IMG/VR virus record: IMGVR_UViG_3300033498_000048
Location: 128,001 to 192,000 of that record
Strand: one strand, 5' to 3'
From: a virus
Taxonomy: Duplodnaviria; Caudoviricetes
Length of the DNA stretch: 64,000 bases
Below are positions 1 to 64,000 of this stretch, in pieces. The notes under the pieces were generated by a model. It saw only the letters and a list, made by a program, of their open reading frames with translations, made no database searches and was not told the DNA's origin. Each line of letters opens with the position of its first letter. The stretch's first letter is position 1. The translations under genes and the position numbers were made by a program.

Positions 1-1402
1 TAAACACCTTACTTAATGTTCCAGATGGTTTACCTAAACAAACATTTTTTGGACGTTGTAATCCAAGTTCATCTGCCATTGAATACGCAGCAAATGTTGT
101 TACTCTTTGCATACTAGATAAATCATATTCTAGTAAATCTGGACGTTGTGCTATTCCAGTTAATCCAACACCACACAATCTTAAGAAAATGTTATTAAGA
201 TGCCATGATTCTTGTAATATTCCATCATTTAAATTAACACAAGTTTGTCTATAATTAGCTCTTGCTGATAATCTTAATGCCTCATGCAACCCAGATGTAT
301 CTCCAATAAACTTAGACACATCAATCTCAACCAAATTACAGAATCCCTTATTAGGTAATAATACTTCTGCACACGGATTGACAATATTAAACCAAGGAGC
401 TTTTGATAGAGCAGCCTCACCATTGATGAATCCAGGTTCACTACCCCCACCTTCTTCCATGATACTAAAAATATCAAGTAGTTCATTTTTAGTTGGTTTT
501 GTATTAAATATTAATGAGTTATTCGATTGTGAACGTTGCGGATTATTATTCCAATACTCACGTTTAGCAATTGCAAACTCGTCCCATTCTGGTTGCCCAT
601 ACTCAAATAACGCAATTTCAGCACTTCTACGACTGGAAAGAATTGTACCTAGCCAGTTCACTATATCCAATATATCAATGCGTGATAAGAGTTCTCCAGC
701 CTTCCTGTTCATTATCTGTGCAATAGCAACGTATGCTTTAGATATTGCAGTATCACCACTACTAATCCAACCGTAACCCTTTAACCTACATCCAGCAGGT
801 CTTATTTCACTAAAATCAAATACAAGCTTATCTGCTGGATATTTACCAGCTAACAATTTACCTATTGATTTTGCCCAAGCTTCGGCTGAATCTCCAATTG
901 AAATAGTCCAAGTTTTAGTTTGATTGTTCCATGTTTCTAAATTGGTTTCTCTTCCACCTTTAGTAGTTCTTTGTGTTGGAATTACTTGAATGTCTTTAAT
1001 TGGTTTAAAGAACCCATTTAATGTACCAACTTTAGGTTTAAATCCTACTCCACAGCCTTGCATTAAAAGCCATAATACATCCACAACATCATATACGGTT
1101 TCAACAATAGTACCACTACAATTGAACTGGGATGCTTCCCGTGTTTGTGCGATTTCTGTTCCACCTAACCACAAAGTTCTTCCCGAAACAGATACCTTTT
1201 TAACTAACATCAAACAATAAAATGAAAACAATTCCGAATATTCTTTGTGTGTTAGTTCTCTCCCTAATGCTCGTTTCCATAACCACCACTGGTGCAGCAT
1301 AACCCGTAAACAAATGTCATCCCACGATTCAAACTTGGTTTCCATTTCATTTTGTGGTCTTGCATACGTTCTTCTTATAATTACTTCACTTCTAGTTTCC
1401 AA
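1..1402 (-). CDS. nrdJ: Class II (adenosylcobalamin-dependent, monomeric RTPR-type) ribonucleotide reductase, 3' end beyond window
   Basis: Manual translation of the minus strand (absent from the ORF track because no stop lies in the window): ETRSEVIIRRTYARP...KVSVSGRTLWLGG...REASQFNCS...LLMQGCGVGF...SSRRSAEI...GGSEPGFIN...NPCAEV...KPSGTLSK. Start is probably TTG at 1402, or ATG slightly upstream if an A5 run is really A4. Confidence 0.92.
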   Translation of the reverse strand, partial: METRSEVIIRRTYARPQNEMETKFESWDDICLRVMLHQWWLWKRALGRELTHKEYSELFSFYCLMLVKKVSVSGRTLWLGGTEIAQTREASQFNCSGTIVETVYDVVDVLWLLMQGCGVGFKPKVGTLNGFFKPIKDIQVIPTQRTTKGGRETNLETWNNQTKTWTISIGDSAEAWAKSIGKLLAGKYPADKLVFDFSEIRPAGCRLKGYGWISSGDTAISKAYVAIAQIMNRKAGELLSRIDILDIVNWLGTILSSRRSAEIALFEYGQPEWDEFAIAKREYWNNNPQRSQSNNSLIFNTKPTKNELLDIFSIMEEGGGSEPGFINGEAALSKAPWFNIVNPCAEVLLPNKGFCNLVEIDVSKFIGDTSGLHEALRLSARANYRQTCVNLNDGILQESWHLNNIFLRLCGVGLTGIAQRPDLLEYDLSSMQRVTTFAAYSMADELGLQRPKNVCLGKPSGTLSKVF

Positions 1403-1700
1403 TTTGTCATTTTTCCATTTTAATTCACTATTACCATTATATAAAGTTTAAATTAAGCAATCTGATTGCTTACCATTCGACATAACTTCGGAATCACTGC
1501 CCATGAATATGGCTATTAGACTTTTTAACGTTGTCCAAATATGTGTTCTGAAAGTTTACCTTCACCATCTAACGTGTCAGCATTATCAATGTAAATTATG
1601 TCATCACCTGTTTTTAAAACAAACATAATTACATCATTGTCAAATAAAAATAGAGTTTTGTTTCACACTTCCATCACTATTGATAATAGGCTTACCAACT

Positions 1701-3014
1701 CTATTCTATTGGAATGATTTTAGTTTCTTTGAATGTAATATCTTGTAATCCACGTTTTAAGCATAACTCATCGTCTGATTTGTCCATATACAGTTGTAAC
1801 ATTGGAATTTCATTTTGAATTACTACTCCAATCTTATTAATAATATTTCGCAATGTTGGATGTACGGTTAATGAACTCCTCAAATCTAATACATAAGCAA
1901 TTTGTGGTAAGTCGTATGACAGTGTTGTAACAACATTAAATCCCATTGGAATATAATATTGCAATTCATACTTATTACACAATAATAAATCTAGCTTGTG
2001 TAATTGATTACCAATCCTAGCATTAATTTCATCAATAACACAATCAGGTAAATTGTCCAAATACCATTCATTAAATCCATATTGAGTTGTTAATAATGGC
2101 ATTTCACATAAACCATTCCGATGTCTTTGAATGTCCCTAAATGAACCATAATCTAATAAAAATTCAAATAGGACTGTTCCATATTTTTTAAGGTGTTTTG
2201 GTAACATTTTACCTTTCGGTCTATGTTCCATCAATTCAATATCCAACTGCTTAAAATCAAAGTTGAGTGTTTTGAAATTGATATTAAATCCATTATACTC
2301 AACAGATTCGGCATAGTGGATATATTCTGAATATTTCACCCCATACTTAATAATGTCAGGTTTTAATTTGTAGTTGAAGCTACTTGGATATTTACTTTGT
2401 AATTGTAACAACATTTCATTGGCAATGTTTCTAACTTCCAATAATGGATGTTGTAACAAATCATCAATCCTATCTTTAGCTTGACTTAAGCTTGTTGTCC
2501 ATGATAACTGAGTAGTAGCACCACTCGGTAAAAATCCACGCATAATATCAAAGCACCTTGATTGAATTGCTTTATCGTAAACTGTTTGGTTAATTCCATT
2601 TGATTTTGGATTTTGCCTTTTTAATTCAGCTATTACAATTGGTTGATATTCAGTGTATATATTCATCCACTCATTTAATATCTCTTTTGAAGTAGCTGAA
2701 TTAACGGGGTCTATCATTGGTCTTGATTGGAAGTCAATATATCGGGTTGAAGATTCTTGTCCAGAATATAATGGTGAATCTTGAATTGCTTTAGCTGCCA
2801 AAATTGACACATTTTCTATATAGATGGTTGTAGTACCACAATCTCCAATACTTTTATGTCCATACCCAATATAAAAGTTGGACATAAAATTAGTTGAACC
2901 AACATCTTCAACTTTTTTTATGTGGTCTAAAACCGATAATCCAGAACGACTGTATAATGCTTGTATCATTGCATTATCCTCAGCACTAAGGTCATCCTTA
3001 ATGATTATATTCAT
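1701..3014 (-). CDS. thyX: Flavin-dependent thymidylate synthase (ThyX/Thy1, tandem-domain form)
   Basis: GYGHKSIGDC, QESSTRY and FRDIQRHR motifs; two Thy1-like halves. Confidence 0.85.
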   Translation of the reverse strand: MNIIIKDDLSAEDNAMIQALYSRSGLSVLDHIKKVEDVGSTNFMSNFYIGYGHKSIGDCGTTTIYIENVSILAAKAIQDSPLYSGQESSTRYIDFQSRPMIDPVNSATSKEILNEWMNIYTEYQPIVIAELKRQNPKSNGINQTVYDKAIQSRCFDIMRGFLPSGATTQLSWTTSLSQAKDRIDDLLQHPLLEVRNIANEMLLQLQSKYPSSFNYKLKPDIIKYGVKYSEYIHYAESVEYNGFNINFKTLNFDFKQLDIELMEHRPKGKMLPKHLKKYGTVLFEFLLDYGSFRDIQRHRNGLCEMPLLTTQYGFNEWYLDNLPDCVIDEINARIGNQLHKLDLLLCNKYELQYYIPMGFNVVTTLSYDLPQIAYVLDLRSSLTVHPTLRNIINKIGVVIQNEIPMLQLYMDKSDDELCLKRGLQDITFKETKIIPIE

Positions 3015-3037
3015 GTATTTCCCCTAGTTGACCAGTG

Positions 3038-3436
3038 TTAATCGTGGTTATATTCTAATATCTCAATACCATCTTTTCTCACAATAACTTTAGAGTGGTC
3101 TCCGAAAGCTACTTTAAATGTTTGTTCGCCTAATTCCGTTTGTGTGAACGCAGACAACTCATCAAGTAATGGATATACTCCATTAGAATAAGAATCATAA
3201 TCATCCTCATCAAAGTCATCTTCAGTTAAATAAACATCAAAGTCATTTACACCAAACGTACATTCATCTCCATCATTGAAGTATGGAGTGTACTGTGTCC
3301 AACTAACACAATATGGTGGCGAATTACCATCAAAGATTTGTGCCAACATATCAGCAATAGTTGCGTTTGCTTGTTCTTGAAGTGTCTTCACCATAGCTTC
3401 ATATTGTTCTGTTAATCTTACAAGCTTTTCATTCAT
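3038..3436 (-). CDS. Conserved phage hypothetical protein (WTQYTPYFNDGDEC motif)
   Basis: 132-aa ORF with GGAG RBS; the motif is one I recall from large phages. Confidence 0.75.
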   Translation of the reverse strand: MNEKLVRLTEQYEAMVKTLQEQANATIADMLAQIFDGNSPPYCVSWTQYTPYFNDGDECTFGVNDFDVYLTEDDFDEDDYDSYSNGVYPLLDELSAFTQTELGEQTFKVAFGDHSKVIVRKDGIEILEYNHD

Positions 3437-3644
3437 ATTAACTCTCCTTATATTGTTTTGTTTAAAACTTCAACTTAATTAAAACTTTCCCCGTTTATCA
3501 AAATCAAGACTATATCTATGTATTAACATAATATAGTTTTCACTATTTCAAGTGTTAATCCATATGGTAGGCTAGCACATCCTTGAAATTTAGCTTTTAC
3601 TAAATCAGTAAACTTCCTCTGGTATATTATTAATCATATTCCCA

Positions 3645-4001
3645 TTACTCAGTTTTATTAAACTTTATAACTCGCCTTTTCTTTAATGTTCCGCTCATCC
3701 ACGGTTGTATTTCCATATTTTTAAAATAATTTTCAACCGTGGGAATGAATCCCAAGTCACCTAAGATGTGGTTTTCTGCTACTGCCCTTGGAGAGTATTC
3801 TCTACCATCTGAATTGACTAAACATTGTCCAAAGAATTGTTCTACTAACATTAATCCGAATTGATTGTGAAGTAATGCTCTGTGTCTTATATCAGGCATT
3901 GTGTGGTATGATTGGTCTATAAACTCATGTATTGGATAATAATCTTCTTTTTTACCTCCAAACATCTTTACGTCTAACTTTGCGTGGATATATGGTTTCA
4001 T
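3645..4001 (-). CDS. DUF6915-like hypothetical protein
   Basis: MKPYIHAK...YYPIHEFIDQS...HRALLHN...HILGDLGFIPT pattern. Start moved to the MKPY ATG. Confidence 0.7.
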   Translation of the reverse strand: MKPYIHAKLDVKMFGGKKEDYYPIHEFIDQSYHTMPDIRHRALLHNQFGLMLVEQFFGQCLVNSDGREYSPRAVAENHILGDLGFIPTVENYFKNMEIQPWMSGTLKKRRVIKFNKTE

Positions 4002-4002
4002 A

Positions 4003-4242
4003 TTAAAATAAATGTTGGTTATCGCGAATAAAGGCATAAACTTTACAATAAACTGAATCGAATCCAAATTTTTTCAGTAAATCATCATCCAATAAAAAAT
4101 CACGTTCTAAATTATACTCAGTAGCGTATCTTTTACCATTTTCAACAACTTGTATCATATCTCTACTACAAGATTTTTTAACTGGTCTATCTAACAAACT
4201 AACAAACGTTTTACAAAAACTAACCATTTCACTATCTTTCAT
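4003..4242 (-). CDS. Hypothetical protein
   Basis: 79-aa ORF with RBS, co-directional with its neighbours. Confidence 0.6.
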   Translation of the reverse strand: MKDSEMVSFCKTFVSLLDRPVKKSCSRDMIQVVENGKRYATEYNLERDFLLDDDLLKKFGFDSVYCKVYAFIRDNQHLF

Positions 4243-4265
4243 TATACTCCCCTAAACATTATTAA

Positions 4266-4616
4266 TCATCGGCATAGCCTAACGCACATCAAATCTGTTA
4301 TGTGAGCTTTTACCACATCACCATTCCAAAAATCAACGACATATATCCAATCTGTGGAACTTAAAGTTGATGTTAAATAGCATTGATAATCCTTCTTGAT
4401 AACATCTTGAAATACACCAGTATCAATGCAATAATCTGTATCGTTTTTACTAGGTTTTTGGATTATTGCAATTAATTCTGATAAAGTAGGAAGTCGCCAA
4501 TCATAATAACCAGCGACACCTTGATGTTTTTGAATTTCAAATTGGACATCTTTGAAATTTGATTTGAATGTATTTTTAGTCCATAATTTATCATTACAGA
4601 AACAAACTTGATTCAT
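4266..4616 (-). CDS. DUF1566 (Lcl C-terminal, C-type-lectin-like fold) domain protein
   Basis: DWRLPTLSEL, Y.TST, and ...VVDF.NG...VRLCR motifs. Confidence 0.75.
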   Translation of the reverse strand: MNQVCFCNDKLWTKNTFKSNFKDVQFEIQKHQGVAGYYDWRLPTLSELIAIIQKPSKNDTDYCIDTGVFQDVIKKDYQCYLTSTLSSTDWIYVVDFWNGDVVKAHITDLMCVRLCR

Positions 4617-5607
4617 AGTAGTCTTTAATTAATTTTTCAATTTCAGAATTGGACGAGGCTAAAACAAATGGTTTAAGCTTATCGGCATAATGCTTACGGA
4701 ACTTTTCATTGAATCTCCCTAATTCTTTCAATTTAAGTCCAGTAACTTTAGATATAACGTTCCCTGACAACTTTTGTTTGAATATCTTATTATCAGCATC
4801 TTCTTTTAATACATTATCATATCGCAATTTGAAGTCTGGAAACAATCTAAAACACTTATTTAAAATTGTGTTTGTGTCTATTGATTTAGATTTTTTAAAA
4901 GTTTTTGTTTCAATCCACTTTAGAAATTCCATGTAAGTTTTTCGTTTTTTATCCCTAATGCGACTATCGTGATTTCTAGTGGATAAATTGTACCAGTGTG
5001 GAGAAAAATACTTACAATCACTGACATAATTAAAGATGTCCTCTAACGTGTCGAATTGTGTATTGTGATAGTTATCATAACCTAAGACAGACAATGCTTG
5101 TTCCCAATCGTGTGTGATTACAATTTCAGCAATCACACGGGTATCTTCTTTAAGAGTGTAAATTAACCCTTGATGTCCAAGCTTCAAGCCAGCAACTTTG
5201 AATAGAACACCCAATAGATTACCGAGGTCATTATACGAATAATAGCATTTAGCAAAATCATACGTTACAATTGGAGTATAAATTAAATCCGTTTGAACTT
5301 TTTTACCCGATTTACATTTCCACACAAAACTAAAACATAGTGATTTGTCGTCTGCATGGAATGCAATTGGATTATAACCTTCTATAACCGATTTAAAAAC
5401 ATAATCTAATGGGTATATTGAAGTGTCCATTGTATATAAAATGTCAATATCACCATGATTTGGTTTAGTATTATACCACGCAATTGGAACAAAGGTTATT
5501 CCAGGGCAAATGTGGTTTAACATTTTTTGTATTTGAGCTAACTCAGATGTTAGTTCTGGAGTATCAATTCTTTGAACCCCGAAATCAGCTAACGCATTGC
5601 CACCCAT
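4594..5607 (-). CDS. Putative nucleotidyltransferase-fold protein (jumbo-phage MGGNA family)
   Basis: MGGNAL start, HGDIDIL (G-D-x-D), VQTDLI, YYSYNDLGNLLG. Confidence 0.55.
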   Translation of the reverse strand: MGGNALADFGVQRIDTPELTSELAQIQKMLNHICPGITFVPIAWYNTKPNHGDIDILYTMDTSIYPLDYVFKSVIEGYNPIAFHADDKSLCFSFVWKCKSGKKVQTDLIYTPIVTYDFAKCYYSYNDLGNLLGVLFKVAGLKLGHQGLIYTLKEDTRVIAEIVITHDWEQALSVLGYDNYHNTQFDTLEDIFNYVSDCKYFSPHWYNLSTRNHDSRIRDKKRKTYMEFLKWIETKTFKKSKSIDTNTILNKCFRLFPDFKLRYDNVLKEDADNKIFKQKLSGNVISKVTGLKLKELGRFNEKFRKHYADKLKPFVLASSNSEIEKLIKDYYESSLFL

Positions 5608-5664
5608 AATTAATCACCTCTTAGTTAGTTAATATTGAAATTTTAACATTTACACACTTTAAAG

Positions 5665-6192
5665 TCAACTATCTGTACATTTTTTCAACAAGTATTGTAG
5701 CTGTTTTATTTGTTCTAGGTTTAGTTCATTATCAACTTGTAACGCAATGTTTCTTTTTTCTAATTCAACGATTTTAGCATTTAATTCTACAATTGTATTA
5801 TCTTTGATATTGAGACTTACTTTTAACTCGTCAAAGTTCCTTTCGAGATGTTCAAGTTTGCACAATCTAGCTTCTAAACCCTTTATCATTTCCCATAAAC
5901 GATTGTTTTCGTCACGAGCTAGTGCCAATTCTTGTTTTTGATTTTCGATTTGTTCTTTCAAGTGCTGATACAGGTAGCTTTCTGTATCATTTCTATTGAT
6001 TTGGTTATTATTCTCACTATTTGTTTTTTGAATCATTTTAATAATTGGAGTGGCAATTGCAATCATTGCTAATACCACTAAACCTATTACTGTTAAATTT
6101 TCATAAAAGTTGCTTAATACATGATGTCCACTTTCCAAAACATTAGATGTAGGTGATAATATACCACCTAATAGGTTTGTAGGAGTTTCCAT
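5665..6192 (-). CDS. Single-pass membrane protein with long coiled coil
   Basis: Hydrophobic LTVIGLVVLAMIAIATPII followed by a heptad-rich C-terminus; translationally coupled to the upstream gene. Confidence 0.7.
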   Translation of the reverse strand: METPTNLLGGILSPTSNVLESGHHVLSNFYENLTVIGLVVLAMIAIATPIIKMIQKTNSENNNQINRNDTESYLYQHLKEQIENQKQELALARDENNRLWEMIKGLEARLCKLEHLERNFDELKVSLNIKDNTIVELNAKIVELEKRNIALQVDNELNLEQIKQLQYLLKKCTDS

Positions 6193-6668
6193 TATTGACC
6201 TCCATTATTGTTTTTTCTATCAGCCAAACATCTAATCATACACCACCACACTAGCAATGTAATCAAAACACTACTAAGTATATCTATTGGGATAATATTT
6301 GGAACATATAATTGCTTATATGCCAACATCGTTGCTGTTGTGTATGATGTCCACACAACAGAACTAAGAATACAATCAAACACTAATGTCCAATAATTCC
6401 GTATAGCCATTATTAAAGAAAACATATTCATGGATGCTGCTAATATAAACAATCCGCCCCATAGTTCTCCAGGTATAATGTGTAAAATGAAATAGTGTGT
6501 CGGTGATATGTAAGTTTGCATTTCTTGTAAAAAAAACATTAATCCAAACACAAAATTAGCCATTGAAACGAAAAAACGCATCGAAACTAAGTCGCTCCTG
6601 ATACAAATGTCAAATAGCTTATTCAACACATATTTCGTTATTTGTGATTCCTTTAAACGCTTAAACAT
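6192..6668 (-). CDS. Multi-pass membrane protein (holin-like candidate)
   Basis: Three to four hydrophobic segments, GGAG RBS before MFKR, and a TATAAATA late promoter 30 bp upstream. Confidence 0.6.
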   Translation of the reverse strand: MFKRLKESQITKYVLNKLFDICIRSDLVSMRFFVSMANFVFGLMFFLQEMQTYISPTHYFILHIIPGELWGGLFILAASMNMFSLIMAIRNYWTLVFDCILSSVVWTSYTTATMLAYKQLYVPNIIPIDILSSVLITLLVWWCMIRCLADRKNNNGGQ

Positions 6669-6697
6669 AAAAACTCCAGTCAATTATTAATAATTAA

Positions 6698-6705
6698 TAT
6701 TTATA
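6698..6705 (-). promoter_or_regulatory. T4-type late promoter TATAAATA
   Basis: Exact match upstream of the membrane-protein pair. Confidence 0.75.
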
Positions 6706-6723
6706 TTTGACTGAATCTTAATG

Positions 6724-6894
6724 TTAATTAGTAAGCAATTGCTCAATTATATTGAGTCGAAGCAATCGCATAGCCACATTTCTATTTCCACGTTGAGTCC
6801 GTTTATCCATTGAACGTGCTGTTATTCCAGTTGGAATGTGTTGGATTAATATTCCATTATTGTTCCAAATGCTTCTGGAATGGGCGATTGTATA
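6724..6894 (-). pseudogene. Remnant of RF-1/ArfB-like domain (no GGQ, no canonical start)
   Basis: Open frame reads ...ILIQHIPTGITARSMDKRTQRGNRNVAMRLLR, matching the post-GGQ H-x-P-T-G...R-S/T-Q..N...AM segment of class I release factors. Confidence 0.4.
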
Positions 6895-6954
6895 TCAATA
6901 TTACCTCTCCAGTTAATTGTTATTTCGATGTATGTCTTATCCGAACAAAAACGA

Positions 6955-7215
6955 TTAACACGATATTGAAATTCGTTTGATGCAATTTAACGAGTTTTCA
7001 GCAATATCTGAAATCGTATATTTAAACATTGTCCAAAATTCAGTTAATCCAATGTCATTTGCACTTTCTGTAATAGAATCAGACACCCATTCTTGTATTG
7101 TACCAACATATTGTTTATCTGAATTGTCCTGATTAATTTTGACAATAACATTATCATTAGACACTGAAATTGAAACAGCATAGTCTAACATATGTAAATG
7201 TGTAGTTATAATCAT
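6955..7215 (-). CDS. Hypothetical protein (possibly frameshifted near its 3' end)
   Basis: 86-aa ORF with GGAG RBS; the +1 frame stays open for about 45 further codons. Confidence 0.55.
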   Translation of the reverse strand: MIITTHLHMLDYAVSISVSNDNVIVKINQDNSDKQYVGTIQEWVSDSITESANDIGLTEFWTMFKYTISDIAENSLNCIKRISISC

Positions 7216-7372
7216 AATTTTTTAATATGCTCCATGTTATCTCTCAATAAGAGAAATTAAGTTTTAAATTTCTTGTAGCCATTACTCATTTCCAATTATT
7301 GATTGGTAGCGAGTGCTGGAATTGAATTCCACGATAATTTCCTTATGAATGAAACACTCTACAACTTGTTTT

Positions 7373-7897
7373 CTAACGCAATCTCAACAAAATGTCATCA
7401 ATTATTGGGTGTAGGTCTACATCAAGTACATTATAACCATTATCAATCACGAAATGACCATGATGTTTAATTCCAGCCTCAGATTCGTGGAACTTGATAC
7501 CATGTTTCGATTCAAACCTACTTCCAACAACTTTAACAATGATTCCACCATTATTAACAATCACATCAACTTCGTTATCAAATCTTAAATCATCAACAAT
7601 GATAACTCGACTATGGGATTCAGCAACAGCATTTAGCCATTTGTTAATCCAGATATTTGGACTAATTAAGTTTCTACCAATATCAGTGCCAAGCAATTGT
7701 AATATTTTTCGTCCATTCTCATTTTTAATTCCATCCCAACCCATCGACAATGCTAAATCTTTGACAGGTTTTGCAAATGGAATTATGGAACTAATTGAAC
7801 CAAACCCTTTATGCAAAGAATTTGCAATGGTTGTTTTTCCACTACCCTTTAATCCACTTATTCCAACTATAACCTTATTTCTGCTACTCATAATCAT
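7373..7897 (-). CDS. 1: Deoxynucleoside monophosphate kinase (T4 gp1-like)
   Basis: GISGLKGSGKTT P-loop, RKILQLLGTDIGR, IVDDLRFDNE. Confidence 0.85.
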   Translation of the reverse strand: MIMSSRNKVIVGISGLKGSGKTTIANSLHKGFGSISSIIPFAKPVKDLALSMGWDGIKNENGRKILQLLGTDIGRNLISPNIWINKWLNAVAESHSRVIIVDDLRFDNEVDVIVNNGGIIVKVVGSRFESKHGIKFHESEAGIKHHGHFVIDNGYNVLDVDLHPIIDDILLRLR

Positions 7898-8048
7898 AAG
7901 TATAAAAGTCCAATAAAAATGATGTAAAAAACTGCTAATGCTTTGTCAACTGCCGATGGTTCGGAATTGTTCACACACGTTAAATCTTGTTCGTATAAAT
8001 TATAATGTTTCATTTAAAATTTCCGTTTGTTAATCTAATTGTGGTGTA

Positions 8049-8255
8049 TTACCATATGTTGTTTGGACATGATGCTCCTAAGAATTTTACTTTATATGAT
8101 ACAATACAACCACATTTACTACATTGTCCCATTAACTTAATTAGTAGTGGACAATGGTTACAACAATCAAGCCTAGACTGTTGTAACTCTGGACTAGCAT
8201 ATTTAATATTTCCAGTTATCATGTCCATTGCAACATCTATTAAACCATAACTCAT
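8049..8255 (-). CDS. Small Cys-rich protein (C..C...CSKCGC...CP...W)
   Basis: Seven-Cys pattern; CATAAATA late-promoter variant at 8281-8288. Confidence 0.65.
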   Translation of the reverse strand: MSYGLIDVAMDMITGNIKYASPELQQSRLDCCNHCPLLIKLMGQCSKCGCIVSYKVKFLGASCPNNIW

Positions 8256-8283
8256 TTGTGTTCCAAAATTGTAAATGAGTTAT

Positions 8284-8504
8284 TTATGCTTGCTCTTTAG
8301 CATCTTCTATCAGTTGTAGGTGTTTTCTGATATATCTCATCAACAACATACATTTTCAGTTTGTTTGAATGTCGCATCTCCAATATCTGAAATTGGTACA
8401 GGAAACAAAAATCCCTCAACATCAGTTTTATACCACAATTCACTTTCTGTATAATGTGAAAATGTTGCTGTTTTACCATCTTTAACCAATTCTTTGATTT
8501 CCAT
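8284..8504 (-). pseudogene. Small conserved phage protein interrupted by a 1-nt deletion in an A run
   Basis: MEIKELVKDGKTATFSHY...LWYKT...FPVPISDIGDATF switches frame at GAAAATG to ...MLLMRYIRKHLQLIEDAKEQA*. The span is 221 nt, one short of 74 codons. Confidence 0.55.
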
Positions 8505-8511
8505 AAAAACC

Positions 8512-8748
8512 TCAAATCATATTAATATTAACATCTGGATCCAAAACTTCTTTTATATCCAGTCCTAAGTTTCTTGCAATGTTTAATTTAATTTCATATT
8601 GGATATTTTCATCAGCCAGTTCTGCTTTAGTCCAATTATATCCAATACCATCTTTAACAATTTCTTTTTTTGTGAATCCAGCAGAAACTAATCGTTTAAT
8701 TAATCCAGATAAGGATTCATTTAAATTCATCGCCATATAATACACCAT
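8512..8748 (-). CDS. Hypothetical protein
   Basis: 78-aa ORF downstream of a sigma70-like promoter. Confidence 0.6.
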   Translation of the reverse strand: MVYYMAMNLNESLSGLIKRLVSAGFTKKEIVKDGIGYNWTKAELADENIQYEIKLNIARNLGLDIKEVLDPDVNINMI

Positions 8749-8772
8749 TAAGTTAATAGGTTAAAAATGAAC

Positions 8773-8802
8773 ATTATACGTTTAAATTGATTGTGTTGTC
8801 AA
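8773..8802 (-). promoter_or_regulatory. Sigma70-like early promoter TTGACA-18-TATAAT
   Basis: Exact hexamers with an 18-bp spacer. Confidence 0.65.
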
Positions 8803-8821
8803 CTATCATACAGATTTACAG

Positions 8822-9262
8822 TTAAGCTAATCTGTAAGTTGGAAGTTTCAACATTAACTCAATCTCCCACTCAGTATAGCCTTCCTCACGCAACAAAACC
8901 CTAACACCATTGGCACTACAATCTGGTAACTCTTTTGTTCGTCCATAAATTCTTTCTGGTAAAACAATTGATACACAAGTCATTAATCCACCCAATGAGT
9001 CATAGTCTTCATTAAAGGTTCCCCAAGGATACGGATTTTCAACTGTATCAAACATATCTACAAGATTTAACAATCCACGATAATTCTTTGCATCCAATAA
9101 GCATATGGTTTTGTGTTTACTAATCCATTCCCAAAACAGTTTGTCTTTAATTGTGACATCACATTTATACTTTAATGTCAACTCACACATTGCGTGAGTT
9201 GTTTGAATTCCATGTTGTTTATCATTTAAATATAAACCCATAACCCACGAATATAATCTCAT
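8822..9262 (-). CDS. Peptidyl-tRNA hydrolase type 2 (PTH2)-like protein
   Basis: Order of motifs Q-T-T-H-A, W...K-T-I-C-L, L..L and E-D...T-C-V-S-I-V-L-P follows the PTH2 pattern (Q..HA / W / K.VL / D...T). Confidence 0.5.
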   Translation of the reverse strand: MRLYSWVMGLYLNDKQHGIQTTHAMCELTLKYKCDVTIKDKLFWEWISKHKTICLLDAKNYRGLLNLVDMFDTVENPYPWGTFNEDYDSLGGLMTCVSIVLPERIYGRTKELPDCSANGVRVLLREEGYTEWEIELMLKLPTYRLA

Positions 9263-9350
9263 TATACCTTATCCTATAAATGAAAGTAAACATAAAAAAT
9301 TGCATATGCTATAGACAAAGCAACAATTGTTAAAATAACCCAATGGTATA

Positions 9351-9800
9351 TCAATTGTATTCCCCTGATTGTATAGTTATAAAGTTTGTGTTACCTACAC
9401 CAACAACATGACAGTTTTCTTCATCACCGACCAAGTAGTAAACTGTTCCAGTGAAATTTTGAATGGTGGTTGCCCATTGACAACCACTAGGAATAATAAA
9501 GTCTGGATTATATCTTAAAATTTCATCCAACTCAAACACTGCAACTAATCCAATAATTGAGCAAAATCCACCAATTACATTATCGAATACTTTTGGAACA
9601 TCTTTAATACCTTGAATTGGATTTTGTGTTTTGTAGGTGGTACATACCCAATTCCCAAACAATGTCGATTCACAAAGGTAATTCTTGAATCCAAGAGCTT
9701 CAAGGTTGTTACCATAGTCACACCTTTCCAAATCTAACTCATTGGCTATCACATAACAGGGGTCGGTAATTATAACAGTTTTAGAAGTTATATTCATCAC
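9351..9800 (-). CDS. Hypothetical protein (IITDPCYV motif)
   Basis: 149-aa ORF, coupled to the upstream ORF. Confidence 0.7.
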   Translation of the reverse strand: MMNITSKTVIITDPCYVIANELDLERCDYGNNLEALGFKNYLCESTLFGNWVCTTYKTQNPIQGIKDVPKVFDNVIGGFCSIIGLVAVFELDEILRYNPDFIIPSGCQWATTIQNFTGTVYYLVGDEENCHVVGVGNTNFITIQSGEYN

Positions 9801-10080
9801 AATCTATCTCCTCAACAAAATCAGCAACATAAAAACGAACTATTTTATCGTGTAATAACGGATTAACGAAATCGGACATATTGTTCATAATTAAATTGAC
9901 ACTGAAATCTAACAAATCAACGTCAACTTTGGCTTCTTTCCAATATTCACATAACAATGTGTTTAACCGAGTTACCTCAACTTCAATTAATCCTTGACTA
10001 ACTTCAATCTTTTTATTTAATAAACGTGATGTTGCTATTATGTTTAATACTTTAGTGTGTTGTGCTACTGATATTGACAT
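9781..10080 (-). CDS. Hypothetical protein
   Basis: 99-aa ORF in an operon. Confidence 0.6.
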   Translation of the reverse strand: MSISVAQHTKVLNIIATSRLLNKKIEVSQGLIEVEVTRLNTLLCEYWKEAKVDVDLLDFSVNLIMNNMSDFVNPLLHDKIVRFYVADFVEEIDCDEYNF

Positions 10081-10139
10081 GATATGTGTTCCTATTAAAA
10101 ATAGTAATTACTCAATTTGTGGAACACATCATAACACAT

Positions 10140-10622
10140 CTAAAAACAATGTAAAGCCTTTTCAGTATATTTTAAATATAATTCAAACTGTCTTTTTATA
10201 ACAGTTTTCCCTACAGAATCTGGACGCTTACTATCCCACAATATACAATCTTGAAGTGTAACTACCATCGGTACATCAACACATTTAAACCCAATAATTG
10301 TAAGTTCACTTTTCAATTCCAGCCTTGTTTTTTCGTTTAGGTTGGTGTCTGCACAAATGATATTTTTTCCATTTTCAAATGCTTGTTTTGCTTTGGAAAT
10401 ATAAATCTGTGTAACCCGTTTTTCGTTAGGTTTATTGAATTTCCAAAGTTTCCACAATTCACCTGGAATTATCTCACGCTTATTCCATTTAGACAATATT
10501 TCTTTGCGTATGTCATCGCGACATACAATCTGCCATAATGACGGGTCAAATGTTTTTGCTAAAGTTGTTTTGCCAGAACCACTTGGTCCAATTAAAATAT
10601 TTGCTATTAATACAACACTCAC
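10140..10622 (-). CDS. Polynucleotide-kinase-type P-loop kinase (PseT N-terminal domain only)
   Basis: ILIGPSGSGKTT, VCRDDIR, ICADTNLN, CILWDSKR; no HAD phosphatase half. GTG start after GGAG. Confidence 0.75.
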   Translation of the reverse strand: MSVVLIANILIGPSGSGKTTLAKTFDPSLWQIVCRDDIRKEILSKWNKREIIPGELWKLWKFNKPNEKRVTQIYISKAKQAFENGKNIICADTNLNEKTRLELKSELTIIGFKCVDVPMVVTLQDCILWDSKRPDSVGKTVIKRQFELYLKYTEKALHCF

Positions 10623-10666
10623 ATCAAACTCCACAAAAATATGGGGCTGTAGTAGCCCCACAATTA

Positions 10667-10945
10667 CTAACAAGATTGACTTGATGCTGACCAACCACCA
10701 TCATAATCACCATCCGAACAACCTGAATCAGACCATCCATCTTCACCCTCACAGTCTGATGATACCCATTGATTTCTTGGATGATATGAACCACCCATAC
10801 CATACGATGGTCCATCAAAGATAAAACTGACTTTATGCTCATCCGCAATACTTTCACATTCCGACAACAGTTCGATAATTTTAGTCAATCTTTCATTGAT
10901 TTCTTCATTTGCTTGGGTGCTGTTTACAATTTCATTAATTTCCAT
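10667..10945 (-). CDS. Hypothetical protein with Gly/Ser/Asp-rich tail (YGMGG...W.ASSQSC)
   Basis: 92-aa ORF with GGAG RBS. Confidence 0.65.
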   Translation of the reverse strand: MEINEIVNSTQANEEINERLTKIIELLSECESIADEHKVSFIFDGPSYGMGGSYHPRNQWVSSDCEGEDGWSDSGCSDGDYDGGWSASSQSC

Positions 10946-11312
10946 TAAGTTCTCCGTTTTTATTTAAAGTTATATTTTTATCAATGACCTTGATTGGTTC
11001 AATGATAGTTTGTTCAAAATCTGCTAATATTTTGTTATATTGATATACACTTAACTCCAAAACATCCGTTGGAATTATATTCGGAACATTCCAAGTTCCA
11101 TTTCCACAATCAAATATTGTGAGTTTTGCATTAGGTAATCCATCACACATACCACTGAACTTAAATGACATTACAACATTGTTATCTACGCTTTTCAGTA
11201 TTTGTTCCAACGTAATGTCTCGTTGCCATTGTCCAGTGTTACTATTTTCAATGAAGTGTTTAAGGGAAGTTCTCGATAACTCGCCAAAAGTTAAGTTGTT
11301 GAAGGTATCCAC
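10935..11312 (-). CDS. Hypothetical protein
   Basis: 125-aa ORF overlapping its neighbours in an operon. Confidence 0.6.
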   Translation of the reverse strand: MDTFNNLTFGELSRTSLKHFIENSNTGQWQRDITLEQILKSVDNNVVMSFKFSGMCDGLPNAKLTIFDCGNGTWNVPNIIPTDVLELSVYQYNKILADFEQTIIEPIKVIDKNITLNKNGELNGN

Positions 11313-11617
11313 CTTAATCCCTTAGTATATAGTTTAAAAACAAATGGAGACCTATAATCTCTATGCGTACCGATGACCCAAGTAATATCACCATCAACTA
11401 ACACTTCTGCCACAGATTCAAAATCATGTAAATCCCAGAATACCTTTTCGATGTTGGAAAACGGACCACATGAAATACTGGTTGGAAATACGAGCATTCT
11501 TGGATTATGTTTACGCAATTCAGTTACGATATGTTGCGTTGAAACGTATTCCGTGTGTTTTGCTTTTTCATTCTCGGTACAACACCATAATAGATACTCT
11601 ATCGTATCTTTAGTCAT
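11291..11617 (-). CDS. Hypothetical protein
   Basis: 108-aa ORF with GGAG RBS. Confidence 0.65.
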   Translation of the reverse strand: MTKDTIEYLLWCCTENEKAKHTEYVSTQHIVTELRKHNPRMLVFPTSISCGPFSNIEKVFWDLHDFESVAEVLVDGDITWVIGTHRDYRSPFVFKLYTKGLRWIPSTT

Positions 11618-11633
11618 AATATTAACTCCATAA

Positions 11634-12059
11634 TTATAATTTATTACAAAATTGCTTAAATGTCAACTTTTCAACCACGACTTCCTTACTTGACGAATAA
11701 AACTTTTTAACTCGCATAATCGTTTTAGCCAATATGTTAATTTTTTTAGTCTTTCTGTCATAGGATATTTGAATTGGAATATTAATATCAGTAGATAATG
11801 AGTGAATTAATCTATCAATGTCATCGTCTGTTCCTAGATGCGATAAATCAACTCCAAACTTATCATATAATGATGTATAAATCATTACCAATTCAGATGT
11901 CGTTATTTGTTTTTTGTTCCTACTATCATTTAACCTATCAAAAAAGTGGTTGGTGAAAACTATATCTAAGCCCAATTTATTAAATAAGTTATCTAAATGT
12001 TTTTCAATTATTCTTAATTGGGTTTTTGAAATTGGTTGTTCATCATTTGTTCCAGGCAC
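11634..12059 (-). CDS. Conserved T4-like hypothetical protein (FTNHFFDRLNDSRN), probable virion/internal protein
   Basis: H-F-x-D-R-x-N-D-x-R-N motif, C-terminal LTFKQF, and an AATAAATA late-promoter variant at 12082-12089. Confidence 0.65.
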   Translation of the reverse strand: MPGTNDEQPISKTQLRIIEKHLDNLFNKLGLDIVFTNHFFDRLNDSRNKKQITTSELVMIYTSLYDKFGVDLSHLGTDDDIDRLIHSLSTDINIPIQISYDRKTKKINILAKTIMRVKKFYSSSKEVVVEKLTFKQFCNKL

Positions 12060-12152
12060 AATATAATCCTTTAAATGACAATATTTATTGAATTATACCA
12101 TTTAACCAAAGCTGCAAACAAGCACATATTAAATGATAATCGACTATGGATT

Positions 12153-12350
12153 CTATTTTAATAGACTTTTTTCTAAAAGTTTCTCACCAGCATTAACATC
12201 ACTTTCGGTAATTATCTTATATACACCTCCATTTAAAATCCTGAAATAACATAATTTACCTGCTACTATTCCATATTCTACTTTGTGAACGGTTGAAATA
12301 TCACCATTACCATAGTCTATAGCTATGAGTTTACTACCTTTAATATCCAT
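12153..12350 (-). CDS. Hypothetical protein
   Basis: 65-aa ORF with GGAG RBS. Confidence 0.6.
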   Translation of the reverse strand: MDIKGSKLIAIDYGNGDISTVHKVEYGIVAGKLCYFRILNGGVYKIITESDVNAGEKLLEKSLLK

Positions 12351-12380
12351 TTAATTCTCCAAAAAAACTTCATTGTACAA

Positions 12381-12671
12381 TCATTTTTCGACATCCAACA
12401 AGGTATTGTCTAGTGTTATTGTCAATTGAATAAATCGAGTGTGGAGTGACTCCAGTTTAATGTGTATCGTTTCATAATAAGCAATTAATTCACACAATTC
12501 ACCTGTATGGACGTTAGTATTTTTAATCCAACAAACAAGTCTATAAAATGTGATTATTGTTGACTCGTATAAGCTAACACCAACAATCTTTAATGAAACT
12601 ATGCTTAGTAGTCCAATTATTTTGACTTGTTTGTTTATTAACATCTGACTAACTCGCATGGAATGGAACAA
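12381..12671 (-). CDS. Hypothetical protein
   Basis: ORF fills the gap in a minus-strand operon; start uncertain. Confidence 0.45.
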   Translation of the reverse strand: MFHSMRVSQMLINKQVKIIGLLSIVSLKIVGVSLYESTIITFYRLVCWIKNTNVHTGELCELIAYYETIHIKLESLHTRFIQLTITLDNTLLDVEK

Positions 12672-12683
12672 TACATAAAAAGA

Positions 12684-13079
12684 CTAAACAACTTTAGCCC
12701 ATGAAATAAGTCTATAAATTAAAATTGCTGTTTTTTCACTAACAAAACCCAACCTAATTCTAGTTAATTTACCACCACTGAAAATCAAATATTCTAACAA
12801 TTGGTTTCGCTTGTTTAAGCTAATGTGTGCGTTTTGTAACTGTTTTTTACACATGGAAACAGATTCTTCTGGATAACATGGGAAAAAATATAATTCATCA
12901 TTCAAGTTTGCAATAGTTTTGCGTACATTTGCAATTTCACTTTTAACAATACCAATTTGCTCAGTGATATAAAGATTGCACAACTTACATAGATTTGCCT
13001 TTGTTTTGTTGGACTTTTCCAATGAAATTTGTGCTAATTGGTTATTTAACTCGCTTTTGATTTGTTTAATTGTTTTCAT
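12684..13079 (-). CDS. Hypothetical coiled-coil protein
   Basis: 131-aa ORF, ATG overlapping the upstream stop. Confidence 0.65.
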   Translation of the reverse strand: MKTIKQIKSELNNQLAQISLEKSNKTKANLCKLCNLYITEQIGIVKSEIANVRKTIANLNDELYFFPCYPEESVSMCKKQLQNAHISLNKRNQLLEYLIFSGGKLTRIRLGFVSEKTAILIYRLISWAKVV

Positions 13080-13849
13080 TATAAATTTACTCCACCCAAT
13101 TCAAGTTTCAATGACAACTTACTTTGTTGCCTGTTGTAAGGTTTACTCATTTCATAGTACCCTGATGTATCATAATCACATAATTTCAAATTGAAGTTTG
13201 GAAGCTCAAGTCTATTGATGTGAAATGAATCAGTGTAGTATTTGGCATATAATAACTGAAAATCAGCGATTGTCAATTTCTTATTTTTAATACCACTTAA
13301 AAACAATTCATCCCTAAACATGATTTTCAAGTAATCAAAAAAACAATGTTTTCTATTCCTATCAACTCTTTTTGGAGTAGGTGGATTATCAATTGACATC
13401 GTGAATACATCAATGCTATTGATAATATCTTTAATACCAAGTTCTAATAGACTAATTTTATGAATCACGGATTGTGACCAACCATATTCTGAGTGTGAAC
13501 GTAACCAATCTAGTATGTCAAAATTATTTACGTCAAATTCACGGTCTAACATTTTATTGGAATACACCCATGTGCCGTTATTGTATATTCCACGAAATTG
13601 GTCATATTCAATCAGGTGTAATACTCCATCTGGAACCACACAGTAACCTTGTTCAATTAGCAATCCAATACCATGATTAAAACTTTTAATTTGTTTAACT
13701 TTAACTCCAGTAAAGTTATATTCAGCATACACATCATCATCAACAATTCTCAACCAATATACTTTACTATATGGATGTAAGAATTGTTCAATAGACATAA
13801 CTGGCAGTCCAACCATCTTCTTAATAATTGGAATTTGAAATTTTTTCAC
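13079..13849 (-). CDS. Hypothetical protein
   Basis: 256-aa ORF with GGAGG RBS, coupled. Confidence 0.75.
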   Translation of the reverse strand: MKKFQIPIIKKMVGLPVMSIEQFLHPYSKVYWLRIVDDDVYAEYNFTGVKVKQIKSFNHGIGLLIEQGYCVVPDGVLHLIEYDQFRGIYNNGTWVYSNKMLDREFDVNNFDILDWLRSHSEYGWSQSVIHKISLLELGIKDIINSIDVFTMSIDNPPTPKRVDRNRKHCFFDYLKIMFRDELFLSGIKNKKLTIADFQLLYAKYYTDSFHINRLELPNFNLKLCDYDTSGYYEMSKPYNRQQSKLSLKLELGGVNL

Positions 13850-14139
13850 TATACCTCCATTTTATACAACCAATCAACAGGAATATTAGCATTAATGTCG
13901 TAACAACAGCCTTCAAACTGAAATTCAACGACATCGGTATAATCTCGTACAATTTTAGTTCCAGCAACAGTAACAATTTTTTCAAACTCGCCATCCTCTG
14001 GAGTTTCAACCACAATTTTTATCTTATCTCCTTTTTTTATGGAAGTTGCTTTTTTGTAACCTTTTCTTCTACTGATTTTGCTTCCACTCTTAACTTCAAT
14101 AACATTTTCATACAATATGGCTGAACTTGAATGCGACAT
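13849..14139 (-). CDS. Hypothetical protein (SH3/KOW-like small beta domain possible)
   Basis: 96-aa ORF, first gene after a perfect sigma70 promoter. Confidence 0.65.
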   Translation of the reverse strand: MSHSSSAILYENVIEVKSGSKISRRKGYKKATSIKKGDKIKIVVETPEDGEFEKIVTVAGTKIVRDYTDVVEFQFEGCCYDINANIPVDWLYKMEV

Positions 14140-14169
14140 GATTATTTACCCCTTGTTTGAATTTTTTAC

Positions 14170-14198
14170 ATTATAGTTATTTGAAATTAAGATGTCAA
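14170..14198 (-). promoter_or_regulatory. Sigma70-like early promoter TTGACA-17-TATAAT
   Basis: Perfect consensus, 42 bp from repeat array 1. Confidence 0.8.
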
Positions 14199-14239
14199 CT
14201 ATTAATTTGTAATAAAAATACTAGCGACTGTCCACCAAG

Positions 14240-14790
14240 AATCAATGAGTTAGCACTTACAGGTTGGTGTTAGTTATATAACTGTTCCAAGTGCTAACTC
14301 ATTGATTCGTATAGTGTAATTAATTGTTATTAACTATCAATAGGTTAGCACTTACAGACATTAAGTAATTATAGGGACGCTTCAAGAGTGTATCATTCAT
14401 TGTCAATTATTAAAATCAATGAGTTAGCACTTGCACTGGTCTTATAATTAACTAACTGTTCCAAGTGCTAACCACTTGTTTAATATACATAAAGTTAATT
14501 AGTATAACTATCAATAGGTTAGCACTTATAGACTGGTATTAGTTATATAACTGTTGCAAGTGCTAACCTATTGATAGTTGGTTGTCCAAACCATTGAGGT
14601 GTAGTTAAAAATTGGAACAAATATGTAACTAATTGTGTTGAATAGCTAAAATCAATGAGTTAGCACTTACAGCGTGGTATTAATTACTTAATTGTTCCAA
14701 GTGCTAACCTATTGATTTAATTGAGAATGGTACAAGGTAATAATATCAACGACTTAGCACTTGGACGGTGTTATTAATTATCCAAGTGCT
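14240..14790. repeat. Inverted-repeat array 1 (68-bp units; IHF-box arms)
   Basis: Complete units start at 14240, 14414, 14509 and 14650, e.g. AATCAATGAGTTAGCACTT-N30-AAGTGCTAACTCATTGATT; partial units at 14335 and 14744. Confidence 0.95.
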
Positions 14791-14824
14791 ATTTTTATGA
14801 GTGGAACATTTCCACAATTGAATA

Positions 14825-16138
14825 CTAAAGACTAATCGAACTAACTTCGTTTAAATACATTTTATTAGCTGTTGTATTCAATAACGATTTTAGTTCTTTT
14901 TCTTTGTTTTTTAATGAGGTGTTTAAATCTGCTATTTTATCTTTTGTTAGGTTGTAAATAGGCATTGATAACAACTTATCTACATTAATGAATCCATTGT
15001 TCGATAATAACTCTACCAATTGTTTTTTAGACAATTCTTTAAATGTTGTTGCATTTTCAATGTAATAATTGATAAATCGTATTTTTTCTGAAATATCTGC
15101 TATTTCAGCAGTAACTATATCAATTAACTTTAAACGTCTCAATTCATAAATGTGAAGTCGATACTTAACAAAATAATCAACAATTTCTGCTGCCGAATTA
15201 AATACTTGAAGTTTAGAATTAACATTCCACAATGTTAAGTTTTCAGTGTCTTTTGATACCAACTTAAATGTATTATAAATGGTATCAATGTCCATATTAG
15301 TAACATTCCTAGGGCATTTAATTTCAATATTAAATCCATCTTCTGAAGAATCATCATCATAATCTTTGATTACATCTGTTTCCTTCAGTTTATTAAGGAT
15401 TGTTTTAATATCATCAAGGAACATTCCAATTGGCAATTCGGTAATACTAATTGTCGTTGAATTAACAATTTCCAATTTACCTTTGAAAATCCATTGGTTT
15501 TGATTTTCACCTTTTAATATTTGTCCAATGAAATTCTTATACCAAGGAATCAACTCAATTCTAGGTGTACCATTTAATATAGCAATAATATCATTTTTTA
15601 CATCAATTGGATTATATGCTAACACTTTACTGGCATATCCAGTACCAATTCCATGTGTTCCATTAATTAATACAACTGGTAATATTGGAACATAGAACTT
15701 TGGCTCAATTTGTTGGTCATCTTCATATAGATGTTCCAATATCACATCATCTGTACTATTAAATAATGTATTAAATGATGGAGATAACTTTGTGAAAATA
15801 TACCTATGTGCTGCTGGAATTGGTGATAATCTTGAACCAAATTGCCCTATAGGTTCGAGTAAATTGATATTGTTTGAACCAGCAAAGTTTTGAGCTAAGT
15901 TACAAATAACACCACCGATTCCTGCTTCTCCGTGGTGGTAAGCTGTTTCAGCAGCAACGGATGAACACAATTGTGCTACTTTGATTTCTGTGTTGGTTCT
16001 TTTTTTACAAGTGTGGACTATTTTACGTTGTGTTATTTTTAATCCATCTATGACATTTGCAATACTCCGTTGTGAATCATATATCGTGTATGGTTTATGT
16101 TGTGTTTCAAAAAACTCATTAATTGTTATCTTTTGCAT
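14825..16138 (-). CDS. 52: Type II DNA topoisomerase, GyrA/ParC-like subunit (T4 gp52)
   Basis: DGLKITQRK, YHHGE, GQFGSR...AAHRYIF (catalytic RY), NGTHGIGTGY. Confidence 0.95.
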   Translation of the reverse strand: MQKITINEFFETQHKPYTIYDSQRSIANVIDGLKITQRKIVHTCKKRTNTEIKVAQLCSSVAAETAYHHGEAGIGGVICNLAQNFAGSNNINLLEPIGQFGSRLSPIPAAHRYIFTKLSPSFNTLFNSTDDVILEHLYEDDQQIEPKFYVPILPVVLINGTHGIGTGYASKVLAYNPIDVKNDIIAILNGTPRIELIPWYKNFIGQILKGENQNQWIFKGKLEIVNSTTISITELPIGMFLDDIKTILNKLKETDVIKDYDDDSSEDGFNIEIKCPRNVTNMDIDTIYNTFKLVSKDTENLTLWNVNSKLQVFNSAAEIVDYFVKYRLHIYELRRLKLIDIVTAEIADISEKIRFINYYIENATTFKELSKKQLVELLSNNGFINVDKLLSMPIYNLTKDKIADLNTSLKNKEKELKSLLNTTANKMYLNEVSSISL

Positions 16139-16152
16139 TTGCTTATTCCCAG

Positions 16153-18042
16153 TTATACCAACTCACTAATACCCATCCAATCTTTTCTTAGATTAGTCAT
16201 TCCCTTTTCTTTTGAAAACATTAACTTGAATGTTCCAGGAACATCGCTATCAATTCCAGTTGATACTACCATTAAATTATTATCTAATGACGTTTCATCA
16301 AAATATTCTTTCCATTCTTTTGATGTTGATGTTCCAAGTCCTTTATAATATTTAAATGTAAATCCTGTATTAGATTCTTTCCATTCATTAAATTTGTCCA
16401 GTGAATAGAAGTTAATCGACTTCTTTTTATGTTGTACCTTAACAATTGGAGTATTTAAAATACAAATGATTCCCAATTCAAATAGTTCTGGAAAAAACTT
16501 GTGAAACATATTTAATAACAATGACCTGATTTGATAACCATCAAGGTCTTGGTCCGTGGTTATGATGATTTTTCCAAACCTAATATCATTTACAGATTCA
16601 ACTTTAACTCCGAGTTGTAATCCTAATATAGTCAATATGTTTTTAAATTCAGAGTTGTTTATAACGTCTTTAATGTCCATATCAAACACATTAATTGGTT
16701 TACCTTTTAATGGAAATGCTCCATGTAATTTAGTATTCCTACCACTTAATATTCCGCTAAGAGCCGAATCACCCTCAACAAGAAATAATGAGGTTTCCAT
16801 TCTATTTTTTGATGTTGCATCGTGAAACTTTGGAACATTCTTTGGGTCATTTTTGTTAATTAGTTTACTATGTTTCCGCAATTCAGCAGCAATTGTAGCC
16901 TGTTCTTTAGCCTTTACCCAATCTAATATAGATTGAATAGCATCTAATTCCAATACTTTTTTTATGAACTTATCATCACAGACCCACTCAGTTTGATATG
17001 CCTTGGGTTCTGTAATTAATTGTTCCTTAGTTTGGCTAGAATATCTAGGTTTAGCAATACTAGCAACAATGAATAATTGTAAATGGTTTTTAATATCTGC
17101 TGGCTTTACATCAATCTTGTGTTTTTTACTAAAATGGAATTTGAGCTTTGAAACTATTTGATTGGTTACATAATCAATATGTGTTCCCCCAACAAATGTT
17201 TCTGTTCCGTTGACAAACGAAACGTGGTCAAAGCCATCGGTTGCAGATGTAACAGCAATTTTCCAAGTATCGGTTTCATCAATTGCATAATTATCACAAT
17301 ACATGGAAACATAGTTTTTATATGAATCAATTTTTATCAATTCACCGTTTAAATGTATCTTTAATTTTGGATTACATCCAGCAACATCATAAACACGTTT
17401 AACTAACCTATCGTAATTATCTTGGTCTAATGTTTCTAAATTAAAGCGTGGATAGTCTGGAATCCATGATATTTCAGTAAACCGTTTTTTTGATTTGGTT
17501 ATTACTGGCTCTGTTTTTAACCTTGAATTGTTACTGTGTGTCTGGTTAAATGAGTTAGTTCCATCTGAAGTTATAACATTAAACTCAGTTGCAAATATTG
17601 CAGTTAATGATGCACCCTCACCATTTTGACCTGCACTAAAACCATCATCCGAATCATCATCAAAATTGCTTCCAGATTTCAATTCAAATACCATTTCTGG
17701 AATCCATTGGTTGTAGTCTTTGTGTTTGACAACTGTAATTCCACCATTATCAAACACTGTAATTTTACCAGTGCCTTTATCAATAGTCACTTTGATTGTA
17801 TCTAAATGTGACCCATCTGGACGTTTAGAAAAGTCGATTGAGTTTGAAATAACTTCATCAAATACTTTTAATAGTCCAGGACAAAAAGTCAGCTCTTTCT
17901 TCACAAAATTCTTTTCAATTTGGTTGTGAATAAATGTACTTGCTGTATGTGGATTAATAGACCCGATATATCTTCCTGGTCTGTGTAAAACATGGTCTAT
18001 ATCATCCAATTTTTTAAATCGTTCTTCAATCGTTTTTAACAT
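16153..18042 (-). CDS. 39: Type II DNA topoisomerase, GyrB-like subunit (fused gp39+gp60)
   Basis: HVLHRPGRYIGS, EVISNSID GHKL box, GQNGEGA, VEGDSA, PLKGK, DQDLDG, YYKGLGTS. Confidence 0.95.
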   Translation of the reverse strand: MLKTIEERFKKLDDIDHVLHRPGRYIGSINPHTASTFIHNQIEKNFVKKELTFCPGLLKVFDEVISNSIDFSKRPDGSHLDTIKVTIDKGTGKITVFDNGGITVVKHKDYNQWIPEMVFELKSGSNFDDDSDDGFSAGQNGEGASLTAIFATEFNVITSDGTNSFNQTHSNNSRLKTEPVITKSKKRFTEISWIPDYPRFNLETLDQDNYDRLVKRVYDVAGCNPKLKIHLNGELIKIDSYKNYVSMYCDNYAIDETDTWKIAVTSATDGFDHVSFVNGTETFVGGTHIDYVTNQIVSKLKFHFSKKHKIDVKPADIKNHLQLFIVASIAKPRYSSQTKEQLITEPKAYQTEWVCDDKFIKKVLELDAIQSILDWVKAKEQATIAAELRKHSKLINKNDPKNVPKFHDATSKNRMETSLFLVEGDSALSGILSGRNTKLHGAFPLKGKPINVFDMDIKDVINNSEFKNILTILGLQLGVKVESVNDIRFGKIIITTDQDLDGYQIRSLLLNMFHKFFPELFELGIICILNTPIVKVQHKKKSINFYSLDKFNEWKESNTGFTFKYYKGLGTSTSKEWKEYFDETSLDNNLMVVSTGIDSDVPGTFKLMFSKEKGMTNLRKDWMGISELV

Positions 18043-18265
18043 AATGCTCCGTTAAATTGTAAATGTTAATATCAACAGACGTAAATTCACGTTCCTTTTC
18101 AATAATCTTATTATCCTTGCGTTTTATATTTCTTCTTATTTTTTCACTAAAGACCTTCCGTTGTTTACCCCAATTCATTGGTACTTTACCGACCCACTCA
18201 CTAGGTATTTCCACCAGTTTTCCACGCCTTAATCTATAAAAGATTCCATCTTTTTCAATTCTCAT
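18026..18265 (-). CDS. Small basic protein, paralogue B (YRLRRGKLVEIPSEWVGK)
   Basis: Shares an 18-aa block with the adjacent ORF; ATGA/stop coupling. Confidence 0.7.
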   Translation of the reverse strand: MRIEKDGIFYRLRRGKLVEIPSEWVGKVPMNWGKQRKVFSEKIRRNIKRKDNKIIEKEREFTSVDINIYNLTEHYVKND

Positions 18266-18483
18266 ATTAAGTCTGGACCACTAAAAGTATTTAATGAATG
18301 TATTTCATATAAATTAACACCACCTCGGTCTATAGTTCTTCCACGTTTGGGTTTTTTGCTTTGTCTGTTCCTCATAGTACAAGGAGTTGTTACTTTACCG
18401 ACCCATTCGCTTGGAATTTCAACAAGTTTACCACGTCTTAGTCTATAATAGATTCCATATATTTCTTTACGCATAATAATCAC
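18262..18483 (-). CDS. Small basic protein, paralogue A (YRLRRGKLVEIPSEWVGK)
   Basis: Tandem duplicate; AGGTG RBS. Confidence 0.7.
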   Translation of the reverse strand: MIIMRKEIYGIYYRLRRGKLVEIPSEWVGKVTTPCTMRNRQSKKPKRGRTIDRGGVNLYEIHSLNTFSGPDLI

Positions 18484-18497
18484 CTATAATTAAATTG

Positions 18498-19676
18498 TCA
18501 AATAAATTCACCTGGATGTGAATACAATACCTTATCTTTAGGGTTCGCTGATGTTGTAACCTCGGCAAATCTAACCCCTTTATTATTCTTTAGGGTTAAT
18601 ATATATTCAAAATTGGAAATTAAATCATAACTACCCTTTATTCCAATTGAGCTTGCAGTTTTTGAGTGACATGATAGTATGAAATTTATACCAACTTTCC
18701 TACCTTCTGTCAATAGTGGAAGTAAAAAGTCAGATAGGTTTTGAATATTTTTAGATACTGTTGTCCACTCGTCAGAAAAATAATAGACTTGTGGAAATTC
18801 ACCTTCAATAACAGCACCACTTCCTAATTGTTCATATCTGTGGTCCATTAAATGTAATGAGTTTTCTAGCTCTTCAGCAATAGCAGGGTAATTCCTACCT
18901 TGTCCTACAACACGCACACGTTCATCCCATTTCCCTGGGGTAGTGTGTGAATCCATAACTACTACTAAATGTCCCTGCCCTAATTTCTGTTTAATTAAGT
19001 GTTGGAATAGTGTTGTTTTACCCGAACCCTGTGAACCAATTATCAATATACGTTTAGAGTCAATTAATTCCTCTAATAATCCAGTCAAGTATCCATTATC
19101 ATCTTTTTTATTGATGCTTATAACCCCAACGTATGGATTTTGATTGGAATTAATTGATTCGTATATTACATCTTCTTCATCGTCATCGTTGTTTCCACAA
19201 TCTAAAACAGTATCATGTTCTTCAACACAATAATCGTCTGGATTTACATCCGTATCACATTCTTCAACGCAATAATCATCTGGACTTACACTTGTTTCGT
19301 GTTGTAATACAGCAATAGATGTCAATTGATATGGAGTGCATAGTTTCTCATTTCTAACTCTACTAATTGTATTGATGTGTATTTCTTTATTTAATTCCAA
19401 TTCATGTAGTTTTTGATACCGATGTAAATCCGTTAGGTTTTTTAAGTATCTAACTAAAAAAAAACAACATGGAACTAATACAAATAGTGCAGATATTAAG
19501 ATTATGATTCCAAGTAACCCGAACACCCCAGAAGTGGCAGTTACATAACTGTCAAGATAATTGTGTGGATATAATGATACAGATATATAATACCCCTTTA
19601 TTGTGATTGCAATTATCGCTGTAACCACGACAACTGCAACATATGATACAATTGTTAATAAATTGTTATTTCCCAT
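18498..19676 (-). CDS. Membrane-anchored FtsK/HerA/TraD-like P-loop ATPase
   Basis: Two N-terminal TM segments, acidic linker with a duplicated PDDYCVEE, Walker A GSQGSGKTT, Walker B YYFSDEW, and EGRKVGI. Confidence 0.7.
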   Translation of the reverse strand: MGNNNLLTIVSYVAVVVVTAIIAITIKGYYISVSLYPHNYLDSYVTATSGVFGLLGIIILISALFVLVPCCFFLVRYLKNLTDLHRYQKLHELELNKEIHINTISRVRNEKLCTPYQLTSIAVLQHETSVSPDDYCVEECDTDVNPDDYCVEEHDTVLDCGNNDDDEEDVIYESINSNQNPYVGVISINKKDDNGYLTGLLEELIDSKRILIIGSQGSGKTTLFQHLIKQKLGQGHLVVVMDSHTTPGKWDERVRVVGQGRNYPAIAEELENSLHLMDHRYEQLGSGAVIEGEFPQVYYFSDEWTTVSKNIQNLSDFLLPLLTEGRKVGINFILSCHSKTASSIGIKGSYDLISNFEYILTLKNNKGVRFAEVTTSANPKDKVLYSHPGEFI

Positions 19677-19709
19677 GAAAGTCCCTTGACATTTGTTAAT
19701 TCTATTCTA

Positions 19710-19738
19710 CATATACTATACAAATTCAATTATGTCAA
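19710..19738 (-). promoter_or_regulatory. Sigma70-like promoter TTGACA-17-TATATG
   Basis: Directly upstream of the membrane ATPase gene. Confidence 0.55.
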
Positions 19739-19751
19739 GGGACTTTCAATA

Positions 19752-20087
19752 TCATTTCATAAAACGTTTAATTGCACTTAGTTTGCTCCGTATTAATTTA
19801 TTAATGTGACGATTGATTATTGTTTTTGTGTCTAACAATTTGCGAATTTCGTCTATATCAGTTTTAATTGGTTTCCATTCATTTTCTAATCCATATTCGT
19901 AACAATCATACACCTCAACGAAATATAACATTCCACCATATTCATACAAAACAAATGCCATTTCATAATCACAAATTGCAACAAATACTTGATTAATCAA
20001 TAAGCATGGTTCACAAAACTCAATCGACAAATCAACAGCATTTTTACATTTCCAAGATATGAGTGGAGATATTGTAACATTCTTCAT
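19752..20087 (-). CDS. Hypothetical protein
   Basis: 111-aa ORF. Confidence 0.65.
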   Translation of the reverse strand: MKNVTISPLISWKCKNAVDLSIEFCEPCLLINQVFVAICDYEMAFVLYEYGGMLYFVEVYDCYEYGLENEWKPIKTDIDEIRKLLDTKTIINRHINKLIRSKLSAIKRFMK

Positions 20088-20090
20088 ATT

Positions 20091-20363
20091 TTATGCTACC
20101 ATTGGACTATCAACTGTTTCGTCCATGTAAGTTAAAAAGAAACTAACCGAATATTCATTTGCAGCAATATGATGTATGTTAATAGTATTTCCAAGTGACC
20201 GTACAAAGTTTAGCAATAATTGCATACTATGTTTAATGGTCACTTTATTTGGATAATCAATTACTACAATTTTTCTACACAATTCATATGCAGAATCATC
20301 AATTTCAATTGTTCCATGTTTACTCCAAAAAGCATTTAATTCTTTGTTTATAGTTTCACTCAT
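20091..20363 (-). CDS. Hypothetical protein
   Basis: Start placed at MSETINKE after a GAGG RBS; the longer track ORF runs into repeat array 2. Confidence 0.6.
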   Translation of the reverse strand: MSETINKELNAFWSKHGTIEIDDSAYELCRKIVVIDYPNKVTIKHSMQLLLNFVRSLGNTINIHHIAANEYSVSFFLTYMDETVDSPMVA

Positions 20364-20387
20364 TTTGTTTCCTCTAGTATTATTTTG

Positions 20388-20670
20388 AATCAATGACTTA
20401 GCACTTGGAACAGTTATATAATTAATACCACGATGCAAGTGCTAACCTATTGATTTTGTTATATTGTAATCATTCTCAATTAAATCAATAGGTTAGCATT
20501 TATGAGTATTGGTTAATTAGTAAAGTGTTCCAAGTGCTAACTCATTGATTTATAGTAATTGACGATAATAGCTACTATATCAACAGGTTAGCACTTACAA
20601 CTGTTATATAACTAAGACCAATCTGCAAGTGCTATCTTGTTGATTCTTAATAATTGACAAGATAGCACTT
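20388..20670. repeat. Inverted-repeat array 2
   Basis: Complete units at 20388, 20483 and 20578 (95-bp period, 30-bp cores), plus a partial arm near 20652. Confidence 0.95.
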
Positions 20671-20940
20671 GTGGAACATATTATAACACGCTTAATGATG
20701 TGTTCAGAACCAACACGATTAACCCAGTGATTCCAGATAAACTTATAAATGGGTTCAATCTGAATGCTTCTGTTGGAGTTCGTTTTAATCTTGATGTTGT
20801 GTGGAAGATAAGCATAATAACACAAATACCACAAATAATATTAATAAGCAATTTTAATTCTCCAGTTGATAAGTAATTTATAGTTGTGCATGATACATTA
20901 AATAATAAAAAAGTCAAATAAATATGTTTATATTTTAAAA

Positions 20941-21900
20941 ATGGAGAAAGGTATGTTACAAGGTTTACAAAGTAATGCGTTTTCATATTCACAGTTCGTA
21001 TGGTTCATAGGTGTAGTTGAAGATAGAGATGACCCAGAAAAGACTGGACGACTTAAAGTAAGAATATTTGGCTATCACGATGAAGAAGATAGTGAAAATT
21101 CAAGTAGTGAAATATCAAAAGATTCGTTAGTTTGGGCTGCAACAATGCAACCAACAACCAGTGCAGCATTAAGTGGAATTGGTCATAGTCCAACAGGTAT
21201 TATGGTTGGTACAACGGTTGTTGGTTTTTTTGCAGATGGTCATAGTGCAGAAATGCCTATTATTATGGGTACATTAACAGGTAAACCAACAAAAACAAGT
21301 CAAACAAAGACAAAATATGAGGATGGTGAGTCGGATGCAAATAGGTTAGCTAGGGGAGAAACAAAAGAAACATCTATAGAAAAACAAAACGACTCATTGA
21401 CTGAGGGTGATGGGTGGAAAGAACCAAAATCAGCATATGCTGCAAAATATCCATACAATCATATAATTGAAACAGAGTGTGGACATATACAAGAATTTGA
21501 TGATACCGATGGTGCAGAACGCATACGAATTTACCACAAGAATGGTACATTTTGGGAAATACATCCAGGTGGAGATTATGTTTTAAAAATCCAAGGTACA
21601 CAATACGAAATCATCAAAACAGACTCTAATGTTAAAATAGGGGGTAATTTAAATGTAGAAGTAACTGGTGATGTGAAACTCAAAGTGAACGGTAAAGTTG
21701 ATTGTCAAGTTGTTGGGAACATAACGGTTAAATCAGATGGTGATATAGCAATGACTGCTACTGGAGATTTTGATATTAAATGTGGTGGGAATGCGACAAT
21801 TCAATCTGGTAGTTCTATGAAACTTGAGTCTGGTGGTAATACGTCAATTGATGCTGGAGGTATGTGTAGTATTAATGGGTCAATGGTAACAATAAATTGA
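20941..21900 (+). CDS. 5: Baseplate hub/spike protein, gp5-like (OB fold + beta-helix, no lysozyme domain)
   Basis: WFIGVVEDRDDPEKTGRLKVRIFGYH, V.GFF.DG...P.IMGTL, YPYNH..ETECGH..EFDDT.G.ERI, then 8-residue beta-helix repeats. AATAAATA upstream. Confidence 0.88.
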   Translation: MEKGMLQGLQSNAFSYSQFVWFIGVVEDRDDPEKTGRLKVRIFGYHDEEDSENSSSEISKDSLVWAATMQPTTSAALSGIGHSPTGIMVGTTVVGFFADGHSAEMPIIMGTLTGKPTKTSQTKTKYEDGESDANRLARGETKETSIEKQNDSLTEGDGWKEPKSAYAAKYPYNHIIETECGHIQEFDDTDGAERIRIYHKNGTFWEIHPGGDYVLKIQGTQYEIIKTDSNVKIGGNLNVEVTGDVKLKVNGKVDCQVVGNITVKSDGDIAMTATGDFDIKCGGNATIQSGSSMKLESGGNTSIDAGGMCSINGSMVTIN

Positions 21901-21910
21901 CCCAAACACT

Positions 21911-22258
21911 TTAATTAGTAGCTGAATATACCATTTTTAATATATCATCTTTTGATAAGTCTTTAATATTTACTATATTGTCCAATAGCCAATCGAAACG
22001 TGTTTTCCAAACATCTTGGAGTTTATTGGTTTTATTTGCTAGATGTATTTTGATGTTTTCCATTGAATCTGTTGTAAATATTGGAACCCACTCACTTATT
22101 GAGTTTTGTCGTTCTAATAATCTATAACAATGAATTGATGGATTATCTATGGCAATGTTTCCACGAATAGAAACTATATTCTCTTCAAATATCGGTTCGG
22201 TCATATTATTCTTCCATATATTGATTTGTGAATCCAAGCAATACAGTTGAGTCGTCAT
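21911..22258 (-). CDS. Hypothetical protein
   Basis: ORF; true start probably MTEPIF. Confidence 0.55.
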   Translation of the reverse strand: MTTQLYCLDSQINIWKNNMTEPIFEENIVSIRGNIAIDNPSIHCYRLLERQNSISEWVPIFTTDSMENIKIHLANKTNKLQDVWKTRFDWLLDNIVNIKDLSKDDILKMVYSATN

Positions 22259-22742
22259 CTAATTGTTCAAAATTTAAACATATTATCTTATCAGACTGCA
22301 ATGCTATTAATAAACTATGTAATATTTGTGGAAGTCCAATCATTGTAGTATCTGTTATTACTGGATTAATTTCAACCCATATTAACGGGTGTTTTAATAA
22401 TGTATTAACACATGGAGTATAACAGTTCCACAAATTGTGAATAGCACAACTATCCATATTAAATACTTTATTTAATTTATTTGTTATAATATCAATTAAT
22501 TCATAAACATTGGTATATTGTTTTGTATTATCATCGGTGGTCGAATCTAATATTTCAAGTGTAGACCAATCAATTGTAATATCAACATCTAGTAAATAGT
22601 TTAATAGTTCAATATTTCCAAGCAATAGGTTGTTATGCTTAACCCTATTTTCAAACACACAATATCCAGATATTGGGTCATTCTTGAGTAATTCAAATAC
22701 AACCTTTTTATACAAATCTGTTACTGTTTTTTGTTTTAACAT
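22206..22742 (-). CDS. Hypothetical protein
   Basis: 178-aa ORF with AAGGTG RBS. Confidence 0.65.
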   Translation of the reverse strand: MLKQKTVTDLYKKVVFELLKNDPISGYCVFENRVKHNNLLLGNIELLNYLLDVDITIDWSTLEILDSTTDDNTKQYTNVYELIDIITNKLNKVFNMDSCAIHNLWNCYTPCVNTLLKHPLIWVEINPVITDTTMIGLPQILHSLLIALQSDKIICLNFEQLDDDSTVLLGFTNQYMEE

Positions 22743-22768
22743 CGAATCACCTTCAACTGTAGTAAATA

Positions 22769-22782
22769 TATAAATATTTATA
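22769..22782. promoter_or_regulatory. Palindromic back-to-back late promoters TATAAATATTTATA
   Basis: TATAAATA on + (22769-22776) and on - (22775-22782), between divergent genes. Confidence 0.65.
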
Positions 22783-22827
22783 AATCTAATTAAATAGAAT
22801 CATAAATATTAAAGATAAGGGGTAAAC

Positions 22828-23184
22828 GTGAAACCAGCAACTATTAACTTAACAATATATCAGGGTTCAACTTTTACTAAAGATTATATTTGGAAAGTTG
22901 GTGAACCAGCAATTCCAGTTAATTTGACTGGATATACAGCTAAGATGCAAATCCGCGAAAAAATATCAGAAGCTACTATATTAATCGAATTATCAACAGA
23001 AAATGGTAGGATATTAATTCCTAATCCAATTGAAGGACACTTTTCATTTTTAATATCTGCTACAGATACGTCAATGTTAAGTTTTAAAAATGCTGTATAT
23101 GATTTAGAGTTGTATTCTCCATCTGGGGTTGTTCGCAGATTGTTTGGTGGGTCAGTAACATTATCTCCAGAGGTTACTAGATGA
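22828..23184 (+). CDS. Virion-associated Ig/BppU-like protein (TIYQGSTF...YTAKMQIR...VYDLEL...RLFGG.VTLSPEVTR)
   Basis: Pattern typical of small phage tail/baseplate adaptor proteins; late promoter upstream. Confidence 0.65.
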   Translation: MKPATINLTIYQGSTFTKDYIWKVGEPAIPVNLTGYTAKMQIREKISEATILIELSTENGRILIPNPIEGHFSFLISATDTSMLSFKNAVYDLELYSPSGVVRRLFGGSVTLSPEVTR

Positions 23185-23753
23185 CAGATGAATTACTCGT
23201 TTCCAATCAAGATGGGATTCAAGTAATTGTACTATCTGGTATTACCGATACCATAACAGAAACTGAAGTTGTTACAAATGCAATCGAATCTACTATTGAA
23301 AGTGGAATTGTTACAATATATGACGATAAACTAACTTACATTGAATCTAAAGATGACCCTCCAACGTTAATTAATACAATTGGTGTTGGTCCACCTGGTC
23401 CACCTGGTCCACCTGGTCCAATTGGAGATGGTGTATTTCCACCACAATATTTCAACATCAATCAGAATACTACCAGTTATATTTTAGATACTTTAGATGT
23501 TTTGAACCATAGAACGTGTAAATGGATAGTCAATATCAGTGACGATTATAATACTAGATTTAGATGCTGTGAAGTTTTAATGTTAAATCACAATTCACAT
23601 TGTTCATTTGTTGTTTATAGTAGTATGGGGAGTCAAATACAACATAAAATTAATATAGAATTAATTGGAAATGACATTAATATGACACTTGATAATTATG
23701 AAAATGTTGATTTGAAAGTTGGTGTTATTAGGATTGGAATGTTATTTGTTTAA
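23181..23753 (+). CDS. Virion fibre/decoration protein with short collagen motif
   Basis: GPPGPPGPPGP followed by a C-terminal beta domain (LD...RTCKWIV...E.LML.H). Confidence 0.6.
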   Translation: MTDELLVSNQDGIQVIVLSGITDTITETEVVTNAIESTIESGIVTIYDDKLTYIESKDDPPTLINTIGVGPPGPPGPPGPIGDGVFPPQYFNINQNTTSYILDTLDVLNHRTCKWIVNISDDYNTRFRCCEVLMLNHNSHCSFVVYSSMGSQIQHKINIELIGNDINMTLDNYENVDLKVGVIRIGMLFV

Positions 23754-23774
23754 ATTAAATATATAGGGGTTAAA

Positions 23775-24809
23775 ATGTCACAACAATTATTTGAAGTTGA
23801 ATTGGGTATTGCATTTGGTGGAGCATCCATTATTGCAGATGTTGATTCACCAACTGGAACTGGGTTATCTAGTTCTGTTGGCGTTGGTTCGATATTCCAC
23901 AACACAACATCTGGTGAATTGTGGATTAAAAAAATTGCTGGTTCTGGGCAATTAAACTGGAGTAAAATTGCATTATATAGCGATATTACTAATAGGAGTT
24001 GGCGTGAACCAGTTACGGTTGTTGATAGTACAAGTATTGTAATTCCAGTAGGTGTTGCGACAGAAACCATAACAATTGATGGTGTCGTTATTGATGGTGG
24101 TGCTAGTGTATTATTCAAAAATACAACAATCACAACCAATAGGAACGTATATATCTATGATAAAGTTACGGGTACATTCATTGAAGAACTCAATCAAGAA
24201 ACTGCTGGAGACCAAGTGTTTGTGTTGGAAGGCACAAGTGCAGGTAAATCGTTTGCTTTTAATTCTAATACGAATGAGTGGATCCAAAACGATAGTTCTT
24301 CCTTAGATGAAGAAGGCTATGTTAGAGCATTCGTAGGCAAATCTGGAGTAGGTAATGTATTGCCAACTTATACATCTAATAATTACATCGCAGATGGTGA
24401 TACATTACAAACTGCTATCGGTAAGTTGGATGGTTCAGTTGCAAGTCAAGAAGTTTTGTTAGGTACTGCTAGGTTTGACTCCTTTGAATCTACAGTAACG
24501 ACCCAGAGAGCTATTGATTCTGTATTCACAGAACAAGTTATTGCGTGTAAATGGATATTGTATATCCAAGGCACTTCAACTAATAGGGAACTAATTGAAA
24601 TATTGGCTCTACATAATGGAACTCCAACCTCCAATGCAACTATTGTTCCAGATTATACCAAATATGCAAAATTAAAATTTGGAACAATTACAGACTTAGA
24701 TGTTAGTGTAGGATTAATTGGGACAGGTACAACACAAGAAATGCAACTATTAGTTAGTTCGACTATGCCAGTAGATGTGTGGGCAATTCGAGAAGTTATT
24801 AATTGGTAA
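23775..24809 (+). CDS. Tail fibre/decoration protein
   Basis: WREPV...IDGVVI...VLFKN T..NRNVYIY motif; C-terminal domain paralogous to that of the upstream gene. Confidence 0.65.
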   Translation: MSQQLFEVELGIAFGGASIIADVDSPTGTGLSSSVGVGSIFHNTTSGELWIKKIAGSGQLNWSKIALYSDITNRSWREPVTVVDSTSIVIPVGVATETITIDGVVIDGGASVLFKNTTITTNRNVYIYDKVTGTFIEELNQETAGDQVFVLEGTSAGKSFAFNSNTNEWIQNDSSSLDEEGYVRAFVGKSGVGNVLPTYTSNNYIADGDTLQTAIGKLDGSVASQEVLLGTARFDSFESTVTTQRAIDSVFTEQVIACKWILYIQGTSTNRELIEILALHNGTPTSNATIVPDYTKYAKLKFGTITDLDVSVGLIGTGTTQEMQLLVSSTMPVDVWAIREVINW

Positions 24810-24815
24810 AATTGG

Positions 24816-25106
24816 ATGAGTGCATTAACTGATTTTTTTGAAGTTGGTGGTATTGTAATAAATGATATAGTAGCAATAGCTGCTGGAATTAATGACCCAA
24901 CTATCATATTATTAGACCTTCCTGTTGGTTCATTGTACATAAGAACAACTGGTGAATTGTGGACTAAATATGGAGCATTATCAAATGAATGGAAATTGGT
25001 TAATATCACAGATACACAATCATTAGAGGAATTAATTGTGTATAATAATTTAGGAGACCCAGAATTGCTTTTTATGAATGATACAATAGTTAAGGTTAGT
25101 ATATGA
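24816..25106 (+). CDS. Small virion protein (GSLYIRTTGELW motif)
   Basis: Late operon; shares a motif with its neighbours. Confidence 0.55.
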   Translation: MSALTDFFEVGGIVINDIVAIAAGINDPTIILLDLPVGSLYIRTTGELWTKYGALSNEWKLVNITDTQSLEELIVYNNLGDPELLFMNDTIVKVSI

Positions 25107-25846
25107 AACACGAAAATGCACCATTAGGACAAATTCACGTTCCATATAATTGGATATTTAATAATGCTACTGCTAGGTTAGCTGTAACATCTTTTTTACA
25201 AACTGATTTAGGTAAACTTGCGTACCAATTAAGTGATAATACACTATGGATTTTAATTGGCACACAAGGTATATGGAAAGATATAGTTGGAACAGTATCA
25301 ATTGTCAGTGGACATTGGCGAGATTTAAATTCAGAAATAGACCCACGAAGTGGTAATACAGCTCCAGCTTGGACAGTATTTAGAAATGGTATTTATTTTT
25401 ATGCGTTTTCACCATCTGCAATGCGTGAGGTATTTTCAAATTTTCACTTCCAGCACGATTATTTGTTGGGAAGTGCAGTATTTGCTCATGTACACTTTTC
25501 TATCAATACACAAGCGTCTGGAGTGGTTAGGTGGGGTATTGAGTACACCATTGCAAGGGGACATCAACAAACAACTGGGTCAACATTTCCAACAACAACG
25601 ACAATATACGCTGAACAAACAATAGTTGGAACAACAGACCAATATAAACATTTTGTATTAGACTTTCCAGGTGTAACTGATTCAAACATTGAACCAGATA
25701 CTATTATGTCATGTAGGTTATTTCGTGATGCAACAAGTGTAAATGATACATATCCAGATATTGTGTTTGGAATTAAATTTGATTTACATTATCAAGTTGA
25801 TGGGTATGCAACTGTAAATAGATTGCCTAATTTTTACACAATATAA
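25103..25846 (+). CDS. Virion structural protein (fibre tip/receptor-binding candidate)
   Basis: 247-aa beta-rich ORF in a late operon; GKLAYQLSDNTLW motif. Confidence 0.6.
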   Translation: MKHENAPLGQIHVPYNWIFNNATARLAVTSFLQTDLGKLAYQLSDNTLWILIGTQGIWKDIVGTVSIVSGHWRDLNSEIDPRSGNTAPAWTVFRNGIYFYAFSPSAMREVFSNFHFQHDYLLGSAVFAHVHFSINTQASGVVRWGIEYTIARGHQQTTGSTFPTTTTIYAEQTIVGTTDQYKHFVLDFPGVTDSNIEPDTIMSCRLFRDATSVNDTYPDIVFGIKFDLHYQVDGYATVNRLPNFYTI

Positions 25847-25869
25847 ACAACTCAATTGGAATTTACTAT

Positions 25870-26331
25870 ATGATAACTATTTTCTTTGCACTAAATCACA
25901 CTATTGAATCTAAATTAATAAGATTTAGTACCAATAGTGATTATTCACATTGCGGATTTGTTGATAAAACAAAAAACACAGTTATTGATTCCACTATCGA
26001 ATATGGTGTATCTGAATATCCAATATCGAAAATAATATTGAAGTATGATAAAATAGTTTTCGTGGATTTAACCTGTATATCGTACACTGCAATTAATTAT
26101 GCTAGACAACAACTAGGTAAAAAATTTGATTGGACTGCCATTATTGGAATTAATATGTTCCGCAGAAATTGGCATGAAGAGGATAGGTGGTTTTGCTCAG
26201 AATTGATTACATGGGCGTGTAACAGAGCATTTGTAAATTTCGTGACTAAAAACAATGTATTGCGTGTAACTCCTAATGACGTGTTCAATATATCAACAAC
26301 AATCGGAGGTAAACTTTCAATAATAAAATAA
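25870..26331 (+). CDS. Permuted papain-like amidase (YiiX/YebB, NlpC/P60 superfamily)
   Basis: YSHCG...DST...GV, ARQQLGKKFDW, WFCSELI, VTPND. Confidence 0.8.
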   Translation: MITIFFALNHTIESKLIRFSTNSDYSHCGFVDKTKNTVIDSTIEYGVSEYPISKIILKYDKIVFVDLTCISYTAINYARQQLGKKFDWTAIIGINMFRRNWHEEDRWFCSELITWACNRAFVNFVTKNNVLRVTPNDVFNISTTIGGKLSIIK

Positions 26332-26652
26332 TGAAATCTGATTAATCTGGATTAGTTATTATTATTAATACCAATAACCAGATTCCATTAAATGAAAATG
26401 TATATAAAGAAAAAGAAATTTAAAACTAAATGTTAAAGTCACAATAGCAATATACAAGTATCACCGAAGTAATACCAACTTTAAATGTTGAAACAACACA
26501 CAATTAACAATTAACAATCGTTATAAAAATACAGTAGCAATAAACAAAGTGAATAACTGTAAGCAATAACGATATAATTCAATTTTATAGTTTTTGTGAT
26601 ACATTAATTAAAAATCACTTAAATCTCTATATACATATAAACCATTTTACAA

Positions 26653-27216
26653 TTAGATTATTTTATTATCTAAAAGTAATAACTCCAAATCATCTGGAAT
26701 TTGAATTTCAGTGCGATAATTCAATTCTAATAATTCATCTTTCAATTTTTGAATTGCTGTATTCAAACATTGAATCTCTTGTTCAACGTGTGAAATGTCT
26801 TCTGGAAGCAACACAGATGATGTAAAACTACAGTCGTACTTATTAACCGTTTCTGCTGATTTATATCTACCAATGCGTTTATCAATTTCAGTGACTGACA
26901 TCGCAACCGAATCAGTTTTTATTAACTTTAATGTAGCTAACGCTTGTCCACTAGAATTAAGATTCGCTAATATTTTATATATTCCGCTTTCGTAATTTGC
27001 TTGATATACAAGATTGCGTATAGCACCACTCGCAGTGGTTAAGTTAATGCGGGATGTCATATTTTTGAATAACTTATCATTTCCAGCTTCAATCTTTGCT
27101 TCAATAGCAGTTGAATACTCATTAAACTCAACGGTTGTTGGGAGTTGAATAGAATTGATTGTTGCTTGAATTGTGTGTAATATCGCAGATGCTTTTCTTA
27201 AATTAATTTTTTTCAT
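26653..27216 (-). CDS. Hypothetical coiled-coil protein (MKKINLRKASAI)
   Basis: 187-aa ORF with GAGG RBS. Confidence 0.7.
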   Translation of the reverse strand: MKKINLRKASAILHTIQATINSIQLPTTVEFNEYSTAIEAKIEAGNDKLFKNMTSRINLTTASGAIRNLVYQANYESGIYKILANLNSSGQALATLKLIKTDSVAMSVTEIDKRIGRYKSAETVNKYDCSFTSSVLLPEDISHVEQEIQCLNTAIQKLKDELLELNYRTEIQIPDDLELLLLDNKII

Positions 27217-27361
27217 TTAGTCCTCTTTAAATTGTATTGTGTATTGATGTCCAAACACGCTTTCAATAATTTGCTTGTTTGGAGCATCAAATGCCTTGAA
27301 TCCAGACTCTTTTTTAACCAAGTATTAAATGAGTGTTCGCCAGCTAACTCAAACCACTTGT

Positions 27362-27640
27362 TTAGTTTCCAATTAAGTCTCCACGTTCATTGCATACCTG
27401 TAAGATTATATGTTCTCCAGTTACACATGAAAACACATCTGAACACTTAGGAGTTTTTTTCAAAAAACAATTGCGACATGGTTCGTATGTTCTTTTGTCT
27501 TGGGTAACTTTAACGTATATATCAGTTGATGTATTTGTTGTACCAGTTGCTTTTATAAGCGAATTAGTAGGTTTTAATATTGTTCCAATTGGAAAGCTTT
27601 TTTGTTTGTTTAAAGCTGGATTTAGGCTTAACTTAATCAC
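27362..27640 (-). CDS. Hypothetical protein with Cys cluster (C..C.......C......C)
   Basis: 92-aa ORF. Confidence 0.55.
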   Translation of the reverse strand: MIKLSLNPALNKQKSFPIGTILKPTNSLIKATGTTNTSTDIYVKVTQDKRTYEPCRNCFLKKTPKCSDVFSCVTGEHIILQVCNERGDLIGN

Positions 27641-27641
27641 G

Positions 27642-28103
27642 TTATATCTCCATTAAACATTCGATTAATCTGTCCAACTCAGTAACGCTTAGGCTCTCAA
27701 TTGAACTTGTCAAGATTTTACGTTTTTCTTCCAGTTCATTATGTTTATCTCTACTGTTAATATACGCATGATAGCGTCTAAATAGTCTTCTATCATTAAT
27801 CAATTCTTTTCTACGAAATAACAAATACTGTATTTCTTGTGGAAATTGTGCCAATACACCCAACACTTCTGAAAAATTAGATAGCTTAATATCAGATTGT
27901 GCATACCGTTTTATAAGTGTAATTCTTTTATTCAATAAACGATTTAAACTGTTATTCGCATTGTTTAATTCTTTTGGTATTACATCGAATGATTTAGTAT
28001 ATATTTCATATTGTTCAATTATATATGATAATCGTTGTAGTATTGCTGCATTCAATTGTCCAACTCTAATTGGAAGTTTAACTATGTCAAATTTCTTAGC
28101 CAT
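27642..28103 (-). CDS. Hypothetical protein
   Basis: 153-aa ORF. Confidence 0.65.
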   Translation of the reverse strand: MAKKFDIVKLPIRVGQLNAAILQRLSYIIEQYEIYTKSFDVIPKELNNANNSLNRLLNKRITLIKRYAQSDIKLSNFSEVLGVLAQFPQEIQYLLFRRKELINDRRLFRRYHAYINSRDKHNELEEKRKILTSSIESLSVTELDRLIECLMEI

Positions 28104-28179
28104 TATCTTTCCTATTCATAATATAACCTCGTTAATCTATATTGGTATAGTAAACTAATTGATTAACGAAGTCAAGCTT

Positions 28180-28782
28180 TTATTCCATAATACCTGCGTA
28201 TATTTTTTGAATACGCATAACGTCCATACAAACATCATGTAACGCATTGTGAGTAACTGCCGTTGGAATACCTAAATCTTTATATCTACCAAATCCATCT
28301 ATCGAACTTTCTAACACGTCAACAAAAGTTCTTACATCCCTCAACATCCAAGTGTTTATTGGCATAGAAATTGTGTTAGCTACATTATCATACAATGATG
28401 TTAATATTGGACCATCAAATGCTATACCCCTAGACCACACAAAACTATTATTGTATGAATATTGTGTAGTTCCAACAAACTTTGAAAACAATCTCAACCC
28501 TTGCTCAACACTAACATCATGCTTTGATGGCTTTGTAATAGACTTAGCCGAATCACCTTGCTTTCTCCACCACTCCATAGTATCAACTTCAACATTCCGT
28601 TTATACTTTTTGATTTGCTCGATTGAATCAAATTTAATATAAAATCCAGATTTAACTAAGTCATCAAATTCACACATTGAATCTAACGTGAATTGGACAC
28701 AAGCTAATGATAAAATAACACTGTTAGGTCTAGTACCCAAAGTTTCCATATCAATTAACAAATGAGTTTTGTTTTGTATCAT
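28180..28782 (-). CDS. dexA: DEDD 3'-5' exonuclease, T4 DexA-like
   Basis: LIDMETLG, WWRKQ, WSRGIAFD, RDVRT, HNALHDVCMD. Confidence 0.85.
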   Translation of the reverse strand: MIQNKTHLLIDMETLGTRPNSVILSLACVQFTLDSMCEFDDLVKSGFYIKFDSIEQIKKYKRNVEVDTMEWWRKQGDSAKSITKPSKHDVSVEQGLRLFSKFVGTTQYSYNNSFVWSRGIAFDGPILTSLYDNVANTISMPINTWMLRDVRTFVDVLESSIDGFGRYKDLGIPTAVTHNALHDVCMDVMRIQKIYAGIME

Positions 28783-28837
28783 ACAACCTCCACATTGAAT
28801 TGTTGTGGATATTACTCCACAACAATCATTTAAACTA

Positions 28838-29707
28838 TTAGTTATTTAACATAGACTTAAATCTAGCTAAGTCATCGTCATCGTCAATAGTTGCAGCTTG
28901 TGGTGCTGAAGCTGGTCCATTAAGGTGTGCAGTTTGGTTAAATGCTGTATCTTTTGCAACTACTCCAACTAAACTGTTATATCTAGTTGATAATTCATCG
29001 TATGTTTTAAACTTATCACTTGATGATAATTCAACTAAACCATGCAATTGATGTTCTAACGACTCTAAAAATTGTTCATCAGATGAAAGTGGTTTTGGAG
29101 CATCAAACTTGCTTTTATCATAGTTTCTACGTCCATCAACTTTTCGGATGATTAATCTAAAATTCGCTCCTTCCCATAAATCGAACGGTTCAAACGCATC
29201 TTCACCTAATGCTGGGTCTGGTTTAATTGCATCCTGAATTTTCGCATAAATTTTAACTCCGTAGCGAAAAATGAACACCTTACCTTCATTTTCTGGATGT
29301 TGTGAATCGGAAATAACTAATACATTACTATAATAACTTAGTTTCCGTTTACGGGTTCGGACGATTTGTCGATTTTCTTCAATTCCGGTGTTCCACAATT
29401 CACTATTAGCCTCACACACAGGACACTTATGGTCTTTGCCCAATGTTGTTGGGCAATTTTCGATAAACCATTTTTCACCGATTTTAAACCCGTGATTATA
29501 CAAACTTGTATATGGACTATCTTCATTTGGACATGGAGGTAAAAATCTTATAATACTTGAATGATTACCAGCATTATCTACTTGGGGTTCCCAGATTTTA
29601 TCGTTTTTGAATGAATTACCATTTCCTTGTTCCATTTGGGCTTTTAATGCTGCTAGTCCAGATTTGGATTGGCTTTTCTCTTTCAATTTTTTCAAAAAAT
29701 CACTCAT
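28838..29707 (-). CDS. 32: Single-stranded DNA-binding protein gp32
   Basis: IIRFLP, HGFK...WFIENCPTT...CPVC, RKRKLSYYSNVLV, NEGKVF.FRYG.KI, NYDKSKF, acidic tail. Confidence 0.95.
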   Translation of the reverse strand: MSDFLKKLKEKSQSKSGLAALKAQMEQGNGNSFKNDKIWEPQVDNAGNHSSIIRFLPPCPNEDSPYTSLYNHGFKIGEKWFIENCPTTLGKDHKCPVCEANSELWNTGIEENRQIVRTRKRKLSYYSNVLVISDSQHPENEGKVFIFRYGVKIYAKIQDAIKPDPALGEDAFEPFDLWEGANFRLIIRKVDGRRNYDKSKFDAPKPLSSDEQFLESLEHQLHGLVELSSSDKFKTYDELSTRYNSLVGVVAKDTAFNQTAHLNGPASAPQAATIDDDDDLARFKSMLNN

Positions 29708-29751
29708 TTAACTTTCCTTTTGTTATTCACTTATCCATAATATACTTTTAA

Positions 29752-30357
29752 TTAACTTAAATTTTCAATGTATTGCTTTATTTTACTACTTTCTACGGTG
29801 AGGAACGGTTTATACTTTTTTAATTTAAATGCAATCTCTGACCACAGTGGGTCAGATTTAGATTGTTCAGTGTATGCTAATCCTTTATCTAAAACCGATA
29901 ATGTTTCATCTGTTATTCCACCGAATATTTCTTGTGATTTTTTAAATATCAAAGGCAATTCACCATTGCTAATGAATAAATCACGCAAAGTAAATTTAGA
30001 ATCATACATAAAATCAGCTAAATTTGCAATATCTTTAGAGATTACATATTCAAGTGATTTTACCCGTCCCATTCTATCAGTGTGGAACATTTTGATTTCA
30101 TCGTCAAAATATATATCACTGATATGACAACTACTATTTAACAAAAACGAACTAATAATCAAATTACATCTATCAATTCTATTTGGATATTTCAAATGTA
30201 ATGATGTAAATAATTTACAATCCCGTCTTTTTAAATATGTTTCAAATGGAATCCTTTTATATACAGAATTGTAATTCCAATTAAAGGATTCCATCGTGAA
30301 ATGTGTTTTAATATAAACATAATCAATATAAGTTTCAAACCCGATTGATATGTCCAT
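29752..30357 (-). CDS. 59: Helicase loader gp59
   Basis: Y..Y..IK.HFT, RRD..LF, K..KYKPFL; sits immediately upstream of gp32 as in T4. Confidence 0.8.
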   Translation of the reverse strand: MDISIGFETYIDYVYIKTHFTMESFNWNYNSVYKRIPFETYLKRRDCKLFTSLHLKYPNRIDRCNLIISSFLLNSSCHISDIYFDDEIKMFHTDRMGRVKSLEYVISKDIANLADFMYDSKFTLRDLFISNGELPLIFKKSQEIFGGITDETLSVLDKGLAYTEQSKSDPLWSEIAFKLKKYKPFLTVESSKIKQYIENLS

Positions 30358-30358
30358 A

Positions 30359-30580
30359 TTATCTTTTTTTACTAATCAATGTTGGAGTTTTAATAATAAC
30401 ACGATTTGTTTTAATAGCCTCAGCTTTTAATAATTCGATAACGTGTTTGTCTAATATTCCAATAATTGCTTCAACTCTGTCATCTGAACCACAGTATATC
30501 AAAAGTGCATCTATTAAGTCAACACCTTGACTGTCTTTTATATGTGTCAATTCTGTTAATATTCGTTCACTTGCATTCAT
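30359..30580 (-). CDS. 33: Late transcription coactivator gp33
   Basis: IDALL.YC...L...LK.EA...N pattern and 33-59-32 synteny. Confidence 0.6.
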   Translation of the reverse strand: MNASERILTELTHIKDSQGVDLIDALLIYCGSDDRVEAIIGILDKHVIELLKAEAIKTNRVIIKTPTLISKKR

Positions 30581-31686
30581 TTACAACTCTCAATATATTT
30601 TACACGGGCATCAAACACTGCCGATTTGATTTTCATTCCATCTTTGAACTGCTTTGCAATTGCCTCAGCATCAACTTTAGATGCCAACTCAATGTCGTTA
30701 ATTAACAATGATAATGAAGTTTTTTTCAAATTGTGGAACACTGCTACTACATCAAATATAACAAGAATGTTTTTATTTGTCAATGCCCTTGTGTTCATAA
30801 TTAAATCTAATCGTTGACTCGTACTCAATAACTCATAATCAAGGATTGTGTTGTAATGTGCTTTAAACAATTTGTTTAGAACTGAATACTCTGTTGGAAT
30901 ACAATGCCTTATATAGTCTAAATCACTCTTAAAGTTTGTTCCAATTGCAATAAATTTAGACACACTGGAATTAGCTTTTTTCAATAATGTTTTTGAGTAC
31001 GCTCTATATATAGACATAGCATCAATATCTAATGCCCCACAATCTTTTAGTGCATCAAACATTTTCCATGTGTATTTTTCACTTAAGCCTTTTTTAATTT
31101 CTAAAAATATTCTTTCTTGACATTGTTTATCAAGTTCAGGAACAACCTTTGACATCAGCTCAATAGTTTCTGGGTGTATTTTAAATCCGTATCTGGCATG
31201 AAACCTTGCTGCTCGCAATACACGCACTGGGTCTTCAGCAAATGCGATTGAAACGTGTTTAATCGTTTTATTTCTCATATCAGCAATACCATTAAATGGG
31301 TCTATTATATTCCCATTCACGTCCATTGCTATAGCATTCATCGTTAAATCTCTGCGTTTTAAATCAGAGATAATACCAACACCAGTTTTATCAACTTGGA
31401 ATCCAGTATAACCGACTCCATTTTTACTTTCTGTTCTGGTCAATGCAACTTCGTTATTGTCAATAAGGAACACTGGAAATGATTTCCCAACCATTTCAAT
31501 ATCAGGAAACAATCTTCTGAACTCAGTTTCTGTTAAATCGACAACAATATCGAAATCGTTAATATCACACTTTAGAATGTGGTCTCTCACACAACCTCCA
31601 ACTAAGAAAGTTTTTTGTGGAACTTTCTCAATTAAAACATTTGGAATTTTACTTAATAACGTTGATGTTTTCATGTCATAATCCAA
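30577..31686 (-). CDS. cca: tRNA nucleotidyltransferase (class II CCA-adding enzyme, no HD domain)
   Basis: LVGGCVRD...DFDIVV, VGKSFPVF, DLKRRDLTMNAIA, EDPVRVLRAARF, ERIFLE. Confidence 0.9.
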   Translation of the reverse strand: MDYDMKTSTLLSKIPNVLIEKVPQKTFLVGGCVRDHILKCDINDFDIVVDLTETEFRRLFPDIEMVGKSFPVFLIDNNEVALTRTESKNGVGYTGFQVDKTGVGIISDLKRRDLTMNAIAMDVNGNIIDPFNGIADMRNKTIKHVSIAFAEDPVRVLRAARFHARYGFKIHPETIELMSKVVPELDKQCQERIFLEIKKGLSEKYTWKMFDALKDCGALDIDAMSIYRAYSKTLLKKANSSVSKFIAIGTNFKSDLDYIRHCIPTEYSVLNKLFKAHYNTILDYELLSTSQRLDLIMNTRALTNKNILVIFDVVAVFHNLKKTSLSLLINDIELASKVDAEAIAKQFKDGMKIKSAVFDARVKYIESCK

Positions 31687-31707
31687 CTTTGTTTATTTGA
31701 TTTGCAC

Positions 31708-31736
31708 ATTATGCTATAACGATTTCGATTTGTCAA
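31708..31736 (-). promoter_or_regulatory. Sigma70-like promoter TTGACA-17-CATAAT
   Basis: Upstream of cca. Confidence 0.65.
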
Positions 31737-31740
31737 GATA

Positions 31741-32268
31741 TTATTCTATACCATCTTTGGTATATGCTTGATTCCAAGTAAATACTGGACTTGTGAACGT
31801 GGTACTATCATTTTTAAAAAACATACTCAACTGAGAATACATTACACCTCTATCTAACATTGCTACATTAGAATGTTTTTTGTGTGGTAAAATCCTATAA
31901 GAAACAGTTGTTACTCCAGAAAAACCTAATGCCTTAGCTGCACCTTTTGATAAATCAAATTTTCTGTTTCCAACGTATGGTCCTCGGTCATTAATTCGTA
32001 CAGTGATTGTTTTTCCCTTTCTGGACATTTCAACTAATGTTCCCATTGGAAGGGTTTTATGGGCTGCTGTCATAGCATTTTGATTAAAACGTTCACAAGT
32101 TCTTCCGTGCTTAGTTTTAATCTGATGTGCTGTACATCTACCATGAAACCCTGGACCATACCAACTTACCAATGCTGAGTCTGCGTTTGCATAAAAACTA
32201 GCTAGAGCTAGGGTAATTAATGTGGTATTCTTTAGACATTTTAACACACTTTTCGATTCTTTTGTCAT
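31741..32268 (-). CDS. rlpA: RlpA-family (DPBB) lytic transglycosylase with signal-peptide-like N-terminus
   Basis: SWYGPGFHGR.TA, MTAAHKTLPMGT, VRINDRGPY...FDLS..AA..LG; no SPOR domain. Confidence 0.85.
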   Translation of the reverse strand: MTKESKSVLKCLKNTTLITLALASFYANADSALVSWYGPGFHGRCTAHQIKTKHGRTCERFNQNAMTAAHKTLPMGTLVEMSRKGKTITVRINDRGPYVGNRKFDLSKGAAKALGFSGVTTVSYRILPHKKHSNVAMLDRGVMYSQLSMFFKNDSTTFTSPVFTWNQAYTKDGIE

Positions 32269-32887
32269 CTATTTTTCTCTTAAAGACTTGTGGAAGTCCA
32301 CCTCTAACCGAAATTAATACGACTAATTGTGTACATGATATTCCAGTTACTTCGTAAAGCATCATAGCATAAAAGCAACATTGTAAAAAATACGACTCAA
32401 TATCTTCAGCCTTTTTTTCACGTCTAGCACTTTTAAAATCAATAATACTCAAGACCCCTTGATAATAGCCAATACAATCTGTACGTCCAGCAATCTTTAG
32501 GACATCAGAATATAGTGGCAATTCAAGTGAGATAGCTTCCACTTTTTTCATATAAATCAAAAGATTTCTATACAATTCAATTGCAATGTCATTAGTGGAA
32601 ATTAAATGGAAGTCTCCATTTAAATGATGTTCCAATAACTTGTGCATATTTGACCCTAGTTCCGTAGACTCTTTTGTAATTCTATCAGCTTCGGAACTAC
32701 CAACTTTTTTTCTCCAATCATCTAACCAAGTTTTATCGGTCATTTTGGACAAGATAGTAGTAACAGATGGATATTTGTTTCCATCTGGGGTAGTATAAAG
32801 TCTTTCTCCAATTAAGTTAGTACAATCAGAAAATCTTGCAGCATACGCTTTTGAATAAGATAATATTGTTTCTTTAGTGTTCTTCAT
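32198..32887 (-). CDS. PD-(D/E)XK exonuclease (Cas4-like, conserved in T4-like phages)
   Basis: YPSVTTIL, WRKKVG, G..MH, IAGRTDCI, IIDFKS, YFLQ..FYA. Confidence 0.85.
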   Translation of the reverse strand: MKNTKETILSYSKAYAARFSDCTNLIGERLYTTPDGNKYPSVTTILSKMTDKTWLDDWRKKVGSSEADRITKESTELGSNMHKLLEHHLNGDFHLISTNDIAIELYRNLLIYMKKVEAISLELPLYSDVLKIAGRTDCIGYYQGVLSIIDFKSARREKKAEDIESYFLQCCFYAMMLYEVTGISCTQLVVLISVRGGLPQVFKRKIDDKRIEKCVKMSKEYHINYPSSS

Positions 32888-33019
32888 CTGATTTAACTTT
32901 TACTGTGATATTTTATGTGGACTTCACATAAACCCAATATATTATTTACGTCACAACTTCTTCATAAATCACCTCCATTTGCATAATTTACTACAATCTG
33001 GTTTCGATGTCAACAACTT

Positions 33020-33274
33020 TTAATAAGTTGTAAAATCAGACCCTGGATTTGACCTTGATAACTTGTTAATAAAGGTTTGCCAATCTCCGTGTGGTTTTAT
33101 GTGTCCTAATCTAATAGGGTCTCCCATTCTATTTCCTTTAGTGTGTATTTGTTTAACTAATGTAATCTCACACATTGGACATGGTTCGGATTCAGGCATT
33201 TTATAATCAACCATCTTTAGTGTGCGTTCAAAGATATATTCACAATTCCCGCATTGATACTCATATAGTGGCAT
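33020..33274 (-). CDS. FmdB-family zinc-ribbon regulatory protein
   Basis: MPLYEYQCGNC...CPMC. Confidence 0.8.
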   Translation of the reverse strand: MPLYEYQCGNCEYIFERTLKMVDYKMPESEPCPMCEITLVKQIHTKGNRMGDPIRLGHIKPHGDWQTFINKLSRSNPGSDFTTY

Positions 33275-33451
33275 TTATTGTCCTTGTATTAATTGCATTT
33301 ATCTATCGCCTTTCTCTATTTGTGGCTATTTCTGATATTTGTGCTTCCAGTAACTTTATGGTGTATTGTAATTGTACATTGTCTGGAATCTGTAATATCA
33401 AATCATTTAACTTATTAACGTGATATTGCATATCTTTAATCTTATCTGTTG

Positions 33452-33667
33452 TCATTCTAATTCTAGTGTCAAGCTATCACATTTAATGGTTTTAAACTTT
33501 CCAGTCAATAGACTTAAAACCACTACACAGAAATATCCATTCGGATTCATGGCTGGTTCAGATGTAATTAAATACCTAGTTTCATCATTATCAATTTTAC
33601 AAACTTTCTTTATTAACATTAACATTCTCCAATTTAGTTGCAATGTCATAATATTTATACGCAACAT
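33452..33667 (-). CDS. Hypothetical protein (true start probably MLMLIKK)
   Basis: GGAG RBS before the internal ATG. Confidence 0.5.
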   Translation of the reverse strand: MLRINIMTLQLNWRMLMLIKKVCKIDNDETRYLITSEPAMNPNGYFCVVVLSLLTGKFKTIKCDSLTLELE

Positions 33668-33797
33668 CTTCTTTCAATAACATTGATTGTATGTTAGATA
33701 ATTCAATCAATTCTTTACGAGTTTCTTCCAATTTAATATTCAATTGTGTTTGAATATTGTCAATTTCACTATATAACGATTTAATGTGTAATACCAT
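33597..33797 (-). CDS. Hypothetical coiled-coil protein, possibly 5'-truncated
   Basis: The reading frame is open upstream as far as the edge of repeat array 3. Confidence 0.5.
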   Translation of the reverse strand: MVLHIKSLYSEIDNIQTQLNIKLEETRKELIELSNIQSMLLKEDVAYKYYDIATKLENVNVNKESL

Positions 33798-33879
33798 TAA
33801 TCTTTCGTAGTCCGAATAGTTCCTATGTTTTAACGTCTTTATTGCTTGTTCTTTGTTGTTAATTTTCTTAGCTCCAAAA

Positions 33880-34652
33880 TATCAACAGGTTAGCACTTGC
33901 AAACTGGTATTAGTTATATAACTGTTCCAAGTGCTAACTCATTGATTATGTTTAAAAATATAAAACCACCACTAATACCAGTTTGCAAGTGCTAACCTGT
34001 TGATATTGGATGACCATTCTTGTTCAATTATTAAGAATCAATAACATAGCACTTGGAACAGTTTACTAATTAACCAACACCTGTAAGTGCTAACTCATTG
34101 ATTCTTAAACATTCAGTCTAATTAGCACTCGTGGAACTGGTCTTAGTTGTATAATCGTTGCAAGTGCTAACTCATTGATATTATTAGGACACAATCATTC
34201 CGAATTAAATCAATAGGTTAGCATTTACAGATTGGTCTTAGTTATATAACCGTTGATATTTGATTACCATTCTTGTCAATTATGAAGAATCAATGAGTTA
34301 GCACTTGCAACGTGTTAGTAATTACCTAACCGTTATAAATGCTAACTAACTGTTTATTAAGCATTTTCACCATAACCTAACTAAATCAATGAGTTAGCAT
34401 TTATATGGGTGTCTTAATTATATAACGGTTGCAAGTGCTAACCTATTGATTCTTAATACCAACATAAAACTCCAGTATGGACTGATATTAACCATTACTA
34501 ATTCGTTAATATTACCAACGCTTCTAGTCAATTATTTTGAATCAATGACTTAGCACTTGGAACGGTTATATAATTAACTAACTGCTCCAAGTGCTAACTT
34601 ATTGATTTAATTGAGTTTGTGTGATTGTATATGAATCAATGAGTTAGCACTT
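33880..34652. repeat. Inverted-repeat array 3 (largest)
   Basis: Complete units at 33880, 34036, 34288, 34384 and 34540; orphan or degenerate arms at 33987, 34162, 34208 and 34634. Confidence 0.95.
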
Positions 34653-34709
34653 GGAACAACTAACCAATGAACGACTAAATACCACATACCACATAATTGG
34701 ATAACTTGG

Positions 34710-35189
34710 ATGATAATAAATTTTGATACTGTCACGTTGATATTTATATTCATATTAATTGAATATATCATATACAATTGTATTAAGAGTAAGAATGATA
34801 CAATTCCAGACTGGGATAGAAAGTGTATATGGAAAACAAAAGTAAAAAAATTGGTTAAGGTTGTTGATGGTGATACATTTACAGCATTCGTGGATGGACA
34901 TCATCCAATTGACAATAAACCAATTGGAATTAGAATCAGGGGAATAGATACTCCTGAAATGAAATCGACAGACGAACACACTAAAAGACTAGCAATAGAG
35001 GCTAAAGAAGTTGCTATGGGTGTATTAACTAAGTCCAGAAAGATTGTGCTATATAACGTAAGCTTAAATGACAAATATGGAAGGATGTTAGCGACTGTGT
35101 TTTGTGATGGAATAGATTTAGCCAAACTTCTTCTTAATAGAGGACTGGCTAAACCTTATTTTGGAGGAACTAAAGAGGATTGGGATTAA
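34710..35189 (+). CDS. Staphylococcal nuclease-like (SNase/thermonuclease) with N-terminal membrane anchor
   Basis: KVVDGDT, IRIRGIDTPEM, DKYGRMLA, LLNRGLAKPY; hydrophobic first 25 aa. Confidence 0.88.
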   Translation: MIINFDTVTLIFIFILIEYIIYNCIKSKNDTIPDWDRKCIWKTKVKKLVKVVDGDTFTAFVDGHHPIDNKPIGIRIRGIDTPEMKSTDEHTKRLAIEAKEVAMGVLTKSRKIVLYNVSLNDKYGRMLATVFCDGIDLAKLLLNRGLAKPYFGGTKEDWD

Positions 35190-36589
35190 TTTAGTGCAGC
35201 AAATTTGTTTTTCGGTTGCTGTGGAGTTGGTTGTTTACTATAATTGTGATTAGACACATTTTTTTGTTCTGAATCCATAACGTTATAGATTCGCTGGAGC
35301 ATTAAATCTAAACCTAATAGGAATTTTGAATTGGTGTTTTTATCACCATATCTGTTTTTTAACTGTTTTCCATGAATTTGATTTAATGCCACCAATTCTT
35401 CTGTTTGTGCTAGTGCTATGGCAAAATCCATAGTTGCTGCTACTGCAAGCGATTCGGATATATCAGACATTTCAGCATCCGTAGAACTTTGTGCAGCCCT
35501 ATTCAATTGGAATGCAGACCAACCCACAACATCTAACTCAATGAATAGTCCACGAACTTCTTCCGCAACTGCTTTTAAGTAAAAATAACTAGATGTGTTA
35601 GCTGCCTTTAATCTATAGCTTCCAACTAATCCAAGATAATCAACTAAAATTACTTTTGGGACAAAATTTTGTTTTAATTTTAAATCATTTAATAGTGATT
35701 TAAAGTGCATTACATTTGCAGACCCTGGAGGATATTGTTTTACTTTTATGCGTCCAAAACTAGATTCTTTTATCCTATCAATTTTGGACATATATCTAGT
35801 TCGACCATATTCAGCAAATGAATTTATTGGAATACCCAATACATTAGCATCTATCCGTTTCAATATTTGTTCTTCACTCATTTCCAATGATATGTATAAA
35901 ACATCGTAACCGAGTTTAGCATACATTCCAGCTAAGTAACATAAACTCAATGTTTTACCAACATTTATTCCACTTAATACTATGTTTAATGTTTTACTTT
36001 CAACTCCACCATTTGTAATTGTATTCAAAATGTTTATATCAAATGGGTGTTTGGACAATGGTTGTGTATAATAATCCCAACGTGCATTGGCATCATCTAA
36101 GAAATCCATTCCAACCTTAGTATCAAAACTAATTGATACTGCGTCACGAAGCATATCTGGAATCATAGTTGGTGGAGTTGTTTTATCATCTCCATCGTAT
36201 ATATTAATAGACTTCATAATAGCATTGTAAACGGCTTTATCTTGACAAAACTTTTCAGCTTGTTTTGCCAACCACGCAAAATCGCTAGGGGTTTCAATCT
36301 TGTGAACTTCCCTTACGATGTTTTGAGCTTGAGTCAATTCAATGTCATTTAACTTTGTATTCCGTAAATCAATTAACAAAGTTGTGGCATTTGGTTTTGT
36401 TTGATATTTGGAAATATAGCCAGCAATTGTTTCAAAAACTATTCTTTCCAATTTATCGTGGAAATACTCTGGTTTAATAAACGGTAATGCTTGTCCAATA
36501 AATTCAGTGTTTGTTATCAAACTTCCCAATATCAATTTTTCTGTTGATATATCCATACATAATCCTATTATAATTATTAAATAAAACAC
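35186..36589 (-). CDS. 41: Replicative helicase gp41
   Basis: EKFCQDKAVYNAI, GINVGKT, ISLEMSEE, IKVKQYP, VDYLGL, KAVAEEVRG, QLKNRY. Confidence 0.95.
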   Translation of the reverse strand: MFYLIIIIGLCMDISTEKLILGSLITNTEFIGQALPFIKPEYFHDKLERIVFETIAGYISKYQTKPNATTLLIDLRNTKLNDIELTQAQNIVREVHKIETPSDFAWLAKQAEKFCQDKAVYNAIMKSINIYDGDDKTTPPTMIPDMLRDAVSISFDTKVGMDFLDDANARWDYYTQPLSKHPFDINILNTITNGGVESKTLNIVLSGINVGKTLSLCYLAGMYAKLGYDVLYISLEMSEEQILKRIDANVLGIPINSFAEYGRTRYMSKIDRIKESSFGRIKVKQYPPGSANVMHFKSLLNDLKLKQNFVPKVILVDYLGLVGSYRLKAANTSSYFYLKAVAEEVRGLFIELDVVGWSAFQLNRAAQSSTDAEMSDISESLAVAATMDFAIALAQTEELVALNQIHGKQLKNRYGDKNTNSKFLLGLDLMLQRIYNVMDSEQKNVSNHNYSKQPTPQQPKNKFAALN

Positions 36590-36626
36590 AATTGGATATT
36601 TAACTTATTCCAATTGTGCATATACA

Positions 36627-38108
36627 TCAATCTATTTCATCTTCAATAACATCAATTGGAACAATACTACTTCCAAATAAATTCGCAGTTGATAATTTAA
36701 AATTGTCAATTACCCATTTTTTAAATGTTGGATTGTCTAATATCGGTGTCCAAAATTCAGAACAATCCGTTTCTTTTAATCTCCATTTTTTAGCTTCAAT
36801 TTCACCTGTATCAAATACTCTTGAATACCAACCTTGGACTGGTTTAATAACAAGCCCTGATTGTAACCCTAACTCAATCAATCCAGTGTAAGTCGATAAT
36901 CCACCATCAAATTTAACTGTAATCGGAATCTTTGATTTCTCTATAACTACTCTTGATTTCTCAACATTTACCACAAAATTATGTCCAATTAATTCTGTTC
37001 CATCTTTTTCTTGTTGTCTACCGATAATGAAAATTGTATCTGCGGAATAATATGGACCCGTATTATGCGTTACAACTCCATTTTCCAAAATATAATGTTC
37101 AGCTTCATAGACTGAAATATCATAAACTGGCAATTTACCAACTATATTAATTGATTTGACAATCCTTCCACTTGTTTTACCAATATACCCATTTGTTGTA
37201 ACTGGAGTATCAATTTTTAAATTTTTTGCCTCTGTCCAACCATCAATTGTTAAAAATGAATGATTGTTTGAACAAGTGACACTATATCCATCATCAAATT
37301 GAATCTCATAACATTCTGGAATGCCAATATGTAACGTATCAGGATTCCATATTGAAGTAACAACTTTATCACCAATCGCAGTTCTAACCTGTTCACCAAC
37401 TTTAATGTTTTGTATTTCTTTAAGAGTGTTGTCCGACATTTGAAGCTTTGTTCCCGACACTAAACAACCTCCACTAACAACTGCTTTTGAATAGATTTCC
37501 TGTGTTTGATAGATGTGTGCCACGATAACACATGGAATGTTCTTTATTTTCATATATGGAGTAATAATTCTAAAAAATGATTTAATCTGTTTAGCTCTGC
37601 TCATATCAGCAACAGATTTTTCATCTTTAGCATCATCAACTTCTTTTTTGGATGCTATATTTCCGATTGAGTCCACAACAAAGATTACTTTATCACCCCG
37701 TTCAATTCCTTCTAATTGGTTTACCATATCGAACTTCAATTCTTCCAAATTCAGGATTGGAATGTGCATTACTCTTCCCATATCAATTTCCAATGAATTG
37801 AAATAGTCTTTAGAAGTACCAAACTCACAATTGTAAAACATTAATACAGACTCAGGATATTTGTCCATGTATTTTTTAGCCATTATCAGGGAAAACATTG
37901 TTTTAAATGATTTCGATGCACCTGCTAATATTGTGATTCCAGGTGAAAAGCCACCATCGACATCTCCCGATAACAAAATATCGAGAGATGGAATCCCAGT
38001 GTGTACGACTTCAGTTTGATTAAAAAACTTAGAGTCCTTTAATATTTCCGTTGCTTTAATTGTTGAATTGCTTTTCAATCTGTCCATCAAGCTTGTTTTT
38101 GTAGCCAT
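36627..38108 (-). CDS. uvsX: UvsX RecA-like recombinase containing a mini-intein
   Basis: GASKSFKT, VVDSIGN.ASKKE, KSVADMSRAK, SGG|intein|TGPYYSAD. Confidence 0.95.
   Translation of the reverse strand: MATKTSLMDRLKSNSTIKATEILKDSKFFNQTEVVHTGIPSLDILLSGDVDGGFSPGITILAGASKSFKTMFSLIMAKKYMDKYPESVLMFYNCEFGTSKDYFNSLEIDMGRVMHIPILNLEELKFDMVNQLEGIERGDKVIFVVDSIGNIASKKEVDDAKDEKSVADMSRAKQIKSFFRIITPYMKIKNIPCVIVAHIYQTQEIYSKAVVSGGCLVSGTKLQMSDNTLKEIQNIKVGEQVRTAIGDKVVTSIWNPDTLHIGIPECYEIQFDDGYSVTCSNNHSFLTIDGWTEAKNLKIDTPVTTNGYIGKTSGRIVKSINIVGKLPVYDISVYEAEHYILENGVVTHNTGPYYSADTIFIIGRQQEKDGTELIGHNFVVNVEKSRVVIEKSKIPITVKFDGGLSTYTGLIELGLQSGLVIKPVQGWYSRVFDTGEIEAKKWRLKETDCSEFWTPILDNPTFKKWVIDNFKLSTANLFGSSIVPIDVIEDEID
37062..37466 (-). 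mobile_element. Cis mini-intein in UvsX (135 aa, Cys1...His-Asn, Thr+1)
   Basis: CLVSGT (block A), TCSNNH (block B), VYDISV...VTHN|T (blocks F/G); no endonuclease domain. Confidence 0.92.
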
Positions 38109-38140
38109 TATTTGTTCCTATAATCCATATCACACAACAA

Positions 38141-39205
38141 TCATATATTGGTTTTAAATTTAATTAATGAGCTTACTGGACGTAAACTACTAACTTCTTT
38201 TTTCTTGGTCTTAGGTTTAATTATATGTTGAGGTTCAACAACTGTCAATTCAGTAGTTTGTTTACGGAATTGATTTAAGTTATTAACTTTAACTGGACTC
38301 CAATTAACTAAATTTGTAAAACTTTCCAATGGTTTTAAGAATGTTTTATTGAATTGGGTTTCTTTATCAACATATTTGTCTAATCCAAATTCCTCTAACA
38401 ATTCATCTGTAAATGCTATTGCATTATTTAATGTTGGATTTTGTTTGATTAAATATAAATATCTAACTTTCATTCCATTGGTAATTAATTGATATTCTTT
38501 ATCTAGTCCATATTTAAATAACTGATTATTGTAGGTTAGGCTAGCTTTGACTTGGACTGGAGTTCCAGACTTCCACGAAAATTTGTTTCCATGTAAACCA
38601 ACATCACTCCAACCACCAATGTCATTTACTCCAGTTGGCTTTGCTATATCATACAAATCAAGCTTAGGGTACGCAGCTTTAAATGATTTAACACGTTGCT
38701 GTAGGTCAGCCTCAGTTCCGTTTAATATTAGCTTAAAACAGGCTTCCAGTTCATTTTTGACTATATTTGGAGTGCTTGTTCGAGCTGTTTCAACACCAAC
38801 TGACTTTAATTTTGGTTCCGCATAACGGACATTTTCATTGTCCCAAACTTGTAAAATGTAGTTCTTTTTCGCTCTCCAAATACCCCTATCACAAATCACT
38901 TCACGTTTCATCTTTAGTGTATTATCAATTGCGTTTAAATAATTTGATAATATCGCAAATTTTTCATCTATAAATGGAGTAACCACTTCATCCGAAAATT
39001 TACTTAAATAGTCCACAATAGTATTAGTTGGAGTGTTTTGTGGAACAACTCTTTCTATTAAATTATTTAATTCTAAATACGAGGAATTATGTAGTAATAC
39101 CCCATTACCAAAAAAGTTGTGACAATCAGCAACTTCAATATCATATACCCATTCTTCTTGTATTCCCAATGATTCGATTGTAAAATTATTTGTTTCTACA
39201 AGCAT
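38141..39205 (-). CDS. 43: DNA polymerase gp43 C-terminal fragment preceded by split-intein IntC
   Basis: 40-aa IntC, then SSYL..., KMKREVI, WRAKKNY, KLKSVGVETARTSTP. Confidence 0.95.
   Translation of the reverse strand: MLVETNNFTIESLGIQEEWVYDIEVADCHNFFGNGVLLHNSSYLELNNLIERVVPQNTPTNTIVDYLSKFSDEVVTPFIDEKFAILSNYLNAIDNTLKMKREVICDRGIWRAKKNYILQVWDNENVRYAEPKLKSVGVETARTSTPNIVKNELEACFKLILNGTEADLQQRVKSFKAAYPKLDLYDIAKPTGVNDIGGWSDVGLHGNKFSWKSGTPVQVKASLTYNNQLFKYGLDKEYQLITNGMKVRYLYLIKQNPTLNNAIAFTDELLEEFGLDKYVDKETQFNKTFLKPLESFTNLVNWSPVKVNNLNQFRKQTTELTVVEPQHIIKPKTKKKEVSSLRPVSSLIKFKTNI
39086..39205 (-). mobile_element. Split intein C-fragment (IntC, 40 aa, ends LLHN, Ser+1)
   Basis: MLVETNNFTIESLGIQEEWVYDIEVADCHNFFGNGVLLHN|S. 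Confidence 0.93.
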
Positions 39206-40241
39206 TAATATTCTCCTGTATTCTTTTTATTTCGGTTTCAAAAAAATTGATATAATCTGTTTCCCATATTATATCTACATAATATCCCAGTGAGCGTAAA
39301 TGGTTATTTTTTATGATGTCATTATCCCATATTTGTTTTGAATTAAGGCTTTTGTTATATGGGTTTGGAGTATCACTCTCGATAAACATTTTTGGATTGG
39401 CGTGAAATACATCACCATTAAACTCTAAACAATATTTAATATCAGTAATTACAAAATCATACTTAAAATATTTAAATTGCTTAGACTCTGAAACCATAGT
39501 AGAACCAAATTCATTTTTATGTTCAGCAAAATAACAATGTTCCCTTTCGACTTCTGTTAAAATATTATCGTAAATGTTCCAACATAAATTTTGGGACATT
39601 TTAGATGCGAATGTGTGTACAGAAGAAATGTAACGGTCATATCTAATCATACCATCAAGTTCACCATACCTATTAATAAAGTTTTGAATTGTGTTAGCCT
39701 TTTTGCTACAAACATCGTTATATTTTTTAACACCATCAGTATTACCGTATTTTTCAATATAATATGGTAATACCTTTCCATTATATTTTTGTTTATCGCA
39801 ATAACTTTTCCATTTTTTATGACCTACGGTTTCACCATATCTTAAAATCATATTATCTAATGTAACAGCTCTCGATTTGTTAAACTTTAAAAAATCAAGT
39901 TCGGTCATTCCAAATTTTTCTTTTTTATATTCAAATGAATTGGTATTTGCTTGCTTATCACAATATGACTTCCACTTTTTACTACCTAATTGATTACCAT
40001 ATCTTAATATCATATTGTCCAACGTTTGGCTTTTTTTAGTTCTTAATAACAAACATCTATCTAATAAGTCATCATGTAATATATTACCATCCATAAATCC
40101 AACAATATACCCACAAATTGATTGTATGGACCAGGTATTATCTAAAAAATGTTTCTTTATTCTTAAATACTCTGATAAGTAATATTCTTTATTAACATTA
40201 CCATCTAACTTCAATTTAAAATCTTTAAAATTAACTACCAT
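39186..40241 (-). mobile_element. Free-standing homing endonuclease, Vsr-like/EDxHD-type C-terminal domain with repeated RYG/KYG motifs
   Basis: YDF...LEFNGDVFHANP...DIIKN...LGY.V.IIWETD; lies between the two polymerase halves. Confidence 0.8.
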
Positions 40242-40298
40242 GTCACTGCCTCGTGTCTGTATAAAAATATATTTATGTAGACCTGAGGCAGTGACATA

Positions 40299-42647
40299 TT
40301 ACTTCATCAACTTGATAAACTTGTCTGTACTAATAACTTCAGTTGGTTTAATTGAAATGTTTTTTCCATCACGGTTTACTATTAATGAATGGTCTGCTGT
40401 ACAAATAATTTCAGTTCCATCTACTGTAATTTTAAACAATTCTTTTTTAACTTTGTGAGCCATAACGTATTTTATTGGATTTACAACTAATTTCCCGTTA
40501 ATATCTACTCCATACGCATTTAGATTAAATACTGGTTTAACGATATTGTCAATTTCATTTTTTACTGGAATTGTATTAATTGAATCAAATAAATTCCCTA
40601 TTTTCATATCACCACAATCCATTGAAATTACCGTATCACCAACAACGGAATCTGTATCGGAATAGATGACATAATCAACTCCATTAGTTTTAAACCTAGA
40701 ATTTAAAAACTCGTTTAATCGTTTAGCAATGTATAAGATTACAAGTTGTCCAGTTAGTGTAATACCTTCCGCCATATCATTTGAAGAATATCTGAATCCA
40801 GCGTTTCCACAAGACCCATAACACGAGTTGAGTGCTAATTTTAGGGCTATTTGCATAGCTTCGTGGAATGCCGAATCAGTATATAACTTTTCCAATTCGT
40901 TCTTCAATTCAGCATCCATTAAGTTTGCTAATTTAGTAGTACCACGTTTAGACAATTCGGTTTTAATGAGTTCTATTTTTTTATCAGCAGCTATTCGCAT
41001 CGTTTTATGCGAAACACGGTCATTAAACATTTCAGTGATAATTTCTGGAATGATACCAATTTTATCTTTTGAAAACATTGCCCCATTAGCTGCCATAGCA
41101 CAATTCAGCTTTTTTAAGTGTGCTGTATCTACATTTAAATCAATTAAATCTTCCACTAAATTTCCAGTAGCAGTCTTAACTAATGTTTCATAACTCACGT
41201 TTAACATTCGCATTATTGATGGATATAATGATGTTAAATCAAATGCGACAACCCATTTATATAAACCTGGAATTGGCTCTTTAACAAATGCTCCAGCATA
41301 TCCATCACTTGATTGTTTTTGTGGAGCGGGTGGGATTTGTATTCCTTTTTTTCTAAGTGCGTTATAAACTAAACATTCCCAGTTCTTGACTTGTCCAAAT
41401 ATTTCAGATTGTTTTACTTTACACATATACGCGATTGTTAATCCAATGAAAATGTAATTTAACTTCGCGTCCAACTTTCTAGGCAACCTAACGTCTTGGG
41501 TGTTATATTCTACAAATTTATTATAAGCATACTCTTTAATGTAATTATCAATCGTGAAATAAACATCAATCAATTCATTAGCATTTAGTTTATCCAAATC
41601 AACATTTAATATGTTAATATCAAATTTAGTTGTTTGGATGTAATCTAATTCAATTGGTAATTCTTTTCCATATTGTTGTTGGACACGTTCTTTAAATCTA
41701 CCAATTTTTAATATTTCTAAATCATTGTTTGATTTTAATGCTTTTTGGGATAGTATTCCATTATATAAATTGTGTAATGAACCAAATTCTGAATAATCAA
41801 CCTTCCGTTCTGATAATTCGACTAATGCAATATTATCTAATGAATAACTCCCAAGCTTTTGGGTACTAAACTTTTTATACATTTCGATATAGTCGTATGG
41901 AGAAATACCCAATATTTTATATCCCTTTTTTAAATTATCTAATTCAATTTCGGATATAACATTTCTAGCTTTTTTGTAAAATGGACTCAATCGGTCAGCC
42001 CACTGTTTACCCAATACTTTTTTTATTCGATTGATGATATAGGGAATATCAAATTCATTAATATTGAATCCTGTTATAATATCTGGTTCTATTTTAATCC
42101 ACTCATTAACGAATGTCATTAATAAATGCCGTTCATCGTCACATTCAATATATAATTCATCTGGATTACAATGACCAGTAAATGTTTTAGTTCCAATCGT
42201 TATATAGGTTGTATTATGTGCAAACGTTGCAAGTGTGATACTTGTTACTTCATTATCAGCAACATCTGGAGGTGAATATCCAAGTACAACATCAAATGCA
42301 ACTTCAATATCAAAGTTTAAAATGTTAATCTTTGTTATATCAAACTTTATTAAATCTGGATATTCAGTTGCAATGAATTGATGTGCTAAACTTGTTTGTC
42401 CGTGTATTTGACGATAGTTTCTGTTTTTGCGAATGTACTCATTAGTTTCTTTGACACTATTGAATCGTATGCTTGATAGTTTTTCACCCATAAATCCAAT
42501 TGCATCACCTTTACCCCTGTCACTTGGTACATATAAAACAAATGGGTAATTTTCTAATATTTCAGTCTGTCTTTTTTCTCCATCAAAAAACCTATGGAAT
42601 ATCTTATTTTCTTGCACTTCAACCGATGTGTAAAACTTTTCTGGCAT
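40299..42647 (-). CDS. 43: DNA polymerase gp43 N-terminal fragment ending in split-intein IntN
   Basis: FDIEV (ExoI), GFNINEFDIPY, FDLTSLYPS (motif A), KLALNSCYG (motif B), YSDTD|S (motif C). Confidence 0.95.
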   Translation of the reverse strand: MPEKFYTSVEVQENKIFHRFFDGEKRQTEILENYPFVLYVPSDRGKGDAIGFMGEKLSSIRFNSVKETNEYIRKNRNYRQIHGQTSLAHQFIATEYPDLIKFDITKINILNFDIEVAFDVVLGYSPPDVADNEVTSITLATFAHNTTYITIGTKTFTGHCNPDELYIECDDERHLLMTFVNEWIKIEPDIITGFNINEFDIPYIINRIKKVLGKQWADRLSPFYKKARNVISEIELDNLKKGYKILGISPYDYIEMYKKFSTQKLGSYSLDNIALVELSERKVDYSEFGSLHNLYNGILSQKALKSNNDLEILKIGRFKERVQQQYGKELPIELDYIQTTKFDINILNVDLDKLNANELIDVYFTIDNYIKEYAYNKFVEYNTQDVRLPRKLDAKLNYIFIGLTIAYMCKVKQSEIFGQVKNWECLVYNALRKKGIQIPPAPQKQSSDGYAGAFVKEPIPGLYKWVVAFDLTSLYPSIMRMLNVSYETLVKTATGNLVEDLIDLNVDTAHLKKLNCAMAANGAMFSKDKIGIIPEIITEMFNDRVSHKTMRIAADKKIELIKTELSKRGTTKLANLMDAELKNELEKLYTDSAFHEAMQIALKLALNSCYGSCGNAGFRYSSNDMAEGITLTGQLVILYIAKRLNEFLNSRFKTNGVDYVIYSDTDSVVGDTVISMDCGDMKIGNLFDSINTIPVKNEIDNIVKPVFNLNAYGVDINGKLVVNPIKYVMAHKVKKELFKITVDGTEIICTADHSLIVNRDGKNISIKPTEVISTDKFIKLMK
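40302..40649 (-). mobile_element. Split intein N-fragment (IntN, 116 aa, Ser1)
   Basis: SVVGDT (block A with Ser1), CTADHS (block B T-x-x-H), stop after KFIKLMK. Confidence 0.93.
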
Positions 42648-42648
42648 A

Positions 42649-42963
42649 TTAAATTAACTCCATTATTATATTCTTTATTATATCACCATGACATTTAAAC
42701 GGGGCGCAACAACACTCTAACAAGATTGTAATATCTGGGTTTAACCGTATTAGGTTAATGATACGATTAATTTCAATGGATTGTTGCGATGCTTCATTTA
42801 ATAACTTTTCTTGTAACCAATACTCATATAATTCTAGGACATCTTCTCTGGTATTGTTATCGTCTATTGGATATGGATTACCCAACACAGTTGGACGCAT
42901 AATATTAATGCGTGTTCCACTGCGAACCTTAGATTTGAACTTATTGATTACAATTATATTCAA
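42649..42963 (-). CDS. DUF4326-like protein
   Basis: I.RPT.LGNPY, Y..WL, L.C.CAP..CHGD.I. Confidence 0.75.
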   Translation of the reverse strand: MNIIVINKFKSKVRSGTRINIMRPTVLGNPYPIDDNNTREDVLELYEYWLQEKLLNEASQQSIEINRIINLIRLNPDITILLECCCAPFKCHGDIIKNIIMELI

Positions 42964-43247
42964 GTCAATATCATTCCACCATTATTTGGGACAATTAGAC
43001 CAGTTCCAAATTGTTTATTGTAATAATTTAAGATGTCTGTGATTGGAGTAAATGGACCAGCAATTATATCTTTCGATTGTATTGTTATTTCATTTTCAAT
43101 AAAAAAGTTTAATATATTAGCGAGTCCAGTTTGTTCGCCTTGTGAAACAATAGTAACTGGATTCTTAACCCTAATTGATTCTACATTAGTTTCAACTACT
43201 TCACCCATAATGACTCCGATATGGGTCATATAACATTGTACATTCAT
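42960..43247 (-). CDS. Conserved T4-like hypothetical protein (small beta-barrel)
   Basis: I.GEV...KNP motif; position upstream of gp43. Confidence 0.6.
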   Translation of the reverse strand: MNVQCYMTHIGVIMGEVVETNVESIRVKNPVTIVSQGEQTGLANILNFFIENEITIQSKDIIAGPFTPITDILNYYNKQFGTGLIVPNNGGMILT

Positions 43248-43249
43248 TT

Positions 43250-43867
43250 TTATGCTCCTGTGTGACCTAAGCCACCTTTTCTGTTTGTTTTTAATTTCGG
43301 TCTATCTTTTAATTCTTGGAACGTGTGCTGATTATATTCTACAATTTCAGCTTGTACTAGCCTTGAATCTTGTAAAATGTGTTGTTTAACTGCTGTCGTG
43401 TTTGTAATTAATATATAAACTGGTTCAACATAGTCCTCATCAATATACCCAACACAATTCGACAAATTTATTCCATTTTTAATAGAAACACCACTTCTTG
43501 AATACAGTTTCATAACGAAACCTTGTGGAATATCAAATATTAAATTTGTTGGGATAATTGCCCTATCTCCAGGATTTAACAAGACTCCAACCATATTATT
43601 AACTTCTATGTGATGTCTAACTGACCGTTGGATTTCAACATTCATTTCATCATAAACTGTAACAGTTGGTATTCCACCAAAATCGGTATATAAATCAAAA
43701 CAACCCGATTTTAATGTTCCGTATTTTGGAATTTTAGCACTATCACTAACTTTAAACACACCAACACCCTTTGGTACTGGACAGGTGTTTGTGTTGGGTT
43801 CAAATAATAGTTCCCCCAAATCGGTTACTTCTGGTTGAGTTGTTTTGCCTTTTTTAACTTCTGTCAT
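43250..43867 (-). CDS. dut: dUTPase (trimeric type)
   Basis: SGCFDL, YSRSG, GYIDEDY, RLVQAE, RKGGLGHTG. Confidence 0.9.
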   Translation of the reverse strand: MTEVKKGKTTQPEVTDLGELLFEPNTNTCPVPKGVGVFKVSDSAKIPKYGTLKSGCFDLYTDFGGIPTVTVYDEMNVEIQRSVRHHIEVNNMVGVLLNPGDRAIIPTNLIFDIPQGFVMKLYSRSGVSIKNGINLSNCVGYIDEDYVEPVYILITNTTAVKQHILQDSRLVQAEIVEYNQHTFQELKDRPKLKTNRKGGLGHTGA

Positions 43868-44327
43868 GTCTTTCTCCTACGGTATATTTTGACATTAATT
43901 TCCATTGTGATTTCTCACTATATGATAAAACGCACAATTTAATTTTGTTTGTGTTGTTTTTTAATACACTCAATGGAGTAATCAATTTCCATTGCATTAA
44001 TAACTTTGATATGTTTTTTAATCTATCAATATCATCGTGTGAAACGATGGTTTTAGATGTTTTTCCATCCAATAGAAACAGGTGTTTGAAGTGTACAATA
44101 AAGTATCTTCCTTGTTTATGTAAAAGGTGACAAGATTGCCACAATATTGGAACACCATTTACATCTTGATAATATGATACAACTCCCATCCTTGTAAGTG
44201 TTTCACACACTTTTAGGAAATCGTCCGTACTTAATGGTGCTACTTCAATAGCAGTTCTTAAGATATTCAAATCATTATTGGTTATCACAATTTCTCCATT
44301 ATTTAATTTTTTTATTAACTTTGCCAC
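43854..44327 (-). CDS. regA: Translational repressor RegA
   Basis: DDFLKVCETLTRMG, LWQSCHLLHKQGRYFIVHFKHLFLLDGK. Confidence 0.92.
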   Translation of the reverse strand: MAKLIKKLNNGEIVITNNDLNILRTAIEVAPLSTDDFLKVCETLTRMGVVSYYQDVNGVPILWQSCHLLHKQGRYFIVHFKHLFLLDGKTSKTIVSHDDIDRLKNISKLLMQWKLITPLSVLKNNTNKIKLCVLSYSEKSQWKLMSKYTVGERHDRS

Positions 44328-44715
44328 CCTCTAACAATAATGAGTCCAAATAGGACTCATGTTGTTTTAATATTGGCACAACTTCTTTTGCTTTAGTGTA
44401 TGAATAACCATACACTCGCTGTATTTTATCAATTAATACTGTATCGTCAATATTTTTATTCCACTTGGAATACCGTTTTCGTTTTGGTATAACATGGAAT
44501 AAAAATGTGTATTGCATTTGAATGTCCATTTCAAATCTGATATTCAATTCATTCACAAGTAAAGCCGTATCTCGATATTGAGATAGTGCTTTATTAATCA
44601 TAAATGGATTATACTCAGCAGTTAATTGTTCTTCAATTAATTCTGTTTTTCCATTTGTGATATTGTTCACAATATCAAATAAACCTAAAGATGGTTGGTT
44701 GTCCAATGTACTCAT
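44299..44715 (-). CDS. 62: Clamp loader small subunit gp62
   Basis: YNPFMINKALSQ..DT...VNELN, KRKRYSKW, YGYS..KA.EV. Confidence 0.9.
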   Translation of the reverse strand: MSTLDNQPSLGLFDIVNNITNGKTELIEEQLTAEYNPFMINKALSQYRDTALLVNELNIRFEMDIQMQYTFLFHVIPKRKRYSKWNKNIDDTVLIDKIQRVYGYSYTKAKEVVPILKQHESYLDSLLLEGGKVNKKIK

Positions 44716-46106
44716 TTGAACTCCAAATCCCGCATTAACTCGGTTAGCATTGCAACTATATTCAATTCTTTATCGGAAACAAAGTTTGACTTATAATCAT
44801 AATCTGATAACGTTAGTACCAATTGTGGTAACGAACTTGGAATAACATAATCTGGGGCTTTAAGATAAATTGCTCTTGATAATGTCATTTGGGAATTGTC
44901 TAAATTACTAACAACCCATTTTCTAACCTCGTTCCATTTACTGGGGTCTCTTAAATATGTAAACAACTCATCAATATTAGCATCTGATAAACTTGTTAAT
45001 ACGAGTTCGTCCAACCTGTTATTGACCATTGATAATTGTTGTAACGTTGTTGTGATTTTTCGCATATCTGGAAAATGCGTTGTTATTACCTTCGCAACAA
45101 CATTCCTATCATATTCAACTCCCTCATGGTCTAATATTTCTAGCATTCTTTTTTCAAGTGGGAGTATCACTTCCATTTTTTCAGCTTTAGTAAGTGCAAA
45201 GTCAACAACTGCACACCTACTTTTTAATGGACCCATAATTCTATTGCTAAAATTGGCAGTCAATATAAACCTACAGTTTGCACTATAGGTTTCCATAAAG
45301 TTTCTTAATGCAGGTTGTGTGCTATTACAATTGTGAGCTACTACACCATTTTCCAAAATGAAATTGTGATTATCATCATTAGTAGTCAAATCATAAACTG
45401 GTAACATTCCCAATGATTCCATCGACACAATGGTTTTTGTTTTTCCATTGGAATCAACAAGCTTATCACCAATTTTGATACCATCCTTTTTTTCTGATAC
45501 TCCACAATATCCATTTATTGATTCAATGGTGTAAAAAGGATGGTCTTTTGTGCAATACATTCTTGAATAATCATCAAATTGTACAATGTACACTTCGCCT
45601 ATTCCCGACTTGAATACGAATGCTTCTGCTGTGTATTGTTCACCTGTTGTTGTGTTATATGATAATATATTAACTGTTTTATCATAAATTGAATCAAATG
45701 ACTTTAATTCTGGAACACCATCTATATTCACAGTGTAAATATGTTGGTTTCCAGCAAAACAATTTAAATAATCGGCTTCATCTAATAATACTACTTTATA
45801 TCCACCTCTATTCTTCATACTAACGGTGCTAGCATAACGTTCAATCGTAGTTCGGAGCGTATCAATGTTCCCATCTTTCGAGGCATTGATTTCCAGTAAG
45901 TCAATGCCCATATCACTACACAACGCTCTTGGAATTGTGGTTTTTCCAACACCCTGATAACCAGTGAACAACATATTTGTTATTTGTCCACTGTCAATAA
46001 TAGCTTGAAAATAGTTTTTTAATCTCGATGGTAAAATAACATTAGCCATCGTTCTTGGACGAAACTTCTCAGCCCAAAGTGGTTGATTCGGAGTAATATC
46101 CAACAT
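44712..46106 (-). CDS. 44: Clamp loader large subunit gp44 containing a mini-intein
   Basis: WAEKFRP, GYQGVGKTT, LDEADYLN|intein|CNSTQPALR, LKSRC, FPDMRK. Confidence 0.95.
   Translation of the reverse strand: MLDITPNQPLWAEKFRPRTMANVILPSRLKNYFQAIIDSGQITNMLFTGYQGVGKTTIPRALCSDMGIDLLEINASKDGNIDTLRTTIERYASTVSMKNRGGYKVVLLDEADYLNCFAGNQHIYTVNIDGVPELKSFDSIYDKTVNILSYNTTTGEQYTAEAFVFKSGIGEVYIVQFDDYSRMYCTKDHPFYTIESINGYCGVSEKKDGIKIGDKLVDSNGKTKTIVSMESLGMLPVYDLTTNDDNHNFILENGVVAHNCNSTQPALRNFMETYSANCRFILTANFSNRIMGPLKSRCAVVDFALTKAEKMEVILPLEKRMLEILDHEGVEYDRNVVAKVITTHFPDMRKITTTLQQLSMVNNRLDELVLTSLSDANIDELFTYLRDPSKWNEVRKWVVSNLDNSQMTLSRAIYLKAPDYVIPSSLPQLVLTLSDYDYKSNFVSDKELNIVAMLTELMRDLEFK
45330..45761 (-). mobile_element. 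Cis mini-intein in gp44 (144 aa, Cys1...His-Asn, Cys+1)
   Basis: CFAGNQ (block A), CTKDHP (block B), VYDLT...VAHN|C; no endonuclease domain. Confidence 0.92.
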
Positions 46107-46121
46107 TATATAACCTCAATA

Positions 46122-46775
46122 TTAAGATTCTAGTGAAATGAAATATTCAAGATGTCCAGATTCAGATACAAATCTTGACATATCCCCAACATCCACAATA
46201 TAGTTTTGTGGAATTAATTTTAAGTATTGAATTGCAAGTTCAAATGAAAACTCACCTTGCATCTTTTTATTAAAATCAATTTCAATTAATAATTGATTTC
46301 CACTTGGATCCAACTTATTAAACACTTTTAATCCATCATTAGTGATTGCTAGGTGGGATAATGATAGGATGCTTGATGTCTTTAATATCTGTTCTAACAC
46401 TTCTTTTGTTAGTAAAAATGACACACTTTTTTGTTCTTCAGTCATTTCAATATCAACTGTCCACCCAGAGTTGAGTATTAAATTTTGAGGACTTGGAACA
46501 TACTTAACAGTATTTTTACCCTCAGAAATATTAAACGGAATATGTGACTCTGTGAATGTTATTTCTGGGTCATTAAAAGTGCTTAACGTATTCAACAGCT
46601 CAGATAATTCAAAGATGTTGAAGTCTACTGGAAAGGTTTCCTCGATATACGCTGTAACATATATGTGGTCTAATACTGACATTGTTTTTATCACATTTCC
46701 AGATTTGAATACGATTCCTGGATTTATGGTATTAAGATTTTTTAATATATCTCGTGTTGCTTTGCTCAATTTCAT
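46122..46775 (-). CDS. 45: Sliding clamp gp45
   Basis: MKLSKAT..ILKNL..IN.GIVFK.G; F.I..L.E.L..LS.F; 45-44-62-regA synteny. Confidence 0.9.
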   Translation of the reverse strand: MKLSKATRDILKNLNTINPGIVFKSGNVIKTMSVLDHIYVTAYIEETFPVDFNIFELSELLNTLSTFNDPEITFTESHIPFNISEGKNTVKYVPSPQNLILNSGWTVDIEMTEEQKSVSFLLTKEVLEQILKTSSILSLSHLAITNDGLKVFNKLDPSGNQLLIEIDFNKKMQGEFSFELAIQYLKLIPQNYIVDVGDMSRFVSESGHLEYFISLES

Positions 46776-46797
46776 TGTTTATTTCCTGTGTTAATTG

Positions 46798-48528
46798 TTA
46801 AATTGTATTTCCTTCAATCATTTTAGAATACCCATTTTCTTTTCCGAATGCTATTGTTGATTTGAACATATCGACCCATCTATCTGGTGAGTGACTAATA
46901 ACAAACACATTGATATTGTTTAATGAATTTAATAAATCAATTAAGGAACTTGTTCCATCTTCATCTAAACTACCGTCCAATATTTCATCAAAAAACAAAA
47001 CATTGCACGACATATTATTTTGCAATTTGGCAATATCTAACCACGTCATTAATATTGCTAAATCTATTCTAAACTTTTCACCTTCACTAAAATTGAAATA
47101 ACTAATTTCATCCATTCCCCTAGCCAAAATTTGTTCATTAAAGTTTTCATCTAATACAAATGTTGCAAAAAAACCCAAGGTCTTTAAATGTGAGTTTATA
47201 ATCGAATTGATTACTGGAATAAACTCTTTAATAATTGTTCGTTTTATTCCAGTATCTTTTAAAATTAAACTAGACACATCATATTGTACCGATAAATTAT
47301 CAAATTCTGATTTCTTAGCATTTAAGTTATTATATTCACAATTCAGTTTTTGTAAAGTGTTATATTCATCATCAAGATTAGTTAATTCTGGACGTGAATT
47401 TTTCTTCAAATTCATAAGCTTTTTTATTGCCTGTTCTTTCTCAGAAATTTGAAATTTAGCTTTATCTATTTTGTTTTTAATATCTTCATTTGTCAATAAT
47501 TTATTATTGATGTCTGTTAAATATGCACTTAGTCCAGTACTTTTTTCAGTCAATTCAGTTAAAGTATTATGTAATTGATTTATCTTTAAATTCAACCCTT
47601 CAACTTTATTGTACTTCGTTTCATCTGTAATGTCCTGTGAACAAGTTGGACAAATATTATTGGAATTAAAAAATGCAATATCAGATTTAACTGTTCGAGT
47701 TTTCTCTTCCAATTTAAACTTATATTCTCCAAGTGTTGATAGCTTGGATTTTGCTTTATTTAATTCGGTAATATCTACAGATATAAGCTGGTCAATCAAT
47801 ACACCAATATTAGACCTCATGTTATGTAGTTCTGATTCCATATCCTTAATATCTGTTTCAATCTTTTGAAAATGATTCTTACTTTTAGATTCATTTTCTT
47901 TTTCCATTTTTGATATATGGGATTCCATCAATGAAATTTTTTCTTTAAGTATTAAAATTTCATTTTTTAATTGATGTGATGATTCTTTTAATATAGATAC
48001 ATTATTTCTATGGACATCATTCATTAATCCAAATATATGTAATTGGAGCATATCCTCAATAAACTTTCTACGGTCATCTGTTTTTAACTGCATGAATGAA
48101 ACATATGTTGCTTTACCTAAAACTACAATTTGAGTAAAGGCATTGTAATTGAAATGCAAAATATCAGATTCCAATATTGTTTGGTAATCTCGTACAGTGG
48201 ATGATTGGTCTAATAACACACCATCTTTCCATATTTCAAAAACTTGTGGACAACCACCTCTAACAACTTTAAAGTTTACACCTTGTGTTTCAAATTCTAT
48301 TTCACAAAGTAAGCCTTTTTTATTTTTATAATTGATAATTCCAGTTTTGTTAATTTTTCTGAAAGGTTTTCCAAACAATGAATATGTCATAGCATCCAAC
48401 ATTGTTGACTTCCCACCACCATTTTTACCTTGGATTAAGGTTGTTTTATGGCGATTTAGTTCAATGTACGTCCAATCATCCCCAAAACTTAAAATGTTTT
48501 TATATCTAAGATTTTTAAAAATAATCAC
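46798..48528 (-). CDS. 46: Recombination endonuclease ATPase subunit gp46 (Rad50-like)
   Basis: GKNGGGKST, CPTC zinc hook, FSEGEK, FFDEILDGSLD. Confidence 0.95.
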   Translation of the reverse strand: MIIFKNLRYKNILSFGDDWTYIELNRHKTTLIQGKNGGGKSTMLDAMTYSLFGKPFRKINKTGIINYKNKKGLLCEIEFETQGVNFKVVRGGCPQVFEIWKDGVLLDQSSTVRDYQTILESDILHFNYNAFTQIVVLGKATYVSFMQLKTDDRRKFIEDMLQLHIFGLMNDVHRNNVSILKESSHQLKNEILILKEKISLMESHISKMEKENESKSKNHFQKIETDIKDMESELHNMRSNIGVLIDQLISVDITELNKAKSKLSTLGEYKFKLEEKTRTVKSDIAFFNSNNICPTCSQDITDETKYNKVEGLNLKINQLHNTLTELTEKSTGLSAYLTDINNKLLTNEDIKNKIDKAKFQISEKEQAIKKLMNLKKNSRPELTNLDDEYNTLQKLNCEYNNLNAKKSEFDNLSVQYDVSSLILKDTGIKRTIIKEFIPVINSIINSHLKTLGFFATFVLDENFNEQILARGMDEISYFNFSEGEKFRIDLAILMTWLDIAKLQNNMSCNVLFFDEILDGSLDEDGTSSLIDLLNSLNNINVFVISHSPDRWVDMFKSTIAFGKENGYSKMIEGNTI

Positions 48529-49598
48529 ATATCTCTCCTTGAATTATTAACTGCTTCGGTATAAATGTCAGAAAAATACAATGACAGTTTGTCCTTATTA
48601 ATGTTCACACTATCTACATTATTAATAAATTGATTTATTTTATCAATAGTTGATACTGGTTGTGGAATCACATCAACGTTTGTAGTGCCAATTAATTCTT
48701 TTACTTGTTCGCGTTCTTGTATATCAACACTATATGACACACTTGTTATTTTGTCAACAAACAAGTCCAATAGCTTCCTGTTCACAGAACTTAATGAGTT
48801 TATCATTATCTTAACTACTTTATTGTTAAATTGCTCATAATCATATCCAACAATATCAATCGAATCATTAAAATCAACAATCTCATAAACATTAATTGTA
48901 TTTTCTATAAGTTCTAATTTCATGTTCTTGGTATCTAAGATTGTAAAACCTTTTTTAACTTTGTAATCGCCCCAATTAGTTTGATTGGTATTACCAATGT
49001 ATGTGATTATTCCATTTGTAGATGGAATATGAAAATGTCCACTTAAAACCATATTAAATCTATTAAAAATTGAAGGGTCAAGTCCACTGTTACTTGGTTG
49101 TCCCCTACTAACCTCAAATGATTTAATTTCAAAGTGTCCACCAATAACATCAGCTTCAACTTTGTTTAACCAATCTATACTATCTTCATAATTACCTGAA
49201 TGAATCCAACCAATTAAACCAATTTTAATTCCATCATATTCAAACACCTTATGGTTATTAACAATTTCAATGTTTGAATATGAACCTAACAACAAATCAA
49301 TGCTATTAATCGAGCTGGTGTTTCTATAAAAAATATCGTGATTCCCGTAAATCACCTTGACATCCAACTTCAATTCGAGCATTCTATCTAAGAAGTGTTT
49401 TTTTGTATGGTGTAATATGTAAAAGTTAATATCCTTTCTACGTTCAAATATATCACCAAGCATAATAACTTTTTTTATTTTATTTTTTATAATGTATGGA
49501 AAAAACACTTTATCAAAAAACTCAACCAAGTTATTCATGTAATATGGACTATTAGACCTTGCTCCCCAATGAATATCAGTTATAAATGCAACTTTCAA
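48525..49598 (-). CDS. 47: Recombination nuclease subunit gp47 (Mre11-like)
   Basis: TDIHWG, LGDIF, GNHD, GHFE, SGHFH. Confidence 0.95.
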   Translation of the reverse strand: MKVAFITDIHWGARSNSPYYMNNLVEFFDKVFFPYIIKNKIKKVIMLGDIFERRKDINFYILHHTKKHFLDRMLELKLDVKVIYGNHDIFYRNTSSINSIDLLLGSYSNIEIVNNHKVFEYDGIKIGLIGWIHSGNYEDSIDWLNKVEADVIGGHFEIKSFEVSRGQPSNSGLDPSIFNRFNMVLSGHFHIPSTNGIITYIGNTNQTNWGDYKVKKGFTILDTKNMKLELIENTINVYEIVDFNDSIDIVGYDYEQFNNKVVKIMINSLSSVNRKLLDLFVDKITSVSYSVDIQEREQVKELIGTTNVDVIPQPVSTIDKINQFINNVDSVNINKDKLSLYFSDIYTEAVNNSRRDM

Positions 49599-49599
49599 A

Positions 49600-49791
49600 T
49601 CATACCTCCTTTTCGATTAACATTTCGTACATCTTTTTAACACAATCAAAACACAAATGTATATGTGAACTTTGTCCTCTGATTGTGTACCAACTTACCA
49701 TTTCTTTACCTCTTTCAATTTTAGTATCACATCCCCGACAAATCGCAACACGTTCAGCTTTTCTAATTTCGATTCCATTATATCCAGGCAT
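49600..49791 (-). CDS. Small zinc-finger protein (PARP-zf-like C..C...H.C..C)
   Basis: AICRGCDTKI...HLCFDC. Confidence 0.55.
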   Translation of the reverse strand: MPGYNGIEIRKAERVAICRGCDTKIERGKEMVSWYTIRGQSSHIHLCFDCVKKMYEMLIEKEV

Positions 49792-49794
49792 ATA

Positions 49795-50265
49795 TTAATA
49801 CTCTTGGTTGTACCATAAAAACGCATTATCCCGATTCAAATCACAAGTATCAGATTCTTGCAATTCATACATTTCGTGTTCTAATGCAAACATTTTAGAT
49901 TCCTTAGCTGCAAATGTTTTCTTTTCCCGTTCTATTCTACGCAAAAAAGCCCTCCATATAACCATCGTAAAGTAGCTAAACGGTTGTGAACTTTTTAATG
50001 GGTCAAATGAATCAATTGCTTCAATTGCATTTACTATTCCATCTCCAACCATATCTTCTTTATAGGTATAATTGACAAAATTATATTTGTTACTTAAATT
50101 CGTTGCTATTTTAATAAATATAGCTCCAATTTTTTCTGGAACTCTAGGTTTTTTTAAATCATTATTTTTAGCATATTCCCTAGCGGAAACATATTCTTTT
50201 AATAATTCCAAAAAATCCTTATTGTTCACATAATTAATGGGTTCCCTCTTCATTGTTATTTCCAT
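49795..50265 (-). CDS. 55: Late-transcription sigma factor gp55
   Basis: YVNNKDF, IATNLS.K.NF.NYTYKEDMVGDGI, PFSYFT...AFLRRI..EKK. Confidence 0.93.
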   Translation of the reverse strand: MEITMKREPINYVNNKDFLELLKEYVSAREYAKNNDLKKPRVPEKIGAIFIKIATNLSNKYNFVNYTYKEDMVGDGIVNAIEAIDSFDPLKSSQPFSYFTMVIWRAFLRRIEREKKTFAAKESKMFALEHEMYELQESDTCDLNRDNAFLWYNQEY

Positions 50266-50333
50266 ATCCTAAATTAAAACTTTAAAGTAAAACTTACATA
50301 TTACTCCACCATCATGTGTTACCACATCTTTTG

Positions 50334-50362
50334 ATTATATAATGACATCGTTAAACTGTCAA
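50334..50362 (-). promoter_or_regulatory. Sigma70-like promoter TTGACA-17-TATAAT for the gp55-47-46-45-44-62 operon
   Basis: Perfect consensus upstream of gp55. Confidence 0.75.
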
Positions 50363-50400
50363 TTTAACTAAATATGTAATTTATAAAGGTTGATTACAAA

Positions 50401-51048
50401 ATGAAAAAATGGAAAATATCAAACGATTGTTTAGATATTATTAAACAAGAAAGTCCTTATTATCAAACACCAGTTTTATTAAATACATTAGAAGTTTTCC
50501 CTTCTAGGCATATCCATGTTTTAGGACATAACATAACAACGTATGTTTGGACTCCACACCGTTCAACTGACCGATATACTGTCCAATCAAGTTTAAAACG
50601 CTGTGAAAAACTACTTAATGACCAATTGAATGATTTACGTCCAAAGTTTAAAGAAATTGCAGACCAAATAAATCAAAATCAAATTGATGCAATAGCAAGT
50701 TGTCTACAAAGTATGTGGATTGAATTAGAGTCGGAACATACTATCATTGATGAGTTTCTTAAAACCCGTTTTTTTAAATCAATGAAAATAGACAAATTTG
50801 AAAGAGCTTCAAATGACCTAAGCAATCACACATCATTTTATTTTCCTAGATATTATCCAGAAGAAGTTGTGCGGGATAATGATAAAAACGAATTGGGAAA
50901 ACGCAGACGAAAAGAGTGTAGACTATTTGACACAACGCAAGAAGAAGCTAAAAGCAATCTACCAGATTCAAATATGTTTGCGTTGGCTAAAAAAATGAAA
51001 AACCCAAAAGAACGTGCTAAGTTTATCAAGCAATTTATGTCAATTTAA
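50401..51048 (+). CDS. Hypothetical protein
   Basis: 215-aa ORF; no family recognised. Confidence 0.7.
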   Translation: MKKWKISNDCLDIIKQESPYYQTPVLLNTLEVFPSRHIHVLGHNITTYVWTPHRSTDRYTVQSSLKRCEKLLNDQLNDLRPKFKEIADQINQNQIDAIASCLQSMWIELESEHTIIDEFLKTRFFKSMKIDKFERASNDLSNHTSFYFPRYYPEEVVRDNDKNELGKRRRKECRLFDTTQEEAKSNLPDSNMFALAKKMKNPKERAKFIKQFMSI

Positions 51049-51061
51049 TTGGAACTAAAAT

Positions 51062-51562
51062 ATGTCTGAACTAAAAAAAGGTACAACAGGGAATAATTAC
51101 AATCTAGCGATGGGTACGAATTATAAATTCGAGCTACATGATGCTGGAGCTGAATCCTTTAATTATTTTATTCAAGATGCTATTATTCCTGGATTAGCAA
51201 TGGGTTCAATTGAAGGTGCGTATCAAAATGAGCAAACCTTTGTTCCAGGGAATAGAATTGATTATGAACCATTTAATACCTCATTTATCGTATCTGAAGA
51301 TTTTGATAACTATTTTTTTATATATGATTGGTTACATAAAATGCGTGATATTGAAACTCCATTTAAACATACCAGAGATGGAACATTACACATTTTTAGT
51401 AACAACAAAACTTATAATTTAGAAGTTAGGTTTTTTGGTATGTTTCCAACTAGCTTAGGTGAATTATCTTTTATGAGTAATACACTTTCAACCGAGCCTT
51501 TAATCTGTATGGTATCGTTTGCATATGAATGGTTCGAGATTTACAATAAAGACAGAGTTTAG
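51062..51562 (+). CDS. 3: Tail completion/sheath stabiliser gp3 (tail-tube-like fold)
   Basis: YFIQ...IPG...VPG..IDYEPF...FIVSEDF.NY..IYDW. Confidence 0.8.
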   Translation: MSELKKGTTGNNYNLAMGTNYKFELHDAGAESFNYFIQDAIIPGLAMGSIEGAYQNEQTFVPGNRIDYEPFNTSFIVSEDFDNYFFIYDWLHKMRDIETPFKHTRDGTLHIFSNNKTYNLEVRFFGMFPTSLGELSFMSNTLSTEPLICMVSFAYEWFEIYNKDRV

Positions 51563-51598
51563 TAGTATTATCAAAGCTCATTACTGTCAATCATTACA

Positions 51599-52187
51599 AA
51601 TCAATAGGTTAGCACTTGATACCGTTAGGTAATTAATATATCGTTCCAAGTGCTAACCAGTTGATATTTGATTACATTCTTGTCAATTATTAAGAATCAA
51701 TGAGTTAGCACTTACATTGGTCTATTAATTATATAACAGTTACAACTGCTAACCTATTGATATTATTAATACTACATCACATCCAATTAAATCAATGACT
51801 TAGCACTTACAACGGTTATATAATTAATAGACCAATGCAAGTGCTAAGTCATTGATTCTTGATAACCGATATTATGTCCAACCAAGTGTTAGCTATAACT
51901 GTCAATTAAATATAAATCAATAAGTTAGCATTTGGAACAGTCTTATAATTAGTAAATGGTATCAAGTGCTAAGTCACTTGACTTAAAATGAATTAGACAA
52001 CTTCACTATTGGTTCTAAAATGATTAGAGCATTACCAATCATTCTCAATTTTAACCGATTTACCGTTGGTACTAAGAATCAATGACTTAGCACTTGCATT
52101 GGTCTGTTAATTATATAACCGTTGTAAGTGCTAACCTATTGATTTTTATTCACTGTCAATTAAATATAAATCAATAAGTTAGCATTT
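51599..52187. repeat. Inverted-repeat array 4
   Basis: Complete units at 51599, 51695, 51790, 51915 and 52077; orphan arm at 52169; a roughly 48-bp direct repeat at about 51897 and 52152. Confidence 0.95.
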
Positions 52188-52223
52188 GGAACAGTCTTAC
52201 TAATTAACCTTATGCTAATCACA

Positions 52224-52252
52224 TTGACTATTTTTTGATTCGATAATATAAT
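52224..52252 (+). promoter_or_regulatory. Sigma70-like promoter TTGACT-17-TATAAT
   Basis: Immediately after array 4, upstream of uvsY. Confidence 0.7.
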
Positions 52253-52279
52253 ATAAAATTAACTTATGGAGTTATAATA

Positions 52280-52705
52280 ATGGAATTGGAACAAATACAA
52301 ACCGAAATACAACTTGATAGTGTATTAAATGAAACTAAGCTTGATACTGAAAGTTTAAAGATTCCTATGTTACATTCAAAATGGTACAACTATTTAATAT
52401 TTGAAGCTCAGACATTAAAAAGGGTTGAACGAACATTTAACAAAGTAAAAAAGGCTAGAATTGAATATTATTTAGGGAAAGCTCCAGATGAAGTATATAA
52501 AGAACACCCTAAACCATACAATGTGTTAAAACAGGATTTAGAGTTGTATTTGAGTGCTGATGATGAATATCAAGTTCAACAAGAGTTGATAACTAACCAA
52601 CAAATCAAAATTGATTTAATTGAGCAGTTTTTAAAGCAAGTTTCGCAGCGTTCATTTAATATAAAAAACGCAATAGATTTTATGAAGTTTAAAAGTGGAT
52701 TGTGA
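52280..52705 (+). CDS. uvsY: Recombination mediator UvsY
   Basis: ESLKIPMLHSKW, EYYLGKA...VY, YL.AD, R.FNIKNAIDF.KFKSG. Confidence 0.92.
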   Translation: MELEQIQTEIQLDSVLNETKLDTESLKIPMLHSKWYNYLIFEAQTLKRVERTFNKVKKARIEYYLGKAPDEVYKEHPKPYNVLKQDLELYLSADDEYQVQQELITNQQIKIDLIEQFLKQVSQRSFNIKNAIDFMKFKSGL

Positions 52706-52983
52706 TGGATAATATAATTAAAAAAATAAATCACATCGTAACAATTGTTGGTGATATAGACTGTTATAATGATGAAATATTAATACAAACATTCCAAGAT
52801 GAATTTAACAACGATAAAGTATATGCTATTACCTTACAATTAGATAAAGCTTTTACGGAATTATATGCTAATGGAAAACCAGTAAATAAGTTATATATTA
52901 ACTATTCAGATTTAGAATATGTAGTATTAGAACAATTACTAAAATTCTCAGAAACCTATATGGATTTATACTATGAAAATTAA
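52702..52983 (+). CDS. Hypothetical protein
   Basis: 93-aa coupled ORF. Confidence 0.6.
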   Translation: MMDNIIKKINHIVTIVGDIDCYNDEILIQTFQDEFNNDKVYAITLQLDKAFTELYANGKPVNKLYINYSDLEYVVLEQLLKFSETYMDLYYEN

Positions 52984-52991
52984 AAGGGATT

Positions 52992-53762
52992 GTGATGAGT
53001 AATATCATACTCCACAATGGAGATTGCTTTGAGGTGTTTCACAATATTCCAGATAAGTCTATCGACTTGATATTAACGGATTTACCTTATGGAAAACTAT
53101 CTTGTAAATGGGATATAGTAATTCCATTTACAGTTATGTGGGAAAACATAAACCGAGTCATTAAACCAAACGCTGCTGTTGTTTTGTTTGCAAGCCAACC
53201 GTTTACTAGTTTATTAATTACTTCAAACATTAAGATGTTTAGGTACGAATGGATATGGCAAAAAAACACGAGTGGAAGTTTTGTATTGGCAAAAAAACAA
53301 CCAATGAAGTATCACGAGAATATTTGTGTGTTTTATAATAAACAACCAACTTATAATCCAATTTTCGAGCAATACGCTGAATCAACTAAGATAAGGTTTC
53401 CAAATAATGGACACGTTAATTGCGACAAACTTGTAAACTCAAACAGTTTCAATAACATCCAATCAATAAAACGGGTTAAGGGTGCTGAAATGCTAATGAG
53501 TCGTGGAACATATCCAAAAAGTGTTCAATACTTTAAAGGTGTTCACAATGGAAATAATACTAGGTTACATCCATCACAAAAACCTGTTGATTTGTTAGAA
53601 TATTTAATAAAAACATACACAAATGAAGGCGAGCTTGTATTAGATTTTACTATGGGTAGTGGGTCAACTGGAGTTGCGTGTAAAAATACAAATAGAAACT
53701 TTATCGGTATAGAAAAGGATGAAGATATTTACAACACAGCAAACAATAGATTAAAGGATTAA
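52992..53762 (+). CDS. Orphan N4/N6 DNA methyltransferase (beta class)
   Basis: DLILTDLPYG (motif IV variant), HPSQKPVDLLEYLI, VLDFTMGSGSTG (motif I). Confidence 0.9.
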   Translation: MMSNIILHNGDCFEVFHNIPDKSIDLILTDLPYGKLSCKWDIVIPFTVMWENINRVIKPNAAVVLFASQPFTSLLITSNIKMFRYEWIWQKNTSGSFVLAKKQPMKYHENICVFYNKQPTYNPIFEQYAESTKIRFPNNGHVNCDKLVNSNSFNNIQSIKRVKGAEMLMSRGTYPKSVQYFKGVHNGNNTRLHPSQKPVDLLEYLIKTYTNEGELVLDFTMGSGSTGVACKNTNRNFIGIEKDEDIYNTANNRLKD

Positions 53763-53764
53763 AG

Positions 53765-55252
53765 ATGATAATAATATCAAAGTTAAATGAATTGTATTTA
53801 AAAGTAGATTCGGACGATAGGGGAGTATTAAGAGAAATATCTGATAAGTTTTCATTTATGGTTCCAGGGTATCAATATTCACCACAATATAAAAATGGAG
53901 TTTGGGATGGTAGAATTAAACTCTTTAATGTTAATTTGAGAACTCTGTATTCAGGGTTATTAATGGATTTAATTGATTATTTAAAGTCTGAAAATTATCA
54001 ATTTGATATTTCAGATAAGACAATCATCAAATCACAAACATTGGACTCTGAATTTGATATATTTAAGACTGATGTCTATAACTATACCAATATGTCAGTT
54101 GAAGGTATATACTCATATCAAATGGAAGCATTAATTAAGTGTATATTCTATAATAAAGCCTTGATACTATCCCCCACTGGGTCGGGTAAGAGCCACTTAA
54201 TTTATTTGTTAGTTAGATTTTTATTACAACACTTGGAGCGTGATATTTTAATTTGTGTTCCAACAACAGCATTATGTTCCCAAATTATTGATGATTTTGA
54301 TGATTATGTTGTTGATGATTGGATTGCATATGATAATTGTCATAAAATATACAGTGGACAAGATAAAACATCTAATAAACGAGTTGTTGTTTCTACCTAC
54401 CAATCCTTAGTAAAAATGTCGAGTGACTATTTTAATAAGTTCGATGCTTTAATTGTGGACGAAGCACATCAAGCTGATAGTAAAAGTATTATTAGTATAA
54501 TTGATAATATGGCACACGCTCCATGGAGATTCGGTTTAACTGGAACTTTGAATGGAACTAAAATACATGAATTATGTTTGCGTGGGTTGTTTGGTCCAAC
54601 AATCAAAACAAAAACAACTAAAGAGTTGATGGATATAGGTGTCTTAGCCAAATTGAAAATAGTAGCATATAAGTTAAAGTATTCAGCAGATGATAGGAAA
54701 TTAGTTAGAAAGTTACATAGCGAATATCAAACTGAAATAAAATGGATACTAGAAAATGTTAATAGAAATTCATTCCTAATTAATAAAGCGTTTGAAACAA
54801 CAAAAAACACATTAATATTATTTAATATGTCAGAGCATGGAAAAGAATTATTGCGAATTGCAAATGATATGAATGCTAATGGTACTAAGCAAATATTTTT
54901 TATGAATGGAAATACCAAAACAGATGAACGGGAAGAAATTCGTAAAAATTTAGAATTAATTAATGATGCGATTCTAATAGCATCTTATGGAGTATTTTCA
55001 GTTGGAGCTAATGTTAAAAACATTGACTTTGTGATGTTTGCACACCCGTATAAAGCTAGGATAAGAAACCTCCAGAGTATTGGAAGGTCAATTAGAAAAA
55101 AAGACGGAAAAGACTTTGCAACATTAATAGATATTGGGGATGATTTAACTCAAAATAAAAAACCTAATATCACATATTCCCATTTTACATCAAGGTTGAA
55201 AATTTATACAGCAGAACAATTTGATTACATTATAAGTGAAGTCGATATGTAA
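53765..55252 (+). CDS. uvsW: SF2 DNA helicase UvsW
   Basis: WDGRIKLF, SPTGSGKS, VDEAH, GLTGT, ASYGVFS.GAN, LQSIGR. Confidence 0.95.
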   Translation: MIIISKLNELYLKVDSDDRGVLREISDKFSFMVPGYQYSPQYKNGVWDGRIKLFNVNLRTLYSGLLMDLIDYLKSENYQFDISDKTIIKSQTLDSEFDIFKTDVYNYTNMSVEGIYSYQMEALIKCIFYNKALILSPTGSGKSHLIYLLVRFLLQHLERDILICVPTTALCSQIIDDFDDYVVDDWIAYDNCHKIYSGQDKTSNKRVVVSTYQSLVKMSSDYFNKFDALIVDEAHQADSKSIISIIDNMAHAPWRFGLTGTLNGTKIHELCLRGLFGPTIKTKTTKELMDIGVLAKLKIVAYKLKYSADDRKLVRKLHSEYQTEIKWILENVNRNSFLINKAFETTKNTLILFNMSEHGKELLRIANDMNANGTKQIFFMNGNTKTDEREEIRKNLELINDAILIASYGVFSVGANVKNIDFVMFAHPYKARIRNLQSIGRSIRKKDGKDFATLIDIGDDLTQNKKPNITYSHFTSRLKIYTAEQFDYIISEVDM

Positions 55253-55269
55253 ATACAAAAATATTCGAT

Positions 55270-55277
55270 TATAAATA
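55270..55277 (+). promoter_or_regulatory. T4-type late promoter TATAAATA
   Basis: Exact match 21 bp upstream of 55298. Confidence 0.75.
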
Positions 55278-55297
55278 CTATCTTTTAGGAGTAAGAT

Positions 55298-55588
55298 ATG
55301 TCTCAAAAAGTATTTGAATTGGCTAAAAATGGTCAAGAATCAGGTGTTGTTTTTATCAATTTGGTTAAAGTTGTGAATCCAACACCAGTAGTAGGAACAT
55401 CTACGGTATTAAACCCTGTAGCTCCTACAACTACAGTTTCTGCTGTTGATGGTATTGGTTTCAAAAACGAACAAGCAGATGCTGCATTATCGTCTTTTGC
55501 ATTTGATTCAGTGAACGGTAAAGTTTATATCAAAATCGCTAATACTCATGCAGCCACAGATTGGAAAGAATTGACCCACGCTGCCTAA
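55298..55588 (+). CDS. Small late (virion) protein
   Basis: Late promoter plus AGGAG RBS; the FDSVNGKVYIK...DWK motif resembles the fibre-module motif. Confidence 0.65.
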   Translation: MSQKVFELAKNGQESGVVFINLVKVVNPTPVVGTSTVLNPVAPTTTVSAVDGIGFKNEQADAALSSFAFDSVNGKVYIKIANTHAATDWKELTHAA

Positions 55589-55599
55589 TCCTTAAAATT

Positions 55600-55630
55600 G
55601 GTGGGCATATCAGTTATCGTATGTCCCACC
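55600..55630. terminator. Hairpin between convergent genes (GGTGGGCATA...TATGTCCCACC)
   Basis: 10-bp stem with one bulge, just after the stop of 55298..55588. Confidence 0.55.
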
Positions 55631-55826
55631 TATTCCACAATAATGTTAAGTAATCTTTTTTGTGGTTTTAAGTTTTTTACAATATATTTAAACACATCAT
55701 CATACGAATAATGTACCTTAGTGCTACCTCTGATTGTATAATATGTGTCGTTACCATATACATTTTCCTCAATAATGTATTCACCTTCAGAATCTATTAA
55801 TGTTTTACCATCACGACTTAACCCAA

Positions 55827-56426
55827 TTAAATATAGTTGTGTTTTTCATACTCTTTAATTGTTTTTTTGTACACATCAACTATTGCTATGATACCTGCAT
55901 CTGTTAAATCCCTTGTTCCAATTCCAGCATAATTTAATGATAATATTGGAATCTCACATTCAATATACCTATTATATATCCAATTATACCACAATTCAGA
56001 TATACAATCAAATACAAAAACTTCTTTATTGTTAGCGATAGCCATTTCAACAGCGTAACCAGTTCCACCATCAACTGTTACTTTATTTGATTTTGATTTA
56101 AATCCGCGACTATTAGTATTCCCTGGAATAACAAGTCGACTAATTGCTAAAATCCTAGTTGAGTTTTTAACTTGAAACCAGTTCCGACCCAATAAGCTTG
56201 AATACTTATCTGACCAATTTCTACCTAAAACCTTTGCTGCTTTTTTAGCATGATTAATACCTTCGGCAATGTCAGTGTCAGATAATAATTTGTTTCCAAG
56301 TGGAGTTCGTTTACCATGATAATAATGAATGTGGTTAATAAATCCCATATCACGACCTATTATGTCCCAAGCCGAATCTGCACCAGTTGCTCCACCAGAG
56401 TAATTCGTATAATTATGTTGCATCAT
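55827..56426 (-). CDS. SLOG/DprA-like Rossmann-fold protein (SGGATGAD)
   Basis: YSGGATGADSAW, RNWFQV, GGTGYAV, YAGIGTR. Confidence 0.65.
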   Translation of the reverse strand: MMQHNYTNYSGGATGADSAWDIIGRDMGFINHIHYYHGKRTPLGNKLLSDTDIAEGINHAKKAAKVLGRNWSDKYSSLLGRNWFQVKNSTRILAISRLVIPGNTNSRGFKSKSNKVTVDGGTGYAVEMAIANNKEVFVFDCISELWYNWIYNRYIECEIPILSLNYAGIGTRDLTDAGIIAIVDVYKKTIKEYEKHNYI

Positions 56427-56673
56427 GTAGTTGAGTCATTGATTGATACCAAAGGGCGATTGGACGATTCCAGACCGTTAAATCATTCAATCTCTGATAT
56501 ACAACTGTTGGTGGATATTCGTCCAACCTGCCTGAATTTAAGTTTGATAGTAAAAGCACGGTATATGTTGAACCATTTTTATGAATCCAAGTCGAACCTA
56601 TTTCTGGATTATTCATCTTTAACCTCCTATAATTATAATACGCCAAATTAACACAATAATAGTATAGTGTCAA
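56413..56673 (-). CDS. DUF1653-like small protein (true start probably MNNPEIG)
   Basis: W.HKNG..Y.V...VVYQ.L.D..VW.RP. Confidence 0.6.
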   Translation of the reverse strand: MTLYYYCVNLAYYNYRRLKMNNPEIGSTWIHKNGSTYTVLLLSNLNSGRLDEYPPTVVYQRLNDLTVWNRPIALWYQSMTQLHDAT

Positions 56674-56674
56674 A

Positions 56675-56892
56675 TGTCAACAAGTTAGCACTTAGGACAC
56701 ATTAAGTTATTCATTGTCAATTATTATAAATCAATAGGTTAGCACTTACATGGGTGTATTAATTATATAACTGTTCCAAGTGCTAACCTATTGATAGTGT
56801 TATCATTCATTATCAATTATTATAAATCAACAAGTTAGCACTTGGAACGTGTTAGTAATTACTTAATGAGTGTAAGTGCTAAGTCATTGATT
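56675..56892. repeat. Inverted-repeat array 5
   Basis: Complete units at 56729 and 56825 (96-bp period); partial arm at 56675. Confidence 0.93.
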
Positions 56893-56896
56893 GTTA

Positions 56897-57601
56897 CTAC
56901 TTGCTTAATTTATATATTCCATTAACAAGTGCTAATACTAACTTTACATTTGTAGACATGGGCCAAGGGAAAGTAAGTCCAGTTAATTTACCAGTAGCAA
57001 ATAACAACAGCATTCGAGTTCCTTCTGGTCCACCAAATAATGTTGGTAAATCATAATCACCCTTTACTGCTTTGAGTGCAGATGATAAATCCATATCATA
57101 ATTTGCGTTACCAGTTGATGTACCACCATCATCAAGGAACATCCAAAGCAATAAGCCACCAACAACAACCCCACCAACTTTTTTCAGTGCTGGATGCTTA
57201 ACTAAAAAATCTTGTAATTTTTTTAATTCATTATCTGTCCATTTAACAACTTTTGTTGACGCAACATAATCAGCAATCTTTAATTGTAAATCGGTATATA
57301 ATTGGAATCCAGCTTTTAATTTACTGTATAACATACCAAGACTAAATTTGATTTCCCTAAAAAACTCAAATATTTTTTTGTTTTTACAGGCAACTAATAA
57401 ATCTTGAACACGAGTCTTGGAAATCTGTGCCAATTCTACAAAAAACCAATATTTTTCTTTAATCGCGTCCGTCAATTTAACAAGCTCAAACTCAGTTAAA
57501 AGTTTACCGTTTTCCATCTCAAGCAATCTAATCGCTTCAGAATATGACGCAAAATCTTGGTCATATTCATATTGTTCTAGGAACATCTCAAATGTTAGCA
57601 T
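56897..57601 (-). CDS. Late hypothetical protein, probable head-internal protein
   Basis: TATAAATA at 57626-57633; N-terminus MLTFEMFLE. Confidence 0.65.
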   Translation of the reverse strand: MLTFEMFLEQYEYDQDFASYSEAIRLLEMENGKLLTEFELVKLTDAIKEKYWFFVELAQISKTRVQDLLVACKNKKIFEFFREIKFSLGMLYSKLKAGFQLYTDLQLKIADYVASTKVVKWTDNELKKLQDFLVKHPALKKVGGVVVGGLLLWMFLDDGGTSTGNANYDMDLSSALKAVKGDYDLPTLFGGPEGTRMLLLFATGKLTGLTFPWPMSTNVKLVLALVNGIYKLSK

Positions 57602-57625
57602 ACAATATACCTTATTAAATTCAGG

Positions 57626-57633
57626 TATTTATA
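57626..57633 (-). promoter_or_regulatory. T4-type late promoter TATAAATA
   Basis: Exact match 25 bp upstream of 57601. Confidence 0.75.
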
Positions 57634-57695
57634 TTGCTAGCATTTATATTTGTGTTGTGTTACAATGTGCAAATTGTTTAATTAGGTAGGTTATT

Positions 57696-58337
57696 ATGTT
57701 AGAAATTACAGTGAATGCGGATGTTAGGAATTTTAAAGTTGGAGATGAGTTTAAATTCCAGTTTGATAATGGTTGCAGTGTTATGGTTGGTGAAAATGGT
57801 AGCGGGAAATCAACTATCACAAATGCTATTAGAGGACATTTCATGTCACTCGATAAAGCAAAAGGTGTTGGGAATAGCTTAAATAACTATGACATTGTAA
57901 CCTTATCTAAATCGTTTGATGTAAAAACTGATTATGATTATTGCTTTGTTATTGATTTTCACCTAGATAATCCATTAGCATCAAACAACGCATACGATGC
58001 TGTTGAGTTTTTGATGAATGGTGGATATGCTGTTAAAGATAAGTCACATGGAGAATGTAGTCTACATATGTTGGGTAAACTATTACAACAACTTGACAAT
58101 TTTAGAGCTATTAATAAACTCGCTAAGATTTTGTTGATATTGGACGAACCAGAAAGTGGTATGTCCATTAAAAAACAATTCAAATTGGCAAGTGTTATGA
58201 TTCCTGGAATCATAAAAAAACACAATGTTGATATGTTAATTATTACTCACAACACAATTATTACTTCAAGTGTTGAAACTGTTTTTGATATGGAAACAAA
58301 ACAAATAGTTCCTGTTAATGACTATATTTATAGTTGA
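57696..58337 (+). CDS. Stand-alone ABC-type ATPase (COG3910-like)
   Basis: GENGSGKST, SHGE signature, LILDEPESGMS, IITHN. Confidence 0.8.
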   Translation: MLEITVNADVRNFKVGDEFKFQFDNGCSVMVGENGSGKSTITNAIRGHFMSLDKAKGVGNSLNNYDIVTLSKSFDVKTDYDYCFVIDFHLDNPLASNNAYDAVEFLMNGGYAVKDKSHGECSLHMLGKLLQQLDNFRAINKLAKILLILDEPESGMSIKKQFKLASVMIPGIIKKHNVDMLIITHNTIITSSVETVFDMETKQIVPVNDYIYS

Positions 58338-58390
58338 TATGATACACGCTCTAATTGCGATATTCAAGCCATTAGAGCGTGTTGTCATAA

Positions 58391-58720
58391 CTATCGTCTT
58401 TTAGGATAGATAGACTCACCAGTTTCGTGAGGTAATTTGGCTGACGTTTTAACTACGACAGCATTAATATATCCAACTTTTTTAATTAAAATTGTGTTAA
58501 TAACAGCCATATCATCTGGTTCTGATGATATGATTGTTACTGCAACGGTATCACGTTCATCAACATATTCGATTTTTGCTGATGATAAGTCTACTCCATA
58601 ATCACCTAATTCAGATTTAGAATTTTTAAATAATGTATTGGTCATATAGAAACAATACTTCATTTGTACTGATTCGGTCATTTTTGTGTAGGCATTAAAA
58701 CTAATGTGTTTAATTGACAT
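58391..58720 (-). CDS. Hypothetical protein (possible late/internal protein)
   Basis: GATAAATA variant upstream; ISFNAY...TES N-terminus. Confidence 0.55.
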   Translation of the reverse strand: MSIKHISFNAYTKMTESVQMKYCFYMTNTLFKNSKSELGDYGVDLSSAKIEYVDERDTVAVTIISSEPDDMAVINTILIKKVGYINAVVVKTSAKLPHETGESIYPKRR

Positions 58721-58784
58721 ATTAATGTTCCTTAAATATAATTATTTATCAATTGTAATATTTTAGGTAGAGGTGTACTAAACC

Positions 58785-59039
58785 ATGTTATACAAAACAA
58801 CTAATTGTGTATTAAAAATGCAAATCAATGGAGTTTGTCATAGTGCATATTGCACTACGATGGGAAAGGGTATGAAAATTAAATTGGTAATAATCAAATC
58901 AACACATGAAAAAATGCTTAAAAAAGCAATTGCTGCTTATAATAAATTACATTTATCTATAACAATCAACAACGAACAATTGTGGTTTGATGTTGTCAAG
59001 TTTGATAGGAACATTCCAATAGAAGAGTTAAGCCTATGA
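58785..59039 (+). CDS. Hypothetical protein
   Basis: 84-aa ORF with GAGGT RBS. Confidence 0.55.
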   Translation: MLYKTTNCVLKMQINGVCHSAYCTTMGKGMKIKLVIIKSTHEKMLKKAIAAYNKLHLSITINNEQLWFDVVKFDRNIPIEELSL

Positions 59040-59068
59040 TTGACACAAAATTAACTTCGTAGTATATT
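59040..59068 (+). promoter_or_regulatory. Sigma70-like promoter TTGACA-17-TATATT
   Basis: Upstream of the glycosyltransferase operon. Confidence 0.65.
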
Positions 59069-59103
59069 TCGTTAATTCTAAAATTTTAAACGGAGGTTAC
59101 TGA

Positions 59104-60267
59104 ATGATAAGAAAAACGGTAAAAAACTTACATGGCAACGAAGTGTGGGCTGACAAAAGGTATATTTCGATTGATTGCCCTGAAGACCATTGGAAAAATA
59201 TGCCAGATTTCAAAATAAAACCATCAACTGTGTATTGTGCTATATCATTTGAGTTTGAATCACAAGATGATGTACAAACATTTGCCAATACTATAGGACA
59301 AACAATCCACCCTGGAACAAAATCAATATGGCATCCTAAATTAAATATCGGTGATTTTTCAAAAGTTAGATATGTTTCAAATCGTGAACCAGAAAATTCT
59401 ATGAAATATCCAATTTATATTCCATCTAAGGGACGACATAAAAACAGATTAACATCCGACACTCTAATCAAAATGGGTATTAAGCATTATATAGTGGTTG
59501 AAGAATCTGAATATGATTTATATCTTAAAGTATGTAATCCAGATTTTGTAACAGTATTGGTTATTCCACAAAGCTATTTTGATGAATATGAAACATTGGA
59601 CGATTTAGGGTCAACAAAATCAAAGGGACCAGGACCAGCAAGAAACTTTGCATGGGAACATTCAATTTCAATGGGACATAAACGACATTGGGTCTGTGAT
59701 GATAATGTTCAAAATTTTTATCGACTTAATAATAGCAAACGTGTTATTGTTTCAGATAGTGCGATATTTAGAGCAATGGAAGACCATGCTGATAGTTATG
59801 AAAACGTTTATATGTCTGGTCCACACTATCGTTTTTTTGTTCTTCCAAATAAAATCCGTTCTCCATTTTCAATTAATACTAGAATTTACTCTACAAACTT
59901 GATTCTAAATGATATTCCATTTAGATGGCGTGGTAGATATAATGAAGACACGATTTTATCGTTAGATATTTTAGCATCTGGGAATTGTACGTTCCAATAT
60001 TATGCGTTTTTGAGTGGTAAAGTCAAAACTCAATCGATTAAAGGTGGAAACACAGATGAGTTCTATTCAAAAGAAGGGACTAAACCGAAATCACAAATGC
60101 TAAAAGATGTTTACCCAGACATCACAGACGTGGTGTGGAAATTCAATCGGTGGCATCACATCGTTGATTATTCCAAATTTAGAGGCAACAGATTAAAAAC
60201 AAATATTGACTTTGTTCCAAATATCAGTGACAATAACTATGGAATGAAATTGGTGGAAATAAATTAA
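59104..60267 (+). CDS. GT-A glycosyltransferase of the TET-associated/GREB1-like family with an extra N-terminal domain
   Basis: YPIYIPSKGR, GPGPARNFAW, WVCDDN, WRGRYNEDT..SL..L, QSIKGGNTDEFY, RWHH.VDY. Confidence 0.75.
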   Translation: MIRKTVKNLHGNEVWADKRYISIDCPEDHWKNMPDFKIKPSTVYCAISFEFESQDDVQTFANTIGQTIHPGTKSIWHPKLNIGDFSKVRYVSNREPENSMKYPIYIPSKGRHKNRLTSDTLIKMGIKHYIVVEESEYDLYLKVCNPDFVTVLVIPQSYFDEYETLDDLGSTKSKGPGPARNFAWEHSISMGHKRHWVCDDNVQNFYRLNNSKRVIVSDSAIFRAMEDHADSYENVYMSGPHYRFFVLPNKIRSPFSINTRIYSTNLILNDIPFRWRGRYNEDTILSLDILASGNCTFQYYAFLSGKVKTQSIKGGNTDEFYSKEGTKPKSQMLKDVYPDITDVVWKFNRWHHIVDYSKFRGNRLKTNIDFVPNISDNNYGMKLVEIN

Positions 60268-60429
60268 ATGACTACTAGAAAAATATTAATACGTTTTGCA
60301 TCTCAAAGTGATGTGGATGATTTTATCAAAAAAACTGGCATTAACATCAATACTAAAATGACACGATGCAAATATGCTCCAAAACTATCATTAAAGCGTT
60401 TCATTAAACGAAAAACTGAGGAAGTATAA
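60268..60429 (+). CDS. 53-aa protein resembling the glycosyltransferase N-terminal domain
   Basis: Manual translation MTTRKILIRFASQSDVDDFIKKTGININTKMTRCKYAPKLSLKRFIKRKTEEV; starts right after the GT stop and overlaps the next ATG. Confidence 0.6.
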   Translation: MTTRKILIRFASQSDVDDFIKKTGININTKMTRCKYAPKLSLKRFIKRKTEEV

Positions 60430-60653
60430 TGAAAACTAAAGTTGTATTTAAAATTCTTGAAGGTAATGTAATTGCATTGTTTCCAGATATTCGTGAAAGT
60501 GGCAATACAATTCTCAGTTATATGCACATCGGTCAACATAGTGCAGCAGCTAGATGTTGGTTATATGAATTAGTTGATGCCACTGTTGCACAATATAGTC
60601 AACTCAAAAAAGAGTTAATTAGTATTGGGTATGATTTACAGCTAATTAATTAA
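60429..60653 (+). CDS. Conserved phage hypothetical protein (IALFP...SY.HIGQHS.A...Y..L..EL...GY)
   Basis: 74-aa coupled ORF. Confidence 0.7.
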   Translation: MKTKVVFKILEGNVIALFPDIRESGNTILSYMHIGQHSAAARCWLYELVDATVAQYSQLKKELISIGYDLQLIN

Positions 60654-60670
60654 TGTGTTAAACATTTCCA

Positions 60671-61021
60671 TTGGAAATGGCTTTAATTGACAGAATGGAG
60701 CTTGAAATGTGCGATTTAAAAAAAGAGTGTAGTGTGTTAAATGATGTGCTTAAAGAGCAGCATTTTGGGTTAAGTTTTTACGATACCCATTTTGATATAA
60801 TCCCAGAATTAAAGTTGTTTAGGGTGATAGATATTGCTATAGCTGCATACACATTAGATAGTGCAATTAATTATTATAAAAAGCATATAGGTGTTGATGT
60901 TGACATTAACGATGGAGACGTGTATGAAATTTCTAATTCTCAGATGGACAATTATGTTGGTGTGACACTGAAGTCCAAAACGGCAAAAGAGTTTGATTTT
61001 TTATTTAGGTGGGAGATATAG
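60671..61021 (+). CDS. Hypothetical protein
   Basis: 116-aa ORF. Confidence 0.6.
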   Translation: MEMALIDRMELEMCDLKKECSVLNDVLKEQHFGLSFYDTHFDIIPELKLFRVIDIAIAAYTLDSAINYYKKHIGVDVDINDGDVYEISNSQMDNYVGVTLKSKTAKEFDFLFRWEI

Positions 61022-61024
61022 GTT

Positions 61025-62188
61025 ATGTTATACATTCCAAGTCAATTAAGAATTGGTTATAGAAATGATGGTGAATCATATAATGGAAAGCTAGGTTACA
61101 TCATACACATGGACAATAGAAAAACAGTTCCTAATGGGTGGGAAAAATGGAGAAATAAAGATATACACCCGATGGATATTCAAAATGTTCCAACCACTGG
61201 GTTTAAATTAGGTAAGGCAGTTGGTGGTGGACGCTCGTGGAATGCAAGACAAGATTGGGTTAGGGTTTATGACCCAAGAGGTTTTGAATTTGAAATATCG
61301 GTTGATAATTTATTGATTATATTGGGAAGCTCCAATAGTATCCATAAAGAATTGGAAGGTGAATTTGTTTATTCGTGGAATAGACAGCAATTAGTATTAT
61401 TACCAGTAGATTCAATTGAATACCGAGATGCTATGTTAGATACTATGGTTGTAACGAGTGGTAAAAAGTTCAAAAAAACAGATTTGATTATTGGACACAC
61501 ATACACGTTTAAAAACAAAAAACAATATGTGTATATTGGTAGCGATTATAATACACATAGGTTTTATGACACAACTAGGATTGATAATTCTAGGGATAGA
61601 GTTAAACTTGGTCTTGACTTTTTTGACTATTTCTACGAGACAACATCACTAACACAACTGTTGTACATATCAGATACTATTGATGATAATTGGACTGAAT
61701 TATCACACCAAATGCAATTTTCACCAGTTTTTCACGTTTGTACTTCCGTAGAGGAAGTTGAATTTGATACTGAAAACATACCTGAATTATTGGAATATAT
61801 GTCTACAGGTAAATCAATTAGACTTAATTTTCAACCAATTCGAGTTAAATGTAGTAATAAGACTGTATTTGGTCCAATGGAGATAAACTTAAAAGGCAGA
61901 TTGGACTGTGTTAAAACATTGATTCCATGGGATTATGCTATGGTTAATCCAGATAGAGAAGTATCAGATGGTGTTTTTGAATTTAGATTCCCAACGGAGT
62001 ATTGTTATAAATTCAAATGTGAACCATTATTTACCAAACAGAATGTACATTACAATGTAGTAACACTTACACTAGATGAATTAATATCGAAATTTTATGT
62101 GGTATATTTAAAACATAATTTATCTAACGGTAACTATTATTATAGTGGAAAGTTAGATAATAGACGGAACAATAATTATGAAAATTAA
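61025..62188 (+). CDS. Conserved jumbo-phage hypothetical protein (RVYDPRGFEFEI..NL)
   Basis: 387-aa ORF. Confidence 0.75.
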   Translation: MLYIPSQLRIGYRNDGESYNGKLGYIIHMDNRKTVPNGWEKWRNKDIHPMDIQNVPTTGFKLGKAVGGGRSWNARQDWVRVYDPRGFEFEISVDNLLIILGSSNSIHKELEGEFVYSWNRQQLVLLPVDSIEYRDAMLDTMVVTSGKKFKKTDLIIGHTYTFKNKKQYVYIGSDYNTHRFYDTTRIDNSRDRVKLGLDFFDYFYETTSLTQLLYISDTIDDNWTELSHQMQFSPVFHVCTSVEEVEFDTENIPELLEYMSTGKSIRLNFQPIRVKCSNKTVFGPMEINLKGRLDCVKTLIPWDYAMVNPDREVSDGVFEFRFPTEYCYKFKCEPLFTKQNVHYNVVTLTLDELISKFYVVYLKHNLSNGNYYYSGKLDNRRNNNYEN

Positions 62189-63419
62189 TAAACTTGAAAT
62201 TCAAAATTTCAAATGTATTGAAAATGCTACAATTAAATTTAATTCCAGTATGACAGTTTTAATTGGTGATAATGGAACTGGTAAAACAACAATATTAGAT
62301 GCGTTGTCTTTTGTATTGGGGGCTTTTTTAACTGGGATTGATGGAACTCCAAAACGACCATTAAAAACAACTGAGAAAAGACAGATTCACAACAAAGATG
62401 TTTTTGTAGTTCAATTGCCACTTAGAACAACTGTCCAGTTGTCGCTATTGGGTGAAGATTATTGTTATTACTTACAATCGACTAAAGAGAGTGGTAATCC
62501 AAGCTATATTAATGCAAAAAAGTTAATTGACAAAGCAAAAGAGTTGACTAAACAAGTTAGGTTTGGAGTTGGAGTTAATTTGCCATTAATGGCTTATTAT
62601 AATACTACATTTGAACACAAAAACAAAGAAGTCGCATATGCAAAAATGACATCACGCTTAATAGGTTACGATGATTGTTTATTTCCAGAGGTTGTATCTT
62701 ATAAATTTTTAAGTTGGTTTAAAACATTTGAAGATTCTAAATTAAAATTTAATAAAGATGATGGCTTATATAAAGCCTTTACTAATGCTATTAGTAGTAT
62801 GATTCCTGAATGGAAAAACATTCATTATAATTGGAAAGAAGATGATATTGTTGGACAATTAGACAATGTTGGTTGGACATCTTTTAGAATGTTAAGTGAT
62901 AGTTATAAACACATTATTCGCATTGTAGCTGATATTGCTTATCGTGCAATTAAATTAAACCCTCACTTAGGCATCAATGCTGTTACAGAAACAGAAGGTG
63001 TTGTTTTAATTGATGGAATTGATACACACTTGCATCCCAAATGGCAACGAGCAGTGGTTTCTGGTTTTAAAAGAACGTTTCCCAATATTCAATTTATTGT
63101 TACGACACATTCGCCACAATTGTTAAGCAGTGTTCATAAAAACGATATATTTATCTTAAAGGGTAATAAATTACATCAACCATCCAGTAATCCGATTGGT
63201 CGAGATTCCAGTGATATTTTGGCTGAAATTATGGACATTACTAAGCGTCCTGATGATATTCAAAAACTATCCGATAACTATTTTTCTTTACTGAATAAAA
63301 AATTATTTGAAGAAGCTCAAGAAGTTCGTAACCAACTGTTGGATAAATTAGATAGCAAAGACCCTATTTTTATTAGAGCAGATGCAATGATGACACGATT
63401 GCAATTGTTGAAAAAATGA
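62178..63419 (+). CDS. PtuA/Septu-like ABC ATPase with degenerate catalytic motifs
   Basis: GDNGTGKTT, LSDS (canonical LSDG), VLIDGIDTHLHPKWQ (canonical DEIDxHLHP), QFIVTTHSP, and a PtuA-like C-terminal helical tail. Confidence 0.75.
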   Translation: MKINKLEIQNFKCIENATIKFNSSMTVLIGDNGTGKTTILDALSFVLGAFLTGIDGTPKRPLKTTEKRQIHNKDVFVVQLPLRTTVQLSLLGEDYCYYLQSTKESGNPSYINAKKLIDKAKELTKQVRFGVGVNLPLMAYYNTTFEHKNKEVAYAKMTSRLIGYDDCLFPEVVSYKFLSWFKTFEDSKLKFNKDDGLYKAFTNAISSMIPEWKNIHYNWKEDDIVGQLDNVGWTSFRMLSDSYKHIIRIVADIAYRAIKLNPHLGINAVTETEGVVLIDGIDTHLHPKWQRAVVSGFKRTFPNIQFIVTTHSPQLLSSVHKNDIFILKGNKLHQPSSNPIGRDSSDILAEIMDITKRPDDIQKLSDNYFSLLNKKLFEEAQEVRNQLLDKLDSKDPIFIRADAMMTRLQLLKK

Positions 63420-63441
63420 CATATTGTGTTGTTATAATAGC

Positions 63442-63505
63442 TTGGACACACCGACAATCACTGGAGTTAAACGATATGTGAATAATACTGTCATAGTGTG
63501 TCCAA
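63442..63505 (+). other. Stem-loop, candidate small RNA
   Basis: TTGGACACAC...GTGTGTCCAA 10-bp stem with an inner GACA/TGTC pair, directly after an extended -10 (TGTTATAAT, 63430-63438). Confidence 0.4.
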
Positions 63506-63543
63506 CAACAAAACGTTGCTTAGAACTAAAATAAAAATATGTT

Positions 63544-63572
63544 TTGACAACGTTTTTTAAACCTATTATAAT
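63544..63572 (+). promoter_or_regulatory. Sigma70-like promoter TTGACA-17-TATAAT
   Basis: Perfect consensus. Confidence 0.75.
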
Positions 63573-63606
63573 ACCACGCATTAGTTACACCAACTGTGAG
63601 AAGAAT

Positions 63607-63975
63607 ATGAGTACAACTTTACAAGCACTAGACAGATTGATTAAATGTCACGATTCATTAGCATATCCAAACAAACCACATAATAGTCCAGCAATAGATA
63701 ACGAGTTAATTGAGCTGTTTAATAATGATGCTAGTTATTATGCAGTTGATATTGATGCTATTAGAGATGGAAGTTATTTTGGAAGACAATGTTCAATTGC
63801 ATTTTCAGAGTCTCCAATTATGGGAACTTCAATTGAGCTTGAAATTGCTTGGGATAATACAAATATTGCTGTTTATACTGCTAACCATAATGGTTATTGG
63901 GTTGCACCATACACAACTAATAAAAACGTATTAAAGGCTTGGAAACAGTTTTTAAAGAAACATTTATTCATTTAA
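63607..63975 (+). CDS. Hypothetical protein
   Basis: Start moved to MSTTLQ, downstream of the promoter. Confidence 0.6.
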   Translation: MSTTLQALDRLIKCHDSLAYPNKPHNSPAIDNELIELFNNDASYYAVDIDAIRDGSYFGRQCSIAFSESPIMGTSIELEIAWDNTNIAVYTANHNGYWVAPYTTNKNVLKAWKQFLKKHLFI

Positions 63976-64000
63976 TTGGAGATATATCATATCACTAACC

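Follow-up and report, generated by a model that had tools for sequence, protein, structure and literature searches.

A distant, giant T4-like phage carries a family of short repeats in which an asymmetric core, enclosed by 19-nt arms that form an inverted repeat, is found pointing in either of two directions. This arrangement is probably the product of recurrent inversion or exchange of the core, as a spacer between the inverted-repeat arms, by phage replication and recombination, with the orientation of the core being neutral and with no dedicated invertase taking part.

The sequence analysed here, referred to as the window, is a stretch of 64,000 nucleotides that corresponds to 128001-192000 in a virus record of 305,782 bp, which possesses direct terminal repeats and is rated a 100% complete genome. 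The GC content of the phage genome is 31%, and its DNA polymerase is about 36% identical to the best match from an isolated phage. Encoded within the window are gp43 DNA polymerase, a clamp loader, gp46/47, the gp55 late sigma factor, UvsY, UvsW, and a UvsX-like recombinase. The recombination genes that enter into the interpretation of the repeats are the following.

36627..38108, minus strand: UvsX-like recombinase (phrog_97, E 2.8e-80; Pfam T4_UVSX_C on the called gene).
46798..49598, minus strand: gp46/gp47-type SbcC/SbcD-like nuclease pair (phrog_77, E 1.5e-138; phrog_100, E 6.9e-73).
52280..52705, plus strand: UvsY-like recombination mediator (phrog_231, E 7.6e-43; Pfam UvsY), adjoining a repeat array on its downstream side.

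The role of the SbcC/SbcD-like pair is the processing of palindromes and DNA ends, and the UvsX-like recombinase, within the general recombination machinery, could power an exchange guided by the repeat arms. UvsX was recovered with PHROGs, and the Pfam RecA and endonuclease VII models had no match in the phage. The UvsX-like protein is long (493 aa), its PHROG matches fall in two separate stretches, and the called gene has a faint Pfam Intein_splicing match; an intein or some other insert may be present in it. The gene for the gp43 DNA polymerase is split (window 38141-42647, minus strand), with one ORF (40299-42647) corresponding to profile positions 7-583 of 856, another (38141-39205) to positions 581-853, and a 351-aa ORF of unknown function (39186-40241, phrog_22677) between the two pieces. 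Two type II topoisomerase subunits are encoded side by side at 14825-18042 on the minus strand (DNA_gyraseB/Toprim, 629 aa; DNA_topoisoIV, 437 aa), with repeat arrays on either side of the pair. A homologue of beta-glucosyl-HMC-alpha-glucosyltransferase lies at 59104-60267 on the plus strand (phrog_842, E 1e-49), which suggests that the phage DNA contains glucosylated hydroxymethylcytosine and that the C residues of the repeat arms may therefore be modified.

Genome-wide there are about 96 copies of the 68-bp unit, consisting of the arm AATCAATnnnTTAGCACTT, a 30-nt core, and the arm AAGTGCTAAnnnATTGATT, and these fall into 33 clusters, the most frequent start-to-start distance being 95 nt. Each arm comprises a nearly invariant 9-mer, then three variable bases, and then a 7-nt conserved outer block (AATCAAT / ATTGATT), and the midpoint of the core is TAATTA. 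The arm pattern lies far beyond chance: a search of the window for TTAGCACTT-N20-40-AAGTGCTAA returned 12 exact arm pairs, all with N = 30, compared to 0.00 in 100 shuffles. Units with a TTAGCACTT-to-AAGTGCTAA distance of exactly 48 nt, and hence a 30-nt core, were classed as regular (n = 85). All 85 are intergenic in a genome of which 86% lies under gene calls, the calls used for this count and for the strand context of the units being rough ones. The units of the window are listed here by the start of the outer arm, with plus and minus denoting the orientation of the core; individual units within arrays are designated by a coordinate 10 nt further in, as is the case throughout the text.

14240..14717: array of four full units, 14250 (plus), 14424 (minus, a weak call), 14519 (plus), and 14660 (plus), with partial arms as well.
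20388..20645: array of three units at 95-nt spacing, 20398 (minus), 20493 (plus), and 20588 (minus).
33880..33947: unit with a plus core and the rarer left arm ATCAACAGG.
33970..34005: orphan arm and half core, ACTAATACCAGTTTGC AAGTGCTAA CCTGTTGATAT, read directly in the sequence.
34036..34607: array with units 34046 (minus), 34122 (31-nt core), 34298 (plus), 34394 (plus), and 34550 (minus).
51599..51666: unit with a variant core of the TTAGGTAATTAAT type; minus, a weaker call than for most.
51695..51762: unit with a plus core that makes up an inverted repeat (81 nt, 85%) together with 51790..51857.
51790..51857: unit with perfectly palindromic arms (gac/gtc); its core, 51809-51838, is ACAACGGTTATATAATTAATAGACCAATGC, in minus orientation.
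51915..51982: unit with a minus core and a degenerate right outer arm.
52077..52144: unit whose core, 52096-52125, is GCATTGGTCTGTTAATTATATAACCGTTGT, in plus orientation.
52169..52230: truncated or degenerate unit with a left arm and half a core, the decayed right arm of which overlaps the -35 box of the uvsY promoter.
56729..56892: two units, 56739 (plus) and 56835 (plus), whose linker has a AATTGATAAT/TTGACA-like box.

The promoter-like site upstream of uvsY is TTGACT-17-TATAAT, at 52224-52252. Within the same array a 48-nt exact direct repeat (51898-51945 and 52152-52199) takes in the left part of the unit at 51915..51982. The linkers between units sort into a few types, one having AATTGACAAT and another TAATTGAG. 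The AATTGACAAT box, frequent in the linkers, matches a -35 element perfectly and lacks a -10 hexamer at 16-18 nt (for example at 51679-51688, 51898-51907, and 56713-56722), and the genuine promoters of the phage have the form AATTGACA-N17-TATAAT; the linker boxes may be leftovers of lost gene cassettes.

The symmetry of the arms is most likely that of a protein-binding site, with the unit serving as a two-fold-symmetric target on double-stranded DNA. The arms resemble CIRCE half-sites, matching the CIRCE consensus at 8 of 9 positions, with a spacing of 30 bp here and 9 in CIRCE, and 134 of 170 arms match the IHF consensus WATCAANNNNTTR. An HrcA-like binder for the CIRCE-like arms was not found in the phage. 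As single-stranded DNA the units are predicted to adopt hairpins whose stems span 19-24 bp (energies between -13 and -22 kcal/mol, z between -5 and -10), the unit at 51790..51857 having a 19-bp stem with -20.7 kcal/mol and a z of -9.6. A selected RNA or DNA hairpin was nonetheless rejected, as the variable arm triplets do not undergo compensatory change: their Watson-Crick pairing, observed versus shuffled, is 0.44 versus 0.47, 0.55 versus 0.54, and 0.71 versus 0.64. A scan of the units against Rfam gave only matches to generic hairpins, far below threshold.

Between these symmetric arms the core is asymmetric. Across the 85 units, mirrored core positions agree less often than expected from column shuffling (positions 19/30, 0.09 versus 0.47; positions 17/32, 0.33 versus 0.53), a deficit indicating that every unit couples two unlike half types. 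A leave-one-out half-site classifier scored 73 of the 85 cores (86%) as heterotypic, with 9 'XX' and 3 'YY'. Orienting all 85 to a single profile yields the consensus GCAGCGTGTTATTAATTATATAACTGTTCC, in agreement with the asymmetric pattern xCAxxxTGGTxTTAxTTATATAACTGTTCC of a preliminary description of the window, and places 43 cores in the plus and 42 in the minus direction. The nine orientations given in that description, whose coordinates are outer-arm starts and so precede ours by 10 nt, were reproduced in full, with 14250, 14519, 33890, and 52087 pointing one way and 20398, 20588, 34046, 34550, and 51800 the other. The core at 51809-51838 is, as had been reported, the reverse complement of that at 52096-52125 with one mismatch (29/30). 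The orphan arm noted beside an inverted partial core likewise proved to be real, with 33970-34005 being the exact reverse complement of 33880-33915, which comprises the neighbouring unit's left arm and the left half of its core.

The direction of the core is unrelated to gene strand, variable arm bases, linkers, and adjacent units. Among the 85 units, no relation was found between core direction and gene direction, since plus and minus cores are distributed alike over flanking strands that are '--' (22/20), '++' (7/8), divergent (8/10), or convergent (6/4). When 76 confidently called units were oriented by their cores, the two sides differed at no position among the 54 compared in arms and flanks, the minimum uncorrected p being 0.047. 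For 167 pairs of units whose cores match at 25/30 or more, the variable bases of arms and flanks were used as tags; these agree with the direction of the core in 61 pairs, run counter to it in 62, and are evenly divided in 44, and in the 40 closest core pairs the tags likewise show no bias to follow the core. Adjacent units have the same orientation in 23 pairs and different orientations in 12 (p 0.09). These counts led us to reject an alternating, BIME-like pattern, and they provide no more than a hint of tandem duplication.

Cores have also moved relative to the arms that enclose them. Linker types reappear beside unrelated cores, and linkers and cores reassort freely, which places the points of exchange within the arms. 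The clearest case lies outside the window, where the units at genome positions 282284 and 283401 have flanks in direct order on both sides, about 55 nt on the left (the TTGACA-box linker and arm) and about 35 nt on the right (the arm and the TAATTGAG linker), and cores that are reverse complements at 29/30; here the cores must have been flipped or exchanged relative to the arms. This is the only discordant pair resting on long non-palindromic flanks, the others making use of 3-7 variable bases with few states; the pairs 117960/283299, 38308/38593, and 161890/291650 are weaker and depend on rare arm variants. The pair 51800/52087, singled out in the preliminary description, is ambiguous. Its inverted similarity extends over 72 nt at 94% (51789-51860 and 52074-52145) and so includes the arms and 3 nt outside them, and the right tag together with the 3 nt beyond it fits inversion of the whole unit, whereas the left tag points to reversal of the core only. 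The reverse-complement relationship of these two cores stands, and a core-only flip is not upheld by their conflicting arm tags. The more modest proposal that the arms act as recombination ends, or that the arrays are reshuffled by general recombination, is sustained as an evolutionary process by the uncoupling of cores from arm and flank bases, the reassortment of linkers, and the reversed core at 282284/283401.

Two molecular routes could give rise to this pattern. A polymerase might switch template at one arm, copy the core off the opposite strand, and return at the other arm. Polymerases are known to switch template at short perfect inverted repeats, a process that both homogenises the arms and inverts the spacer. 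Alternatively, gene conversion might take place between different units; because the arms are mirror images, each of the 96 units can align with any other in either register, and conversion by UvsX, UvsY, and gp46-47 would install cores either way with equal chance. By either route the phage's own replication together with UvsX/UvsY/gp46-47 would suffice, and a dedicated invertase would be unneeded. Both would be expected to yield a 1:1 ratio of orientations, no linkage to tags or linkers, distant clusters sharing cores, occasional homotypic cores, and partial inverted copies, and the local inverted partial copy at 33970-34005 supports a reading in terms of spacer inversion, as does the capacity of the single-stranded units to fold into hairpins. 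Template switching and conversion are equally good routes and are inseparable on these data. If both the orientation and the content of the core were neutral, more symmetric or decayed cores might be predicted than the 86% heterotypic set that is present, and the asymmetry may therefore be selected for an unknown reason. Selection by a putative binding protein may account for the persistence of the heterotypic core.

The preliminary description had gone further and raised the possibility of micro-invertible switches. Under this hypothesis a phage or host site-specific recombinase would flip each 30-bp core at its arms and thereby alter a directional function, an example being the -10-like TATAAT positioned 18 nt from the arm ATGACT. 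Inverted-repeat arms around an asymmetric segment seen both ways are what such a switch would present, and units with the 'gac' arm triplet reach, in one orientation, a sigma-70-like score of 10/12 (51795-51824). The -35-like part of this score, though, hinges on the variable triplet, the TGTTAGTAATTACCTAA class of cores has no TATAAT, and a conserved sigma-70 promoter in the core was rejected on these grounds, the 10/12 score belonging to a single unit. A late promoter was rejected as well, since the late promoter of the phage, TATAAATA, is absent from the cores; 23 of its 45 copies lie at most 80 nt upstream of gene starts, mostly at 25-45 nt. The preliminary description had also proposed a search for a tyrosine or serine recombinase or a HUH transposase. 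We searched the complete genome with four Pfam families (PF00589, PF00239, PF01797, and PF07282), and tyrosine recombinase, serine recombinase, Y1/HUH transposase, and TnpB were all without a match, while control genomes were matched. The known invertase segments far exceed 30 bp, the fimS segment being about 314 bp. An independent assembly in ENA is 100% identical across 18.4 kb with 12 units, so that the two assemblies agree in orientation at 12/12, as consensus sequences that record the majority orientation and in which minor forms are invisible. Logan contigs of SRR10915314, a run that contains the phage at 100% identity, end in or beside repeat arms (window 51860 and 52170; 14700 and 20408; 34544) and are uninformative on flips; short-read graphs break at the units, apparently because the arm sequence is common to them. 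Together with the lack of any relation between core and gene direction, these results make programmed switching very unlikely, and the idea of micro-invertible switches was not borne out. It is also highly improbable that flips occur frequently in each infection without an invertase, with phage replication and recombination keeping some 96 asymmetric, putative protein-binding sites in a mixed state and the direction of the core determining the polarity of a complex of protein and DNA, for example at the CIRCE-like and IHF-like arms. Were this so, early gene expression or recombination hot spots would be diversified across the progeny.

Two further explanations dispense with movement of the core between fixed arms. 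The repeats might be mobile elements of small size, akin to MITEs or REPs, that entered the genome in either direction, with orientation recording the direction of insertion rather than a later flip. In keeping with this view, the units end in inverted repeats, their copies (about 96) are dispersed and wholly intergenic, and near-identical cores (29/30) occur at distant loci with unrelated flanks, as at 162046/274850 and 118514/126963. It is nevertheless quite unlikely: target-site duplications were absent at every boundary tested, and a MITE was rejected because the 2-5 nt direct matches at five candidate boundaries are as frequent as shuffling gives; no transposase of the searched families was found; the units stand in rows of 95-nt period with common linker types; and insertion of a whole element would bring its arm tags along, from which orientation is in fact uncoupled. 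Alternatively, there may have been only old inverted duplications of whole units, with cores fixed to their arms and the tags later randomised by point mutation or arm homogenisation. The 72-nt inverted register of 51800/52087, which reaches 3 nt past the right arm, the orphan at 33970-34005 as a local inverted duplication, and the tendency of adjacent units to share an orientation all favour this explanation, which we regard as unlikely, given that the closest core pairs show no excess of core-following tags. The pair 282284/283401 speaks against both, for there the flanks and arms are direct and the core alone is reversed, and long direct linkers around an inverted core cannot be produced by duplication of whole units.

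Relatives of the repeat were sought in other genomes. Scans of IMG/VR and of metagenome contigs for the exact arms returned only unrelated sites, and none of 61 loci carrying UvsY relatives (at most 42% identity) bears the element. Several unrelated contigs of 37-42% GC (L065, L068, L071, L072, L077, and L082) contain a conserved TTAGCACTT-N30-AAGTGCTAA, for example at L068:5448-5495. This site surrounds TTGACT...TAATT between divergent genes, with a tyrosine recombinase gene about 1 kb away, and has half-sites and spacing identical to those of the phage units, with the AATCAAT outer arms absent. In a viral contig (L115:6020-6660; also L099 and L151), AAAATCAATnnnTTAnCACTTTACTTTTT is repeated upstream of three small genes; it is like one arm of the unit, is non-palindromic, and looks like a one-sided promoter motif.

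The core flips are viewed here as a further example of an already described type of event, and a working genetic switch is not supported. If recurrent spacer inversion or exchange is the correct reading, the repeats provide a clear natural case of spacer inversion at short inverted repeats, about 96-fold in one genome, and the conserved arms of an undescribed phage repeat family would be sites of DNA exchange. Arms acting in this manner would fit the idea that such motifs are joints for the shuffling of gene cassettes in T4-like phages. The repeats also call for caution, in that the presence of a segment in both orientations between inverted repeats does not amount to a switch where recombinase and directional payload are absent.

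Among known systems, Hin/Gin/Cin and fimS share with the phage units a segment found in two directions between inverted repeats. The phage differs from them in having no recombinase, no directional payload, a 30-bp segment, and about 96 copies rather than one or a few. The REP/BIME elements and associated RAYT of enterobacteria and pseudomonads are imperfect intergenic palindromes in both orientations with typed linkers, and some BIMEs contain an IHF site. Like these, the phage repeats are clustered intergenic palindromes that occur both ways and have arms resembling the IHF consensus; unlike them, they are accompanied by no Y1/HUH RAYT-type gene (PF01797), do not alternate in orientation, and lack compensatory arm changes. 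The PeSL/PmSL of T4-type phages are conserved intergenic motifs among small early genes and have been proposed as recombination points for cassette shuffling, PeSL consisting of a sigma-70 promoter (TTGACA-N17-TATAAT type) and a short G/C-rich stem-loop (PMC2839356, PMC4122927). The present units are likewise intergenic motifs of a T4-like phage for which a role as recombination points is proposed, but they have 19-nt arms conserved in sequence, a fixed 30-nt AT-rich core, and an arrangement in rows with no genes separating the units. The early promoter of PeSL (-35/-10 at 17 nt) was not found in the motif, the AATTGACAAT boxes having no -10 at 16-18 nt, and, as regards the stem-loop, no terminator-like site was found in 51400-52400.

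The closest kind of event is the inversion of spacers within inverted repeats, as in Ripley-type quasipalindromes and a survey in yeast (PMC8604942), and in the 'minute inversions' of non-coding hairpin loops in chloroplasts. In these events, as here, perfect arms of at least 9 bp enclose a spacer that becomes reverse-complemented while arms and flanks remain fixed, and the events are recurrent, reversible, and independent of a dedicated enzyme. In the yeast survey, the arms are required to be perfect inverted repeats longer than 9 bp, and the inverted spacers are 2-5 nt (PMC8604942). The phage units differ in having a spacer of 30 bp and in forming a family of about 96 copies in one phage, so that exchange between units is an equally good explanation. 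They nonetheless display the distinguishing features of spacer inversion, namely inverted-repeat arms around a short spacer, exact reversal of the core between fixed flanks (282284/283401), and an orientation unlinked to the surroundings.

Follow-up and report, generated by a model that had tools for sequence, protein, structure and literature searches.

Septu is widespread, as are the related type I-A retrons, and to our knowledge the counters to Septu reported so far are just extra tRNA-Tyr and two proteins with no established mechanism. Extra tRNA-Tyr supplied by the phage counters Septu (PMC11555353, PMC13096335), as do the Vibrio-phage proteins Anhur and Svarog (bioRxiv 10.1101/2024.06.14.598830), for which no direct interaction with PtuA or PtuB has been reported (10.1101/2025.06.06.658234). 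Neither PtuA nor PtuB is toxic by itself, and in the complex a pair of PtuA C-terminal extensions (CTEs) clamps PtuB (PMC12819146, PMC13376987). In the Ec78 system, PtuA-E396Q, altered at the Walker B Glu, assembles with PtuB and yet defence and toxicity are both abolished (PMC12819146, PMC13376987).

In this study, we analysed a window of 64,000 nucleotides from a lytic-type jumbo phage whose record is complete (305,782 bp with terminal repeats), and characterized an ORF of 413 aa with an ATG start that the first-pass annotation had taken for a full-length PtuA-like ABC ATPase. Both profile and fold bear this out. The PADLOC PtuA profile PDLC00278 matches residues 1-411 of 413 (E 1.7e-115), and six more PtuA profiles match the protein, each below 1e-77. 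An AF2 model (pLDDT 85, pTM 0.82) has an ABC ATPase head, an insertion and a helical CTE, and its best Foldseek matches are 8EEA_D and 8EE4 (E 1e-31 to 5e-33, TMq 0.74-0.79), the first of them being E. coli Septu PtuA 8EEA_D (E 4.8e-33, TMq 0.79). Septu-type profiles align from residue 1, whereas the ATPase_I-A profile covers just residues 190-408; RVT_1 (reverse transcriptase) has no match in the complete phage genome, and the set of marks of a type I-A retron (an adjoining RT and ncRNA, an N-terminal extension) is not present. The phage protein therefore stands beside Septu PtuA (E. coli 8EE4/8EEA; PDLC00278, PDLC00271), with which it shares full-length homology, fold, Walker A, the Walker B Asp, the H-loop and a helical PtuB-clamping CTE. 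It differs in belonging to a lytic-type jumbo phage, in having no PtuB, in three residue changes (Glu to Gly, Gly to Ser and Arg145 to Phe) and in being a mosaic of two subfamilies. The features of the locus are collected in Table 1.

Table 1. Coordinates of the phage PtuA gene, its parts and its surroundings in the window.
Feature	Position	Strand	Evidence or remark
Near-consensus sigma70 promoter (11/12)	59040..59068	+	heads six-gene unit ending with PtuA
Upstream genes of the PtuA unit: glycosyltransferase, three small ORFs, 387-aa protein	59104..62188	+	
TET-associated glycosyltransferase	59104-60267	+	first gene of PtuA unit
387-aa protein of the PtuA unit	61025-62188	+	overlaps PtuA start by 11 nt
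Full-length PtuA homologue, 413 aa	62178..63419	+	sole PtuA in phage genome (own-genome search)
Putative head of subfamily A (PDLC00278 type): ABC ATPase domain and insertion, residues 1 to about 312	62178..63113	+	windowed identity, BLASTP, DNA identity
Walker A GDNGTGKT, residues 30-37, intact	62265..62288	+	G30, N32, G35 and K36 match invariant columns
Codon 145, TTT (Phe)	62610..62612	+	Arg in 143/146 relatives; block after strand 137-142
Signature LSDS; codon 242 AGT (Ser), Gly replaced	62892..62903 (codon 62901-62903)	+	relatives' alignment
Walker B VVLIDG (IDGIDTHLHP); Asp279 retained, codon 280 GGA (Gly) for Glu	63000..63017 (codon 63015-63017)	+	
Putative crossover zone, block FPNIQFIVTTHSP including H-loop His311, common to both subfamilies	63078..63116	+	A/B identity crosses here
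Putative CTE of subfamily B (PDLC00271 type), residues 314-413, PtuB-docking module	63117..63416	+	windowed identity, BLASTP, docking
Possible vestige of first ptuB codons (weak)	63420..63445	+	directly after stop codon; 11/15 matches to L167
Perfect sigma70-type promoter TTGACA-N17-TATAAT	63544..63572	+	where ptuB would lie

Judged by its sequence, the phage PtuA is a mosaic that joins a head of subfamily A to a CTE of subfamily B. In 30-aa windows the head is 55-84% identical to subfamily A proteins (P0002-P0009) and 7-50% identical to subfamily B; over its whole length it is about 60-62% identical to subfamily A by BLASTP, with a DNA identity of 71-72% to L004 and L005. The order is reversed in the CTE, whose windows are 62-80% identical to subfamily B proteins (P0123, P0129, P0136 and P0143) and 10-30% identical to subfamily A, and which matches subfamily B at 66-75% by BLASTP and at 78% DNA identity. 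In a contig of the A type from the same sample, the match to the phage gene ends at 63115. None of 344 relatives has the same combination of A-type head and B-type CTE; the same microbial-mat runs contain Septu genes of the A type and of the B type that are 81-86% identical in DNA to the respective halves. The best-conserved part of the phage protein is the PtuB-docking CTE. An unusually diverged CTE, of the sort that relaxed selection after PtuB loss would leave, was considered and ruled out, since the CTE comes from the other subfamily and is the part conserved best. That the tail resembles those of ATPases followed by an HNH nuclease, as had been noted from the letters alone, also proved correct, such CTEs belonging to PtuAs with an HNH PtuB downstream. 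GC content is uninformative on the date of acquisition, as the phage and bacterial Septu genes are equally AT-rich.

Within the ATPase, 31 columns are at least 93% conserved among 149 diverse PtuAs, and the phage protein breaks only four of them (R145F, G242S, E280G and L297F) while retaining the other 27, among them Walker A, S240, D279, the HLHP block and H311; only 4 of the 149 other sequences break as many. The first-pass annotation had described an intact Walker A and H-loop (TTHSP, His311), a Walker B Glu replaced by Gly and a signature reading LSDS, and each of these holds against the relatives. At position 280 the nearest relatives all have Glu (118/118), as do 145/149 diverse representatives, where the exceptions are 3 Asp and 1 Lys and Gly never occurs; related contigs of the same metagenome have A at 63016, giving GAA (Glu). 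Position 242 is Gly in 119/119 nearest relatives and in 148/149 diverse PtuAs. The annotation had also raised the possibility that phage homologues have the Glu-to-Gly change in common, and no other phage copy with Gly at 280 was found among other viruses and metagenome proteins. The change of Arg145 to Phe, absent from that annotation, is a third departure from a near-invariant residue, at what we infer to be the Q-loop position. Further changes relative to subfamily A (T49A, R99L, F314Q, Q317S, E323D and S355T) were rejected as broken invariants, being variable in the wider family or lying within the foreign part; Phe314 to Gln, Gln317 to Ser, Thr49 to Ala and Arg99 to Leu are ordinary in the wider family and concern positions invariant in the nearest subfamily alone.

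From these residues we infer that the phage PtuA has lost activity, and ATP binding is plausible, Walker A and Asp279 being kept. The earlier description of the motifs as disabled stands in part. Walker B and the signature are indeed altered, but Septu PtuA by itself shows no measurable ATPase in vitro (PMC12819146, PMC13376987), so that being "hydrolysis-dead" may matter less here than in retron PtuA, and a bacterial PtuA that has Ser242 together with Asp280 retains its PtuB partner, which indicates that Ser alone is tolerated. The retron variant PtuA-E396Q (Ec78/Eco7; PMC12819146; PDB 9NNB) is altered at the same Walker B Glu position. There, however, the change is an engineered Gln in a retron PtuA with an N-terminal extension and a helical flap, whereas the phage protein has a natural Gly, is of the Septu type, carries two further ATP-site changes and is encoded without a retron.

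The phage gene is also an orphan, as had been claimed, and this now extends to the complete 305,782-bp genome, where a cognate nuclease elsewhere would have spoken against a decoy. Neither A-type nor B-type PtuB proteins nor Pfam HNH find a match there, nor does PADLOC PDLC00332 (PtuB), and a PtuB profile run with filters off over the six frames of the complete genome reaches a best E of 0.62. At bacterial loci, by comparison, 66/68 PtuB-sized ORFs downstream of ptuA are PtuB, and other viral PtuAs retain DE and PtuB. Downstream of the phage gene lie instead a promoter and an unrelated ORF (63607-63975, no family match), as the annotation had it; perfect TTGACA-N17-TATAAT sites number 6 in the window against 0.31 expected. 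A vestige of ptuB after the stop codon was set aside as weakly supported, with P about 0.01 for L167, 0.05 for L102 and no significance for three other loci.

Upstream, the ORFs from 59104 to 63419 are tightly packed and PtuA is the last gene of the unit. The promoter at the head of this unit agrees with the earlier suggestion of early expression, and PtuA would probably be made early in infection, from a sigma70 operon of early type. The 387-aa neighbour was discarded as an alternative effector, as it has no Pfam or PADLOC match and falls in PHROG 2475 (function unknown) alone; a pattern scan found no relatives of it, and Atlas results were uninformative. The closest relative of the phage PtuA among viral and metagenome proteins is 54% identical overall. 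We found the gene in no other phage, and so no recurrence of this form: megablast of 61000-64000 against GenBank phages gave no match, tblastn gave just distant PtuA-like genes of at most 31% identity, and the PtuA gene is absent at 80 related phage loci.

A complex of two phage CTEs with the B-type PtuB of L102 was predicted at a score of 0.64, the best control reaching 0.01, which shows likeness to known complexes rather than binding, as similar complexes have already been solved. The mark used for docking is reached by 58/80 solved complexes and by 2/110 mismatched pairs; between runs at least 78% of contacts recur, partner pLDDT is at least 85, and the predicted interface sets CTE residues 365-411 against PtuB 148-234. 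We tentatively propose, with a confidence that stops a little short of even, that the phage gene encodes a decoy, whether poison or sink subunit, against host Septu (PtuA-PtuB), an idea made more specific by a mosaic whose PtuB-docking CTE is its best-conserved part and is predicted to dock the matching PtuB. In ABC-type dimers, the two subunits share each ATP site, one contributing the Walker motifs and its partner the signature; a subunit altered in both motifs would therefore spoil the two sites of a mixed dimer alike. Produced early in infection, paired phage CTEs would capture host PtuB of the PDLC00271 type, and the phage head may, in addition, join host PtuA of the PDLC00278 type in mixed assemblies. 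The poisoned complexes would resemble those of PtuA E396Q, which permits PtuB assembly but neither toxicity nor defence, and PtuAB would then fail to start cleaving tRNA-Tyr and nicking DNA. CTE pairing could also be impaired should the signature change make ATP-sandwich dimerisation weaker.

That complete Septu systems are borne by other phages (L007, L008 and L010) lends some support to a different idea, which we consider fairly unlikely, namely that the gene is what remains, recently orphaned, of a Septu weapon that the phage or a donor element once carried against, for instance, rival phages, with ptuB deleted, the ATP-site changes marking early decay and no function left. The weak trace of a ptuB start would fit, as would the head, whose branch in a head-only tree is the longest in its clade (0.48 against a median of 0.12, about fourfold), which also fits partial relaxation; the branch of 1.18, nine times the median, obtained in a first tree was dismissed as inflated by the foreign CTE. 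Relaxed selection had been named in the first-pass annotation as something that would tell against a decoy, and dN/dS gives no sign of strong relaxation, being slightly raised in the head (0.27-0.31 against a reference of 0.21) and, in the CTE, much as it is between partnered bacterial B-type genes (0.14-0.25 against 0.12-0.28); these values are pairwise, near saturation (dS 0.8-1.8) and averaged over the whole divergence, are blind to selection after ptuB loss and cannot date that loss, so that a recently orphaned remnant is compatible with them. Other observations sit poorly with decay. The 413-codon frame is open despite a 7.4% chance of a stop per codon, 27 of the 31 strongly conserved columns are kept while R145F, G242S and E280G all fall in ATP-site motifs, the CTE, useless without PtuB, is conserved best, a coupled start codon ties PtuA to the gene upstream, and a promoter sits neatly at the former ptuB position.

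Retention of Walker A and Asp279, and with it plausible ATP binding, would also suit a working ATP-binding scaffold with another partner, either a redirected host PtuB or an unrecognised phage effector, that serves superinfection exclusion, host shut-off or some end other than Septu inhibition. Septu PtuA acts as a scaffold in its ATP-bound form with undetectable hydrolysis (PMC13376987), the 11-nt overlap with the 387-aa gene suggests co-expression, and defence-like genes do occur in jumbo phages. We nevertheless hold this to be unlikely, since the genes of the unit, the 387-aa neighbour included, match no nuclease or defence family, the 387-aa gene is present without PtuA in another phage (L195), PtuAs with this type of CTE are paired with PtuB in every bacterial case examined, and in the sole system tested PtuAB no longer worked once the catalytic Glu was lost (PMC12819146). 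Very improbable, in our estimate, is an ordinary active PtuA with harmless odd residues and a partner nuclease too divergent for detection. The partnered bacterial PtuA with Asp280 and Ser242 speaks for it, as does the lack of in vitro ATPase in Septu PtuA generally, but Gly is found at position 280 in 0/268 relatives, the profiles that find PtuB in 66/68 relatives find no such partner in the phage, and the downstream position is already occupied. A final possibility builds on the proposed decoy and is, in our view, quite unlikely: that the mosaic is itself an adaptation, in which recombination at the H-loop block among the defence genes of local hosts yielded a dominant-negative of dual specificity, for PDLC00278 PtuA co-assembly and PDLC00271 PtuB capture. 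The Walker B and signature defects would then hit opposite composite sites, leaving a poisoned dimer without either ATP site.

The decoy reading has a counterpart in viral cas homologues that act as anti-CRISPRs via defective complexes (Katz et al., bioRxiv 10.1101/2023.06.24.545427), where an orphan viral defence subunit among early or anti-defence-like genes is likewise proposed to poison or sequester the complex of the host. The defence system there is a different one and the activity is experimental, whereas that of the phage PtuA is deduced; no mosaic origin is known to be described there. If the decoy reading is true, an ATP-site-altered phage PtuA with a PtuB clamp would be the first Septu inhibitor with a predictable mechanism, and the principle of a stolen subunit as poison would extend from CRISPR to ATPase-nuclease defences. 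Its mosaic origin suggests that inhibitors may be built by recombining modules of host subtypes at conserved motif blocks, which can be searched for systematically, and a naturally inert PtuB-binding PtuA would serve as a reagent for the ATP control of PtuAB activation. The tRNA-Tyr route, in contrast, replaces the cleaved substrate and leaves the complex unblocked; two tRNA-Tyr(GTA) genes are also present in the genome of this phage.

The 413-residue product of the phage open reading frame (ORF) at 62178..63419 is spanned end to end by the PADLOC PtuA profile PDLC00278 (E 1.7e-115), with many other PtuA profiles and Pfam AAA_15, AAA_21 and SMC_N also matching. Its AlphaFold2 model (mean pLDDT 85, pTM 0.82) superposes on E. 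coli Septu PtuA (8EEA_D; E 4.8e-33, TMq 0.79). Therefore, the ORF is a genuine homologue of PtuA, the ATPase half of Septu, as the first-pass annotation had supposed. The phage record (305,782 bp, of which the window is bases 128001-192000, with a GC of 31%) has direct terminal repeats and is rated complete, and the public runs in which the gene occurs are metagenomes of microbial mats. The phage genome contains no reverse transcriptase, and a role for this PtuA as a retron effector is excluded.

We demonstrate that the ATP site of phage PtuA is altered at a few, otherwise highly conserved, positions, judged against its 119 nearest relatives and a far more diverse set of 149 representatives recovered by exhaustive searching. 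The proposed loss of the Walker B glutamate is borne out: codon 280 is GGA (Gly), one transition from GAA, and this residue is Glu in 118/118 nearest relatives and in 145 of the 149 diverse sequences (Asp in three, Lys in one). Likewise, the signature does read LSDS rather than LSDG, codon 242 being AGT (Ser), one transition from GGT, where Gly occurs in 119/119 nearest and 148 diverse sequences (Ser in the other). Position 145 is Phe in place of the Arg found in 143/146 relatives; lying in a conserved block after strand 137-142, Arg145 probably corresponds to the Q-loop position of other ABC ATPases. Of the 31 columns conserved to 93% or more across the diverse set, phage PtuA breaks only these three and Leu297Phe, and as many are broken in only 4/149 other sequences. 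Walker A, Ser240, Asp279, the HLHP block and His311 are kept, in agreement with the earlier description of an intact Walker A and H-loop. Further apparent "broken invariants" were rejected as specific to the nearest subfamily and ordinary across the wider family; HSPQ, for example, is also read in E. coli PtuA. A natural, partnered variant exists in the bacterial PtuA P0247 (locus L171, Logan contig), with Walker B LIDDIDTHLH, signature LSESYR and a PtuB gene overlapping its 3' end, and could show the effect of Asp-for-Glu and Ser-for-Gly substitutions.

Phage PtuA is also a mosaic. In sliding windows, residues 1-~310 are 55-84% identical to subfamily A (P0002-P0009) and 7-50% to subfamily B, while residues 316-413 are 62-80% identical to subfamily B and 10-30% to subfamily A, the switch falling in a block common to both, FPNIQFIVTTHSP. 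Exhaustive searching recovered proteins (P0123, P0129, P0136 and P0143) whose last 100 residues are nearly those of phage PtuA and whose heads are quite unlike it. The best head matches (60-62% identical) have no detectable similarity in the extension, in the best extension matches (66-75%) head identity falls to 25-27%, and none of 344 relatives pairs an A-type head with a B-type extension. DNA identity is 78% to B loci in the extension and 71-72% to A loci in the head. In the microbial-mat run that probably yielded the phage genome, the match to an A-type contig (about 82% identical) ends at 63115, the crossover point, and B-type contigs (83-86%) match 63086-63419 and then run on into a PtuB start. 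In subfamily B (PADLOC PDLC00271), the LS[EQ]G and DE motifs are normal and each PtuA gene overlaps by 4 nt the next one, which encodes a 240-aa PtuB (PDLC00332, E about 1e-40). This upholds the view that the tail is of a nuclease-partnered type. The subfamily A Septu pairs of two bacterial loci (L004/L005) sit between housekeeping genes, one between ahpC/pgk and pnp and the other inside a mur/fts cell-wall cluster, and have a GC of about 31-33%, where that of the flanks is 39-40%.

Cryo-EM structures of Ec78 and Septu show the C-terminal domain of one PtuB held in a nine-helix bundle between two PtuA C-terminal extensions; toxicity is lost when this interface is mutated (PMC12819146, PMC13376987). 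When phage residues 305-413, in two copies, were modelled together with the B-type PtuB of a bacterial locus (L102), the predicted complex scored 0.64 against 0.01 for the best control, a mark reached by 58/80 solved complexes and 2/110 mismatched pairs; with custom alignments and like complexes already solved, this score reports likeness rather than binding. Three runs agreed in at least 78% of contacts (partner pLDDT at least 85), placing phage residues 365-411 against PtuB residues 148-234. The prediction shows that the extension still resembles a PtuB clamp. Given its conservation and the known PtuB-holding role, the phage has therefore kept a module for a protein absent from its own genome. 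An HNH gene directly follows PtuA in each nearest bacterial relative, and a PtuB profile built from the downstream ORFs of 79 bacterial loci matches 66/68 of those of PtuB size. On every six-frame segment of the phage genome, with all filters off, that profile reached an E of only 0.62 at best, and two A-type and two B-type PtuB proteins, Pfam HNH and PADLOC PDLC00332 gave no match there, confirming that the gene is an orphan. As described earlier, a promoter and then an ORF follow the stop codon; the promoter is perfect and the ORF lacks any family match. The inverted repeat in between, GGACACAC ... GTGTGTCC, has a long loop and was not called a canonical terminator by the terminator scan. 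The proposed check for the E-to-G change in phage homologues came out negative: true PtuAs on other viral contigs keep the DE motif and PtuB, so these are ordinary phage-borne Septu systems, unlike phage PtuA.

Features in and around the phage PtuA unit (window positions unless marked C1, the phage genome)
Feature	Position	Strand	Details
Perfect sigma70 promoters	8773, 14170, 38220, 50334, 58714, 63544		TTGACA-N16-18-TATAAT
Second ABC-type ATPase	57696-58337	+	213 aa, very short; Walker A and intact LDEPE Walker B
Near-consensus sigma70 promoter	59040		Precedes PtuA unit
PtuA unit	59104-63419	+	Tightly packed; PtuA last gene
TET-associated glycosyltransferase	59104-60267	+	First gene of unit; PF20691, E 9e-40; PHROG 842 beta-glucosyl-HMC-alpha-glucosyltransferase
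PtuA	62178-63419	+	413 residues
Inverted repeat	63444-63503		Between PtuA stop and next promoter
Perfect promoter	63544-63572		TTGACA-N17-TATAAT; 3' of PtuA stop codon
Third ORF (locus L003)	C1:115360-115524	-	339 aa; weak match to PtuA Walker A region
tRNA-Tyr(GTA) genes	C1:20253-20343 and 21941-22032		tRNA cluster, outside window

The first 11 nt of PtuA overlap the gene before it, and no other gene of its unit matches a nuclease or defence family. The six perfect promoters in the 64-kb window (0.31 expected by chance) point to a host with canonical sigma70 and strong early promoters. They resemble T4-type early promoters, so the early expression proposed previously is plausible from promoter context. 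The first gene of the unit, with 267 IMG/VR relatives, belongs to a class of DNA-modification enzymes, implying putative glycosylated, hypermodified bases. A PtuA-like gene is absent from 80 related phage loci around its homologues (732 kb), and phage PtuA is thus a lineage-specific addition.

PtuA and PtuB are each harmless alone and PtuAB is the active unit, with PtuA assembly driven by ATP binding at the dimer interface; Septu immunity is abolished by Walker A and Walker B mutants, and Ec78 PtuA-E396Q, with which the structure was made, assembles with PtuB and confers neither defence nor toxicity (PMC12819146, PMC13376987, PMC13096335). E396Q alters the same Glu as residue 280 of phage PtuA. 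From these properties, we infer that phage PtuA could disarm host Septu complexes. Made early in infection, it would clamp the matching-type PtuB of a putative host into inert complexes; alternatively or additionally, it could join host PtuA oligomers and spoil their ATP-controlled switch. In an ABC dimer, each ATP site is formed by the Walker motifs of one subunit and the signature of its partner; a subunit defective in Walker B and signature would therefore damage both sites when paired with a normal one, and this would account for the joint occurrence of the two changes. The E396Q precedent and the kept clamp favour a candidate poisoning subunit, as first suggested; the decoy mechanism is specific and testable, albeit unproven, and the observation itself is real. 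Caution is warranted, as stand-alone Septu PtuA lacks ATPase activity in vitro (PMC12819146, PMC13376987), and a PtuB partner still accompanies one bacterial PtuA in which residue 280 is Asp and residue 242 is Ser.

In the main rival reading, phage PtuA is what remains of a Septu system once borne by a phage, and was orphaned recently. Homology to B loci continues through the PtuA stop codon and may reach ~18 nt into a former ptuB (weak statistics), and this trace favours a remnant, as does the long terminal branch of the head (0.48 for the head alone, against a median of 0.12; a value of 1.18 for the whole protein was discarded as inflated by the foreign extension). However, the conserved PtuB clamp, the tidy integration into the operon and the confinement of damage to ATP-site motifs argue against it. 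No stop interrupts the 413-codon frame, in a genome in which 7.4% of random codons would be stops. By Nei-Gojobori estimates, dN/dS of the extension against B-type genes (0.14-0.25) lies within the range among those genes (0.12-0.28), and that of the head against its two nearest A-type genes is 0.27-0.31 (0.21 between those two). A low dN/dS is seen in both parts, yet these pairwise values average the whole history at a dS of 0.8-1.8, near saturation, so that they cannot prove constraint after ptuB loss. Alternatively, phage PtuA may have been repurposed as a scaffold that serves the phage itself, together with host PtuB or an unrecognised phage partner. It is unlikely to be an ordinary PtuA whose partner escaped detection. 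Three features that define a working Septu component are missing from phage PtuA: a Glu in Walker B, a Gly in the signature and a neighbouring PtuB.

No phage-encoded PtuA decoy was described in the literature searched; the nearest precedent for the proposed decoy action lies in viral homologues of cas genes that yield defective CRISPR complexes (10.1101/2023.06.24.545427). Anhur and Svarog are published Septu counters with no mechanism established (10.1101/2024.06.14.598830, 10.1101/2025.06.06.658234). Septu and retron Eco7 cleave tRNA-Tyr in its variable loop, and extra tRNA-Tyr supplied by phages is a published counter (PMC11555353, PMC13096335). Among 17 tRNA genes in the phage genome are two quite different tRNA-Tyr(GTA) with different variable arms, which may represent a second, independent answer to Septu; one of the two calls might instead be a tRNA-like module. 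The second, short ATPase lies 4 kb upstream of PtuA, is without a nuclease domain or partner, and in PADLOC best matches the ATPase portion at the GajA N terminus (E 3.4e-14) along with further defence ATPases, so it could be another defence-derived fragment. The match of the third ORF to the PtuA Walker A region has an E of 7.6e-4.
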